64,000 bases of DNA from Curvularia clavata (lineage: Eukaryota): positions 2,046,001-2,110,000 of the forward strand of contig CP089276.1 in NCBI GenBank assembly GCA_023920165.1. Reading direction: 5' to 3'. Positions 1 through 64,000 of this stretch are shown in pieces. Every line of letters begins with the position of its first letter. Position 1 is the stretch's first letter. Both the position numbers and the translations under genes were made by a program. Under the pieces are notes generated by a model. That model saw only the letters and a list, made by a program, of their open reading frames with translations. It had not been told where the DNA came from and ran no database searches.

Positions 1-804
1 CAGCGTGTAGCTGGCCTCGGTTCCGGAGTAAGCATCAGCGGAAGGGTGGGAGGGTGTAGCCGATGACGGAGTTCAGCACGTCAATGGGTGTGTGGAGCAA
101 CCGTCAGATGATTGCATCAATCACAGCAAGCTGGAAATTACGATGCATGATGGCGCGACAATAGTAGCATGGTGTTGACGTTATTGCTGGCAAGGCCGTG
201 CGGGCTTGCTGCTTGGAAGAGCAAAGGGCACATTCGTATCACGGACGGCTATCGCGACAACGACGGTAGGCTCGGGGAACTGAGAACAACGGAAGACAAC
301 GACCCTCTTTGGTGACGATCTGGATCTTGACTTGCTAGACTGCAGTAGTTTCGGCATGCCGTCCATCATTGCCCTGGTGCTGTACGACTAAGCCTTCGGA
401 GCTGAACTTTACCCGCTAATGCTTTCCCTCTGGACAAGTCGGATTGGACCGATGAGCACATGCTGACTAGACTATTGCAATAGGATCTGGAAAGACAAAT
501 ACAACCCCAAGTAAAGGCGTTATAGTGTCGCTTTAGGCCAGGCGTTGTGGGCTGCCTCGGCCCGACTCGCTCCTACACAGCCTATTCCGGAAGTCATGAG
601 ATGGTGTCGTGTGAGATAGGCGTCGCGTCGTCTTTCCCGTGGGGAAGCGAAGATCTTGTTGCTTTTGTTTTCAGCAACAAAGTTTGTTTCTTGAATAATT
701 CAACCCATTATTTTCTTTTTGTCCTATCAACGTCCAAGTTTTTTGTCCGAGGGGGTGTCGTTTTTTTCGGTTTTAATCCCGGGTGATTTACCCTTTTCTT
801 CCTG

Positions 805-861
805 GTGGGTGTACTGGATGTTGGTGTGGGTGTACTGGATGTTGGTGTGGGTGTGTGTGTG
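805..861. repeat. 21-bp tandem repeat (GTGGGTGTACTGGATGTTGGT, about 2.4 copies) running into a short (GT)n tract
   Basis: Exact copies at 805-825 and 826-846, partial third copy at 847-854, then GT repeats to 861. Confidence 0.85.
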
Positions 862-3800
862 GCAAAACATTGGTTCTAGAATCTAGGGCCACTTACTCCT
901 AGGGAAGGTAAAGGATCGCACACTATTTTCCTCAGGGTAATCGTACGCCGAGTATTGGAGACTATGTCTAGCTTTGGACTTGCTGCGGGACGAATTCACG
1001 GGCAAAGAAGGCAGCACTTGTCCACTGAGAGAGACAAGAGTTTCTTTCGGTAATCATCTGGAACTGGAATGATTCATTTATCCTATCGATTTCCAGCACG
1101 ACTCAGTAACGCAAAGGCCGTCGTACAATGCTCCGAGAAAGATACCTACATTGTAGCCATGTTCTTGCTTACCGCATCACGGTGGTCTGTCCCTGCGGGA
1201 AACGCCGAGAAACGGAGCATCTTACATGCTTAAGAGTCATACATTGGAATTTTTTTCTCTCTCTAGATACCCTTTGACACGTAGGAAACGTGGTAGAGAA
1301 GCATCTAGCATTTCCCCCCCATTCTCCTCCGTTTCATCACCCTGTTTTCGTACACATGTACAGGTGAAGTAATGCAAGTGTCGATGTATGTACATACGGA
1401 TGTAATGCACGCCAAACCTCCCCTCCATAAGATTTTCCCTTCGTGCATAACCCCCCCGCTTTCCCGGCTCAAACTTGCATATCCTGTGTATTTTTTTCTT
1501 CTCTTCCCTTCCGCACTCGCCCGTCTTTCTGCTTGATTCTCTCCATCGGAAGCAAGTATAATGGGGCTTGTGGGCTAGCTCATCGCACCTACATACATAC
1601 GCAGATAGCTTGGACCCCGTACCGTCCTCTCGTATGCATGCAAGTGTGAAAGTGTCTGTGTAACACTTCCACACCCCTGTTCACCTGTGGCTGTGGTCTT
1701 TGTGGTCTGTGAGTACGTACATACACACGCATGTAGATGCAGAAGAAGAAAAAAACTACGGACAAGGGACCACAATTCTGAAACGAAGCTATCGTGCGTT
1801 GGTGGTGCATCCACGGCGGCTGGTGGAGGTGGAGGTGGAGATGCATGAAGGGAGGGAGGTCGAGGGTCTACAGCTAGGAGTTTTGGTAGAGGGGTTGGGA
1901 ATGACGTCGACAGCGTATGGTCTTTGCTTTGCTGTGTACTTGATTCCTTTTTTTTTCATGGGTTCAAAGCATATCACGGGGTAAGGATAAGAAAATGAGG
2001 AGGGCAGGGCAGGGCTGTGCGGCCGTGGTGGTGTAGGTTTGGCTACAAACTCGGTACCAGTAAAAAAAAGACAGTGTGCTTTTTTCCCTTACGCGTGGCT
2101 GTTTTGCTTTTCTCCCTATTCCAAAACGTAGTCTTACTACTATCTAGTTTCTATGAAATCAAGTTCTCGTAAGGATATTCAGCGTCAGTGACGGAAAGTG
2201 CAAGTGTTGCTTGCGCGGCTCACAAGTCATCTGCCTGCTACATCGAGATCTATGTTGTCTTCTTCCGAACCTAATGGACCCCCCCTAGTCCAAGGAAGGA
2301 GAGAGAGATACACCGATGACAGCAGTTAGGTAAGGCCTGTTCCGCTCTCTCCTCCGTACAACACTACGCACAATTTGATTTCTCAGATACGCGACAAGCG
2401 GATGCCGTTGTGCTTGATCGTTTTGCATACAAGGCCCGCCAACTTAGCCAACTATGCATTCAAGGCACGGCCCCATGTCCTTTGCACAGTGCGGCTGTAT
2501 CGCTCTTCGCCTTTTTTTTTCCGCTTCACGCGATGCGAGGTACGCGATCAGCGCTGTCATTGTACCCTGGGAGACGTGATGGCCGCCGCTCCCGCAAAGG
2601 GATCGACTGTGCGTTTTTGTGCATGCATGTACGTATGTGTGTGTTAGCTGTTTGGTGCGAATCCGTCAGAAGGAGGCTGAGAAAAAAACGATGCTATTCA
2701 CACAGATATGCAACACCAACGCACAGACAAGACCCATGTGTGCGAAAATCGTAAGATTCAAGGTTTCAGAAAGTAGGGCAAGGATGTACACCATCAGCAC
2801 AATGAAGCTATAGGAGCCAGTCAATTCAAGGCACGGGGTGATGGTTTCCTGGGACAGTGACATGGGGTGGCTGATAATAGACAGAAACAATAGACAGAGA
2901 CATGGTGTGTGTGCCGATTTAGCATCACGGGCGAAGTAAGCGCTTGGAAGGGAAGGGGGGGCAAGAAAACCCCATCTGATAGCATTAACTGACTCGATGC
3001 CCTCTTGATCCCGCCAATGGTGACCTAGGTACAAAAGGTGTTTTGACCGGCTTCATTGTCAGCCAATGAAGCTCGGCACATGCAGCTCCGTGACCACGGG
3101 TCGCAGAAACGGCCGCTTCCAACAAGAAAAACAAGAGCTGAAGAAAAAGCTGGTATCTCAAATGGGGGAATTCACCACTCTCGCCCCGAGTGTTGAGATC
3201 GGGGAAAGAGCGGTAAAGGGGGTATTATGAAAAAAATTTGACCAAAAAGATTATCGTAGAGGGGAAGGGGCATAAGGGTTCGTGAAAAAGTCAAGTCGTG
3301 ATCGTGAAGTGTGCAAGAGGGGAAGCAAGAAGGGGAAAACAGGCATCGTCTCTTTCAATACAACAAATAAATGTCCAACTTTGTGTGATCATCCTCCTCT
3401 CATATGCCGTCATGTACAAATCGTCGCTGATCATGTTCGTCGATACATGTCCCATGTCCTTCGTTGCCAAATTCTTCGTCTTCGTGGTTAACGTAAAAGG
3501 AAAAATGTCAACGCTCGCTACGCTGTGCAAAATAGATACATCAAAACAACCTAGGCCATTCTCGAATGTTGTGAGCAAACAACAGGAAAACCGATATGCA
3601 AAAGGAAACAACAGGAAAGAACAAAACCAAGTATGGATGAAGTCGTGAACCAGGTCTCGACGCGAAGAAACAACCGCCATGCTCAAGCGACAAAGGCAGC
3701 AAAGTAGCCAAAATCGACGTTGCCGTCCCATAGTGTAGAAGACTGGCAAGGCCAGCGCGTTGAGAAAAGAAGTGGCGACGCCGTCATGAGCGTTCAAAGA

Positions 3801-4005
3801 AGAAACGCGCAAAAAACGAAATCTCAGCCGGACCGTGATGCAACTTGAGTCCCTACAGGTGCCCCAATGTAGACAAGGGGAAAGAAGAGAATCGCTATGC
3901 TGATCAAAGACAAATGCAACTTAGGAAAGCTAACAAAGGAAAGATTGGTTGGTTTGGTTGGTGTAAGGTGTCTGCATCCCTTGTGGGTAGGCAGTGTTGT
4001 GTGGC

Positions 4006-6044
4006 TTAGCCAAGGTTCTCGACCTTGGTGCCTTCGGACGAGCCGGGCCGTGACATGGCAGCAGACTCCTCGACGATGCGCTTGAACTCGTGGACAACCT
4101 CGGGGGCAATCTTGTCCCAAAGCAGACTACGGGTGTAGATCTCAGCAGCAGAGTCGCCCTTGCTCTGCTCGCGCATGGCAGCGAGAGTCTCGGCAAGGTT
4201 GCGGCGGTGCGAAGGCTGAGCGCCAGGCGAGAGTGGGTCCGAGAGGTCATCGCTCGTGACGCTGTATCGCGAGCGGGTAAAGTCGAGGGAGGTCATGCTG
4301 TTGTACTGGTCGGGGGTGATGGAGAAGAGCTGCTCATGCTCCTGGTCCTTGGTTGGGCCAGTGAGATGAGAGTGCAGTTGGTCGAGGCTGGAGCCTGAGA
4401 TGCCAGCAAGCTCGGAGCCAGACATGGTAGTCTTGGGCCAGGCCATACCAGATGGGGTAGGCTCGAGACCAGTCACATGGCTGGCAACGATGTTGCCTTG
4501 CTCGGTCAGGCTGTTGGGAACACCGGCGTCCTTGAGGATGCTGTCAAGGACAGTAGCCGAGGCAGCGCGGACCTCCTCAGGCATGCGAGGGATAGGAGGG
4601 GCGGCAGCATTGCCAGACTTGCTTGCGACAAAGGCGCCGCAGAGCAGAAGCATGAGCAGGAGACCAGAGGTGACAGGCTTGTCCTCGTCCTTGGTGCGAG
4701 AGACGAGCGAGACCTCCTGGTTCTGCTGGGGAGTGGGCTGGTCATCAGAGGCAAAATCGTTGACGAAGATGTAGTTATCCCAGTCACTGTTGCCCATGTT
4801 GAGGTTGTCCATCTCAGAAGCAAAGTCGGTAAAGGTAGTGCTAGGCGCAACAGCCATGCCATTGCCAGTGGCAGCCTCGAGGCGCTCAGTGAGGACCGAG
4901 ACCTTCTTGCGAAGATCGCTGGTCTCAATGGTGTGGGTGCGCACTAGCTCTTCCTTGTCGAACTGCAGCTGGTTGACCATGTGGTGCATCTCCATGGACT
5001 CACGGTGCCAGTTCTCCTTCTCGGCAACGAGTGCGTCGTACTCGAGACGGAGAGCAGAAAAGTCGTCCTGCATCTGGCAGATCTTCTCCATCCACTGCTT
5101 CTTCTCTTCCTCGAGCTCCTCAGTGTGCTTCTTCTTTCGCTGTCGCGAATCGAGTCTGTGAATTAGGTTAGCGGATGAAGTCATGTGGAGAGCATAGACC
5201 AAAAGGTAAATTGGACCAAACATGGAGTGTGGAACCAAGAACCAAAAGGCAGTACGTACGCGGCCTGTCTGTTGCGGAGAAGTCGTTTTTGCTGCTTGAG
5301 CTCCTTGAGGTCTTCTTCGTTGGTGCAGCTCTGGATGAGCGTGTCGATGTTGTGCAGGTTGCGCTCGGCGGGGATGTCGAAGCGGGCATTCTTCTTGCGG
5401 ATGCCGCCGTCACGACGGGGCGAGAAGGAGCGGGGAGGCGTGTTGGGCCTCATACGCTTGGGGCCGGGGCGGGCGTCCATCTCTTGTTGGTTGAAGGCCA
5501 TCCAGTCGGAGTGGGTGTGGGGGGACATGGGCTGCTCGGGTGCGGCCTGGAAGACGGCACTGGGGCGGACATTCTGGTGGACGGGCAGTCCGTGGAAGGG
5601 CATCTGCTGTTGGTCGACGAAGGAAGCACCAAAGTCACCGGGGCCAAAGGGGTTGAGTGGCTTGGGGGCAGTGGGTGTCCTGGAACCAGAGTTGTCGGCA
5701 ACGGGCCATGACTGCTGGCCGTAGGTGGCAGCTTGGTTGGGGGGCAGACGGGCAAAGGGGTTGTTGCTCTGCTCGGTGAAGAAGGGGTTGTTGCCGTTTG
5801 TGTTGACAACGGAGCTGGTAGCTGTGCGGTCGACGAACTGTCCTGCGGAAAAGTCCTCCCAGATGGACGTCTCTGGGGAGAAGATGCCCTGGTTGCTGGT
5901 CGAGGGCGACATGAGGACGGGCGTGTCGAGGATGTTTGAGTCTAGGGTGGCGTTGTCGTCAAAGGAAAAGGCAGAGGGCTTCCTGTCGAGCGGGGTATGG
6001 TGAAAGTCCATGTGGTTTTGCGAGGAGGCGTACGAGTGGTCCAT
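4006..6044 (-). CDS. bZIP transcription factor with a single internal transmembrane segment; 2 exons (6044-5260, 5155-4006)
   Basis: ORFs 5181..6044 and 4006..5238 join through intron 5156-5259 (GTACGT...GCTAAC...CAG), restoring the basic region KQQKRLLRNRQAA|LDSRQRKKK and a heptad zipper. The hydrophobic stretch SGLLLMLLLCGAFVAS lies downstream. Possibly the Ada-1-type family, but I am not sure enough to assign a symbol. Confidence 0.9.
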
Positions 6045-6894
6045 GGCGGGCTCTTGTAGCTAAGTACCGGTGTAGCCGCGGGACTGGCGGTGTGGGTTAC
6101 CCTTTTGGGCAAAGAGGGAGGTGCTGATGGCTGGGGCAGGCTGGCGGGGGCACACGAGGATACTCAACTGACAGCGTGCGGCTGTGCGTGGGTGCGATCT
6201 CAGCAAGGCGTGCCTGTGGGTAGCGAGCGGCCTTTTTGTGGTAGCGGGAAGGTAGTGTTGTCGTGGACTTTGGGTGATGTGCGGGAGCGCGGGCTTAAAG
6301 CTGGGTGGGTAGCGGGGTGTGCAGCAGAGCCGGCTTGTGCAAGGAAGCCGGCCTGCGTCTGCCGTGGGATTGATCTGGGCGCTGCACGCCGGGCGGGCCT
6401 GCGATAGGACGCCCCAATAGCGTCGGGTATGGATGCATTCACTCCAGCACCACGCCCTGGCCCCGCTGCAGCGACTGGCTGGGGATGTCCTGCCAGCGTC
6501 GTCCTTGGCCCATTACCCAGTGTTTGCCCTGCTGCTGGATGCTTAGCCGTTTGTCGCGCCCGTCTGCGTCCGCCGTCCGTCACGCATATCGCGCGCGACG
6601 CACTGGAATGCTGCCAGTCCCCTCCCCCGCCCACTCGCACCACGACCCGGCGCTCCCGTGCTGCTCAATCGATAAAGACCGTGGGCGTGACTGGCTAGCC
6701 TGCGCGGGCCGGCCCATGTGCTGCCAAATTCCACCGCACGCCCGTCGCCCATTCGTCTCTTGCGCCGTGAAAACTCTGCTCGAAACAGTCAAGACGCTGG
6801 CCGTGCAGCCACATCAGGTCGCTCGACCTCGCTGCTTTGCCGCGCATCGCGACCAGCCCTCGGTCCTTGTCGTCGTGCTCGTCTCGCCGTCGTT

Positions 6895-6912
6895 GTCGTC
6901 GTCGTCGTCGTC
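6895..6912 (+). repeat. (GTC)6 microsatellite
   Basis: Read directly from the sequence. Confidence 0.8.
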
Positions 6913-9266
6913 AGTGGTCAGTGGTCATCCTGAGCCCGCCCTCTGCTGAGACACTGCCCACCAGCCAACCACACTCCCTACCCGCCCCTTGCGCCGTCAC
7001 CCGACTGCTCGTCTCGCTCGGTGCTGCACCGCGCAAGCCTCTTTCGTTGCGTGAGCACGCTTGGCCCCTCCCCCGTTCTGGTCGAGGTCATGGTGTCATC
7101 TGTCCAGGCGTAGCTGTGCACGAGTCATCTCACCGCTTCGTGCCCGCACCAGGCTTCCCTGTCCAACTCTGCTCTTCACCACACCCTTCCTCGTGTGCTC
7201 CCGTGCTCCCGGCCCTGCCTATCCTCAGGCTTGCCTTTGCCATTTCCTCAAGCCCACTAGCCCGCCGTCACTCCATCTGGCTGGAATCGGCTTTTGGGTG
7301 AGCCCATCTGGGAAACAAACACGGCAGCTCTAGCCTTGCCCTTCCTGTCCCACACAATCCACCTCCTTCTCCGACTCTCATGCCTCTAACCACTTGGCTG
7401 GGTTCCCGGTAGCCAAGGTGCACGCCTCTGTGCGTCATTCTTGTGCGTCGTGCTCCGATTTTGCCCTTTTCTTCTTTTGTCGGCCAACATCGGGCACCTT
7501 GGTCTTCCAACTCTTTGCCTGACAGCCGTAGCCCGCATAGTGACATAGTGACAAGCAGCGACATACCTCGTTGCTGCTCGTCAAGCCCACGCTTCACAGC
7601 CGACTAAACCCATCGCTATGGCGGTTTGTGCTCTGTGTCACGCTTACCGCGGCCGATTAACACATGCATCCCTAATCCAAACCACCAACCACCGCGTTAC
7701 GCCAAACCGGACGCACAGTCGCTCCGACATAATGCACATAGCAACGCGCGCCATACCTGCTCTTGACATGCCACAAGCAACCCGTATACCCCACTGTTGC
7801 TGTAGATTCGACGCGCATCCTTCTGCACTGATGCTACTCTTTCCTGCATCTGCATCGACTGCCGCGGCTGATCCTCTCTACTGCGGCGCCTACTGTGGCA
7901 CGCGTAATTCAAAGCCACCCAACGACGGTAGACTAGAACCACTCAATGGCTCCACTTGCATCTAGTCGCTTCATGCTGACTACTATACCCTGAGACGACG
8001 GTCTGCTTGACCGGAACACATCATCAAGTCGTGATGCACCACAATCCATCCAGAGCAGACCTTCATCGACTCATCGACTTGAGGCCCAACTTGAACATGG
8101 AGTCGTCGACAGCATTACACCTCGGCGTGGCTGTCGCAGAAAAGGTGAGGCTGTAGCGGTCAAAAAGTCCGCTTAGGTATGCTCCACTATCCGCTCCCGC
8201 GCTTTGGCCCCAGCCACTAGAAGCTCATCGTCAAAGTTATTCTTGTCCATGGCCGAATTCTCGCCATTGTGTGTCGTCTTGGCCATATCCAACAACTCTC
8301 TTTCTTCACTCTTGTCCGTCAATCTGTGACTCACCCGTCATCGTGGTCCGCATCCCCGGATTCTGGACTACGCTCCCGAAAACACCTAGAAAAAAAATTA
8401 TTACACACGGCCCCGGCCGATGACGGCAAGCGTCCCGCCCACTGTCCTGGAATGCTTCAAGTCTAGCATGCTGCCTTTTTGCTGACTGCTTGTGGATCTT
8501 GGGGCAAAAATCGCGGAACCGGTGTCGCTTCCAATTGACCCTCCTCACTTGCTAACCTAGACCGCCGCTCAATCTTGAAACATAGCTCATCGCGGCCTCT
8601 GTTTCCATTTGTCGATCAATGTGCGGTGAAGACCAAGTTTCTCTTGTAGCGTTCCAGACAGGCATGTGATTGTTGCGGTGTAGGATATTCTAACCCATTG
8701 CCCCTTGCAGCAATCGAGCCATGTTTTAGATTTACGGGTAAAAAACAAATACGTCGGCTCCATACTCCAGCTCGACGAATAGGACGCTTACCTCGTCCAT
8801 CACGAGAAAATGCCGGGCACCTAGCCGTGATACGTGCGTGCGTGCTTTTTTTTCCTGGCTTGGCCATGACGACCTCGGAAGCAGTATCTGCGCCGGCCGA
8901 ATCAACAGAAACTTTGAGTTTGAGATATCGGCCCATTTTGCCAACAAAGAAAAGCAGAAGGTAAGATATCAACAGACGGGCAGGAATGACTCATAGGAGG
9001 GGAGAACAGCAAGGAAAGACATCAATGTTGTGACTGAGGGAAAGTTGATGAACATGTTATATGCCCCGGGAGGCGCAAACATAGTGTGTATTTGTAGCTC
9101 CACGCGCACGGGAGTACTGGGTATCTCGAGTGAAGCTTTAGGCGTCATGTGTTTAACATACGCCATGCAGAGGAGAACGAGGAGAGCACTGACCTGTGTG
9201 ACTTCTTTCATACTCGTCGTCTTCGCGTCTTTGCAACGGTTGCGTGTTGATCTTGTGGCCTTGGTC

Positions 9267-10981
9267 TCATATTCCCCCATTATCATCTCTGGCCCATAGC
9301 TTCACTGTGCGATCTTTTCCACCACTTACGATCCAGCGGGCATCGCTTGTCACATCCGTACTGAAGACGGGACCCGAGTGACCTTGCAGAGTCTTGCAAT
9401 GCGCCCAGTCGTCAGCCGAAAAGATTTGGACGTTCTTGTCGAATCCGGACGAGATGACAAAAGTCGACGCTTTCTTGGGAATCAATTTCCCTTCGTCGTT
9501 CTCTTGTAGGGGTATACCACTCATTGGTCCATCAGTGCCCTTGAACCATCGCAGGTCGGTAACGCCTCCGGTATTGGCAGCAATAGAGTTAGTCTCTCTC
9601 ATTGCCCGAACGTCCCAGCATTTCATGAACCCGTCGCCTGAACCGGAAAGCAGACGGTGGCCATCAGTCGCCCAGTCCAAACCGTAGATGGGCTTGATGT
9701 GACTCTCCAGCATGTAGATGACGCGACCAGTTCGTACATCCCAAACACGTCCAATGCTGTCGAGACCAGCGCTGGCAACAAGGGATCCATCGCCGTTGAA
9801 ACTTACAGTGTAGACTTCCTTGGAATGTCCTTCTTGCATCAGGAGCTCCTGACCAGTGTTCACGTCCCAAAGGCGCCAGGTGGTGTCATCAGAAGCCGAG
9901 GCTAGATATCGCCCACTGGGATGGAAGGCCAATCGACAAACACGGTCAGTATGTCCTTCGAGGGTACGCAGAGGTTTGTCGTCGTCAAGGGACCAAAGTT
10001 GAACCTTTCCACCTGCGCCTCCAGAGGCGAAGTTGACGCTTCCAGATGAGATGGTGCTTCCCGGCAGGGTTGCACCTGGTATCCAGTCTATGCCTGTTGC
10101 ACGTTCGGTATGTCCACCACGATAGGCTTTTTTCTGCTCTAGGCTGGGGATCTCTAGCAGCGCAACCTTGCCGCCCCAAGTACCGTATGCAACGTATTGT
10201 CCATTTGGGGAGACGCGGACAATGCTCACTGGCCGGTCTGCGGTTTGCGATCCGTAAAGCTCGAAGCCCTTTAGTCGATCCTTGATACCGTTGCGAAACT
10301 CAATATGCGTCTTGAGGGGTATCGTGGACTCGCGGCGCTGATATGCGACTCGTTCCTTTGCTCGTGGCAGAGAATATTTGGCCATGTCTCGTCGCGCCTC
10401 CAAAAGAGCCTGTGTGCCCTGTGTGTAGAATTCTTCCTGTTCGTCTCCAGGCGCATCTTCGGCCTCCTCCATGGCTACATCTGCAGCGTCTTCACCCAGA
10501 GCCTCCTGCTCCTCTGCAAGCAAGGCGCGGAGTCGATCGCGACGCTCCCCAGGACCCTCGCCAAACAGGGTGATGGGTTCTCCTCGTGAACGCAGCTTGG
10601 CTTTGACATCGCGGTCGGCGGTAGGCACGATGATCTGGGCGGCTCGTCGCTTGCGGTCAAAATCCTCCATGAGAGAAGCAGCAGACGCGTTTGCTCCACC
10701 GGGCATGGCATGGTTGCGGTCGAGAGCTGGGCTTGTTAGCACTGGGGAACTGTGTGCATTCAGGGCGCATGTGTACTAACGGACATTGGCGAGTTCAATT
10801 CCCTCCATGGCATCGCCCTGGATGTCTTGGTCAGCTCTGGAGCTTGGTGAAGCTACATGTAGCGTAGGCATCTGGGCAGCATGTGAAGCTTGGTGCCCTA
10901 CATGCAGAGACAGCCTGCGAAGTAACTTACGGCGCCATTTTCCTCCTCGACATAGGCCTGACGCGCAGGATGCATACTCAT
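9267..10981 (-). CDS. PRP4: U4/U6 snRNP protein Prp4 (PRP4 motif + WD40 repeats); 3 exons
   Basis: N-terminus M(SM)[11 protein letters not shown]. Introns 10818-10930 (GTAAGT...GCTGAC...CAG) and 10727-10780 (GTTAGT...GCTAAC...CAG) keep frame. PRP4 motif [34 protein letters not shown] is followed by WD repeats (e.g. [31 protein letters not shown]). The start could be 10975. Confidence 0.93.
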
Positions 10982-11486
10982 GTTGACTGACTGACTGTCC
11001 CGCAGCGGGGAAGGTGGTGTGCAGGTCGTGGGGGCGTGTCTCGAAAAGAAGTTCGCAGCCAGACGCGGCTTTGGGCCATAGGGCTGAGCTAGTGTCGGTT
11101 ATGTCATTCTCCGCGTCTGAGGGAACCGCCAGCGCTCGCTGGCTGGCTGCCCGCCCAGACAAGGTGTTGCAGAGTTAGTGAACAGTTGTCCAGAGGACGG
11201 TGCAAGACGCCTTGTCCTCGCCTGCGTCGGTCGTCTTTGTTCCATCCATCTTGTGCATCTGCAGACGATGCTCGCAGTACTCGTAAGTGCCACTGTTCTC
11301 AGCAACTACTAGCCGATCGGCAATGACGACGGCCAATGTGAATTCTTAGCCCAAAAGTCCGTTTTTATTTCAACGTCGTCTGTCGCAAAGGTGCGGCACC
11401 GCCATGATGCACTTTTCCTGACACCGATATCCTGCCGCCAACGCTTCTCCGTGCTAATTCGTCCTCGTCAGGCTTGGGCTTTGGCC

Positions 11487-12800
11487 ATGTCATTTGCCAT
11501 CACCAGCGCTGCGGGCCTTGCGCGACTTTCACCAGCATCGCGACGCGCCTCTACGGGCTTCTTTCTGTTTGCTCTTTCCGCCTCGCCAATGGTAGCACCT
11601 GCCTCGACAAACCGCAGTACGGGCGTCCCCTTGCACCGAAGTCCAAGCTACGCACAGCCAACCTGCCCCCTCAACAGAGACACCTCGCCGGCCACAGTCG
11701 GCTTACGATCATTCCACTCGGCCTCGCACAATTGGCAGAGCATGCCGCGATACTCCTACCATGTTGCTGCCTCCTACTCGGCCAAGCAGGACAACTTTGA
11801 CGCCGAGCAGAACCTGTACACGCGTCCATTGTATGACCCCAGGAAAAGTAAGATTGAGGACCTGCGCGAGTGCAAAGAGGCCATAGACAAGCGGAAGCGC
11901 GCAAGAAGCGGCCAGGACGCCTTCTTCTTCAGCCAGGTGGGTAACACAGACACCACGACATTCGGCGTGGCAGATGGAGTTGGGGGCTGGGTCGAGTCTG
12001 GTCTCGACCCCGCCGACTTCTCCCATGGCTTGTGTGAGTACATGGCCTGCGCAGCGCGCTCATGGCCACACGGATTCAACACAGCATCGTTACACCCAAA
12101 GGACCTGCTCCAGGTTGCCTACGACGAGGTCACAGATGACGCCAGTATTGAGGGTGGTGGCAGCACCGCATGCCTAGCTGTCGCAGAACCAGACGGCCAT
12201 GTTGAAGTCGCCAATTTAGGCGACTCGGGCTTCATGCACTTGGGTCTCAATGCAGTGCGACATTTTACACAGCCCCAGACGCATGCCTTCAACACGCCCT
12301 ACCAGCTCTCAAAGACGCCCCAGCGCATGCTGGTGCAGATGGCCGTTTTCGGAGGCCCCACTACACTCTCGGATCTACCAAAGGAGTCGAGTGTAACCCA
12401 CCACAAAGTGCGCCATGGGGATGTCCTCGTCTTTGCAACGGATGGTGTGTGGGATAATCTCAGCCCGCAGGATGTACTGGGCATTGTCAGCCGCCACATG
12501 GTCGAGCTTGGCGCTTGGGTCGAGAAGGACGGCACAATTGTAGTTGGAAAGAACCTAGCAAAGCTGGTACAGGCCAACTCGACTCGCAAGGCGGACAGTT
12601 CCTCGCTTCAAGCAAAGGTCGCCGTTGCGATTGCAAAGGAGGCCAAGGTGACGGGGCTCAATACTCGCCGAGATGGGCCCTTTGCCAAAGAGGTGCAGCG
12701 ATACTACCCAGGGGAAAATTGGCACGGCGGCAAACCAGACGACATTGCTGCCGTGGTAGCCGTCGTGCTCGAGGATGCCCCTCCACGAGCAAAGCTGTGA
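11487..12800 (+). CDS. PTC7: PP2C-family protein phosphatase, PTC7/Azr1 type; single exon
   Basis: Motifs GQDAFF, FGVADGVGGW, VANLGDSG, QTHAFNTPYQL, FATDGVWDN, GGKPDDI. First in-frame ATG at 11487 (alternatives 11589, 11742). Protein ends -PRAKL. Confidence 0.88.
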   Translation: MSFAITSAAGLARLSPASRRASTGFFLFALSASPMVAPASTNRSTGVPLHRSPSYAQPTCPLNRDTSPATVGLRSFHSASHNWQSMPRYSYHVAASYSAKQDNFDAEQNLYTRPLYDPRKSKIEDLRECKEAIDKRKRARSGQDAFFFSQVGNTDTTTFGVADGVGGWVESGLDPADFSHGLCEYMACAARSWPHGFNTASLHPKDLLQVAYDEVTDDASIEGGGSTACLAVAEPDGHVEVANLGDSGFMHLGLNAVRHFTQPQTHAFNTPYQLSKTPQRMLVQMAVFGGPTTLSDLPKESSVTHHKVRHGDVLVFATDGVWDNLSPQDVLGIVSRHMVELGAWVEKDGTIVVGKNLAKLVQANSTRKADSSSLQAKVAVAIAKEAKVTGLNTRRDGPFAKEVQRYYPGENWHGGKPDDIAAVVAVVLEDAPPRAKL

Positions 12801-13655
12801 TCATTTGTAAGACCTACCGTTTGGATGCACGGCTAGGCAATGGCGTTTTGGAGAAAGATTTGCACAATCGGGATCGGGGCGTGATTGTACACAAAGCTCA
12901 AAAAGACATGATTTCAACGGCTTTTCTGCCTACGCAGTATCTTTTACCAAGCCTTTCGGTTTGGCATAGATTATTGGTTGCTGTTTGTGTCGCTACAGCG
13001 CGTTTCTATTCGATAGATGTCCGCGGGCAGGAAGATGAGAGGCCGGGCGCCACATTACTAAGCTATAGAGTATATACACGTTTTGAGGCTGCGAGGTGGT
13101 GTTCAAAACTTGGTTACTATCTTTCTACAAAGCTTGCGAGAAGACTCTTGAGACTATCGACCTTGAGTGATTTGCGCATTGACACAAGTCCATGCTTGAT
13201 GACTACATTGAGCCGAAAGGCTCGGAAAGGGATGTTTGCAATGTTATGGCGTCGAGTACAATGCCTTTGCATGGTTATTGAGACCACGACATGTTAATCG
13301 AGTAAAGTTTGTCGCATGTAAGCTGTATAGTGAATATCCCGATGTTTGCAAACTCTACGCAATTCACACGGGGGTCCTCGAGTCCCTACCATAGGCGTTT
13401 TGGCCATGTTTGTTTACTGTCATGCTGTGGTTGCCCGGCAACAGGACCACGCGAGAGCAAGGATTGGCCGGTGCGCGCCATGAATGTCAACGTCCAAACT
13501 CAACCACTACCAACAGAATCTCTACGACGAACAGCTTTCTCCCCTCCTGGGCCTTATGTATGCGCAACTAACACTACAGCTTTCAATCGCTATCCACATT
13601 ACCCAACCAACACGCATATAGCGACGCGCACCTTTCATCCCGTCGCGACACTCGA

Positions 13656-15510
13656 ATGGCTACCGGATCTCCTACGCCGCTAGGCGGCTCCTCATATGGG
13701 CGCATGCGCGCACACTCGTCGATACGACCCCGGAGAGACTCTCCGCTCTCTGCGCTGGGTCAATCACAGGGCTTCTCCGCCGATCCGCCTATGATGCAGA
13801 ACATCGACATTGGCGACAGCTCTGACGACGAGATGCCCCAACCTATGAAGCTTAGCGCCTTGACAGCAGCTCTACTTGCGCAAGGCAACGATGTCGAGTC
13901 ACCAGAGAAGAGGAAGCCTAAGCTCAAAATCTCGCGCAATGATTCACCCTCAGCAAGTACAACCGTCCAAGACTCCGTCACACCCGCACCAAGTCTACGG
14001 ATAAAACGAGTTCCACTACGAGGCGCACCGATGAGGAGGCTGCGCAGAACCCCACAGAGCGGAGAAGAGAACCCTGCCTCACAAGACCAGGAGAACATGC
14101 CTGCCTCAGCCATCAAAGCGCAGCCAGAAAACATCCCTGACTCTGTCATGAAAGCCACCGACTCCGTAATGAAGGTCGCGGAGGACCGTCATATGCAATC
14201 TCCTCCACAACACCAGTCGCCTATACAGAGATCTTCGAGCCAGCAGGAAAAGCCCATGCCACTACAGTCAATGAGCGCAAATACACCACGACGACCAGCA
14301 CCTCCACCACCACCAAAGATGTCTGTACTCGAGACAGCAACCACGGCGGCTGGAGCTGCCACTACCAAGACAAGAGAGAGGAAAAAGAGGGTCACGCTTT
14401 CAGTCAATGGAAAGCACTACTCTCAGATGGATCGGATAGGCCGAGGTGGTAGCTCTGCAGTCTACCGTGTCATGGCAGAGAACTTCAAGACTTTGGCGCT
14501 GAAGAGAGTCAAGCTTGAAGATGCCGACGAGGCCGCTGTGCGAGGTTTCAAGGGCGAAATTGATTTGCTGCAAAAACTCAAGAATGTCGACCGAGTTGTA
14601 CGACTGTACGACTGGGAAGTAGACGAGCAACGCCAAGTGCTCAGTGTGGTATGTGGCTTTTGTCTGGCATTCAAATCTACCAGCTAACATCTTGCAGCTC
14701 ATGGAACTCGGAGAGTCAGATTTGGCGCGCATAATACGAATGAAGCTTGACCCGGCTGATGGCGATGGCAAGCTCGATCTCAGCTTCACACGCTACTACT
14801 GGAAGGAGATGCTCGAGTGCGTTGGCGCCGTCCACGACCACGACATTGTGCACTCGGATCTCAAGCCTGCAAACTTTCTCCTCACTTCTGGCCGCTTAAA
14901 GCTCATCGACTTCGGCATCGCCAACGCCATTGAAGTCGACCACACTGTCAATGTACACCGCGACTCGCATATCGGCACACCAAACTATATGTCGCCCGAG
15001 TCCCTCGAAGACTCTGCTGGCGGTGCTCGCGGTCTCCTCAGCAACGGCAACGGCTCCAAAGACATGGCTCTCGGTAAGCCATCCGATGTATGGAGTCTCG
15101 GCTGCATACTGTACCAAATGGTCTACGGCCGCCCTCCCTTTGCGCACATTGCCAACCAAATGGCCCGCGTCCTCGCCATTGTAAACCGCGACTACAAAAT
15201 CGAATTCCCAGACCTCGGCGTCGGTGACGTCCGCATCCCGCCGGGTCTCAAAGCCACCATGCGCCGCTGCCTGAACCGCGACCCTGCGCGCCGTCCAAAC
15301 ATTGCCCAGCTCCTTGACGAACGCGATCCATTCCTGTACCCTGACGGCGGCGATGACCTTAAGATTCCGCAGGAGCTGCTCGGCCAGATTATCCAGCGTG
15401 TTGCGGATCGCTTCAGGGACCCGAATAAACCTGCTCCTACTGACGACGAGATTCGGCAGTACCCAGCTAGTTTCTACGAGAAGATACGACAGTTGCTGGA
15501 AAGTGAATAG
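13656..15510 (+). CDS. MPS1: Spindle checkpoint kinase Mps1/Mph1; 2 exons
   Basis: Intron 14649-14697 (GTATGT...GCTAAC...CAG) joins LSV|LMELGESDL. Kinase motifs IGRGGSSAVY, ALKRV, GEIDLL, VHSDLKPANFL, LIDFGIA, GTPNYMSPE, GKPSDVWSLGCILYQMVYG are typical of the TTK/Mps1 family. Confidence 0.92.
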
Positions 15511-16064
15511 AGAGGGACAGACGACTTCTGCTCGTCAGCTTTCTGACATTCTTCACCTCTCTCGCATCTTTTTCTCCACCTATCTCCACCTCATTGTTTT
15601 TCCTTTCTCTGGGTTCAAAAGGCGTTTCCGTTTGCATCGCGGAGAGAGTGAGAAGGGTGTTTCTTTTTCTTCTGTTGCGCTTAACGATCATGACTGGTGC
15701 TTTGGCGCTCGTGGGCTGTTGCATGTCCTCATTGTTGTTTTTTTTGGTCTTGTTTTGTCTATCATCTCCTGAGCTACCTACCTACTTGTCTCTTATGTGC
15801 GTTCAAGCGGTCACCTCCATTCTTTTTGTATAGTCACGGCACAGTACGTTGCTTTCCTATGTCAGGATACGCTTTTAATGCTTCATGATGGGTTGGGACT
15901 TCACAGTTGCTTCTTTGTACATATCATCGTGTTGCAGTTGGAGAAGAGTTTGACTTTGTCAATTGACTACATACATCCGACTCACTGATTCATTCCCATT
16001 TGTTTCCTCGGCATGTGAACTTGACGGCGTGATACTACCGTCCCCTTTTGAAGATGAGACTCCT

Positions 16065-17000
16065 TCACATGAGTACCAGCTCGCTGCTACATTCGATATT
16101 GTGGTTCCAGTCAAGTTCATATCTATCTTGACCGGCAACACACTCCTTACAGGGATCGCAGTCTTGGATCGTGAGCGAGATGTCGGCCCGTCCCTCCTCG
16201 TTTAACACCTCCGAGGTCTGCCTGAAGAAGCCATCGGCAATAGACAGAAACTTGTGGTCGTACCACATCAGAATAAGCTTCTTGAGGCGCGGAAGCTTGC
16301 CAATGGTTTTGACTTCCTGAAGAAACCACTCGCGGAGCTTGAGGTCGGGGTCGCGGTACAGGTCCATCTTCTCGGTGTAAAGTCGCACACTGGTAATGCT
16401 GGCCATCTGCCAGTCATGTAGATGGTTGAACATGGCGGCGTCCACTTTGCCAGACCAGCCACGGAAGGTGTTAATAGAGAAGGGTATAGTCCGGGCCTCG
16501 TGGTAGATCTGTCGGCACACGTGCAGAAGAGACAAGTACGACTTTGGATACTTCCAGCGAGGGTTGATGATGGACTTATCCCCGACACGGATGACAAGGA
16601 CGGCAAAGACGTATTCAAAAATCTTAACGCGTAGCTCGGCGGGTAGTCTCAAGAGCGGGGAGGCATGCTGGTTCTCGACGTATCTTGGGGAATAGGTGTT
16701 GGCAATCACGGTGCATGATACATGATATATGATATATAGTGTGTGGTGTAGGTGTAGGTGTAGGTGTAGGTGTAGATGAGGGGGACGTTGTGTGGTGCAT
16801 GGGAATGGTGCATAGTGTATAGTGCATGGTGTATGATGGGTGGTGGAAAGTAAATGGTGGGTGCGGTGTGTGGGGATGGTGGAAAGGGTAAGGAGAGTGG
16901 ATACTTACATAGAGTCGAGGTATGCCTCGCACGACACCAAACGACGGTATGCTTGCAAAGAGAGTGGGTCGGATTGCGCTCTGGCCCGGTTGGCGGCCAT
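16065..17000 (-). CDS. Fungal F-box-like protein (SPLLRLPAELR...LLxVCRQIYxEA family), paralog 1; 2 exons
   Basis: ATG 17000 (MAANRARAQSDPLSLQAYRRLVSCEAYLDS). Donor GTAAGT at 16908 and an AAG acceptor ending at 16684 give ...LDSIYVENQHASPLLRLPAELRVKIFEY. AAG acceptors are less common, so this junction is tentative. Confidence 0.72.
16745..16774 (+). repeat. (GGTGTA)5 microsatellite inside the predicted intron
   Basis: Five exact hexamer copies, within a low-complexity TG/TA-rich intron. Confidence 0.85.
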
Positions 17001-17771
17001 GGCTGCAATTTGAGTTGAGTTGAGTTGCGTCGAGTTTAGTGGAAGAGAGGAGACAAGGCGGCAGAAGCGTGGACGCAGTTTCTATACCGTATAATAAGTG
17101 CCAGCCAGCAAACGGACAACAAGCGAAAGTGGAAGAGGTGGGAGGCGGTCGACAAGCGGCTTCGGTTTGAAGTGAATGTGAGTAGAAAGGGCAGCCGCGG
17201 TGAGAGTGCGGCAAGCAAGGGGGACGACTGGGTGCTCCAAACCGCGTGGGGATGTCTCAGATCGAGCTGCAGACCACGGTTGTGCCATCGCTCCCTTATT
17301 TTTCTCCTGATTCAGACCGTTGATGTTCACGTCGGCTTGCTTTGCTTGGAGGAGGTTCTGCTATCTGAAGGTAGGAAGCGACTTCGGAGCGCATCCTCAC
17401 GTCCTACCGAACACTGCTTGCGGATGCACTTTCCCTAGACCTGACGCGAATGAGAGTCACGGGCTGAGTTAGAGCACTCCAGAACGCACAAAGGTTTGTT
17501 AGGCGTTGAGTGTGCAAGTGATGCATGTTTTCATAGCCATAGGGCCGTCTTTCGCACTTTCGCGAGATCTTACATATCTCGCCTTAGTGCTGGGTGCCAA
17601 CTTTGGGCGTGGCCTCTGAATGTACACTACTTATAACATGGCACTTGAGCTTAATCGCCCGGTGGTATTGTGCAGTAATCTATAATAGCTCCCTGCGCTC
17701 AAATTTCTCGAATATTCACCGTTCTATATGTCTAAAATTGACCTCCTGCTCAGCGGATGTCCGTTGTGAGA

Positions 17772-18618
17772 TTACACCAAGAAAGACACCAACCTCTTCT
17801 TTTCATCCACTATTTGTGCAGAGTCGGCCTCAAAATCCGCTACATCATCGCAGCCCACTACGACAACCGCAATATCGTTTGCTTCCCTAATCCGCTCAAG
17901 CTCGTCCTCGATTAGGATAGTCAGCCTCCCTTCCACCATCGCCCAGTCATAGTCCCAGTCGTGCGGACCAACCCACTCGACAGTGAGTTTGCGCAGCCCG
18001 CGAAGATGGCCCAGGACTCGTAACGTTGCAAGAGCATCTTGACTGAGATCTACACTTGGACTTCGGCGGCCAAGAGCCGGATAGTAAATCACATCGCTAT
18101 ATTCAAAATACACACGGATATTGGTGATGGCGCTGACCTGAGCGTCAGTCAGGCGGTAATATACAGCCAGCTGCACGTCCCAATGGTAGCCATGGAACTC
18201 ATTTAGCGAAAATGGCAGCAGCCTCGCCTCACTGTGTATTTGGCGGCATGTAGTCAGTAGTGCTAAATGCCGTTTTCGGAGGTGAAAATAGGTGGCGAGA
18301 TTGAGTTTTCGTCCACGAGTGCGACATTTATGTCGGCGTTGGCAATCCCTCGTGTTGCACACACGAATCTGTATGCCACCGAGTACATGGCGGTAAATTA
18401 GTTCCCGAAGGTTGGTGGGAAGACGGAGGAATGTCGAATCTTGTTCGATGTCGCTGGTGCTAGATTACGTAAGACAGGTGTAAACAAGTAAACATAACAA
18501 CGACGCGCACATACACCGTGTCACACTCGTCTGCTTCATAGGTGTGCGCAGAATGGTCATAGGTGTTCGGGAATGAACGCCTGGACAGGCGCCGCTTCAG
18601 TCGATGGAGAGAATCCAT
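17772..18618 (-). CDS. Fungal F-box-like protein, paralog 2; 2 exons
   Basis: ATG 18618 (MDSLHRLKRRLSRRSF...). Intron 18460-18514 (GTATGT...TAG) gives ...DTVTSDIEQDSTFLRLPTNLRELIYRHVLGG, continuing into ORF 17772..18362 with LLTTCRQIHSEARLLPFSLNEF. Confidence 0.75.
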
Positions 18619-19091
18619 CGCTGTGGGCTAGAAGAGAAGACAAGAGCGAAGGTAGAAAGGGTGGGGAAGTATCCAATCGGCAGACATGCTTGTGTGGAAC
18701 AGTGAGTGTGAGATTTCTGTGATGTTATGGCCTGTTAGCAGGGATGGTTATTCAGGGGTCGCTAAAATTAGGCTATCGCCATTTGATAAGATACCAGGGA
18801 GGAGGCGGGTCACGGGACCTGCAACTATATTAAATATCATAGAAGGATGCAACGGGAGAATTATGGTATGATCACTACTTTGAAATAGTTATAAATTACC
18901 TGCACAAACTACTCGTTTTGGAAAACACTAAAAGCGAAAACTGACCAGACGACATAGGAGGGGGGGGGGTTGCCCTAGGCGCAGAGACAGCTAGGAAATT
19001 TGAATACTGTGAAAGCATCCAAGCTTGTAGCAAGATTAGGGATATTTCACCTAATCGGTACAAGATCACTCAATCCAGTCGCTTCGTTGCT

Positions 19092-19813
19092 TTAATCCTT
19101 CTTCGAGATAGAAAAATCCCAATTATTCAAATAACCGGATCCAATCTAGTCGAGTGTTAGTTTGACAACTAGTAAACACATCACCGACAAGAGCTCTTAC
19201 GCATAGGTAGGTGGCGAAGCTGACCCAGCCGAGGTATGGTGCAAGCAGCCATCCACAGACAGGGTCGACTTGGCCCCAGACATTGATAAGGTAGGCGAGC
19301 GTGCCACCGAGAGCGAGAATGTCAACCGAAGCGGCAATGGGCTGTTTGATGCCAAAGTAGAGAGGTGTCCACAAAAGGTTCAAGGCGAGCTGGATAGAGT
19401 AGAGGGTCGCTCCGTGCTGTATTATGTCAGGTTGGTCGCCGGTGGTCACATGTCAATGGGACGATCGACGTACCTGGGCAAGGGCAACTGTGTTGGGGTT
19501 CAGCGAGGATGTGCCAGTGGTGTATGCGCGGTAAGCTGTGTAGCCCATGGTGGTATACAGGGCTGTCCAGACCGGGCCGAAGACATAGCCTGGTGGGTGC
19601 AGCGGGGGCTGCTTCAAGGCACGATATTGTGTCTGAGATACACTGGCTAATTGTCTACTGTCAGGCATCTTCGCAACTGCACCTGCTTGATGAAAACTTA
19701 CGACTGATGGCGAAGCCAGTAGCTGTTCCGCAGACAAGCGGCAGCAGAATGGATACTGCCGGGTTCTCGAAGACAAAGCTTGGGAGGGTGAGAGAGGGGA
19801 TGTAGGTTGTCAT
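19092..19813 (-). CDS. TspO/MBR translocator protein; 4 exons
   Basis: MTTYIPSLTLP start. Motifs YRALKQPPLHPPGYVFGPVWTALY, QLALNLLWTPLYFG, LLAPYLGWVSFATYLC. Three canonical introns. Last exon IGSGYLNNWDFSISKKD* with TAA at 19092-19094. Confidence 0.9.
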
Positions 19814-20680
19814 GGCGGCGATGAGGCTCTGCTGGAGCAATGGGATCAACGTGTACCTGCGCAACGCATGCAACGGCCCTGGATAAAGGTCCTTGTCCAA
19901 AGGGAAAAGCCGTCTGCACTCCACATGTCGTGATGATCTGGGCGTCGAGAGTCGAGTGGGCCGGCCAATCAGCTGCCTCGGCGTCGACGAGCACAACGCG
20001 TTCACGAGCGGCCCACTTTCCGCGCAGCCGTGGAACGCTAGTCCCGTCTCATCCGCCCTCGGCCTCCGCCGCGACCGACCTCACCCTTCCTTCTGCCATC
20101 TCCACGCCCACAGGCTTCGTGCAGCCCAGGAGTCACTTTAGCACATCGTGAGTGCACCATCTTCTCGTCCTTTGCCTCTTGCCCCAATTGTTCGTACCCC
20201 TTCCTTCCTCTTGTACAGCTATCTCCATAGCTCCCACAGCTTTGTCCCCGTGGCCCTGTGCCCCGGCCTCCAGCCACCTCTCTCAGCTTCCCGATGTGCG
20301 CCACTGCTCGTGTGCGATCAATCGCATCGCGTGCCTGTCGCCGTCGTCGTTGTCACTGTCCTCTTGTCGCTCCTTAGATACCTCCTCTCCCTCGTCACCA
20401 TTCACGCCCTTTTCCTGTCATCTTGTCTCTTATTTGTCCTCTCTCTGACCGAGCCATCATGGCAAACAGCTACCCAGCCCGACTGCCGGCCAAGCGTCCA
20501 ATATACTCCATCGCATTCTCCAGGCGAGATTGCGCGTTCGAGAGAGCAAAGTCTACGCGTCGAGTACCTACGGCCGCTTGATCGCGCTACCGGCCAACCA
20601 CCGGAACACCCCCGTCTTTCGCTCAGGGACCTAGACACCCGTCAACCCACGAGGCCCCCAGACCCTGCACATCCCCAATA

Positions 20681-23505
20681 ATGGATTCGTACACGTACGT
20701 CTATACTCACTTTGCTACGCGACAAACAACGCTGACAGTTTGGCAGTACTACTCACGAGGAGGTCAGGCCGCCCGCCGACTCATACAGACGCCGCTCACC
20801 AGGTAAGTGACATGCTCCAGTTTCGGGTTGGCACAATCTCATGGTCGTTTGCTCGGCGCATTGACGTGCAAATGCCTGTTGCCTCACTTTCCTGTCCTCC
20901 AGAACTCCTCCTCCTACGTTGCCTTAGCTAACATGTATTCCGCAGGCTCTGGAGACCGCAGAACTGGCAGAAGGCGATCGCGCTCACCCCAAAACATCGA
21001 CCGCTATCAACCCGACCGCGCCCGTGATTACGATGGACCTCGTCGTGATGGCAACCGTCGCCGCTCCTCTCCTCCGCCAGTGCAGGCTGGCATTGACCGA
21101 TATGTGCCGGGGCAAGACAACTTCGCACCGACATTTACAACGAACCCTGTTCCAAACCCAATGCACCTCGAATACCAGGTTGGCTTCAATTACTTCGCAG
21201 AGTGGTGGCGTGTTGAGCAACTTATGAAGGAAGAGAAGGAACGCGCCAAGAACGGCGGTCGTAAACCTGGTCTTAAAGGCGAACGCGAAGCCCGTGAGGA
21301 GCGTGGCAAGGAGCGCGAGCAGATTCAGGCAGCGTACGACGAATACAAGGAAAAGCTGCAGGTACAGATGGCCAAGACATTTGTAGAAAAACATAAGAAC
21401 GACGAGTGGTTCAAGGAGCGATACGACCCTGACTACGACTTGGCCTTCAAGGAGAAGCTCCGCCAGTACCGCCATGGTATTTACGAGGAGTGGGAGCGTC
21501 AGATTGACGAAGGTTACTTTGACGAATTCACACTCGAGGGCATTTACAAGAATGACTCGAATGGAGCTGGTGGCATCGTCGAGAAGGAGGAGGGAGAGAC
21601 AACTGCAGCCAACGAAGTTTTGGGGGTTGGTGATCTTCTGCCCTGCAAAGGCGGCGAAATCCGCGACGAGACTGCTTTCCAGCCAACCCTGCTCATCAAG
21701 ACAATTGCGCCAACGGTCAACCGCGAGAAAGTCGAGGAGTTTTGCAAAGAGCATTTGGGAGAGGGCCCTGGTGGTTTCAAGTGGCTGAGCATGAGCGATC
21801 CGAACCCACTCAAAAAGTGCCATCGTATTGGCTGGGTCATTCTCAACCCTGACGAGGAGCAGCCAATGGTCATTGATGATCGCGGTGATGGACGCGACAT
21901 GGATGACGAAGAAGGCACCATGGAAGACAAGCCTGAGGTTACCCAAGGGCAGCAGAGTACCGCTCACAAGGCTCTCGAGGCCCTCAATGGAAAGACAGTA
22001 AATGATGAAGTACGGGGCAACTTTACATGTCACGTTGGTATCCACGAGCCGCCTGCTGCCCCTCGCAAGAAGGCACTCTGGGATCTCTTCTCTGCGCCTG
22101 AGCGGATCGAGCGTGATCTCGAACTTGCAGAGCGACTGGTCAGGAAGCTCGATTCTGAGCTCAAGGCAGGCCATGAAGAGCAGTTCTTGAATGTTGATGG
22201 TGTCAGCAAAATCGAGCAGCGGGTCGAGGACCTGCGTGTCAAAGGCTGGCTGCAGCCCCCCGCAAATGCGCCAGCTCCTATCAAGAAGGAGCGAGACCCA
22301 GAAGAACTGGAAGAAGGCGAAGATGAAACAATGGAGGACGACGAGGGTACATTCGACGATGAAGTCGATGACGAGGAGTTGCTGGTCAAGAAGAAGAAGT
22401 TGGACCTTCTCATCGAGTACCTGCGACGAGTGTACAACTTCTGCTTCTTCTGCGTTTTCGAGAGTGACTCAGTTCATGAGCTGATTCGCAAATGCGCAGG
22501 AGGACATCTCCGCCGGCCCCGCGCCAGCTTGACTACAGCTGCAAAGGCAACGGCAAGGGCGACCGCTTCTGGAGAGCCTTTCCCTTACAGGAAACAAGAG
22601 TCCTCGGGTGATGCTGAGAACGGAGAGAACGGCAGTCCAGTACAAGAGCGCAAGCCTATGCGTTTGAGTACGAAGAACCAGCAACAACTCCAACGAGCTT
22701 TCAATTGGGTCAAGACATATGAAGAAAAACTCCTTCAACTGCTCGAGCCCGAGAACGTTGACATTCGCAAGCTCGGCGGCAAGCCCCTGGATGAAGCACT
22801 TGAGGACGAGCTTTCTCGATACGTCAAGCAAGAAGACGAGTCCAAGTGGCGTTGCAAAGTTCCAGAGTGCACAAAGTTATTCAAGGGCGAGCACTTTTGG
22901 CGAAAGCATATTGAGAAGCGTCACCAAGAGTGGCTTGAACAACTACAGAAAGATGTGAGTATTCGCGAGGATTGTCCAAGGGTGATTATGCTAACATAGC
23001 ACAGCTGCGCCTTGTGAACGCCTACGTTCTTGATCCTGCACACATTGCCCCGTCTCGCAGTGATGCCAATAGCAATGGTCACTTCCCTATGGGCAACCAT
23101 GTTCAGGCTACTGGAACCCCGCGTGGATTCAACCTGGCCAACATGAGCATGGCAATGGCAGGCAACGGAATGCAGAGCGGAATGCACATGGGCGGCATGT
23201 TCAATCCTGCCATGGGTGGCACCTGGGACCCTGCAGCTCACGATGACCGTGCTGGCCCTATGCGACGAGGTGGCCAGCGCTTCAATAGCCGCACAGGGCC
23301 TTATGACCGGCAGTCCCGGGATGCCCGTGGTCGACCTGCCGTCAATGGCGGCCGCCTAACTCCCCCACGCGGTACCCGCCCAGGCACTCAGCGATACGGC
23401 GAAGGCGGCCCAGGACCGGTACAGTCTGTACAGGGTCGGTCGATCAAGAGTTACGAGGACCTAGATGCTGTCGGTGGAGGGGGCAGCGGAGAGCTCAATT
23501 ACTAA
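20681..23505 (+). CDS. ARS2: ARS2/SERRATE (nuclear cap-binding complex adaptor) homolog with C2H2 zinc finger; 4 coding exons
   Basis: Introns 20695-20746, 20803-20945 and 22955-23004 keep frame. Motifs FVEKHKNDEWFKERYDP, LDLLIEYLRRVYNFCFFC, KWRCKVPECTKLFKGEHFWRKHIEKRH, and C-terminal SYEDLDA...ELNY. Confidence 0.88.
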
Positions 23506-24602
23506 GCGGTGTAATTAGCTGTGGCTTCTGGCAGGCATGGTGTAAGACTGTAGCAGGCTCGGCGTTGGCAGGGGATTCTTTGTTTTCATTCGTTCAAGGC
23601 TGCTACAAATCGCCTTGATAGTTTATTCGGGAAGGTTACTGGGTGGCGTCCTGAGAATATTGCATTTCACATTGTCTTCCGGGACGTAGTTGGCCCCCCT
23701 TTCCATGGGGAGCCTCATGTACGCCTAGGTATATAAGTCGGCATCCAGATTGATACCAATAAGTCCAAGTGTGTATTGTTCGTGATGATAAAAACAGGTT
23801 CACAGATGGTATAGTGACAGGCTCCATGCTGGCGAAAGAAATTTAACTGGCGCAACGTGACTCAGTTGGGCACCATGCTGGGCGTGGACATGGTCATCAG
23901 GAAGCCAGCATGTGTCCAATGCCATGTTGGCTTGCAGGAAAAGGCTACTTTGAGTGCCAAGAGAGTTTTTGGCAGGCTAAGCGATGCTGTGGTCTTGATG
24001 GAAATGAAGATGAAGTCAGACTCGGCTCTGCTTGGATGCGGTACATACGCGTCCCCGAATCGCTGCGGCCGCGGGACCCCTGGGGCGAGGCAGAGCCACC
24101 TGCACAACGTAAGCATGTCGAAACCATTTGCGGGATCGAGATGATGCGTATGTACGTATTGCTGAGCGAGCAGGGGGGACGCGAAATGAGGTTGTGCACG
24201 CGGCCCAGGCGCAGGAAGCCCATCATGGATCCTTGCGGGTCATACGTCAAGCCGGCATGGTCGGCGGGGATTGCGTCACTCAGCCACAATGCACTGCGCG
24301 CCGACTTCTCGCTGCAGTCTCGGCCGGCGGTGGATGCTGCCCGTATTGAGTAGAGAACGGGCGGTGCAGGCCCATTTTGTCCTCTGTCTCGTCCTTGAGC
24401 CCACATCTCCACACTGCACCAGCCTCAGACGCAGCCACAGGCACGACGACGTGCAGTTCCACGTCTCTAACACGCGCCGCCTCACTCCGCCAAAACCTTA
24501 AAGCCTACACGTCCATACTGATTCCTAGACGGGCTCTTCTTTTGCTTGTCTCGTAGCTCCTTGGCCCGTTGTCGACACCTTGCAGTAGTAGGTAGTATTA
24601 AT

Positions 24603-27600
24603 ATGAATTCGGTCATGCCCACCGATTCGGACACCCCGCCTGCCATTCAGCTCAACGGCGCGACAGAGCCCACCACCATGAGTCCTCAGACTACCACTGG
24701 CCATCTCAGCGAGCCAGCGCGGCCAGCTATGCCCACACGAAACGACACGAGCTACTCCAAATTCTCAGTCTTGTCTGTGCCGCCCGAGGGTTCCATCTTG
24801 ACTGGCAAGCAGGAGCATTGTAAGCGCCTCCTTCCAAAGCACATAATCATTGACCTGTGTCTGACCAAAACATACAGACCTCAAGCGCGAACTCATCTCT
24901 CGACAAACAAAGTTCGAAATTTCAGAACTCTCCTCTCCTACAGCCTTGAGGCGCTTTGGCGCACCCTTTCGTTCCGATGCAGGTGAAGTTGCGCCCGAAG
25001 ATTCCGAGCTACCCCTCCTCCGCTACATCTTTGTCAACCATGTGCGAAATTTCCCGTTCCTGGACAAGGCCAAGGAGAAGGAGTTCTGGCAGGACAAACT
25101 CCAAGTTGTACGTCGCATGAGGTCATAGTCGGTGGACATGGGAACTGACACTGGTGCCAACTATAGTTTTTGGAGTCGTTCGCGAGCAAAGACATTTCGT
25201 CCTCGGAAGACCGTCTAGAGGAGACTAAGAGGAGGAAACTGGCGCTCAAGGCCGAGAAACTGGTCGAACTCATGATGGTCTCCGGAATTCCGACTGCCTC
25301 GGGCTACGAAGAGAGGATACGCTTTGCTGAGATGGAGATTGTAGACCGACAAGCCAACGAGAAGGGCCTCACAATGAACGCACCAAGCGGCCACTCTATC
25401 AATGGCTGGGATGTGAATGTTGCAGGTGTTAGAACAACTTCAGTGAAGAGACACCTTCGCTATCACACACATGCGGTAAGTCAATATCCATACACTACAG
25501 TATACGTCTAATACGGAAACTCTAGGAGTATATCATACGAGTTAGACAAGGTGATGGTCAAGACATATACATTGGTCGACGATATGCCGATTTTGTTCAA
25601 TTGCACAAGCGGATACGCCTGGAACTTCCCGGCAAGGTTCTTGCCCCACTGCCCCGAAAGAACGCAAAAGACGGGATCCTACAATCATACGCTGATGATG
25701 ACGACGATGTTAGCTCTGTCTCTTCGGAATCTACTCAAGGACCGCCTCCTGCCGAACCAAATGAGAGCAGCGGCGGTGGTGGCCTTAGGAGCTATATCTT
25801 TGGCGGCGGACACAAGAGGAATGCATCACAAAGCTCGCTAGGAAAGCGTTCGCCGAGGAATTCAACTGACTATTCCTCATACAAACCCCCCCGCAAGCTG
25901 TACCGAGAAGAGCAGCGTGTTTCTCTTCGTGCCTTCCTCCGATCGTTCCTGCACAATGAGCGAATCGCACATTCAAATGCCATGGCCGAATTCCTCACAC
26001 GCGACCCCATAGAGGTTAACGAAGAAGAAATGGAAGACATTCAGAGGCGTGAAGAAATGGACCAGAGACGCATAGAAGAGCAAAAGCAATTCTACGAAGT
26101 TGCGCGACAACGTGCAGCAGAGCTCGATATCCACATGGAAAAGTTCAGAAGAGAGATAGTAGAGAGCAATGGACTTTCTCATCTATTCCAGGAGATCAGG
26201 GTCAAGAACAGTATCAGGGAGCTTAAACCTGAGTATCAAAAGTTTGCCGAGTGGCTGCGGATAGAAGTTGCGGCCACTCTCTACCATCTATTCCTAGCGG
26301 AAGACAATTCCCCAGAGCTTTTTGCCCAGGCGAAGCGGATACACTCTCTAGTACCATACGGTGTGCTGAAAAACGTCATCAGGATCGCCAACCCTGCTGC
26401 CGTTATGAGTGGAGTCCTGGATCTTTTCTTAGCACAGCCTTTTGGCGCACGATCGTTGTTGCAACGCATATTTGGTATGGCCATCAATGATGGTGTTAAC
26501 TCTGTGCAAAAGACCATCACCACTCTTGCGGCAACAAAAATCAAAGATGATGTGCTCTGTGACAAGATCAAAGCCTACGTACAAGCCGATGAAGGGGTTA
26601 AGGAAGTCATCCGCCAGGAAGCTGCAAACGACAATGTGGACGTCGTGGTGACAATACTACGATCCGAGTTCTTTCAGCCGGAGCTGAGCCCGCAGCAGGT
26701 TGAGAAGGTGTTTAATGCTTACGTTGCTTGGAACAACGCCGTCGAAAATGTGAGATCGAGACACCTCAGTCGAGCAACTAGCCGGCGCAGCACTTCCAGC
26801 ATATCTACTAACGCGACCGATCAGGTCGAAAAGGAAATGCGCGCAGGTGCAGAGCTCTTTGCTCACCTAAAGCAATACCTCAAGCTGTGTCTACGACAAA
26901 GAGATAAGCTCATGATGCTTCAGATCATTGAAGAGGTAAGTTTGCTTGAAGCATGTATCACGACAACAGTAACTGACGGATGCTAGCCGACAACACTGCA
27001 ATTGTTCAGGGACTTGTTCACCATCTTCTACGAGCCCTTGGTCCGCGTCTACAAGTCTGCGAACGTTTACAATAGTATTACTGACTTTGCCCTCTTCGTT
27101 GATGATACCATCAAGACTATTGAAGCCTGCCAACGACAGGAAGTCTCAGCAGACCCCAATCAAACCGTGCAAGCATTTATTGACCTGTGCGCTCGCCACG
27201 AGGACAACTTCTACAAATTTGTGCACGAAGTACACAAGCATGACAATGGACTTTTTGATCAACTCATGGGGTGGCTAGAAGGCATCCTGGACTTCTTGCG
27301 TCATGGTCCGGGAAGCGGCGGGAAGCTTGACATGAATGCACTGTTCCAGGGCGCTATAGATTCAAAATTGATAGACAAGGACAAGGCAATCCGCGAGATC
27401 AATACCCTGATCAAGTGGCAAATGGCCAGGAAGAAGTGGCATCAAGACAAGACGAGACAGAAGATGGCGAGCGGCGATGAGCCTGATCCACTGATGGGTG
27501 GCATTGCCGGCTTCAAATCCAGCGACTTTGGCCTGAATCCGGTTTGTCTCACCAACTCGCGTACTTTGGGCTTGTGTACTGACGTGACTATGCAGATGGA

Positions 27601-27826
27601 CCTACAAGACCTAGAGCTCGATGACAATGGTAGCGATTCAACCGATTCGGAAGACATGGACGATGCAGACGTTGCGGACCCGATTGAAGCAGAGCGCAAG
27701 AGCAGAGCCCGGGCTGCAGAAAAATTACGAAGGAAGGCCGGCGAGCCCAAGAAACCGCCTATCGTCGAGCTGTATAAGCTCAGCGACGGGTTCAACAGCA
27801 TGCTCCGCAATGTGCTTGCATCCTGA
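24603..27826 (+). CDS. PX-domain protein of the YPR097W/Lec1-like family (PX-associated + PX + C-terminal helical domain); 7 exons
   Basis: LTGKQEH|YLKRELI and FVNHVRNFPFL N-terminal motifs, PX core IGRRYADFVQLHKRIRLELPGKVLAPLP, and REEQRVSLRAFLR. Introns 24820-24877, 25108-25166, 25476-25525, 26750-26824, 26936-26986, 27542-27595 are all GT..AG with branch points. The start could be 24616. Confidence 0.82.
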
Positions 27827-28419
27827 GCTGATGACAGCCTTGTCCGGAGCCATCAGGACGATTTCCGTCGCATGCGTACTTACTTTCTCAGATTCTATTA
27901 GAACTCTAGAATTAGAAAAGTCTTAATAAAATAATTGAAAACATGTCATCAGTGCTTTACATGGATTACTCGTGTATCCATATGGTGGCGCAGCGCACCG
28001 CCACTCAATCTAGGAACGCGCCTGCCGGATGGACGCTAGCGCGGCTTCAGCCCGGAGCTAGCAATCAGTCGCATAGTTGTCCTTTAGTGTCAGCCGAAGT
28101 GTCGCAACGTCCACGCGTTGAATTGCTTACCCTTTTCTCTTTTCTGTACGATGATCCTGTGGGTTTGGCACAGATAGTGCTGCTTTTCATTCTTTCTCCC
28201 TTCTTGACTTTCCGAGCACCGTCAATTGCCCTTGCATTCCCGATTAAACTCGGTCGGACGTTCAAGGCACGACTACTCGAGAGCCACTGGGTAGGACCCT
28301 TTGCACCCCACCATCTCGCCTTAACCTTTCATACTCGGAGGGCGTCGCAACCGTGACGTCGATTCCATTGCCTGGAAGTCTCTGCGTTCACGACTATTCT
28401 GCAGTGATAGCCTGCCATC

Positions 28420-29869
28420 ATGCCCGCCAAATCGCGATTCACGAGGCTAGATGCCTTTACCAAGACCGTCGAAGATGCGCGCGTCCGCACAACGTCTGGA
28501 GGAATTGTCACAATAGTGAGCCTGTTGGTCATCTTTTGGTTAACATGGGGTGAGTGGGCCGACTACAGGAGAGTCACAATCAGGCCAGAATTGGTGGTAG
28601 ACAAGGGAAGAGGTGAGCGCATGGAGATTGCGCTGAACATTTCGTTCCCGCGTGTACCATGCGAACTGCTCACGCTTGATGTTATGGATGTCTCTGGAGA
28701 ACTTCAGATGGGTGTTACACACGGTATCAACAAGGTGCATTTGAGCCCGGAGAAGGAGGGTAGCAAAGTCATTGCGATTAAGCCCATGGATTTGTAAGTG
28801 TACCTGGACCTCGACCCTTGTAGGCAAAGTAGATGTAGAGGACAGAAGCCAATACTAACTGCGTTTCTAGGCACGCTAACGAAGCATCTCACATGTCCCC
28901 CGACTACTGCGGCGAATGTTACGGCGCACCTGCCCCCTCCAACGCAAAGAAACCCGGCTGCTGTAACACCTGCGAGGAAGTGCGCGACGCCTACGCTTCT
29001 ATATCTTGGTCATTTGGTCGCGGAGAAGGCGTGGAACAATGCGAGCGGGAACATTACGCGGAGCGCCTCGACGCAGAGCGCCAGGAAGGATGCCGTCTTG
29101 AAGGCAGCATTCGTGTCAACAAAGTTGTCGGAAACTTCCACATTGCGCCCGGAAAGTCTTTCTCTAACGGCAATCTACACGTGCATGATCTAGAAAACTA
29201 TTTCAAAGATGAATATGCGCATACGTTTACGCACAGGATTCACCAGCTTCGCTTTGGCCCTCAGCTGAGCGATGTTGTTGTGAAGGGCATCCAAGACAAG
29301 CACCGCAGCTCTGGTCCTGGCAGCTGGTCGAATCACCACATCAATCCCCTTGACGACACCGAGCAACATACCGACGAAAAGGCCTTCAACTTCATGTACT
29401 TTATCAAGGTTGTCTCGACAGCTTATCTACCCCTTGGCTGGGAAGACGCTGCTCCCCGCTCCTCCAAGCACGAAGAGCTCCTTGGCTCTACCATTGACGC
29501 CTCGTACAAGGGAAGCATTGAGACACACCAGTACTCTGTAACAAGCCACAAGCGGAACCTGAAGGGCGGAAACGACGAACAAGATGGCCACAAGGAAAGG
29601 GTCCACGCCCGTGGCGGTATTCCAGGTGTCTTCTTCTCTTATGTAAGTTGCACCCCGTCCTCCAGCAGACTGATGAAATGTAATGACTAACATATGCACA
29701 GGACATCTCTCCAATGAAGGTTATCAACCGCGAAGTCCGCGAAAAGACCTTCTCTGGCTTCCTTGTCGGCCTGTGCGCTGTTATTGGCGGTACGCTTACT
29801 GTCGCTGCAGCTGTGGATCGCGCCCTATACGAGGGTGTCAACAAGATCAAGAAGATACATTCACAGTAG
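28420..29869 (+). CDS. ERV46: ER-derived vesicle protein Erv46 (ERGIC3 family); 3 exons
   Basis: LDAFTKTVEDARVRTTSGG, PCELLTLDVMD, YCGECYGA...CCNTCEEVRDAY, EGCRLEG...NKVVGNFHIAPG, GGIPGVFFSY|DISPMKV and a C-terminal TM helix. Introns 28794-28870 and 29643-29701. Confidence 0.95.
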
Positions 29870-30758
29870 CCATATCTCTCATTTAAACCGCACAAGAAGT
29901 ATAGGGCAAAGGCCCGTCCTTTACTGCATCCATGCAAAGGTTGTTTTGACTGGGGGTGTTTTTGGCGTTATCTTTGATTTGTTAGCTTTAAGAGAGCTAG
30001 AGCTGTGGACTACACATAAAAAAGGCCCCGTAGGTGTTGAAAGGGGGGCTCAGGGTGTGGGTGGGTGGGTAGAAGTATGCCGTAGGGTAGAATTTTTGCT
30101 TCCTGGTATGGGAAGAAGTGGGATTTGTATTATTTAAGTTTACCAATTTCAAGAGAAAAGAACAAGAAGAAGTACATTTGTAGAATTGCACTGTTTCCTG
30201 TGTGGTTGCTGTTGGGAAGGTGTTTGTTCGTATGATGACCTGTTCCAGTGTCCACATTAGAGAACAGAGAGTTCAGTTATGTAATGTAGGGGTTTGCAGG
30301 GGGCAGGGGATAATTGGCTTTTGGATTGACTCAATCAAATGCCGAATACATCATAATCACGAAGAAAGTGGTTGGTTTAGTTGACCAGAAAATATCTAGG
30401 CTACAGCTATTATGTAGTTGCCTGGCTGCCTGAACAACAAGGCTGTCGTGGGAAGCGACGTTATGGTTTAGCTCTTGGCTTTATACAAACCAAGTAAAGA
30501 CAGTCTATTCTGCGCCACATATCTGTAGAGCAGACCGAACTAGATTCCAGATAGTGTACAAGCGTGGTAGCACATCGTGGTTTGATGTCGGGGAGTCATG
30601 TGTTTCAACCAATAGCAAGCGGCGTCGCAGGTTAACATGTGGCTTGGCGCCGCACGGTCTGTCAGCCTTTATATATGGCTCCACCCCAGTTATCCCACTC
30701 CCACGTCCACCTAATTCTCAATACACTCATCACTATCGCTGGAATCACTCCGAGGACG

Positions 30759-31715
30759 ATGAACGACCAACCCCGAGGACGTGGACGAGGCCGCGGTCGC
30801 GGCCGTGGCAACTGGAGCGTCACTTTTACCCCCCAGAATAATGACGGCGATCAGATGATGGTCGATGGCGATTCCTCGCGGGGGCGAGGCAGGGGACGAG
30901 GACGAGGACGGGGTTTTCGAGGCGGTCCAAATCACTTCCAACACAACAACAATCATTCACGAGAGCCGCCCATCGACATTGAAAAAGTCAAGTCAAATCC
31001 AACCTACCCGCTTATGGAAGGCTTTCTCGGGCGCCGCTACGATGCAGCAAACAAGCTTCTCAACCTCTCCACCATTGCTAGCGATCAGGAAATCCTTAAA
31101 TCTGGCATGTTTTCCTCGGAAGGGGCCCAAAAGAAGTTTTTTCCTGCTCTCATGATCGTCTGCGATGCTATCCTTGAGACACAGGAAGCCAAAGAGCAAG
31201 CTGTTCACAGCGTCACACTGTCTGGAAACAATCTCCAGAACACTCATGCAGTTTACCAACTCTGCAATCACTTTCGCCACATTCAGAACCTGGACTTGAG
31301 CAACAACGCTTTCGCAACGCTCGACGCACTTAAGCCATGGAAGGGTCGCTTCCGAAACGTTGAACATCTCATAATCGATTCGTTTCCCTCGCCAAACTGG
31401 GAAGAAGAGATCATCTCGTGGTTTCCCAAACTCAAAATCCTGAACGGCAACCAAGTACGCCCTAATGCGGCGCCGGGAGCAAACGCACAACAACAAATAC
31501 CCCAATCCAATACTCCAACACCCGCACCCGCACCCGCAATCACAGATCCAGAGCAGCAGCGAAAAGAAGAAATGATTCTCTATGTACAGCGCGAAACTAA
31601 TCTCACGCGCGACTACGCCATTCAATGTCTGGAAGCGGGGCAGTGGAACCTCGAACAAGCGGGTATTTTGTTTGCTCAAAGCCGGGACTCTCTACCACCA
31701 GAAGCTTACAACTAG
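30759..31715 (+). CDS. Short Mex67/NXF-like protein: RG-rich N-terminus, LRR, TAP-C/UBA; NTF2-like domain absent; single exon
   Basis: FLGRRYDAANKLLNLSTI, KFFPALM, VHSVTLSGNNL, IQNLDLSNN, FPKLKILNGNQVR match the Mex67 LRR. QRETNLTRDYAIQCLEAGQWNLEQA...LPPEAY matches TAP-C. A TATA-like TTTATATAT sits about 85-90 bp upstream of ATG 30759. Confidence 0.8.
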   Translation: MNDQPRGRGRGRGRGRGNWSVTFTPQNNDGDQMMVDGDSSRGRGRGRGRGRGFRGGPNHFQHNNNHSREPPIDIEKVKSNPTYPLMEGFLGRRYDAANKLLNLSTIASDQEILKSGMFSSEGAQKKFFPALMIVCDAILETQEAKEQAVHSVTLSGNNLQNTHAVYQLCNHFRHIQNLDLSNNAFATLDALKPWKGRFRNVEHLIIDSFPSPNWEEEIISWFPKLKILNGNQVRPNAAPGANAQQQIPQSNTPTPAPAPAITDPEQQRKEEMILYVQRETNLTRDYAIQCLEAGQWNLEQAGILFAQSRDSLPPEAYN

Positions 31716-32720
31716 GTTTTGCCTGCTTGCGAGTGTAGAGAGATCGAAATGTGCACTGTCCATTGAAGCAAGGAAAGGTTTGATCAAATAGGGGCGTCGC
31801 GAAGAGTGTAAGACGACTGCCTCTTTACCACGACAATGAAACCCCAACGGGAAAAGCCAGCTGTCCCTACCTTCATCAAACATCTATCACAACAATCTGT
31901 GCTACAAATGGAGCTGGATCTCGTAGCACACTGCAAATGGGACCTTCGACACGACAACCATTGGGCTCACCACTATTCATACTATCGCAAATAAAAATCA
32001 CCGCCACTCAGCAAACCCTGCGAAATCCCTACCGTAGGGCCCCGGACACATACACACGGCAAAGCGCAGTGTATTCTTCATTGTTTTCCTGTTTTCTTTA
32101 CTCGTTGCCACAGCCTTTTATACATCCAGGGTCTTTTGCACAACACAGGAAATTGATCATCCCACGGTTGTATCACGTGGCACAGAACTAGGAGGGCGAG
32201 AGCAAGTTAGAGCATAGCACGGTGTTTGTATATCTTTTATTGTTGTTTCCGCTGTCAATTGTGAGAGAGAAAAAAGGGGGGACAGGCACGCTCTGCTATG
32301 CGGAGATATCGTTATGGAGCGATGGGAGGTGGCTACGGGCTAGATTGGACGCATGGCCAGGAGGTGGTTGCAAAGGAAATAAAAATCATTTGTATAGATG
32401 GGAGAAAGCGATTCAGACCCATGAAATGGAATATTTCGTCATGATATCTTCTTTCTGGTATTCATGTGCATCATGACGTGACAGATTTTATTTTCACTCA
32501 AAATGCGCTTTGAAATGGATTTTTAACAACAATCCATCACAACTCGCACATCACGTTTCACTATGTTCAGAAGAAAGACTTGTATAGTAGAAGAAATCTG
32601 CTCCAGGCATCCAAGCCGAGCATCATGAGAATCAATCATTCGTCGAATATACTTTGTGAGGGACATCGCTACTTTCCAAAACAATATGAACAATTCGAAA
32701 ACAACAGAATAAATAATCGC

Positions 32721-35265
32721 TTAATGACTCTTCCTCTGCACATTAGCCAAAGCACTATTAAGCGCAGCCGTGACATCAACGTGGAACAATGGCCTATTCA
32801 GGCCCTGGACAACCGCTATTTTGCCCCTATGTCGCGCGTCTTGCCCAGCTTCGTATGCCTTGCTATGCTCGAGCTGTTTGTTCAGGCTGCCCGTTTCCGA
32901 GCTGGCGCCTGAGACATCTGCAGCCCATGCAGCCTCGATATCGTTGTTTCGAACCTGCGATGTTGTGCGGCGAGCGAGAAGGTTCTCTTGCGCCTCTGCT
33001 TGTGCGGCAGCCGAGTCTGAACCACCAATCTCGGCGACACTGAAGACTGGTTTCCATCGGTGTGTGATGCCGTTCTCAGGTGTCTCTGGTGTGTAGTAGC
33101 CGAAGCCAGCGGCGGCAAGTGAGCGCTTGGTCCAGCGGTTGTTGATGTTGCAGAAGTGCCAATCAACGGTGTCGGGAGCGGCGTATTTGTCAAGCTGATT
33201 CCTGACATCAATCAAGTTTTGGATCGCAGTAAGGTCGACATTGTTGACTGAAGAAAAGTCGAGGATGATGGCCTTGAGTGTCGGTCGGTCGTCCGGTGCT
33301 GCCGACTCCTTTCCGCGCCGTGGGCCAGGGTCATTCCATGGGCGATCGCCTATCCTGTCGTAGGTTGCCTGGTTTGTACGACGTGTCTTGGCAAATATGG
33401 TGTTGGTGAGTTCGTCGAGATAGTGGTTTGCGTTGGGATAGTTGAAGCCTTCACTGAAACGGTAGATGAAGATACCTGGGTATGGGTCCTCTAACTCGAT
33501 CGTTGGGTTGGATCCATCCTTGTGATCGATGGGCAGGAAGACTTCGCGAATGGAGTGCTCTCCCTCGGCCGGCTTCTGCCTTGAAGTGGGCGGCTTCTTG
33601 TCGTCATCCGTGGGATCAAGAAGATGGTCACCAACGACGGAGTGAATCTTAGCTCGTCCCATGAAGCGTCCCCTAGCTTTGAACAAGCGGAAGGCGAACA
33701 TGCCAGCAGATACAGACACAGTGACGAAGATACCATTCTCAATGCTGGAGAAGACAGTGACCAGAACACCGATGAAGAAGATGATAACTTCAAGTGGCGA
33801 GATTCTCCAGAACTGATATACAGTGTTTGGTGGTGTAATCAGGTCAAGCACAGCGTGAATAATGACCGCTGACAGTGCCGCATTCGGAATGTACCAGAAC
33901 ATGGCTGGGAGGGCGTAGATGGCGAGCAACACTACTACGGCGGTAATGACACCTGCGAAAGGAGTGCGCACTCCAGCCTTGGACTTGATGGCAGTGCGAG
34001 AGAAGGAACCAGTTGCAGGATAGGCCCCGAGGAAAGGACCCAGGCAGTTTGATACACCGATAGCTACCAGCTCCTGTGAGGGGTTGATTACGTAGTTGTT
34101 GACCCTGCCGAAGGATTTGGCGATAGAGATGTGTTCGATAAGAAGCACAATTACAGTGGAAGGCAGCTCCGTGGCAAAGGACTTGATGATAGGGATCGTG
34201 ACCTTCGGTACACGAGCGTGCTGGAAACCTCGGGGAACGGTTCCTAGAGTAGAGATGATAGGCTTGGTGCCATTGGCCTTGTGTGATCGATTCACCAGAT
34301 AGCTGAACAGAATGTACAGTAGGATGACGAATACCGTGCGCAGGGTGTTCAGGAAGAAGAACAGCTTAGCTTTGCCTGGGAAACGTTTCGCAAGTCGGCC
34401 ACAGCCGTATCGGATCGCGTACAAGAGGAAGAGACATGTAAGGCCGAAGGCAGCGTTGAGATCGGTGCGTCCAAGGTGCTTCAGAGAGTTAATGACGACT
34501 TTGTACGTAGGGTCCCTCGTTGAGAAACCCTTGATTCCCATCATAGTCGGGAACTGTCCAGCAGCAATGCTAAGGGCAGAGCCGGTCATGAAGGCGGAGA
34601 TTGCAGGTAGAGAAATAAGGTCGACGATCCAGCCTAACCTGATGAGACCGAGGAAGAGGACAATCGAGCCAGCAATGATGGCCAATGAAGATGCAATCAT
34701 GTCTCTTGAGATGTCTTGGCCAGCCAGTTTCTTCTCTGCTGATAGCACAACGCTGCCAGTCACTGTAGAAAGGACGGCGACTGGACCGATGGTGATATCT
34801 TTCGAGGTAGCGAAGAACCAGTAGATGAGTACACCCATGAACGACGAATATAATCCGAACTCGACGGGAAGCTCTGCAAGCTTTGCGTAGGCCATGCCCT
34901 GGGGAACGACAACTGCACCGACCGTGATACCTAAACGAGGTCAGTGTTTTGATGTCCAGATTGCAATGTGTTGACATACCAGCAACAAGATCTCCGATTA
35001 ACCATTGTAAATTGTAGCGACCTATCCAGTGAACAAAAGGGAACAAGCTGTATAGGTATTCGGCAAATTCTCGACTGCTAGGAATGACTTCCTGAAGCCA
35101 CTCCCGCGCGGTAGGTTCTTCCTCAACATAGACGTCGGCAGAGTCGACGGTAAACACGCTCTCTCCTCGTGTAACACGGTCCGAGCCGGTTTCGTTCCGG
35201 TAATGCAGATCGATGCCCAGGACCTTTGCCAGGCCATGGCCAACTTTGTTGGCCGTAGAAGCCAT
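32721..35265 (-). CDS. SulP/SLC26 sulfate permease with STAS domain; 2 exons
   Basis: Intron 34931-34979 joins GDLVA|GITVGAVVVPQGMAYAKLA. Motifs ATSKDITIGPVAV, EHISIAKSFGR, ATGSFSRTAI and STAS IILDFSSVNNVD. Sul1/Sul2/CYS-14/SB-like. Confidence 0.95.
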
Positions 35266-36324
35266 CGTTAATTGGATGTTACTCCAACTCGACCGCAGTG
35301 GTGTACCGGGTCAGCACGGGATTGCCAAGTACTTGGGGTCCAGTATCAGAGGTTTGACAAGATCGAGAAGGTTTCAACAGATGCGACAAGAGTTTATCAG
35401 ACGCTTGTCCAAAGCTTGTCTCCCAGACAGCGGGGGAAGGGGGCAATGTATACAAGCACGGCGTGAAATATCGATGGCTTTGTGCCAATCACAAGTGGTG
35501 TGGCGGGAGCGAAGCTTCAAGGGCAGCTTGCCAATGTAGGCGTTGTCCGAGGAAGTTTGGTGTACGTAGGACGGGAGCCCTGGCGGCGCCTCGATATTAC
35601 TTGAGCTGGTGCGCAGATTGCGTGATCGCTTTGACCAAAAAGGGTACCCAAAGATGTAAACAGAGGTGGAGCTGGTCAAATTACGCGACCGGCAGATGCA
35701 CAGTCTACCGGAAGCCAAAGCAATATGGTCACGCCGATGACGGGAGAGCCAGAAAAGACAGGGAGAATGGTTCTAGACAGCGCCCGCTTGGGTATAAGTT
35801 TGAGACAAGTGACATGCCATGGCTGAACATGCCGCCCAGATCTACCAGAGGCCACAAGCAACAGTGACGCCTTTGGTCGCATTTCCTGCGTCGATATGGG
35901 TCGAAGTTGCAAGGGTGTGCGGGCAAGTGGACAGGGATGGTGGGTGAAGGATGTGATAGTTGGAGCTGGGTCGCACTAGTACCCAATAGAAGTGGACGGG
36001 CCCCGTATTGCGTGCTCGGAAGCATAGATGTCGACTTCGGCCTCCGAGCAAAGCGAAGGCAGCTTGGGTGTATCTTAGGCAGAGCTTCCACACTATGGCA
36101 CCGCGTGCTTCAGCACAGTGTCGGTTAACGTGTCCTCGAGCAACGTGCTTTTCCGCGGGTCTGTGTAGCCTTTGCCACATAGCTGGCTGGCGGACTCGGT
36201 CGTGCAGGCTGAACTCGACGACGCACAAGTAACTCCAAATCGTTAGGACACTGCTCTTACAAATCTGAATTGTGGCACATTCTCTCTAGTGAATGCCGAG
36301 TTCACAGGATCGTAGCATTGTAGC

Positions 36325-36332
36325 TGACGTCA
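36325..36332. promoter_or_regulatory. TGACGTCA (CRE-type bZIP site; resembles the CYS3/MetR consensus ATGRYRYCAT) about 1.06 kb upstream of the sulfate permease
   Basis: Exact palindrome in the permease 5' intergenic region. Function is inferred only. Confidence 0.3.
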
Positions 36333-37322
36333 CATTCTGGACGAAGCCGGCGGAGCGGATTCGTTGAGACGGCGGTCGAGATCCTAACGGGAACTTGCGT
36401 CCTTTCCAGGGCAAGGCTGCCAGGAACGTGGAGCACTTCCATGGTACATAGGCTGGGCCGTCGTGTATACGACGAGACGGTGAGATTTGTGGGTTCAATT
36501 AAGGTTTTGTTTGCAGGATGGCAGCCGCACGTGGGGGGGACTTTGCTTGTGTCCTAGCGCACAGACTCAATTGAATGTGGGGGGTTGACTTGTTCAAGGC
36601 AGAGCGACACATGGGGTGCATAGTATGCCAACACCATGGCATTTTATGCAAAACAATTCACGATGCTCTCTTCCCATGTGGGTTTCTCTGTTAGCGAGTT
36701 TAAAATACACAGCTTGACTGCCAACCACCCGAGCTCCCTCTTTTGCCCCGGTTTTCCGGAGTTACGGCATAACAGTACGTAGTCGGTGGCTTGCTTGGCG
36801 CCACCCTTTGGCGAAGCACCTTCGAGTCTACGCGTGCTCTCCACACTCAAGCTCAACCGGTTTCGTCGGGAATCCACGATGGCTGTTATGCCAATTCCAA
36901 ACTTACCCATCTGCGTCATCGATGAGACAAACCACGCAAAAGATCTGCAAACAGGCAGCGTTTAATTATGGGTCCTTCGGGTATCCATCCAGCGAAACAA
37001 AACCATAGTTTCGCTCCCACTGCTCCACATAATCTACTTGTAGGCCAGTGAGTGTCGCTGTGATCGCTGATCTCTTCACCTGCAGCGAAACGCAGAGAAT
37101 TTTATGGAAAAAGCGGATTTGTACGAACTGAGCCTGCGCTGTGCATTGAATATCGTGAGAACAACTATCCAATCATCTAAAGCACGAGTATCAACACTAT
37201 GAGTCGAAAAATAACCAGCCAAGCAGCAATCCATATCTGGGGCACAAAAGCATACGCCATGCAATTCTCTACCCAATTCTAAACCCCGTTTCAAAGAGCC
37301 AAGTTCAGTACCTTGGACACAT

Positions 37323-39851
37323 CTAACCCCTCTTCCTCGCCTTCTTCTCTCTCTCATAAGCATTCTTCTCCCTGCCCTCCTCGCCCTGGATCTCCGCAAC
37401 AAGCCTCCTGTACTTGGTCTCGTATGCACGATCCTTCTCCTTCTTCTCCTTGAGACTCTCTCTCGCAATGAAGTTAGCATCCTTACGCAGCTCACGCAGC
37501 GCTCCTTTCCTCTCGCGCTTGTACTCCTTCTGTAGCTTCTTGGCCTCTGAGCGCTCCTTGTCGGGATCGTAGTGCCGGTTGGGATCGAATGATTCTTCGA
37601 ACTTAGGAATGTTGGATTTGATAGGCAGAGGACGGTGGTTGTGGAGAAGAAGAGGCCGTCGCTTAGAGCGCGCAAGGGAGATGCGGGCTTGTAGATTTTG
37701 CAGAGTGGAGGTCTGCTTGGATGTCTTGAGGGGCGTCAAGAGAGGTGTGAAAACTTCGATGAAAGATGGTGAAGTGCTCCACAGTTCAGCAGCTGTAATG
37801 ACATTCTTGCTGTGAGCGACGAGGAGCGTAGCTGTGGCATGCTCTGAAGCAAGACAGAGCCCTGTATAGCGGATGAACTCGGGAATGTATCGCTTCGATA
37901 GTCTTTGGTAGTGGAGGCACTGTGCGCCGACAAAAGCACCAGTAGCAACGTCTTTGGTCGAGGCTGGCGAAGTGAGGCCCATCCAGCGCGCCATCAGAGT
38001 GACAGCTGGTGTCACGACTTGATGGAAATGATCAGAGGTAGGGAAGATGGATCCAATCGCCGACAAAAGCGCGAGATCACCTGGCGTTGGGTCGTTGGAG
38101 ACCTGCAGTTGCTTCAAGTGTTCTCGGAACCTGGTCGCAATCTGAACAGGGTACGAACGTGACATAGAATGAACGTGACGGATGATAGCCTCGATCACGG
38201 CCAAGGGCGCGACGGGGGTCTGATTCGAAAGGTATGAGACATGATCAATGAGCGCGCAAGCAAAATCAGCAAGCTTGTTCTTGTTGTCTGCATGGAGGCC
38301 AGCGTGGTAAAGTGCACGTATCCTCTGAATAACAGTCGATGTATCGTTGATAGCAACGTCCTTGAATACCTTCAACAGCTCTTCGTGTGAGCGAGGGCAT
38401 GCATACGTATAGGCTAGTTTCGACGAAGGCTCAGCACTCAGGGTGAGAACACCATTGACAGCCTTTGGTTGCTCCTTGCGCTCTGGCATGACGTCCTTAA
38501 GAAAATCAGCATCTTCGTCGTCCATGGCCATGGTGTCGTCGATAGCGGAGCCCGCCTCAGATTCATCGTCAGAAATGTCAGCTTCCGAGTCGGTAGCGAT
38601 GAGATCGTCATCCATGATGAAGTCGTCCTCGTCGTCAACACCGTCCGGTCGGAGCTGACCGGGAGCCTTCAATCCAAACTCAGCAGCGTCATCTGGGAGA
38701 CTATCTTCGTCTTCGTCTTCGTCTTCGTCTTCGTCCTCCTCGAGCTCGTAAGCACCCTTCTTGCGAGGCTCCTCGTCGTCGCTGACTGGCTCTCCACGCA
38801 TCCTCTTCATGCGCTTCTGCTCGAGCTCCTTCAAACGGTCAGCCTCCTCCTTGGCCTTTTCCTCTTCTGTTTTTGTTCGTTCTGTCGGCTTCGCTCGCTG
38901 GTCTTGCAGCAACTGGCGCACCCTGGTATCGTACTCTCTATCTTTGTCCTGTTGTGTGGCTCCAGCAAGGAGTGCTGCACGGTCGGCGTTCATGCCAAAG
39001 TCGTTAAGCTGCGAGGATTTGGGCGCTTCAGGCTCAGGCTTCTTGTTGATGTGTCCTCGCAGGGCCAGCAAAACGTCGTTAAGATCCTTGTCGAGCTCGT
39101 CTCTCAGTTCTTCGTCGTCCTCCTTTTGTGCCTGACGCTCGTACTTGTGCTGCTTTGACTTGGCTATGACCTCCTTCATGACCTCTTGTTTGCTCTTCTT
39201 CCTCTCCGGCTGCTCCTCTGCAGGAGCATCGTCGCCAGCCTCACCATCTACATCTTCTCTCCGCCTCTTCTTTTTCAGGAAACCGTCTTCATCATCGCTC
39301 GATCCAGCGATACTTGCCGCATCGTAGTCTTCCTCGCCAATTTCGTCGTCAAAACGCAGCGTCTGTCCACCGTGCGTAAGCTCGACCTCATCAGCGTCGT
39401 CCTCGAGATCAAACACGTTGCCACCCCTCTTGCGCTGCTGTTCCCGCTCAAAACGCGCCATCATCTTGTCCTCGAGACTCATTGTCGGATCGTCTTCTCC
39501 AATTCGCCTGTCTAGAATACCTCCGACCTTATTTTTGCGGTGCATTTCTGGCAAGAGCGATTTCCTACGGGCCTCTTCGCCCTGGCTCTTGGTGACACCA
39601 GGCCTGCCGAGAATCTTCTTGGGCGCATTCTCAGCCTGTGCGGAGACATACTCATGCTTATGCGGGCGCGCAAGATGCTTGAACTCGAAGGGATTGAAGG
39701 ATTCGCGGATTGAGGCGAGCGCAGAAGCTCTTCGTTCGCGGTGGTCGGCGTTCTTGGATTGCGACTTCTTCTGTTTCTTAGACTTTTGTGGACCGGTAAT
39801 GCCCTGCTCGCGAAGCGAGGTTTTCAGCCGCTTCAGCTGTGAAGGTGGCAT
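37323..39851 (-). CDS. NOP14: Nucleolar protein Nop14 (SSU processome); single exon
   Basis: MPPSQLKRLK start, FNPFE, KKSKQEVMKEVIAKSK, FPTSDHFHQVVTPA, and C-terminal YKRERKGALRELRKDANF. Confidence 0.95.
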   Translation of the reverse strand: MPPSQLKRLKTSLREQGITGPQKSKKQKKSQSKNADHRERRASALASIRESFNPFEFKHLARPHKHEYVSAQAENAPKKILGRPGVTKSQGEEARRKSLLPEMHRKNKVGGILDRRIGEDDPTMSLEDKMMARFEREQQRKRGGNVFDLEDDADEVELTHGGQTLRFDDEIGEEDYDAASIAGSSDDEDGFLKKKRRREDVDGEAGDDAPAEEQPERKKSKQEVMKEVIAKSKQHKYERQAQKEDDEELRDELDKDLNDVLLALRGHINKKPEPEAPKSSQLNDFGMNADRAALLAGATQQDKDREYDTRVRQLLQDQRAKPTERTKTEEEKAKEEADRLKELEQKRMKRMRGEPVSDDEEPRKKGAYELEEDEDEDEDEDEDSLPDDAAEFGLKAPGQLRPDGVDDEDDFIMDDDLIATDSEADISDDESEAGSAIDDTMAMDDEDADFLKDVMPERKEQPKAVNGVLTLSAEPSSKLAYTYACPRSHEELLKVFKDVAINDTSTVIQRIRALYHAGLHADNKNKLADFACALIDHVSYLSNQTPVAPLAVIEAIIRHVHSMSRSYPVQIATRFREHLKQLQVSNDPTPGDLALLSAIGSIFPTSDHFHQVVTPAVTLMARWMGLTSPASTKDVATGAFVGAQCLHYQRLSKRYIPEFIRYTGLCLASEHATATLLVAHSKNVITAAELWSTSPSFIEVFTPLLTPLKTSKQTSTLQNLQARISLARSKRRPLLLHNHRPLPIKSNIPKFEESFDPNRHYDPDKERSEAKKLQKEYKRERKGALRELRKDANFIARESLKEKKEKDRAYETKYRRLVAEIQGEEGREKNAYEREKKARKRG

Positions 39852-40145
39852 TTTTCCAAATGAGGTCGCTCAAGGCTGCAAGAGCCTTTTTCAGGTAGTG
39901 ACTGCGGGTGCGGCGAAGGAAAGGACTCGCAGGCGACACGAGATGGGCGTTAGCATGAAATTATTTCAGCGGGTCAAAAGTTCGACATGGGTAGTCCGGC
40001 TTAGCGCGACAGCCATGCCGTTCTCTCCCCCACACCGCACCCGACTTCCGACATCATCGTCCGGTTGCACTGCAGACGGGCAATGCGATGATGCCTCCAG
40101 ACTTTCACGCTATACACTGTGAAACATGAACACACCTTCACAGCC

Positions 40146-40844
40146 ATGGCATCCAAGATCCCCGACCATTGGCTCTGGCTCGGCCTAGGTGCGCTCTTCC
40201 CTTCGTTGGCTGCATCATCCACCAGGCACTGATCTAACTGTCTATCAGGCGTCTTTACCTTCATAGCCGTACAGCAAGTCTCACACGGCCTTCAGCACAT
40301 GCGCACCCTTACCGCGATCCGAAACCCACAAAATGTACCCTCGCAACGCCGTACCATACCTTCCAGCCCGGTCCCCGGCTCCCCTACTCACCAGGAAGAC
40401 GCAATCAAGACATCCTCACTACTAACCCTTGCCACAAGCCATAACAACGACATCCGTGCCTCGGCTACTAAGATTCTCTGCACGCGCTTCTATGCTTCCA
40501 AAACGGCAAAGGACCTTCTAATCAAGGATCTGTACAGCAAGGACGAAGAGGTGGTGCATCGTGCGCAATTGGCTCTCAATCTGCTCTGCGACATGGGCGT
40601 CTGGCGGGACTCTTCACTTGCGCCGCGCACGCCTAGGGGTGGGTGGCGCTTGATGGAGAGCCGCGTGCAGACTGGCGGGATGGGTGGTTCTGAGAGAGAT
40701 GTGCGGCGCCGGCGGAGGGAGGCTATGGTGATTAGTGACGGCGAAGGCGGGATGGCCGAGGACGTCTTCATGAGGGACCAAGAGGGCGAGGACCAACAGG
40801 AAGATGATGAGTCACCACAATCAGCCCTTGACTTTGTCTTCTGA
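40146..40844 (+). CDS. Small fungal protein of unknown function with an N-terminal hydrophobic segment; 2 exons
   Basis: ATG 40146 in CAGCCATGG context. Intron 40189-40248 (GTGCGC...CTAAC...CAG) joins MASKIPDHWLWLGL|GVFTFIAVQQVSHGLQH in frame to ORF 40299..40844, which contains an RRRRREAMVI motif. Confidence 0.7.
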
Positions 40845-41002
40845 ACTTGCGGGGTTCTGACTGATGCTGAATCTTCTAAACAAGGCAAGCGAGAACTTCC
40901 CAATTACGATACCCAGATATTAAAGCAACATGCGCATTCTACCATCATGTCATATTCTCTGAACTGTGTTTGATACGATGCCTCATAGCTGAATCACCGC
41001 TT

Positions 41003-43619
41003 CTACCGTCCATCCTCACTCCGCCCAAATCCTCTGAACCCTACGTCCCTCCTGAAGAATTTCCCAATGTTTTTCAGATTGTTCTCCAAATTCGCCCCGC
41101 TATCTGCACCGCCACCTTGCTGTTGCTGTTGCCCAGGTGCAGGGCTACCAAACCGATCCACCCCATCCCTCGCTGCATTAACAAGCATGTTTCCGAGCCC
41201 CGCTGCATCAAACCTGCCACTGCTAAGACTCGGTGTGCCCATGACGCTTCCTGTCGCACTACCTATGCCTGTATTGTTCTGGATCAACAAAGGCGTAAGG
41301 AATGGTGAGCTCTGAACGAGATTTGCATGGTTAGGCGAGGCACGGAAAGCAGCAAAGAGGTCCAAGAGTTGTGTTTGCTCTGCCTTGCGGATGCCCTTGA
41401 GTTCGAGCACCTTGCGGAAGTTGGTGTCGGACTTGTCAGCGATGTGGATCAAGTAGGCTTGTACAAGGGCTTCAGGCGGCGAGGGGCGGACCTGCAGCGT
41501 CTTGAGGAGAGGATCGATCTTTGAGGTCGACTGGTTTACGCGTTTGACGAAACTAAACCCAAACAGTCAGCGGTCCGCTGCAATAACGGGTAACAAGTCT
41601 GTTGGAGTACATACCTAGCTGGTGGCGCCGTACCCGGCTCATCGTTGAGCGTAGGTATCTCCGTCAACCCCTTCTTCAAGACGTATGAATCTAGCAACAT
41701 CTGCTCTGCCCCAACCTCGGAAATCGGCTTGCATTGCACAATGTTGGCAATGTATGTGGATGCCATCAAATCAACAAGGTTGTCGCTGAATGCTCGCGCA
41801 TACTGTTGCTTATGGAGGTACTTCAGGATCTCGCCAGACCTCTCTTTGACATTACGCAGAAGCTCGGCAACATATGTGCTTTGGTCACCAACACTCTCCA
41901 ACTTTGACCAAGGTGTGTTTCGCATCTCCCGCCAGCTAGGTTCGCATGCAATCTCGACCTTCCGGACTAGCATGCGTACTGTCGCACTGGCGATACCCAT
42001 AAAGGCATCGGCTTGGCTTTGCAGGTCTACCTTTTCCCTAAACTCTTCATCTATGCGGCCTTTGATCTTCTCCTCTAACTGGTTGCAAGTAACGTAGCAG
42101 TAGTCTGCAGTATTGAGAATGAGGACGGCATCTTCAATAGACGGCCCTTGAGCACCCGACTTCTCGCTGAGAAAGTAGTAGAGCACTTGTTGGCCGTACT
42201 GGTCCAGGTATTTGGCAAAAGTTGTAGAAAGCTCCTGCAGCCGTGTTCCAGTTGAGAGTTTAGCGCATTGTGCCAGAGTCATACGGTAGAAATTGAACAA
42301 CTCTGTCGATGAGGGTATGACTGCTTGGTGCGAAAATTCCTCTTCCGGGTTTCGTAAGGGTTGCTGCCGGTACTTTGGTATCAGGCTCGCAAGTTGTCTG
42401 AATCGTTAGAGAAATGTTTCCTAATCGTTCTTATGGCACATACTTGTCTTGAGACTCCACCCAGAGGCTCATGTAGGGCTCGAAAGCCTCAGAAATAGCT
42501 TGACTGAAGCCATGAGGTCGATCGTCCTTGGAAGTCATGGTATCTATTGAGGAACGAGACTGTACAACGTAAGTATTCATGAATTGATTTTGTTTCCCTC
42601 TGACGAACCTCATTCGAGAACCGCCGTTCCAGGCTTTGTTCAAAGTCGAGAGTTTCCTGTAGACACGAGAGGAGAAGTGTAACGTCTAGACTTTGACCGT
42701 CGCCTCTTCGTACAGATTTCTGCAGGATGGACTTGAAATCTTCTCGCGTGCCTTCGCAAAACGAGTTGGCCAGCATCTCGTTCACACGCCAATAGGCTGG
42801 AAAAATGGAGGCATGCTCGACATCATAAGTCTTCATCATGCGATTAAACCAGCTATATCTCCGCCCGATGTTGTCTAAGGAGCCAGCTTCGTCGTTGCCA
42901 CGGAAAACCTGTCGGTACTCGCGAAGCTGCGTGTTGCAATACCAATTGATAAGGCGTGTCCGCGCATGCTCGCCGAGTGCATCAATGACGAGGCAGGCTT
43001 CTGCAAGCATAGCCTTTCGTTGAGCCGTTTCCCCCTTGGCAAATGTCACCTCAAAGTCTTCGCAGACTTGTTCTAGCAACTCGCCCTGCACGTCTGCCAC
43101 ATTACGACTCAGGGTAGCAATCTGATCTATCGAGCGATAGCTCTTGAAATGGGCCACGAGCTGCAAGACGGCCTGCAGCAGCTGGGCGCATTCTCGATAC
43201 TGCCGTGATTTGCTCAGGCTACGTAGTTGTTCGTATGCCGTCGTCAACATCTGCAACCGCTTCAGGGCCGTCATAGAGAGGGTCAGGTTCTTCTTTGTGC
43301 TGTCCAAGCGCTTTATGTCCGCAGTCATCTCGGTGATGGTCTGTTCCGTCTGCATTGCCCGCTCCCTGACGCTTTCAATCCGCTTGAACAGGTCGGCCAA
43401 CTCCGCCTTTGCGGACTGTATGCGTTGCACGCTGTCGGCATCGGAGCTGGACTGTGACGCGACGACGGCTGCGATGTCCTCGTCGAGATCATCTTGGTAG
43501 CTGCGGAGAGCCTCGGAGGTGGCAGAGACGGAGGCGAGCGTGGCGGGGTGGGAGAAGATGGCGTTGAGGTGGTCAATGGGGTCGTATTCAGCTGCATTGA
43601 GCGTCAGCGCCGAATCCAT
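41003..43619 (-). CDS. VPS53: GARP complex subunit Vps53; 4 exons
   Basis: YDPIDHLNAIF, ITEMTADIKRLDSTKKNLTLSMTALKRLQML, EAGSLDNIGRRYSWF, ISEAFEPYMSLWV, CKPISEVGAEQMLLD, FRKVLELKG. Three canonical introns link the ORF pieces. Confidence 0.93.
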
Positions 43620-44312
43620 GATTCCGGACACTACAGGTTGGCGTGCGTACTAGATTCCAGAGAGGGAGAAAGGCCAGGCATATGGGTTGGCGGGAGTCCG
43701 CATCAATGCGCCTCGCTCGCGATACGCTGTTGCACACGCTGCGAACCGCAGGACACGCCGAGTGGAAAAAAGGGAAATGGAAAGCAGCTTTGGTTACTTT
43801 TATTACTGGGATTGTTTTCTGTTACGCGAAAAGGAGCATACGTGCTATATAGCAGCTGTGGTGTCACTGGGGAATCGTGTGGGGTGTACATAGCTAGCTG
43901 TACAAGCCACCATAGGTATCCGTGCTTGCAACCCTCTCCAACCCGATCCAGGGTCTAATCGTCCGATAGCTCGACTTGCCCTTAGTAGAGATACTGACCG
44001 TCTAGCGCCACGCAAAGTAAACAAACTAACATGCAGATTTAGAAAACACAGGTAGTTCAGAAGCAAATGCGATTGGTTGCAATACTGAACATATAAGGGT
44101 TTACGATTTTGCTTACTCAAAACCCTAGGGCTGAGTGTACCACGTGATCTTCCATGTAACGTACTGCCCAAACAGGAGCCGTTGTCGTCGATAACGATAT
44201 GATTTTCAATGCATCGTAGGCACTCTTTTAAGAATTGCTTTCTTTTAGTGGAAATCTGATAACTGTGGCCTTATCATCAACCAAGGGAAAGGCGTATATT
44301 ATCTGCGTTGAA

Positions 44313-45588
44313 CTATTGCTGAAACAGAGCAAGAAAGCCGTTGTATACGAGACTGCGATCCTTTTGGGTGAGTGAACTTGCATCTCCCGTTCCGGTCCAA
44401 TAGAATAGACCACCGAGTCCGTTTTGTCGTACGTAGTTTGCCTTCATTCTTACAGTATGTGGGTTGTCGTAAGTGACTAGACCCCCATCGCCGCCGACAC
44501 AGTAAGCCGCACCAAGCTGTGCATCCACATGCTCCTCTGCACCCGGTCTTGGCAGATCTCGGTACTCAAATGTACCTTCTTCTCCCGCCTGTCCAGAGAA
44601 TGAGTGGCCTATCCCACGAGTACCGGTAAAACTTCGACCATACGCCGGTATGCCCATGACAATCTTGTGCCTCGGAACACCTTGTCGCACCATGTACGAG
44701 ACGGCGGAATGGCAAGAGATGGCCGCTTCAGGGCTATGTGGAATATGCGGCGTGTAGAGCTGTGCCTGATGACCACATTTAGACACCCACGGCCCAGAGT
44801 AGTCGTACGCCATGAGATTAACCATGTCCAGGTACTGTGCTGCATGCCCTAGGTTGATGTGTTGGAGAGCCCATTCTCCTGCTGGAAGGGCTGATGACAG
44901 AGTGTACTGCGGAGCTGGGAGATACTGCCGGATGGCGGCTAGTAGAGCAATATAGTCCTGGCCTTGGCTAGCATCAGATGGGTGCTCCCAGTCAACTGTA
45001 ATTTGTTCAGTACTTGTCTCATTACTGATAGGAGGGAAAGCTGACTGTCGATTCCATCAATACCGAATTGCTGTACAAGAGCTAATGACGACTGGGCAAA
45101 ACGCTCGCGGCGGGCTGGGTCCCGCGCAACACCCGCAAATGGCTCACTGCCCTTGCCGCCACCACCAACAGAGAGCACGACTCTTAACCTCGTGTACTTT
45201 CTCTTAAGAAGTGCAAATGAGTTTAGACAACCTTTGGTTGCAGGAATATCGTCAGCACCTGGGACATCAATCTGTGCATCAGCCCACTCGTCGCTCAACT
45301 GTGGAGCAGGTCAGTCTAGAATATACAAAAAAGCTCGACACACGTACGTATACCGTCCCATCTTCCTTGACCCTAGATTTGAATTAGCATATGTCTCTAG
45401 CATTTCGTAAATATAAAGTACCAGGCAAACGCATAGAAGACATGCGAGATGACATCGTAGTTCAGCGACACGGGCGGCTGATTGCGATAGATTCGCCAGT
45501 TAGGGTAGTACACGCCGTTCCAGTACATAGTTTGCAGTGGTGTGGAAAATGTGGTGTCGTGACTAGGCGGGTTGAAGTAGTCTCGCAT
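44313..45588 (-). CDS. GH18 chitinase (fungal subgroup A type) without an evident signal peptide; at least 4 exons including a 25-nt microexon (45348-45372)
   Basis: VYYPNWRIY...SHVFYAFA, LSVGGG, spliced catalytic motif GIDGID|IDWEHP, NLMAYDYSG, KIVMGIPAYGRSF, GLGGLFYW. The start may be 45588 or 45528. Confidence 0.9.
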
Positions 45589-46973
45589 TGTCGGTCGTCG
45601 TCAGCTAAATGCTTAGCTTGCTGCACGTCAGGGTACCCTGCAGGCACAGACCCGTATCTGGGCCTGAAGGATCAGAGTCCGGCGGGTATCGGAAGCTGTG
45701 CATAACTCGTTAACAGACAACAATGTGGCTTGGTACTCATCTAGGAGTATGTGTGGGGGATTGTACGTAATGCAAGGTAGTAACTATGAATAACTAGTCG
45801 TCTGGTTGCTATAGAATCGAGAGAAATGAATCAGAAATGGTAGTGTACGAAATGTGTCCATGTGTCTGAGGGATTTCTGAGGCATGTTCTGGATGTCTTG
45901 TATATACATGTGAAGTCAATGACAACGGTATCACAAGCGGCTCAATGATGCAATGCACCGGCGATTGTACTAGATGTCGACGGACTCTCCACTTAACCTG
46001 GAACGGACGAAGTCTTCTTTGTAGGGCTTGGTGTAGCTGATGGTTTATCTGCACTGAATTAGACGGTGAAGCCCAGCCTGGCAGCTTGGTAAACTACCGA
46101 AGTAATGGCGTTAGCCAAGATCCATGAATAGCGTGAGCCAGGGACGCATTGCTTCGTAGGCCGCGATGCTCCGAAGCATTGCATTCTCGTGATCCGGAGG
46201 CTAACACACTAAGATAAAAACAGAATAGAAAAGCTTGAATCTAAGCGCCTCAACTCCGCATAAGGAGAAAGAAGATGAAAAAAAGGGCGTGTCATGGATG
46301 GTATGTCACACGCTATAGTGGTACGAAGAAGCGTCCGATGTCACGTCTCGAGAACAGAAAGCAAACACAAGGACGAGCGTATCCAGATACGTTTGGAAAC
46401 AGGCTTGCTGGTTGTAGACGGTGGCTGTGATGCGTGCGCCTCTGCTGAGCATCGGGGGGCTGACAGTAAGTGAGGTGGAAGATGTGGCGCAGCGCAGGTG
46501 TGGGGTTCCAAGGCGGTGCCAATGGTGACAGCCGGGTAGACGGCACGCACGAATTTCAGATGAAGCCCATGGTCACCACAAGACAAGGACAAAGTGGTAA
46601 AGTGGGACGGAAGCGTCTTTCAACATTGATCCAGTAGGTTGCATAGTAAGTGCAGGCGTATAGAGGAGGTCTGATCTGCTGCTTGGCGATCACGTGTTTT
46701 CGCGCTGTCGATCCCGAAGGTAGGCTGTCTGGCGAGCCGCTTATGTCGACATCCGACTACACATACAGCTGCTCTCCAATAACAACGAACATTACCCCCA
46801 CAAAGCCACCCGGCTTTTATGGAAGATTCAGGATCGCGCATCATCTAGAATTACATGCGCAAACCGCGACAACATCCATCTATAAGCAGTAAGCCACGGC
46901 AACTCGGATCGTGATCGGACGCATCAGCTACTAAAAACCACCTCTCTACGCGCTCTCATAAAGCGCACCAACA

Positions 46974-47797
46974 ATGACTGAGGTCATGACATCAGTAGCG
47001 GCGCCGGTGTCCGAACAGAAATCTGCAGAGGCTCGGCCGCCGCAATACAACTTCAAATTCAGCGAGTTTCTTAGACGTGAATACCGATTTGGCCTCAATC
47101 CTGACCGCCCAACCTGTAAAGCATATCTCCAAGGCCACTGCCCAGACGGCAGTAAATGCCCAAACAAACACAATGTCTCCTCATCTTACAACAAGTATGC
47201 AGCTAGTAGTCTCCCATGTATTGCTATTAGAAACTGACCAAAGTCCTCAGTCTCGTATGCAAACATTGGCTGCGCGGTCTCTGTAAGAAAGGCGAAACAT
47301 GCGAGTTCCTTCACGAATACAACCTCCGACGAATGCCCGAATGTTCCTACTATGCCCGGACACAAACCTGCTCAAACGGCGATGATTGTTTATACCTCCA
47401 CTTAGATCCTGATGCGAAGCGCCCGTCATGTCCACACTACGATCGAGGATTCTGCCCACTTGGCCCACACTGCGCGCTGAAGCACAACAAGAAGGAAAAA
47501 CTGTGTCCGTTCTACCTATGCGGTTTCTGCCCCGAAGGCAAGGGCTGCAAGTACGGAGCCCACCCACGATATCCCACAGACCTCAAGAAACCTGAAGTTC
47601 GTGTGGAGAAGAGTGCAGAGGAGCTCGAGGCGGAGAAACTAGAACGTGAGCGTGAGATGATGAAGAGAGAAGAGGAAGAACGCGAACGTGACGATAGGAA
47701 TGGTCACCAAGGCGGTCGCGGCTTTAGGGGCAACTGGGACCGCAAAAAGCGCGGTGGCAGAAGGGGTAGGGGTGGTAGAGGGCGTGGAGACTTTTAA
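46974..47797 (+). CDS. YTH1: mRNA 3'-end processing protein Yth1 (CPSF30); 2 exons
   Basis: Five CCCH zinc fingers. Intron 47195-47250 joins to [33 protein letters not shown]-rich C-terminal tail. Confidence 0.95.
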
Positions 47798-48761
47798 GAT
47801 ATTGACGTGGCGTTTGAGAGAGCGTTTGCTTTTTCTATGATTTCCCTAAACCCCTACGATTACCAGTCTACCATAGTGGACTAAGGTACCAAAACTCAGA
47901 TGTGATGGGAACATACCAAAACTGATTCTGACGGTACATCATGCGGTGCTGAGCCCCGACTAGCTGAGCTAACAGCTGTTTTGCCAACGCTCATGGACTT
48001 TTTGGGGCACGATGGATTGTTGCCAATGAACCTACCGTATTATAACAGGATCAGGAGTATATATGCGAACCCATAAACAATAGAGTAATTTATCAAAATT
48101 TGGAGCTCCATCTTCACGTTCTTATGTCCACACGCTGCCGTAGAACTCCTGTATTTATGATCAGAGTGTATGTTTCCAGAACAACGTTAATACAGCAGTA
48201 TTGTAGAGTACACCCGGAGCATTTTGTATTCATAAGCTTTTTTTATCATATACTCCGTAGCTGCTTAGTAAGGGAACACTGTATCATATGGTATGAAGCA
48301 ATTATCACCATATAACGTCACGCATACACAACCAGCTCGCAAGTTTATGCAGTTAGAACCTTTCTCGTTTCTCCTAGTGGAGGAATCACGTGATACACTA
48401 GTTTGAAGAGATGTCTATGCGGGAGCGGCTTTTCAGTAAACACCAATACGGGGCTGACTTCAATTGCAAAAACACAATTTCTGTTTCATAGAATTTTGAA
48501 CACTAGAGCATTAATGTGGCAAGGTTGTTGTAAAAGCTAGAGCCACGCGGCTCGCTGAGCCTAAGCGCCGTGACAACAGCCTAGCAGCACCTGGGTTCAT
48601 TCACTTGATTGCCCAACATCTAGAACTGTAAGCGTATCACCATGTGCATAACAGGTACAGGATAGGGTTGTAGTATACGAATACTCCGATTGCGCGATCA
48701 ATCGTCGTCTGCGACAGGCCCGTATATCGATTTCACGATAACTATCTTACTGCATTCCAGG

Positions 48762-51034
48762 ATGCTTTGCGACCTATGCATTGGTATGCTCAGCCGGAGC
48801 GAAGGTCTTATCAAAATTCATACCCTCGAATACACATTCAGACATCATGAGTCAACAAGAACACTTCAGCATTCAAGGGATATGGATTGCCCAGTCTGTG
48901 TAAGGCTGGCGAGAACGCTGAATCTGGAGGCTGATGTTTCACAAGGCCAGCCTTTATGTATTCGAGCAACATTGAATTGGGAAAGATCATATAGCAACGA
49001 AACAGGAAAACGGACTTTTAGGCTTGACTTCGAGCTTGGGGACAATCGCGAATGCACCTTTTTCCTAGCAGAAACAGGTAGATGAACCACACAGAAGACG
49101 ATGCCCTCATTTTTCTAATGTCTGTAGATGAAGAAGAGTCACTTGACTTCCATAGCAGCACCTTTGGAGATTTTACAGAAACGGCACAAACCTGGATGAG
49201 AAAGTGTAACTGTGCCAAGTTCTGGGAAGAGCCTTGCACGAAATGGTACCCTCGTCGTCTATTGGATTTGGCAGAGTTGCAAACCAGTTTCCAAGATCCA
49301 CAAAGGGCGAGAGTACTTTTGGTAGAGACTGAAGAATTTCTGAGCCAGCCAGAAGCATGTAGCGTGTTTTATCGTGCTCGAGTCAAGCATGGGAACGACC
49401 GCTATGTCACATTGAGCCATTGTTGGGGTAAACCGAAACCGGGCTCACCACCACCACTGAGAATGACTTTCGAGAATGAAGAGCGCTTTAAAACTGATGG
49501 TATCATGTTGCAGGATCTGCCAAAGACATTTCAAGACGCCGTCATATTCGCTGCAGGGCTGGAAAAGGTCGGTTTCATATGGATCGACTCTCTTTGTATC
49601 CGGCAACCAACTAAAGACAATGGTGTGAACCAAGAGGAGCAGCTCAAAGATTGGTTCGAGCAAAGTCGCCATATGGAAGTCGTGTATCAAAAGGCGTTCC
49701 TTAATATCTCCGCTACCGCTGCAAATGATGGACAAGACGGCTTGTTCTTCAACCGTCGACCAAAGCGTCTTTGGGGAAATAAAGTTTATGTGCATTACCC
49801 TGAGAACCATTCAGTTGGGTCATACCACGACGCCTCAAGACCAGACACCTACACGAGATGTTCCCTGATCGATACTTCTACTTGGGACGATCTCGTTGAG
49901 TATGCCCCAGTTAATCGACGGGCTTGGGTCTTCCAGGAACGCTTACTGGCACCACGCGTACTCCACTTTGGCCACAACCAGCTCGCCTGGGAGTGTCATG
50001 AATTCAGTTGCAGTGAAAGTCACTCTCCGAATGAATTAGCGATCAAGCCATCCCGTACCGACGGCTTCGTTCAGGAAGGTCGCTTGAAGCACCTAACAGC
50101 TTCTACAGGACGCTCGTTCCGCGAAGCACGATTGAACGGGTTTCGAGATCCTGATCAGCACATCAAAGACATACACATCTACGAACTATGGAAAAAAACA
50201 GTCGAAAACTATTCTCAAAAACAGCTTACAGAGAACAAAGACAAACTCATCGCACTCAGCGGCATAGCAAAACTGTTCCACAATGAGCTTTTCAGTACAG
50301 ACTTCGAGCAGGAATATGTCGCTGGGCTATGGAGCCGTCACATCGAAAGTCAGCTATTATGGCATGTAAACGAGGTATACCATGGCAACGGAATCTATGA
50401 CAACCCTGGAACGCGGTACCCAGAAAGCGGGCCCTCGTGGACATGGGCTGCTATCGATACTCCACATGGAGTCACATACAGCGATGTCACAGATTACATG
50501 TCCTCGCAACACAGCCCTGCAAACTTTACTGACGTACTTCTCTTCCGAGTCAAAGACTACAGCATCACTCTCGCTGACCCAAAGAACCCCTTTGGCATAC
50601 TCGCGTCCGGCCGCATCTTTCTTGCACCGCGCTATCTCCACCCAATCGAACTCCAGAGGCAAGCTGCTGGCCAAGGCGTACCCTATACCTGGCGCCTGAA
50701 AACAGGGTCGCATAGTAAGCGGCAACACAAATACGCCAACATCTACCTTGATGCACCGAATTCCGACACCGATATCTTTGGTGAGAGCGCTCAATTGTAC
50801 TGCATGCCTGGGGCATATGGTGAGCGGACAGTAAGAAGTGCAGATCGTTATTTGTACTGCTTGTTGCTCAAGTATGAGGGCGACGTTCTATCCTCACCAA
50901 GTGAGCGGGAACAAGGATGTGGGCGGTATAGGAATTTTCGTCGGGTTGGTATTACCAAAGTGGGTGGTATGTTTAGGGCCGCGCAAGATGCGTTGAAGCA
51001 AGGGGAGACGCAAGAAGTTATTTGTGTGTGCTGA
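48762..51034 (+). CDS. HET (heterokaryon incompatibility) domain protein; 2 exons
   Basis: MLCDLC...CPVC N-terminus, intron 49078-49127, HET motifs YVTLSHCWG, LPKTFQDAV, FIWIDSLCI, MEVVYQKAFLNISA, RRAWVFQERLLAPRVLHF, DKLIALSGIA, YVAGLW, PSWTWA. Confidence 0.92.
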
Positions 51035-51372
51035 GTTGACTGTTATCATTCGACAAGCGTTTTTCTCGTTGTATCAGTGAGAAAACTTGATGTAAACTTT
51101 GATGTTTTGTATTTCTAATCATTTGGATAACAATTCAGGAGGCGATTTGAATGGATGTGTTGAATTGAATCTGTCTCGACAATTTCCACCAGCACAGGGA
51201 AAGTGCGAGACTACCCCACAACTCTGCAATGACAACCCCGCAGTCCTTTGAACCAATCACTAGCAAAGAAGAAGCCGTGAAACGTCTGTTCAACCCATGT
51301 CACCTTTTGCCTAATTTTTATCAGGAATATAATCTATATAACTTTTTAAACAAGCAAAGATTACCTAATACC

Positions 51373-51462
51373 GGGCGCTTGGTCTAGGGGTATGATTTTC
51401 GCTTCGCATCATAAAACGTGCGTACTTGTGAAAGGTCGTGGGTTCAATTCCCACAGCGTCCA
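51373..51462 (+). tRNA. tRNA-Ala(CGC) with an 18-nt intron (51409-51426)
   Basis: Acceptor stem GGGCGCT/AGCGTCC with G3:U70 and discriminator A73. A-box TGGTCTAGGGG, anticodon stem TTCGC/GTGAA, anticodon CGC at 51405-51407, intron after position 37. T-arm GTGGG-TTCAATT-CCCAC, T-run terminator from 51466. Confidence 0.9.
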
Positions 51463-51901
51463 CAGTTTTGTTTTTGCTTCTCCATTCCTCTCCTTCTTGC
51501 ACTTGCACTCTATCACCGATTTTTTTATTGGTATGAAGTGGGAGAAGAAAGGCGGGACACGTACGGGGAGTGGAGAACAAAGGTGATGGTGGTCAATGAT
51601 TACAACAATTGTTTTTATCCTAGGTCGAAGACAGGGACGGGTCAATGGAAAAGAGAAGGGATGATTGGGTCACTTGATGGAGGTAGACAGTTCAAGTAGC
51701 AGACCACGTAAAATGTGTATTGCTGTTGTGAATGAAGAAGAAGTATTTACAGAGAAAAGATATCTGGGGTATATATGTACGCGTGCGCCCGTCAACCCCA
51801 AAAACTAACAAGAGATCAACAACCAGTGCTGACTTTTTGAATATATGTACGTTGCCGAGTCCTGTTCAAGAACTTGATAGTTTCTCCCACGAATGCGCTA
51901 T

Positions 51902-53803
51902 CTAGTACTTTGCGTGGTGCCTTGTGAGCCTCTGCCTGTGCTCTCTCATGAATCTTTCCATGCGTACGTTTCTTGCGGCAACTGTGGGTGCTGGCGTCGG
52001 GGCGGCGGTAGCTGTGACAGTATAGTAAACAGTCTCACATACGGTCTGGACAGACTGGATGAGGTCTGTAACGACGGGAACGACTGGAGCGGCGACGGAT
52101 GCATTGGCGGGAGTTGTCGGGGCTGGCGCTGGAACTGGAGCTTCTGGTGCAGAAGCTGGGGCTTTCGGTGACGAGGCTGGAGCTTCCGGTGATGAAGATG
52201 GGGTTCCTGGTGCTGGAGCTGCGGATGCGACCGGGGCACCAGTGGGCTGGGCGGCACTCTGACTCAAGCTGGGAGATGCTGCGGTGCTGGTTGAGTTCTG
52301 GACCGGGGCACTGGTTTTCTGGGGAGGCGAGGTAGCAGATTTAGATGTTGGCTTCGTACCGTTGGAACCACCTGCACCGCCCTGAGGCCACTGGAAACCA
52401 GGCATACCACCTGCGCCGGTTGGTGCTGGACCTGGAGCTGCGACAAGGGTTGGTGGTGTAACGGGTTTAATGCCCTGTTCGGTTTCGGTTTCGGTGGGAC
52501 TCTGGACTGGAGACTTTGGGAAGCTGGGGCTTGGACGACGGCTCGGAGCGCTGGGAGCAGTTCCATAGACAGGCGAAGATGCAACTGGAGCAGAAACCGG
52601 GGTGGACAACGTTTCGCTGGTAGGAATAGGCGCAAAGATGCTCGATACGGACGGTTTGGTGACCGATATTGGGACAGAAGGGAGGCCAGTCGGTCCAGCA
52701 AGTGTAGAGGACACGACAAGCGTCTCGCTTGGGACAGGCACTGGGAGAGAGGCAGCGCTGCTCTGCTGAGGTGCTGACGAAGGCTTTGGCTTGGGAGCCT
52801 CACCATTGTCCTGATATACCTTCAAAGCGTTGATTGTCCAGTAAGCCTCTGCGAAAGCCTCGGGATTGTTCTGTACCCATTCTTGGCAAGTAGCGGCCTT
52901 TTGCGAGCAAGAGCTAGATTCCCAAACATCGGTGGCCCCGGCCCATACACCACAGAAGGTGGTATCAAACACAATCTGATGCTGTTTGAATGTGTTTTCA
53001 ATGTCACAGCCACCTTCAAACTTGGCAGATGGCTTGCCCCAGCCACTTGGGTCTGGGCTGTCACCAAGAACATCTTCTGGAACAGAGCCGCGAGGGAAGA
53101 AGTAGACGCTGATGGCATCCGAAGTCCACTGAGTTGCGTATACACCTCCGCCAATCGCGTTCAAGCCAGCGCCATAGCTCTGAGTTGATGTGTCGCCGAT
53201 AGAGCATCCCTGGTTATCCTTTTGACCTTTGGCTTTGACGTCGCAGTTCTTCGATGTTACGTTACCAGCGAACTGGGTGGTATCGGAACCGATCTGACAG
53301 CCGGGTCCTGTGTGAAGAGTCATCTGATTGACTACCTGATCGTTCACACCTTCAATGATGTCGATTTCGCCATTGTTGGGCCAGTTGGAACCGGTTGTCC
53401 AGAACCTGCAGATGTTTAGAATTATGCTCCTAAAAGGGGAAATAGTCAAGGCTACTTACGCTGGCCATGTGCCACAGCCAAAAGGCATATGGGCAACATC
53501 TACAACAATCAAGCCACTGTTGTACTTCTTCTTGCTTTCCAGGCGAACACTGGGCCTTCCCTCCGGACATTCGTTTTGGTGGTCAACGCCCCACGACGCA
53601 CCTGCAGTAACCGAGGCGTTGATGAGGTTTGTTTGCCTTGCTGTGTCTTCGTCAACATACTTGACAAAGCCCTCGGTCGGGTCTGGTGATGTGAAGAAGT
53701 CAAAAGAGCCGTAAAAGTCAGTCATGTAGTCATCCTCTAGAACATAGCCAGCTATGCTCAGTTGGAAAAAGGCCGCAGCCGAAGTGAGTGTGGTGAAACG
53801 CAT
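51902..53803 (-). CDS. Secreted GH16 endo-1,3(4)-beta-glucanase (Mlg1-like) with a long P/S/T-rich tail; 2 exons
   Basis: Signal peptide MRFTTLTSAAAFFQLSIAG, GRPSVRLES, HMPFGCGTWPA|FW (intron 53406-53459), catalytic GEIDIIEG, IVFDTTFCG. Confidence 0.92.
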
Positions 53804-54638
53804 CGTCGAGATGGTAAAAGAAAAGGAACCAAATAAGGAGTGACTGCGTACTAGACGCGTGAGGAAAAACTGGCGCAAGAACTGAACGGACGGCGGACAA
53901 AGTATCGAGGTACTAGGCCGCCAGAGTGACAGGACTTATCTATATACGTAGGCCCACGGGTGGAGGGTATATTGCTACCCGGACCATAACAGCCAGCCCC
54001 CATTCGCCGTGGACAGACTCGTGGACAGACCAGATGGGGCCCGGGGGCGCGAGCATCTCCCGTTGGGCCACATGGGCCTGGTTTCAATCTGAGGGTATAA
54101 TCCCCGGCTAGCAACAGTAAGGGCAGCTGCAGGAACCAGTCAGGCCCCAGGTCGTGGCTCGGTAGCGCTGGGCAAGGCTGGCCAGATGTTTAACCAAACG
54201 TGCGCTGTTTCATGGGAAATGGACGGATGGGCTCGCTGGTGAGCGGGCATTGGCGCTTGAAACATGGGCATTGGCGCATCCCTGCGAGCACACGGCATTG
54301 TTATCGATTGCCTGGGGCATTCCCGAAGTTAGACGGCGGTGATTCGCTGCTCTTGGCTTGAAACACGGAGGAGTCGAATTTAGGACACAGGCACAAGGGC
54401 GGCTAAGAGCCAGTGGCGCCCGCTCGCGCTAGTGCTTTTGAAGCGAGCAAACCCGTTCCACCGCGCTGAAACCGACTACTTAGTCAGGGACACCGACGTG
54501 GGCAATTGATATCTGCATACTTTCCCTTGTTGTGGGCAGATCGGAACGAACAATCTGTCGAGTAGCTCGGGTGTATACGTGTAATTAAGTTTATTCTTTT
54601 CTAACATGTTGTATCGTTACTGTCAGGCTAGGTGAGAT

Positions 54639-56076
<1,438 letters not shown>

Positions 56077-56672
56077 TTTGGGGTATCTTGGAAGTGTTGG
56101 AAGTGAGGGTGAGTGGGAGGAGAAGGCAGGAAAATATACCGACAGCTGGATTCCCCCCGACAACAGAGACACCTTTTTCAAGATTACTCTAAGAGCGAAA
56201 TCGCATTCAAGTCGACCAATAGACGCTAGAGGGGCCCATTTATCCCCGTTCCAGACCAATCACAGTCAGCGTCCAGAAACTCTACTGACTGCCGCTCCTG
56301 GAGTACAGACACTGTTCGCGACCAGGGCCCGTAGCTTAGGGCCGCACCCGGTTGAAAGAAGATTCGATTGCGAAGACACTACTAGTTCTTTTCCTAGAAT
56401 TTATCATGTTGTCGTGGATCTCTAGGCATGCAAAGTAAGCAAGTTGGGAGTACTGTGGTAACTTTGCTGAGGCTTGGGCCCGTGCTCAGTCGCCTTGTCC
56501 CTGCAGCTGGGCCCGCCTCCCATTGGCCGGCGCGCCACCCAGCTCTCACCGCCTACGCTAGCCCGCCATCCGCGGAACCAGCCTTTTCGCGACGCTCTGA
56601 ACTTTTGCGAGAGCTTCAAGCTGCTCGACGCGCATCACCGCCGCTGCACCAACCCCACCGCCGACAGCCACC

Positions 56673-59600
56673 ATGGACGACCTTTACGACGAGTTCGGAA
56701 ACTTCATTGGCGAGGCCGAGTCCGACGACGATGTCCAAAGCACCGGCGAGGCTGCCGGCGCCGATGCCTACGTTCTCGATGATGAAGATGAGGCCGAGGC
56801 CAATGACCAGCAGCTGATGGAGGTCGACGAGGGCCCTTCCAACGCCGTCGTTCTACACGAGGACAAGCAGTACTACCCTTCCGCATCAGACGTATATGGT
56901 CGCGATGTGGAGGTGCTAGTGCATGAGGAAGATACACAGTCGCTGGCGCAACCCATCATTGCTCCAGTCGTGCAAAAGAAGTTCTCGATTGAAGAGGCCG
57001 ACCTGCCCCCCGTCTTTCACTCAAGAGAGCTCTTGACCGATTTGATGAACTTCCCCGACCAGATACGAAACATTGCTCTCGCCGGACACTTGCACCATGG
57101 AAAGACTGCGTTTATGGACATGCTGGTCATGGAGACGCACGACATCCAAGATCGCCTGGACTATAAGAGGGGAAAGAAGCGCGAGGAGCAGCTGCGCTAC
57201 ACCGACGTACACGTGCTCGAGCGCGAGCGAGGTCTGTCCATCAAGGCCGCGCCAATGAGCCTGGTGCTCCAGAACACAAAATCCAAATCCCACCTGTTCA
57301 ACATACTCGACACACCCGGGCACGTAAATTTCGCCGACGAAGTCGCCGCCTCACTACGTTTGGTTGACGGAGTGGTTCTAGTGGTGGACGTTGTTGAAGG
57401 TGTGCAGGTCAACACGGAGCAGATCATCAAGCATGCAGTGCTGGAGGACCTGCCCTTGACGCTGGTGGTCAATAAGATGGACCGGCTGATTCTGGAACTG
57501 AAGCTGCCGCCTAGCGACGCATACTTCAAAATCAAACACGTAATCGAAGAGGTCAACACTGTCATTGAGAACACCATTCCCGGTCGGGGTGAGAGCAGGC
57601 GTGTAAGCCCTGAAAAAGGCAACGTCGCTTTCGCCTGCTCCAGCATGCGATGGTGCTTCACAATCCAGTCGTTTGCCAAGATGTACTCCGACTTCTATCC
57701 CGGGCCTTCGAAGCTGCCAGGATTCGGCGTTCCCATGAAGGGATTGGATATTGACAAGTTTGCTATGCGACTTTGGGGCGATATTTTCTACAACCCAGGG
57801 AGCCGAAAGTTCAGTCGCAAGCGACAAGAGGAGGGCTCGCAACGGTCTTTCGTACACTGGATCCTGGAGCCCGTTTACAAGATCTACTCGCACACGCTTA
57901 GTCAAAGCCCGGATGACCTCAAAGAAACGCTAGAATCTCTAGGCATACGGTTGAAGCCATCCGAGTACAAAACAGATGCGAAGGAGTTGATGCGACTTGT
58001 ATGCCAGCAGTACTTCGGTCCGTCCGCGGGTTTTGTAGACATGGTCATACAGCACGTTCCATCTCCTGAGGAAGGCGCGCAACGACTTCTGCAAAGACAC
58101 TACACTGGACCCTTAGACACGAAGACAGCAGAGGCAATGCAAAAGTGCGACCAGAACGGTCCCCTTGTCATACACGTCACAAAACTCTTTAATGCGACAG
58201 ATGCAAAATCATTCACAGCACTGGGTCGAGTGCTGAGTGGTACCGCAACTTCGCCGCAGTCGGTACGCGTACTCGGTGAAGGCTACACAATTGAAGACGA
58301 GGAAGACATGGTTGTTGCAATTGTAACAGATACATGGATAGCCGAGTCGAGGTACAACATCCCAGTCAGTGGCGTGCCAGCAGGCAACTGGGTTCTGCTT
58401 GGTGGTGTCGACAATTCAATAGTCAAGACAGCAACTATTGTAGCCACCAAGCTACCGGATGAAGAGGATGCATATATTTTCAAACCTATTCGGCACTTTT
58501 TCGAGTCCGTCTTCAAGGTTGCAGTCGAGCCAATCAACCCATCTGAGCTACCAAAGATGCTTGATGGTCTCCGCAAGATCAACAAATCGTACCCGCTCAT
58601 CACGACAAAGGTCGAAGAGTCGGGGGAGCATGTAGTTCTCGGCACCGGCGAGCTTTACATGGATTGTGTATTGCACGATCTTCGACGACTGTATGCTGAC
58701 ATGGAGATCAAGGTCTCCGACCCAGTCACTCGATTCTGTGAGACAGTTGTAGAGATGTCTGCAATGAAATGCTACGCGTCCACACCAAACAAGAAGAACA
58801 AGCTCACAATGATTGCTGAGCCGCTAGATCCTGGAATCGCTGAAGATATCGAGGCGGGCAAAGTCAACATCAAGGACCCTGTCCGTGTAGTTGGCAAGTT
58901 TTTCGAGGAGAACTACGGCTACGATTTGCTCGCATCACGCAACATCTGGGCTTTCGGACCCGACGACATGGGTCCTAACATCCTACAAAACGATACCCTT
59001 CCTGCGGAGGTTGACAGCAAGATACTCCGGAGCGTGCGAGACACGCTGCGACAGGGTTTCAGCTGGGCTACGCGTGAAGGCCCGCTCTGTGAAGAGCCTA
59101 TTCGCAACACAAAGTTCCGTCTGACAGATGTTGAGCTTGCATCAGAAGCCATCTTCCGCGGCGGTGGTCAGATCATTCCCACAAGTCGACGAGCCTGCTA
59201 CTCGTCGTTCCTAATGGCAAGTCCCAGACTAATGGAGCCGGTGTACTCATGCAGTATGATTGGCCCGGCCGATACCAAGAGCAGTCTCTACACCGTTCTT
59301 GCACGCAGGAGAGGCCACGTTCTACAAGACGGGCCTATTGCGGGTACTCCACTTTACAACGTGCGCGGTCTTATCCCGGTCATCGATTCTTTTGGCTTCG
59401 AGACCGATCTGAGAGTACGTATTTACAATGACTTTTACTTGAGACATTCACTAACCCTACGACAGATCCACACACAGGGCCAAGTCTCCCTCTCTCTTGT
59501 CTTTGACCGCTGGTCTATTGTTCCTGGCGACCCACTTGACAAGGACATTACGACTCGCCCACTTGAGCCCGCCACTGCCCAACAATTGGCACGCGACTTT

Positions 59601-59711
59601 GTGCTCAAGACGAGGAGGCGAAAGGGTCTCGCTGAAGACGTCACCATAAGTAAGTTCTTGGAACCTGAGCTTTTCCGTAGTTTGAAGGAGAGCGGTGTAT
59701 TGGATGGATAA
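56673..59711 (+). CDS. SNU114: U5 snRNP GTPase Snu114 (EFTUD2); 2 exons with a 51-nt intron at 59415-59465
   Basis: MDDLYDEFGNFIG, GHLHHGKT, DTPGHVNF, NKMD and EF-2-like domains. Removing the intron restores FGFETDLR|IHTQGQ. Confidence 0.96.
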   Translation: MDDLYDEFGNFIGEAESDDDVQSTGEAAGADAYVLDDEDEAEANDQQLMEVDEGPSNAVVLHEDKQYYPSASDVYGRDVEVLVHEEDTQSLAQPIIAPVVQKKFSIEEADLPPVFHSRELLTDLMNFPDQIRNIALAGHLHHGKTAFMDMLVMETHDIQDRLDYKRGKKREEQLRYTDVHVLERERGLSIKAAPMSLVLQNTKSKSHLFNILDTPGHVNFADEVAASLRLVDGVVLVVDVVEGVQVNTEQIIKHAVLEDLPLTLVVNKMDRLILELKLPPSDAYFKIKHVIEEVNTVIENTIPGRGESRRVSPEKGNVAFACSSMRWCFTIQSFAKMYSDFYPGPSKLPGFGVPMKGLDIDKFAMRLWGDIFYNPGSRKFSRKRQEEGSQRSFVHWILEPVYKIYSHTLSQSPDDLKETLESLGIRLKPSEYKTDAKELMRLVCQQYFGPSAGFVDMVIQHVPSPEEGAQRLLQRHYTGPLDTKTAEAMQKCDQNGPLVIHVTKLFNATDAKSFTALGRVLSGTATSPQSVRVLGEGYTIEDEEDMVVAIVTDTWIAESRYNIPVSGVPAGNWVLLGGVDNSIVKTATIVATKLPDEEDAYIFKPIRHFFESVFKVAVEPINPSELPKMLDGLRKINKSYPLITTKVEESGEHVVLGTGELYMDCVLHDLRRLYADMEIKVSDPVTRFCETVVEMSAMKCYASTPNKKNKLTMIAEPLDPGIAEDIEAGKVNIKDPVRVVGKFFEENYGYDLLASRNIWAFGPDDMGPNILQNDTLPAEVDSKILRSVRDTLRQGFSWATREGPLCEEPIRNTKFRLTDVELASEAIFRGGGQIIPTSRRACYSSFLMASPRLMEPVYSCSMIGPADTKSSLYTVLARRRGHVLQDGPIAGTPLYNVRGLIPVIDSFGFETDLRVRIYNDFYLRHSLTLRQIHTQGQVSLSLVFDRWSIVPGDPLDKDITTRPLEPATAQQLARDFVLKTRRRKGLAEDVTISKFLEPELFRSLKESGVLDG

Positions 59712-60074
59712 GAGATATACGCTTGTAATACCATGCATTGGAGTAATGGCGCCGACGCCAAAATCATTTTGCGAGGAGGGAATTCAAAAGCCTTTTGAGT
59801 GGTACGTATCCCTAGTGTTAGAGATACTCTGGCGGGATTAGAAATGAAATATACCCATGACTGTCTCGATTCTATTTTCCGTCTCTATGGTGCGTGTGAT
59901 GGAGAAACTGAGCCCGCAGACATGTCGCACACTACTCATCAATATCAGACGAAACCCGGGCAAGGTAAAAACCAAATCGACATTCGGGTATCACAAACAC
60001 GGTAGCCCTACACATGGACAAAGCTCACAACAACCCACTAAGCTGATGCAATAAACGCAGCTTTTCTCCCAGCA

Positions 60075-61715
60075 TCATAAAATCTGATACTCATTCTCTT
60101 CGTCACTCTCATCCTCGGGCCTCCTGACAACCTCATCCTCAATCTCCTCATGCACCAGCAACCCCATCTCATACGTCTCCTCTCTAATTCCCTCTGCCTC
60201 CTCCCTCCCGACCTTACAATCCTCCATGATAAGTAGCACAGCCGCCTCAGGCACCATGACAGCCTGGACAAACGCCGCGATGCCAGAAGCTTGCACGACG
60301 CCGTCTTTGCACTGCTTGATTTCGGATTTGAGCAAGTCCATGATGTTTTCGGTGATGAGGCGGCGGCCGTGTGGGCCGTAGTAGCCTGGGTATGCAGCGC
60401 GTTCGTCAAGAGCGTATGAGTCTAATTCTTCTTGCTGTGCTTCGGATAGGTCTATTCGTTTCGAAGGGACAGCGGCGGCTTTGCCGGTCAGGGCTAGGGG
60501 CTCGTAGCGGTCTCTGTGGATGCTGGGGCGTTGGTTGTGCAAAATTTGACCCAATGTTGCTTTGTTCTTGCGTATCCGTTGCGGGAGGGCTTCCCAGTTG
60601 ATATCGGGGTATCCGGATTCCACGTAAGATTTTTGGGCGGAGATCTTCTTGTGTAGGTGACAGAAGGCGGATTTGTTCTTGACCGTCTTGTTTTTGCCTT
60701 TCCAAAAATCCCAGTAGTCGGTTTGCTCGACTGGCTGGTTACATAGTGTGCAATGTGAACCTTCCTCTTCTACTTGAGGTAGATGTTCGATGTAGTTGCT
60801 GACTTCATCAAGATATTCTTGGGCAGCACTGGATTCTGCTTGTGATGACGGTGGTTCGTTGTTTTCTTTCCATGAACTGAGTTGTTTCATCAGTCTGGCG
60901 GATTTTGCGGCTTTCTCAGCCTTTTCTGATACAGGTGCTTGTGATATAGAATCGAGGACTTCGGAAAGTTGATCATCGTCGTAAGGGACAGTCTCAGCGT
61001 CCTTGTCTTTTGTCTGGCTGGATTTGGCTTTGCTGGTTACTCTCCGTAAATTTTGATCCTCGGGCGACATAGGGTCTTCAATTTCCTCGTCCTTCATAGA
61101 CACATCTGATTCGCTTTCAGAATCCTGGCTTGGTTGCTTGCCCTTCAACTGACTAGCTGATCCAGAAGGTCGCACAGCAGCCTTGGCAGGTCCTCGGCCA
61201 AACTTCTTCGGCATTGGAGCATGTATATTTTTGATCTTTGAGCCGTATCCTATCGCATTTTTCTTCTTCTGGGAGACATGTTCCATGCCCCACCGGATTG
61301 GGCTGTCGCTAGCCGACGCACCAGAAGACGAGGGTGCGTTCTCCTTGTTATCAACTTTCCCATTCGCTGTCTTGAGCTCTTGGCTGCTCTGATACGTGCC
61401 TCTTGATGGCGTCCTTATCGAAATATTCTGCTTGGCAGTCTTCTTCTGTGCTCTCTTCAATTCCGTATCCACATCGCGATACGCCGGCATGATAGGTTTT
61501 GATTTGGTTGATCGTGGTGGGGGAGCACGTATATCATCGTCGGAGGAAACTGGGTCGGCATTGATATTGATTTCGTCCTGCTCTTTTCGAGTAGGTACTT
61601 CGCTATTTTCTCGTCTCTTTGCCGTCGGCTCTTCATGATCTTCGTCAGTCGCATGCCGCTTCCCTCCAACAGTCTTGAGCAGCGGGCGAGCGCCCTTCCT
61701 TGTTAGACCGGCCAT
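60075..61715 (-). CDS. RTC4 (restriction of telomere capping 4)-domain protein; single exon
   Basis: Charged, probably disordered N-terminus. C-terminal FCHLHK...GYPDINW, GYYGPHG, FVQAVMVPEAAVLLIMED motifs. ATG 61715 (MAGLTRKG). Confidence 0.78.
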   Translation of the reverse strand: MAGLTRKGARPLLKTVGGKRHATDEDHEEPTAKRRENSEVPTRKEQDEININADPVSSDDDIRAPPPRSTKSKPIMPAYRDVDTELKRAQKKTAKQNISIRTPSRGTYQSSQELKTANGKVDNKENAPSSSGASASDSPIRWGMEHVSQKKKNAIGYGSKIKNIHAPMPKKFGRGPAKAAVRPSGSASQLKGKQPSQDSESESDVSMKDEEIEDPMSPEDQNLRRVTSKAKSSQTKDKDAETVPYDDDQLSEVLDSISQAPVSEKAEKAAKSARLMKQLSSWKENNEPPSSQAESSAAQEYLDEVSNYIEHLPQVEEEGSHCTLCNQPVEQTDYWDFWKGKNKTVKNKSAFCHLHKKISAQKSYVESGYPDINWEALPQRIRKNKATLGQILHNQRPSIHRDRYEPLALTGKAAAVPSKRIDLSEAQQEELDSYALDERAAYPGYYGPHGRRLITENIMDLLKSEIKQCKDGVVQASGIAAFVQAVMVPEAAVLLIMEDCKVGREEAEGIREETYEMGLLVHEEIEDEVVRRPEDESDEENEYQIL

Positions 61716-61975
61716 TGTCGTACATGCTACCCCCAATTAAGACATTCAGAGCGAGCAAAGGGGAGAAAAAACCGGCAACTGTGCTAACCTATTCAAAATC
61801 GATCATGTGCTTACGTAGGAGCATATAGACAGTTTGGTTGACGCGAGACGCGGATGGATCGCGTTCGCGCTAATCTTATCTTATCGTCAAGCTCCGCCAA
61901 AAAAAGTTCCAGTCGCATCGCATCTCCAACTCTCCATTCCAAGCACCTTTCTCTCACAGCACAGCCACTCCAACC

Positions 61976-63190
61976 ATGGCACTCGACGATTCTCTTCAGC
62001 AACCACTCAACTTTACCGGTCATCGGCACCTGATTTCACGCCTCTTGCTCGCAACTCTCACCGGCCGACCCGTTCGCATATCGCAAATTCGCTCTTCGTC
62101 GACGAACCCTGGCCTAACTCGCCATGAAACCAATTTCATCCGACTCCTCGACGCGGTGACGAATGGATCGCAGATACAATTTAGCATGACGGGTACAACA
62201 CTCGTCTACCGCCCTGGACTTATCACCGGTTCAGCCGAAGGCCTAGGCGCAAGCGGAGGCGTAATTCGACACGAGATACCGGCAGAATGCAGAAAGCGAG
62301 GCGTGAGTTGGTGGTTAATACCTCTCTGCATACTTTCGCCTTTCAGTAAGGGCAATATGAACATCATTTTCCACGGTGAAGGCTGCGTTACCTCTTCGAC
62401 AATTGCTGGCGACGTTTCTGCCGACACGGTTCGTACAGCTATTCTTCCGCTGTATAAAAACTTTGCCATTGAGCGAAATATCGAACTGCGCATCCTTAAG
62501 CGCTCGTGCGCCCCCGCAGGAGGCAAAGGCGCAGGCGGCGAGGTCCAGCTTGTTTTCAACCACCAGGTCCGTTTACCCAAGACGCTGCACCTGCTGAATC
62601 CAGGACGAGTGAAGAAGATACGCGGTGTAGCGTACTGTGTTGAGGTTCCCAAGAGCAACAACGAACGCATGACTTTCACAGCAAGAGGCATCCTAAACAA
62701 GTTCGTACCGGATACGTACATCTTCTCCGACGCAAGCCCTGCACCCCTGATACCCACAAATGCAAAGGGTCATGCGTCAGGAAAGGTCAAAGGAGCCGTC
62801 GGATTCGGAATCAGTCTCGTAGCGGAGAGCAGCACAGGTTGCATATATTCGGCCGACGTGTGCTCCCCGCCCGACGGCGGTGTCCCTGCAGACGAAATTG
62901 GCAAGCAATGCGCATACCAGCTTCTCGAGAAGATTTCACAAGGAGGCTGTGTAGAGAATGTGGCAGCGCCCACGGTGCTTATGCTCATGGCTATGGGCAG
63001 CGAGGACGTCGGCAGAGTAGCGCTCGGCAAAGAGGTGCTTGCGAGCGAGGAGATCATCCAGCTAGCAAGAGACGCAAAGGAGTTTGGAGGCAGCGCATGG
63101 GGCTTCAGAGAAGCAGGCGGCGAAAAGGAAGAAATCGTCGTCAGTGTAGTAGGCAAAGGCGTGGGCAATGTCGGAAGAAAAGTGGCTTAG
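61976..63190 (+). CDS. RCL1: RNA 3'-terminal phosphate cyclase-like protein Rcl1 (18S rRNA biogenesis); single exon
   Basis: RLLLATLTGRPVRISQIRS, PGLTRHETNFIRLL, YRPGLI, GGEV, GFGISLVAES, LLMAMGSEDVGR-like motif, C-terminal GKGVGNVGRKVA. Confidence 0.92.
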   Translation: MALDDSLQQPLNFTGHRHLISRLLLATLTGRPVRISQIRSSSTNPGLTRHETNFIRLLDAVTNGSQIQFSMTGTTLVYRPGLITGSAEGLGASGGVIRHEIPAECRKRGVSWWLIPLCILSPFSKGNMNIIFHGEGCVTSSTIAGDVSADTVRTAILPLYKNFAIERNIELRILKRSCAPAGGKGAGGEVQLVFNHQVRLPKTLHLLNPGRVKKIRGVAYCVEVPKSNNERMTFTARGILNKFVPDTYIFSDASPAPLIPTNAKGHASGKVKGAVGFGISLVAESSTGCIYSADVCSPPDGGVPADEIGKQCAYQLLEKISQGGCVENVAAPTVLMLMAMGSEDVGRVALGKEVLASEEIIQLARDAKEFGGSAWGFREAGGEKEEIVVSVVGKGVGNVGRKVA

Positions 63191-63492
63191 AAGAACTCGT
63201 GTTGGTTTTGGGCACCGAAAAAACGTTTTCCGTCTGCAAATAATGATACCCCTCCTTTTGTTCTCATGATACGGCATCTCTCTCTTTCTCTATGAGGCGG
63301 TCAATTCTGTTTTGGAAATCATCGCAAACATGCTCATCTCGACAATCTCTCCATGATACAGTTTAAAAAAAAGCACCTGTAAAGAAACAACAAACGCCAT
63401 GCAGATGACCGTTTTGCAAAAAATCGTCTACCATAACATAGAATGCCTAAATCCAAGCCGATTTCGAGACCTACGAGTTTCGCTACTACTAC

Positions 63493-64000
63493 TTACTTCC
63501 TGCCAGCTGAGCTAGCACCGCTGCCAGTTCCCTCCTCCTCGCTGCCATCCTCCTCTGCATACTTTTCGTTAAAGCGTTCCTGATCCCTATACGGGCCCTC
63601 GTCTCCATCATCGTCATCACTCAGCAAATCCTCATCCGACTCGCCTGCAAAAGCATCGTACAATTCTCCACCCCTCTTTGCGCGCTTCTTCTTGCCAGCA
63701 GCAGCTCCAGAAAGTAAACCGGCGTCATCCCTGTCCTCGTCACCATCTAGAACTTCGAACTCGTATGCGTCACGCGAATCCTTCATACGCTTGCGCCTTG
63801 CGATGAATAGATAGGTACAGAGACCAGCGATGAAAACGAGGATAAGGCCGAGAGCACCATAGATCCAGATCTGGGTGTGCTTGGATACGCCGAAAGAAGG
63901 GAAGGGGCTGGGGAGGAAGTTTTCGGCAGGAGCTGCAGATGCGGTTGCCGTTACTTCAGGTGCTGCGGTGGCAGAAGTCTGTGCCACTGTTTGCGTGGGC
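63493..64000 (-). CDS. KEX2: 3' end of a kexin (Kex2/KexB) endoprotease: S/T-rich linker, TM helix and acidic cytosolic tail; partial, continues beyond the window
   Basis: FLPSPFPSFGVSKHTQIWIYGALGLILVF...RRKR...YEFEVL...GGELYDAFAGESDE matches filamentous-fungal kexin C-termini as I recognise them. The catalytic domain is not in the window. Confidence 0.8.
   Translation of the reverse strand, partial: PTQTVAQTSATAAPEVTATASAAPAENFLPSPFPSFGVSKHTQIWIYGALGLILVFIAGLCTYLFIARRKRMKDSRDAYEFEVLDGDEDRDDAGLLSGAAAGKKKRAKRGGELYDAFAGESDEDLLSDDDDGDEGPYRDQERFNEKYAEEDGSEEEGTGSGASSAGRK

Follow-up and report, generated by a model that had tools for sequence, protein, structure and literature searches.

The 64,000-nucleotide stretch of Curvularia clavata DNA analysed here (contig CP089276.1, positions 2,046,001 to 2,110,000; the window) carries a short gene of the Mex67/NXF1 family. 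With a probability of roughly 0.93, it is the only MEX67 gene of the genome, sits at the ancestral locus and has lost two domains in frame, one after the other. The only mRNA export receptor of these fungi thus seems to have been reduced across a whole lineage, and the reduction was probably repeated independently in other fungi.

Domain structure of the window protein

The gene is a single open frame of 318 aa plus stop, read directly in the DNA. Its features, all on the + strand, are as follows.

30759..31715, +: MEX67 ortholog, 318 aa, single exon, RG-LRR-UBA (open frame, Pfam, PDB match, transcript contigs, tree)
30774..30809, +: first RG block, residues 6-17, disordered (sequence, AlphaFold2)
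30843..30860, +: D-G-D-x-x-M motif, residues 29-34, apparently inherited from the N-terminus of full-length Mex67 (motif count)
30879..30926, +: second RG/RGG block, residues 41-56, at the position that the RRM occupies in Massarineae and other relatives (alignment)
30966..31463, +: Mex67-type LRR domain, about residues 70-235 (PDB match, Foldseek, dN/dS)
31464..31553, +: 30-aa P/A/Q linker, site of the deleted NTF2-like domain (AlphaFold2, comparison with Zopfia)
31554..31712, +: TAP-C/UBA domain (Pfam, alignment, Foldseek)

Six RG pairs make up each RG block, at residues 6-17 in the first and 41-52 in the second. The LRR terminates in the motif quoted in the first-pass annotation. In Pfam, LRR_NXF1-5 (PF24048) matches residues 92-196 (E 2.1e-5; 24.5 bits, under the curated cut-off of 30.5) and TAP_C (PF03943) matches residues 271-317 (E 2.2e-13; 50 bits, above the cut-off of 21.3). 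Compared by sequence with the PDB, the protein matches Mex67 of Chaetomium and yeast best (LRR, 4wp6, E 9.5e-25; UBA, 4wp2, E 8.1e-6). In an AlphaFold2 model built on a 19-sequence alignment, the LRR and UBA are confident; Foldseek superposes them on 4wp6 (rmsd 2.2 Å) and on the Chaetomium UBA 4wp2 (rmsd 0.8 Å), and all of its top ranks are Mex67. ESM Atlas matches are generic LRR/NXF clusters only (best score 0.80). W296 of the UBA is invariant in 19/19 aligned sequences; by analogy with human TAP, this residue may have a role in the FG pocket.

The NTF2-like (NTF2L) domain is absent. Neither the NTF2 nor the NXF_NTF2 family appears among the Pfam matches of the protein at E up to 1, and the LRR and UBA are only 31 aa apart, a distance that spans 176-322 aa in 136 relatives with all four domains (median 243). 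The linker is similar in composition to the NTF2L-to-UBA linker of full-length Zopfia Mex67. An RRM profile built from relatives gives no match on the protein. In the model, pLDDT stays below 50 over most of residues 1-68 and over residues 238-261; consequently, it predicts neither a folded RRM nor a folded middle domain. The architecture proposed in the first-pass annotation, an intact single-exon frame with two RG blocks, a Mex67-type LRR, a short P/A/Q linker and a TAP-C/UBA domain but no NTF2-like domain and no clear RRM, is borne out on every point, including by the LRR, NTF2 and TAP_C profiles with which it was to be checked.

Transcription and selection

30694..32439, + (strand inferred from the ORF; the contigs do not show it): extent of the unspliced transcript contigs

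One unbroken contig covers the ORF in each of three runs from three studies (30694-32379, 30713-32439 and 30720-32396). The RNA nature of these runs is taken not from the run records but from the neighbouring ERV46 and sulfate permease genes, whose introns are spliced out in the same runs; cover between the genes is near zero. A fourth run, from a mixed sample, covers the ORF in pieces only. An in-frame ATG at 30675 would give a protein of 346 aa. The main contigs start downstream of this position, and their beginnings favour 30759 as the true start, which is a weak hint.

Against near orthologs, dN/dS of the window gene is about 0.02-0.04, indicating strong purifying selection; the ratio is approximate because dS is saturated in many pairs. 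In comparisons with five near orthologs, dN is 0.04-0.06 for the LRR (dS is 1.8-3.1 in four of the five pairs and saturated in one) and 0.05-0.07 for the UBA; the linker evolves far faster (dN 0.3-0.4).

Metagenome DNA provides a further view of the shortened form. Of 75 metagenome loci, 61 are complete for LRR and UBA, and the 14 incomplete ones were set aside. In 20 of the 61 the NTF2-like domain is absent and the LRR-UBA gap is 81-174 nt; in the other 41 it is present and the gap is 663-840 nt.

A short ORF of this kind might be produced by an assembly deletion, a mis-predicted intron or a decaying pseudogene, and the first-pass annotation had itself allowed for deletion and decay. Some short forms of other lineages are known from gene models only and may be such artefacts; the window gene is not among them. 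Because independent transcript contigs cross the ORF without a joint, there is no intron and no assembly deletion here. The same short gap recurs in the DNA of the 20 metagenome loci, and the gene is transcribed unspliced at a dN/dS far from that of a decaying sequence. The probability of an artefact at the window ORF is negligible.

Copy number in the genome

The genome (32.4 Mb in 8 contigs) was searched with the window protein, PF03943, PF24048, PF22602, a distant full-length Mex67, the full-length Zopfia Mex67 and an isolated NTF2L domain; the searches were run without a control genome and score only a few first-look candidates. With these protein and profile searches, neither a further Mex67 nor a free-standing NTF2-like module came to light in the genome. 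Residues 140-314 and 543-620 of Zopfia Mex67 match the window locus, while residues 315-542 match nowhere. With PF22602, Zopfia Mex67 reaches 142.6 bits, whereas no match in the genome exceeds 18.2 bits. In all 41 complete NTF2L-bearing metagenome loci, a single open frame takes in LRR, NTF2L and UBA, which makes it improbable that a full-length copy is concealed by introns; together with the contrast in PF22602 score, this layout makes a missed copy unlikely.

Several other matches were rejected. A second TAP_C match that passes the cut-off (C5:1269812-1269931 of the assembly, L003) belongs to an unrelated protein with two UBA-like domains and no LRR or NTF2 match. The further LRR matches are an unrelated LRR protein and, by inspection, a U2A'-like gene. 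PF22602 matches are noise plus one Ntf2 exon.

Published gene clusters agree with a single copy. In supplementary file 15 of PMC3516569, the TAP_C+LRR cluster 9163 has one gene per genome in 9/9 Pleosporales and in two Hysteriales; the corresponding clusters 13165 and 8301 have one gene per genome in 7/7 Capnodiales and in 12 outgroup ascomycetes, respectively (PMC3516569). As this file contains only differential clusters, the table is support rather than proof.

Conservation of the locus

28420..29869, +: ERV46, upstream synteny marker, outside the mechanism (Pfam, locus comparison)
32721..35265, -: sulfate permease (SulP), downstream synteny marker, outside the mechanism (Pfam, locus comparison)

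The full-length MEX67 of other ascomycetes occupies the same ERV46-SulP interval, which was the synteny comparison that the first-pass annotation had proposed. ERV46 lies 1.6-2.1 kb upstream in 8 of the 26 NTF2L-bearing loci with at least 4 kb of upstream DNA (four of the eight are near-identical), and the sulfate permease lies downstream in 3 of the 23 with at least 5 kb of downstream DNA. Two NTF2L-bearing loci (L042 and L045) have the complete ERV46-MEX67-SulP order of the window. Most full-length loci do not retain these neighbours; since fungal genomes are shuffled, few retained neighbours are expected. Two shared neighbours are hard to get by chance.

ERV46 and MEX67 are in tandem in the window and its relatives and divergent in the NTF2L-bearing loci and in the black-yeast locus L085; this is explained by an inversion of ERV46 in the lineage of the window. 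In eight rows of a published table, cluster 9163 also falls within a conserved Pleosporales block (PMC3516569, supplement 8).

The window contains other RNA-processing genes, namely ARS2/SERRATE, Nop14, a Snu114-like gene and a member of the RNA 3'-phosphate cyclase family (20807-22999, 37323-39851, 56601-59711 and 61874-63190); their clustering is probably a coincidence. A HET-domain gene, of a variable kind common in these fungi, is located at 49082-51034.

Order of domain losses in the Pleosporales

The careful tree was built from the LRR and UBA of 39 chosen rows; a 169-row tree was run in quick mode only. The labels Leotio, Eurotio, Sordario, Lecanoro and yeast on the 39-row tree are our guesses, and the suborder placement of genera (Massarineae, Pleosporineae) is likewise our own assignment. 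The four-domain Mex67 proteins of Delitschia confertaspora (P0210) and Zopfia rhizophila (P0209) form one group with all nine short Pleosporales rows at 99/99, to which they are sister; identity to the window protein is 40% over 213 aligned LRR-region columns. Within this group, the short Pleosporales, Lophiotrema and Polyplosphaeria included, are united at 98/94 and the Pleosporineae at 100/100. NCBI taxonomy places Delitschia in the Pleosporales and Zopfia in the Dothideomycetes incertae sedis. The fine branching is untrustworthy, as Pleosporineae nest inside Massarineae in the tree.

Both Delitschia and Zopfia Mex67 retain the RRM and NTF2L; the window protein has neither. Massarineae-type proteins are RRM-LRR-UBA and Pleosporineae-type proteins are RG-LRR-UBA. 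The NTF2-like domain was lost inside the Pleosporales, since Delitschia keeps it and Lophiotrema, Polyplosphaeria, Massarineae and Pleosporineae are without it. The RRM was lost later, in the Pleosporineae, and RG repeats expanded in its place: the median number of RG pairs per 100 N-terminal residues is 12.2 in Pleosporineae-like proteins, 0.6 in RRM-bearing short forms and 1.6 in four-domain forms.

A trace of the ancestral N-terminus appears to have outlasted both domain losses. Among proteins with long N-termini, the D-G-D-x-x-M motif is found in 64/71 four-domain, 21/21 Massarineae-like and 18/34 Pleosporineae-like proteins, several of the last starting at a downstream Met; in shuffled sequences its frequency is below 1%. 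Among 317 fetched proteins with LRR and UBA, 112 are without NTF2L; this set is biased by the queries and gives no frequency.

Probable losses in other lineages

Black-yeast (Chaetothyriales) Mex67 is also without NTF2L and lies near ERV46, but retains the RRM (RRM-LRR-UBA). The short forms are:

P0329, Cladophialophora immunda
P0357, Fonsecaea erecta
P0086
L090
L046:9509-10813
L085:4006-5430

In L046 and L085 the short Mex67 is in a single open frame. The black-yeast forms branch apart from the Pleosporales on long internal branches, and the 39-row tree needs a minimum of six changes of state. A single origin of the Pleosporales and black-yeast short forms is rejected by the AU test at p 0.033, a weak result given that the group was named after the tree was seen and that the black-yeast branch is long. 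From their sequences, black yeasts probably lost the NTF2-like domain independently. Other short forms, known from gene models only, come from Piedraia, Phlyctema, Hypomontagnella and Trizodia and are scattered among full-length rows in the tree.

There are a number of further short forms. L082:394-1137 is a fungal Mex67 without NTF2L, in one open frame, whose sequence places it in neither of the two main groups. Some close relatives differ in having a short or a full-length form, as in the pairs P0227/P0240 and P0305/P0314 and also in the case of P0258, P0231, P0239 and P0273; they include the Phyllosticta citricarpa group against P. capitalensis and another pair with short branches. P0227 also has no UBA match. 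These cases may be real recent losses, duplicates or gene-model errors.

Ortholog or paralog

The first-pass annotation had taken the gene for an additional NXF paralog that could have a specialised role or compete with Mex67, which would require a normal full-length Mex67 that the genome searches overlooked. There are precedents for divided roles among paralogs in trypanosomes (PMC12774637). In addition, a few short forms adjoin close full-length ones in the 169-row tree (P0305, P0314) and could be recent duplicates, and the AU test rejects a common origin of the two main short groups only weakly. Nevertheless, the genome searches for a separate full-length MEX67 returned the window locus only, the gene has ancestral synteny, and it nests with the full-length Mex67 of Delitschia and Zopfia; the single cluster member in each of the nine Pleosporales genomes points the same way. 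A search of longer proteins gave one distant match at 36% identity, which is weak evidence, and no Pleosporales name occurs among the best 120 of 166 NTF2L matches, most of which are nameless and which were obtained with a query from another order. A specialised paralog is very improbable.

As no other copy is found, the locus is ancestral and the tree position is that of Mex67, the window gene is best explained as the sole MEX67 ortholog. It belongs to the Mex67/NXF1 family by descent, having the LRR, the TAP-C/UBA domain and orthology by tree, locus and single copy. It lacks the NTF2-like domain and RRM that characterise the canonical heterodimeric receptor, and the genome searches found no canonical Mex67/NXF1 beside it, such as would accompany a specialised paralog.

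The dimerisation partner and Sac3

With the NTF2-like domain absent, the canonical Mtr2/NXT1 heterodimer would be impossible for the window protein; in this canonical sense, the Mtr2-independence claimed in the first-pass annotation stands, as judged from the sequence. In A. nidulans the partner is the p15-like NxtA, and the published account identifies no Mtr2 homolog there (PMC3192866). PF10429 gave 0 candidates in the C. clavata genome in a search run without a positive control, and PF02136 matches only Ntf2 and a Bre5-like gene.

On the partner, the published clusters give conflicting indications. Cluster 13034, which is NTF2-marked (NTF2 in 14% of members), occurs in 6/7 Capnodiales and 0/9 Pleosporales (PMC3516569). 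Cluster 4535 (NTF2 in 3.4% of members) is represented once in each of the 18 Dothideomycetes, Pleosporales included (PMC3516569), and could be NxtA. When cluster 4535 was sought via its neighbouring Usp gene, one Usp locus fitted the published order by inspection, but this order breaks after a RINGv gene. In PMC3516569, clusters 13034, 4535 and 13165 do not occur in supplement 9, and neither 13034, 4535 nor PF02136 occurs in supplement 14. Co-loss of NxtA/Mtr2 with the NTF2-like domain is plausible.

A second FG-binding site might instead be restored in trans by a retained NxtA/Mtr2, by Ntf2, by a Bre5-type NTF2 protein or by self-association. Ntf2 and the Bre5-like gene are indeed present, and cluster 4535, present in all of the 18 Dothideomycetes, would be a candidate if it is NxtA. 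This is countered by several results: a stand-alone Mex67-type NTF2L is not found in the genome, the profile searches (that with PF10429 uncontrolled) add no further candidate, and cluster 13034 is missing from the nine Pleosporales. Furthermore, the Mtr2-binding pre-alpha1 loop and beta-sheet described in PMC4498709 fall in the deleted part. Restoration in trans is unlikely.

Sac3 of Chaetomium binds the NTF2L of Mex67 via ten N-terminal FG motifs, which are poorly conserved (PMC4509546). Sac3 of the C. clavata genome appears to start with an exon rich in RG that contains a single FG, and no FG array precedes it (L114:3830-4090, contig C2 of the assembly); four NPF motifs follow the M domain. 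From these sequences, absence of the Sac3 FG array and loss of NTF2L from Mex67 may possibly reflect co-evolution. We propose tentatively, at a little below even odds, that most Pleosporales, and convergently black yeasts, lost NTF2L, the NxtA/Mtr2 gene and the Sac3 FG array together. If so, these would be natural opisthokont lineages without the Mex67:Mtr2 / NXF1:NXT1 heterodimer, in which mRNA would leave the nucleus either with an RG-LRR-UBA protein acting as a monomer or along a route independent of Mex67.

Proposed function

The window protein is probably a partner-free accessory mRNA-export adaptor. By analogy, the RG-rich tail and LRR would grip RNA or mRNP adaptors and the UBA would supply one FG-nucleoporin contact; Gle1 would be available for release. 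Genes for Gle1 and Sac3 are present in the genome. An arginine-rich N-terminal RNA-binding domain is described in NXF1 (PMC8311971). The window protein is probably not the main bulk exporter. Taken together, the ortholog history and this accessory mechanism are favoured at somewhat better than even odds.

Data from other species predict a weak carrier, which an accessory role fits. In Chaetomium, RNA is bound with about 15-fold lower affinity once one of the two, RRM or NTF2L-Mtr2, is deleted (PMC4498709); as both domains are absent, the window protein may be a poor carrier by analogy. Budding yeast Mex67 needs Mtr2 for binding to repeat nucleoporins (PMC2175290). Two FG-binding sites are needed for CTE export by human TAP, and a 2xUBA derivative is about 50% active (PMC4330393, discussion).

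Mex67 is not essential in all ascomycetes. In A. nidulans, mexA, nxtA and double nulls are viable, and deletion of nxtA leaves growth at 37 °C at the wild-type level; MexA is called the principal component, and the data reported concern growth and localisation (PMC3192866). S. pombe dispenses with Mex67 and requires Rae1 instead (PMC4377836). Tolerance of Mex67 loss in filamentous ascomycetes would explain how NTF2L could be lost more than once while an LRR-UBA function stayed under selection.

These observations also fit a role outside transport, in which the sole ortholog is kept as a nuclear mRNP/TREX-coupling factor, its UBA binds THO/Hpr1 rather than FG repeats, and export proceeds wholly via another route such as Rae1/Gle2. 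The main RNA- and pore-binding modules are both gone, the UBA binds Hpr1 as well as FG nucleoporins (PMC12774637), Mex67 is dispensable in the two species just mentioned, and the start of Sac3 differs from the ten-FG array of Chaetomium. On the other hand, the UBA is as constrained as the LRR and closely superposes on the Chaetomium UBA. This constraint and predicted fold would fit retained FG binding, and Hpr1 binding equally well. A purely non-transport role is rather unlikely, though less so than restoration of an FG site in trans; an accessory export adaptor is the preferred reading.

Relation to known export receptors

The LRR and UBA folds and their order are the same in the window protein and in Mex67 of Chaetomium thermophilum and S. 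cerevisiae (Mex67:Mtr2; 4wp6, 4xm4, 4wwu, 4wp2). It differs from these in having no RRM, NTF2-like domain or canonical Mtr2 interface; it would have one FG site instead of two, and carries an RG-repeat tail where these have the RRM. Among systems studied genetically, the nearest is A. nidulans MexA (AN2737)/NxtA (AN3864), the single Mex67 of a filamentous ascomycete. MexA is described as a four-domain protein that brings NxtA to the nuclear envelope (PMC3192866); the window protein does not contain the recruiting domain.

Altered domain content within the family is also seen in trypanosome TbMex67, TbMex67b and TbMex67L (PMC12774637). These three are paralogs, all of which have LRR and NTF2L and bind Mtr2; TbMex67L is without the UBA (PMC12774637). 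No description of a fungal Mex67 without NTF2L was found in the open literature, the body of work to which the search was mostly confined. Such short proteins are already in databases under names such as 'TAP-C domain-containing protein'.

Implications

That neither mexA nor nxtA is essential in A. nidulans (PMC3192866) makes these losses less surprising. Strong selection maintains, across a broad group of fungi, a sole Mex67 that has no dimerisation domain and, in part of the lineage, no RRM. The proteins form a natural deletion series, from four domains to RRM-LRR-UBA to RG-LRR-UBA, and black yeasts probably repeated the loss independently. This series allows the contribution of NTF2L:Mtr2 and the sufficiency of one FG site to be tested. 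It also bears on which carriers move bulk mRNA, pre-ribosomes and tRNA when, as in filamentous fungi, Mex67 is not essential; a large fungal group may export RNA without the textbook two-protein carrier.
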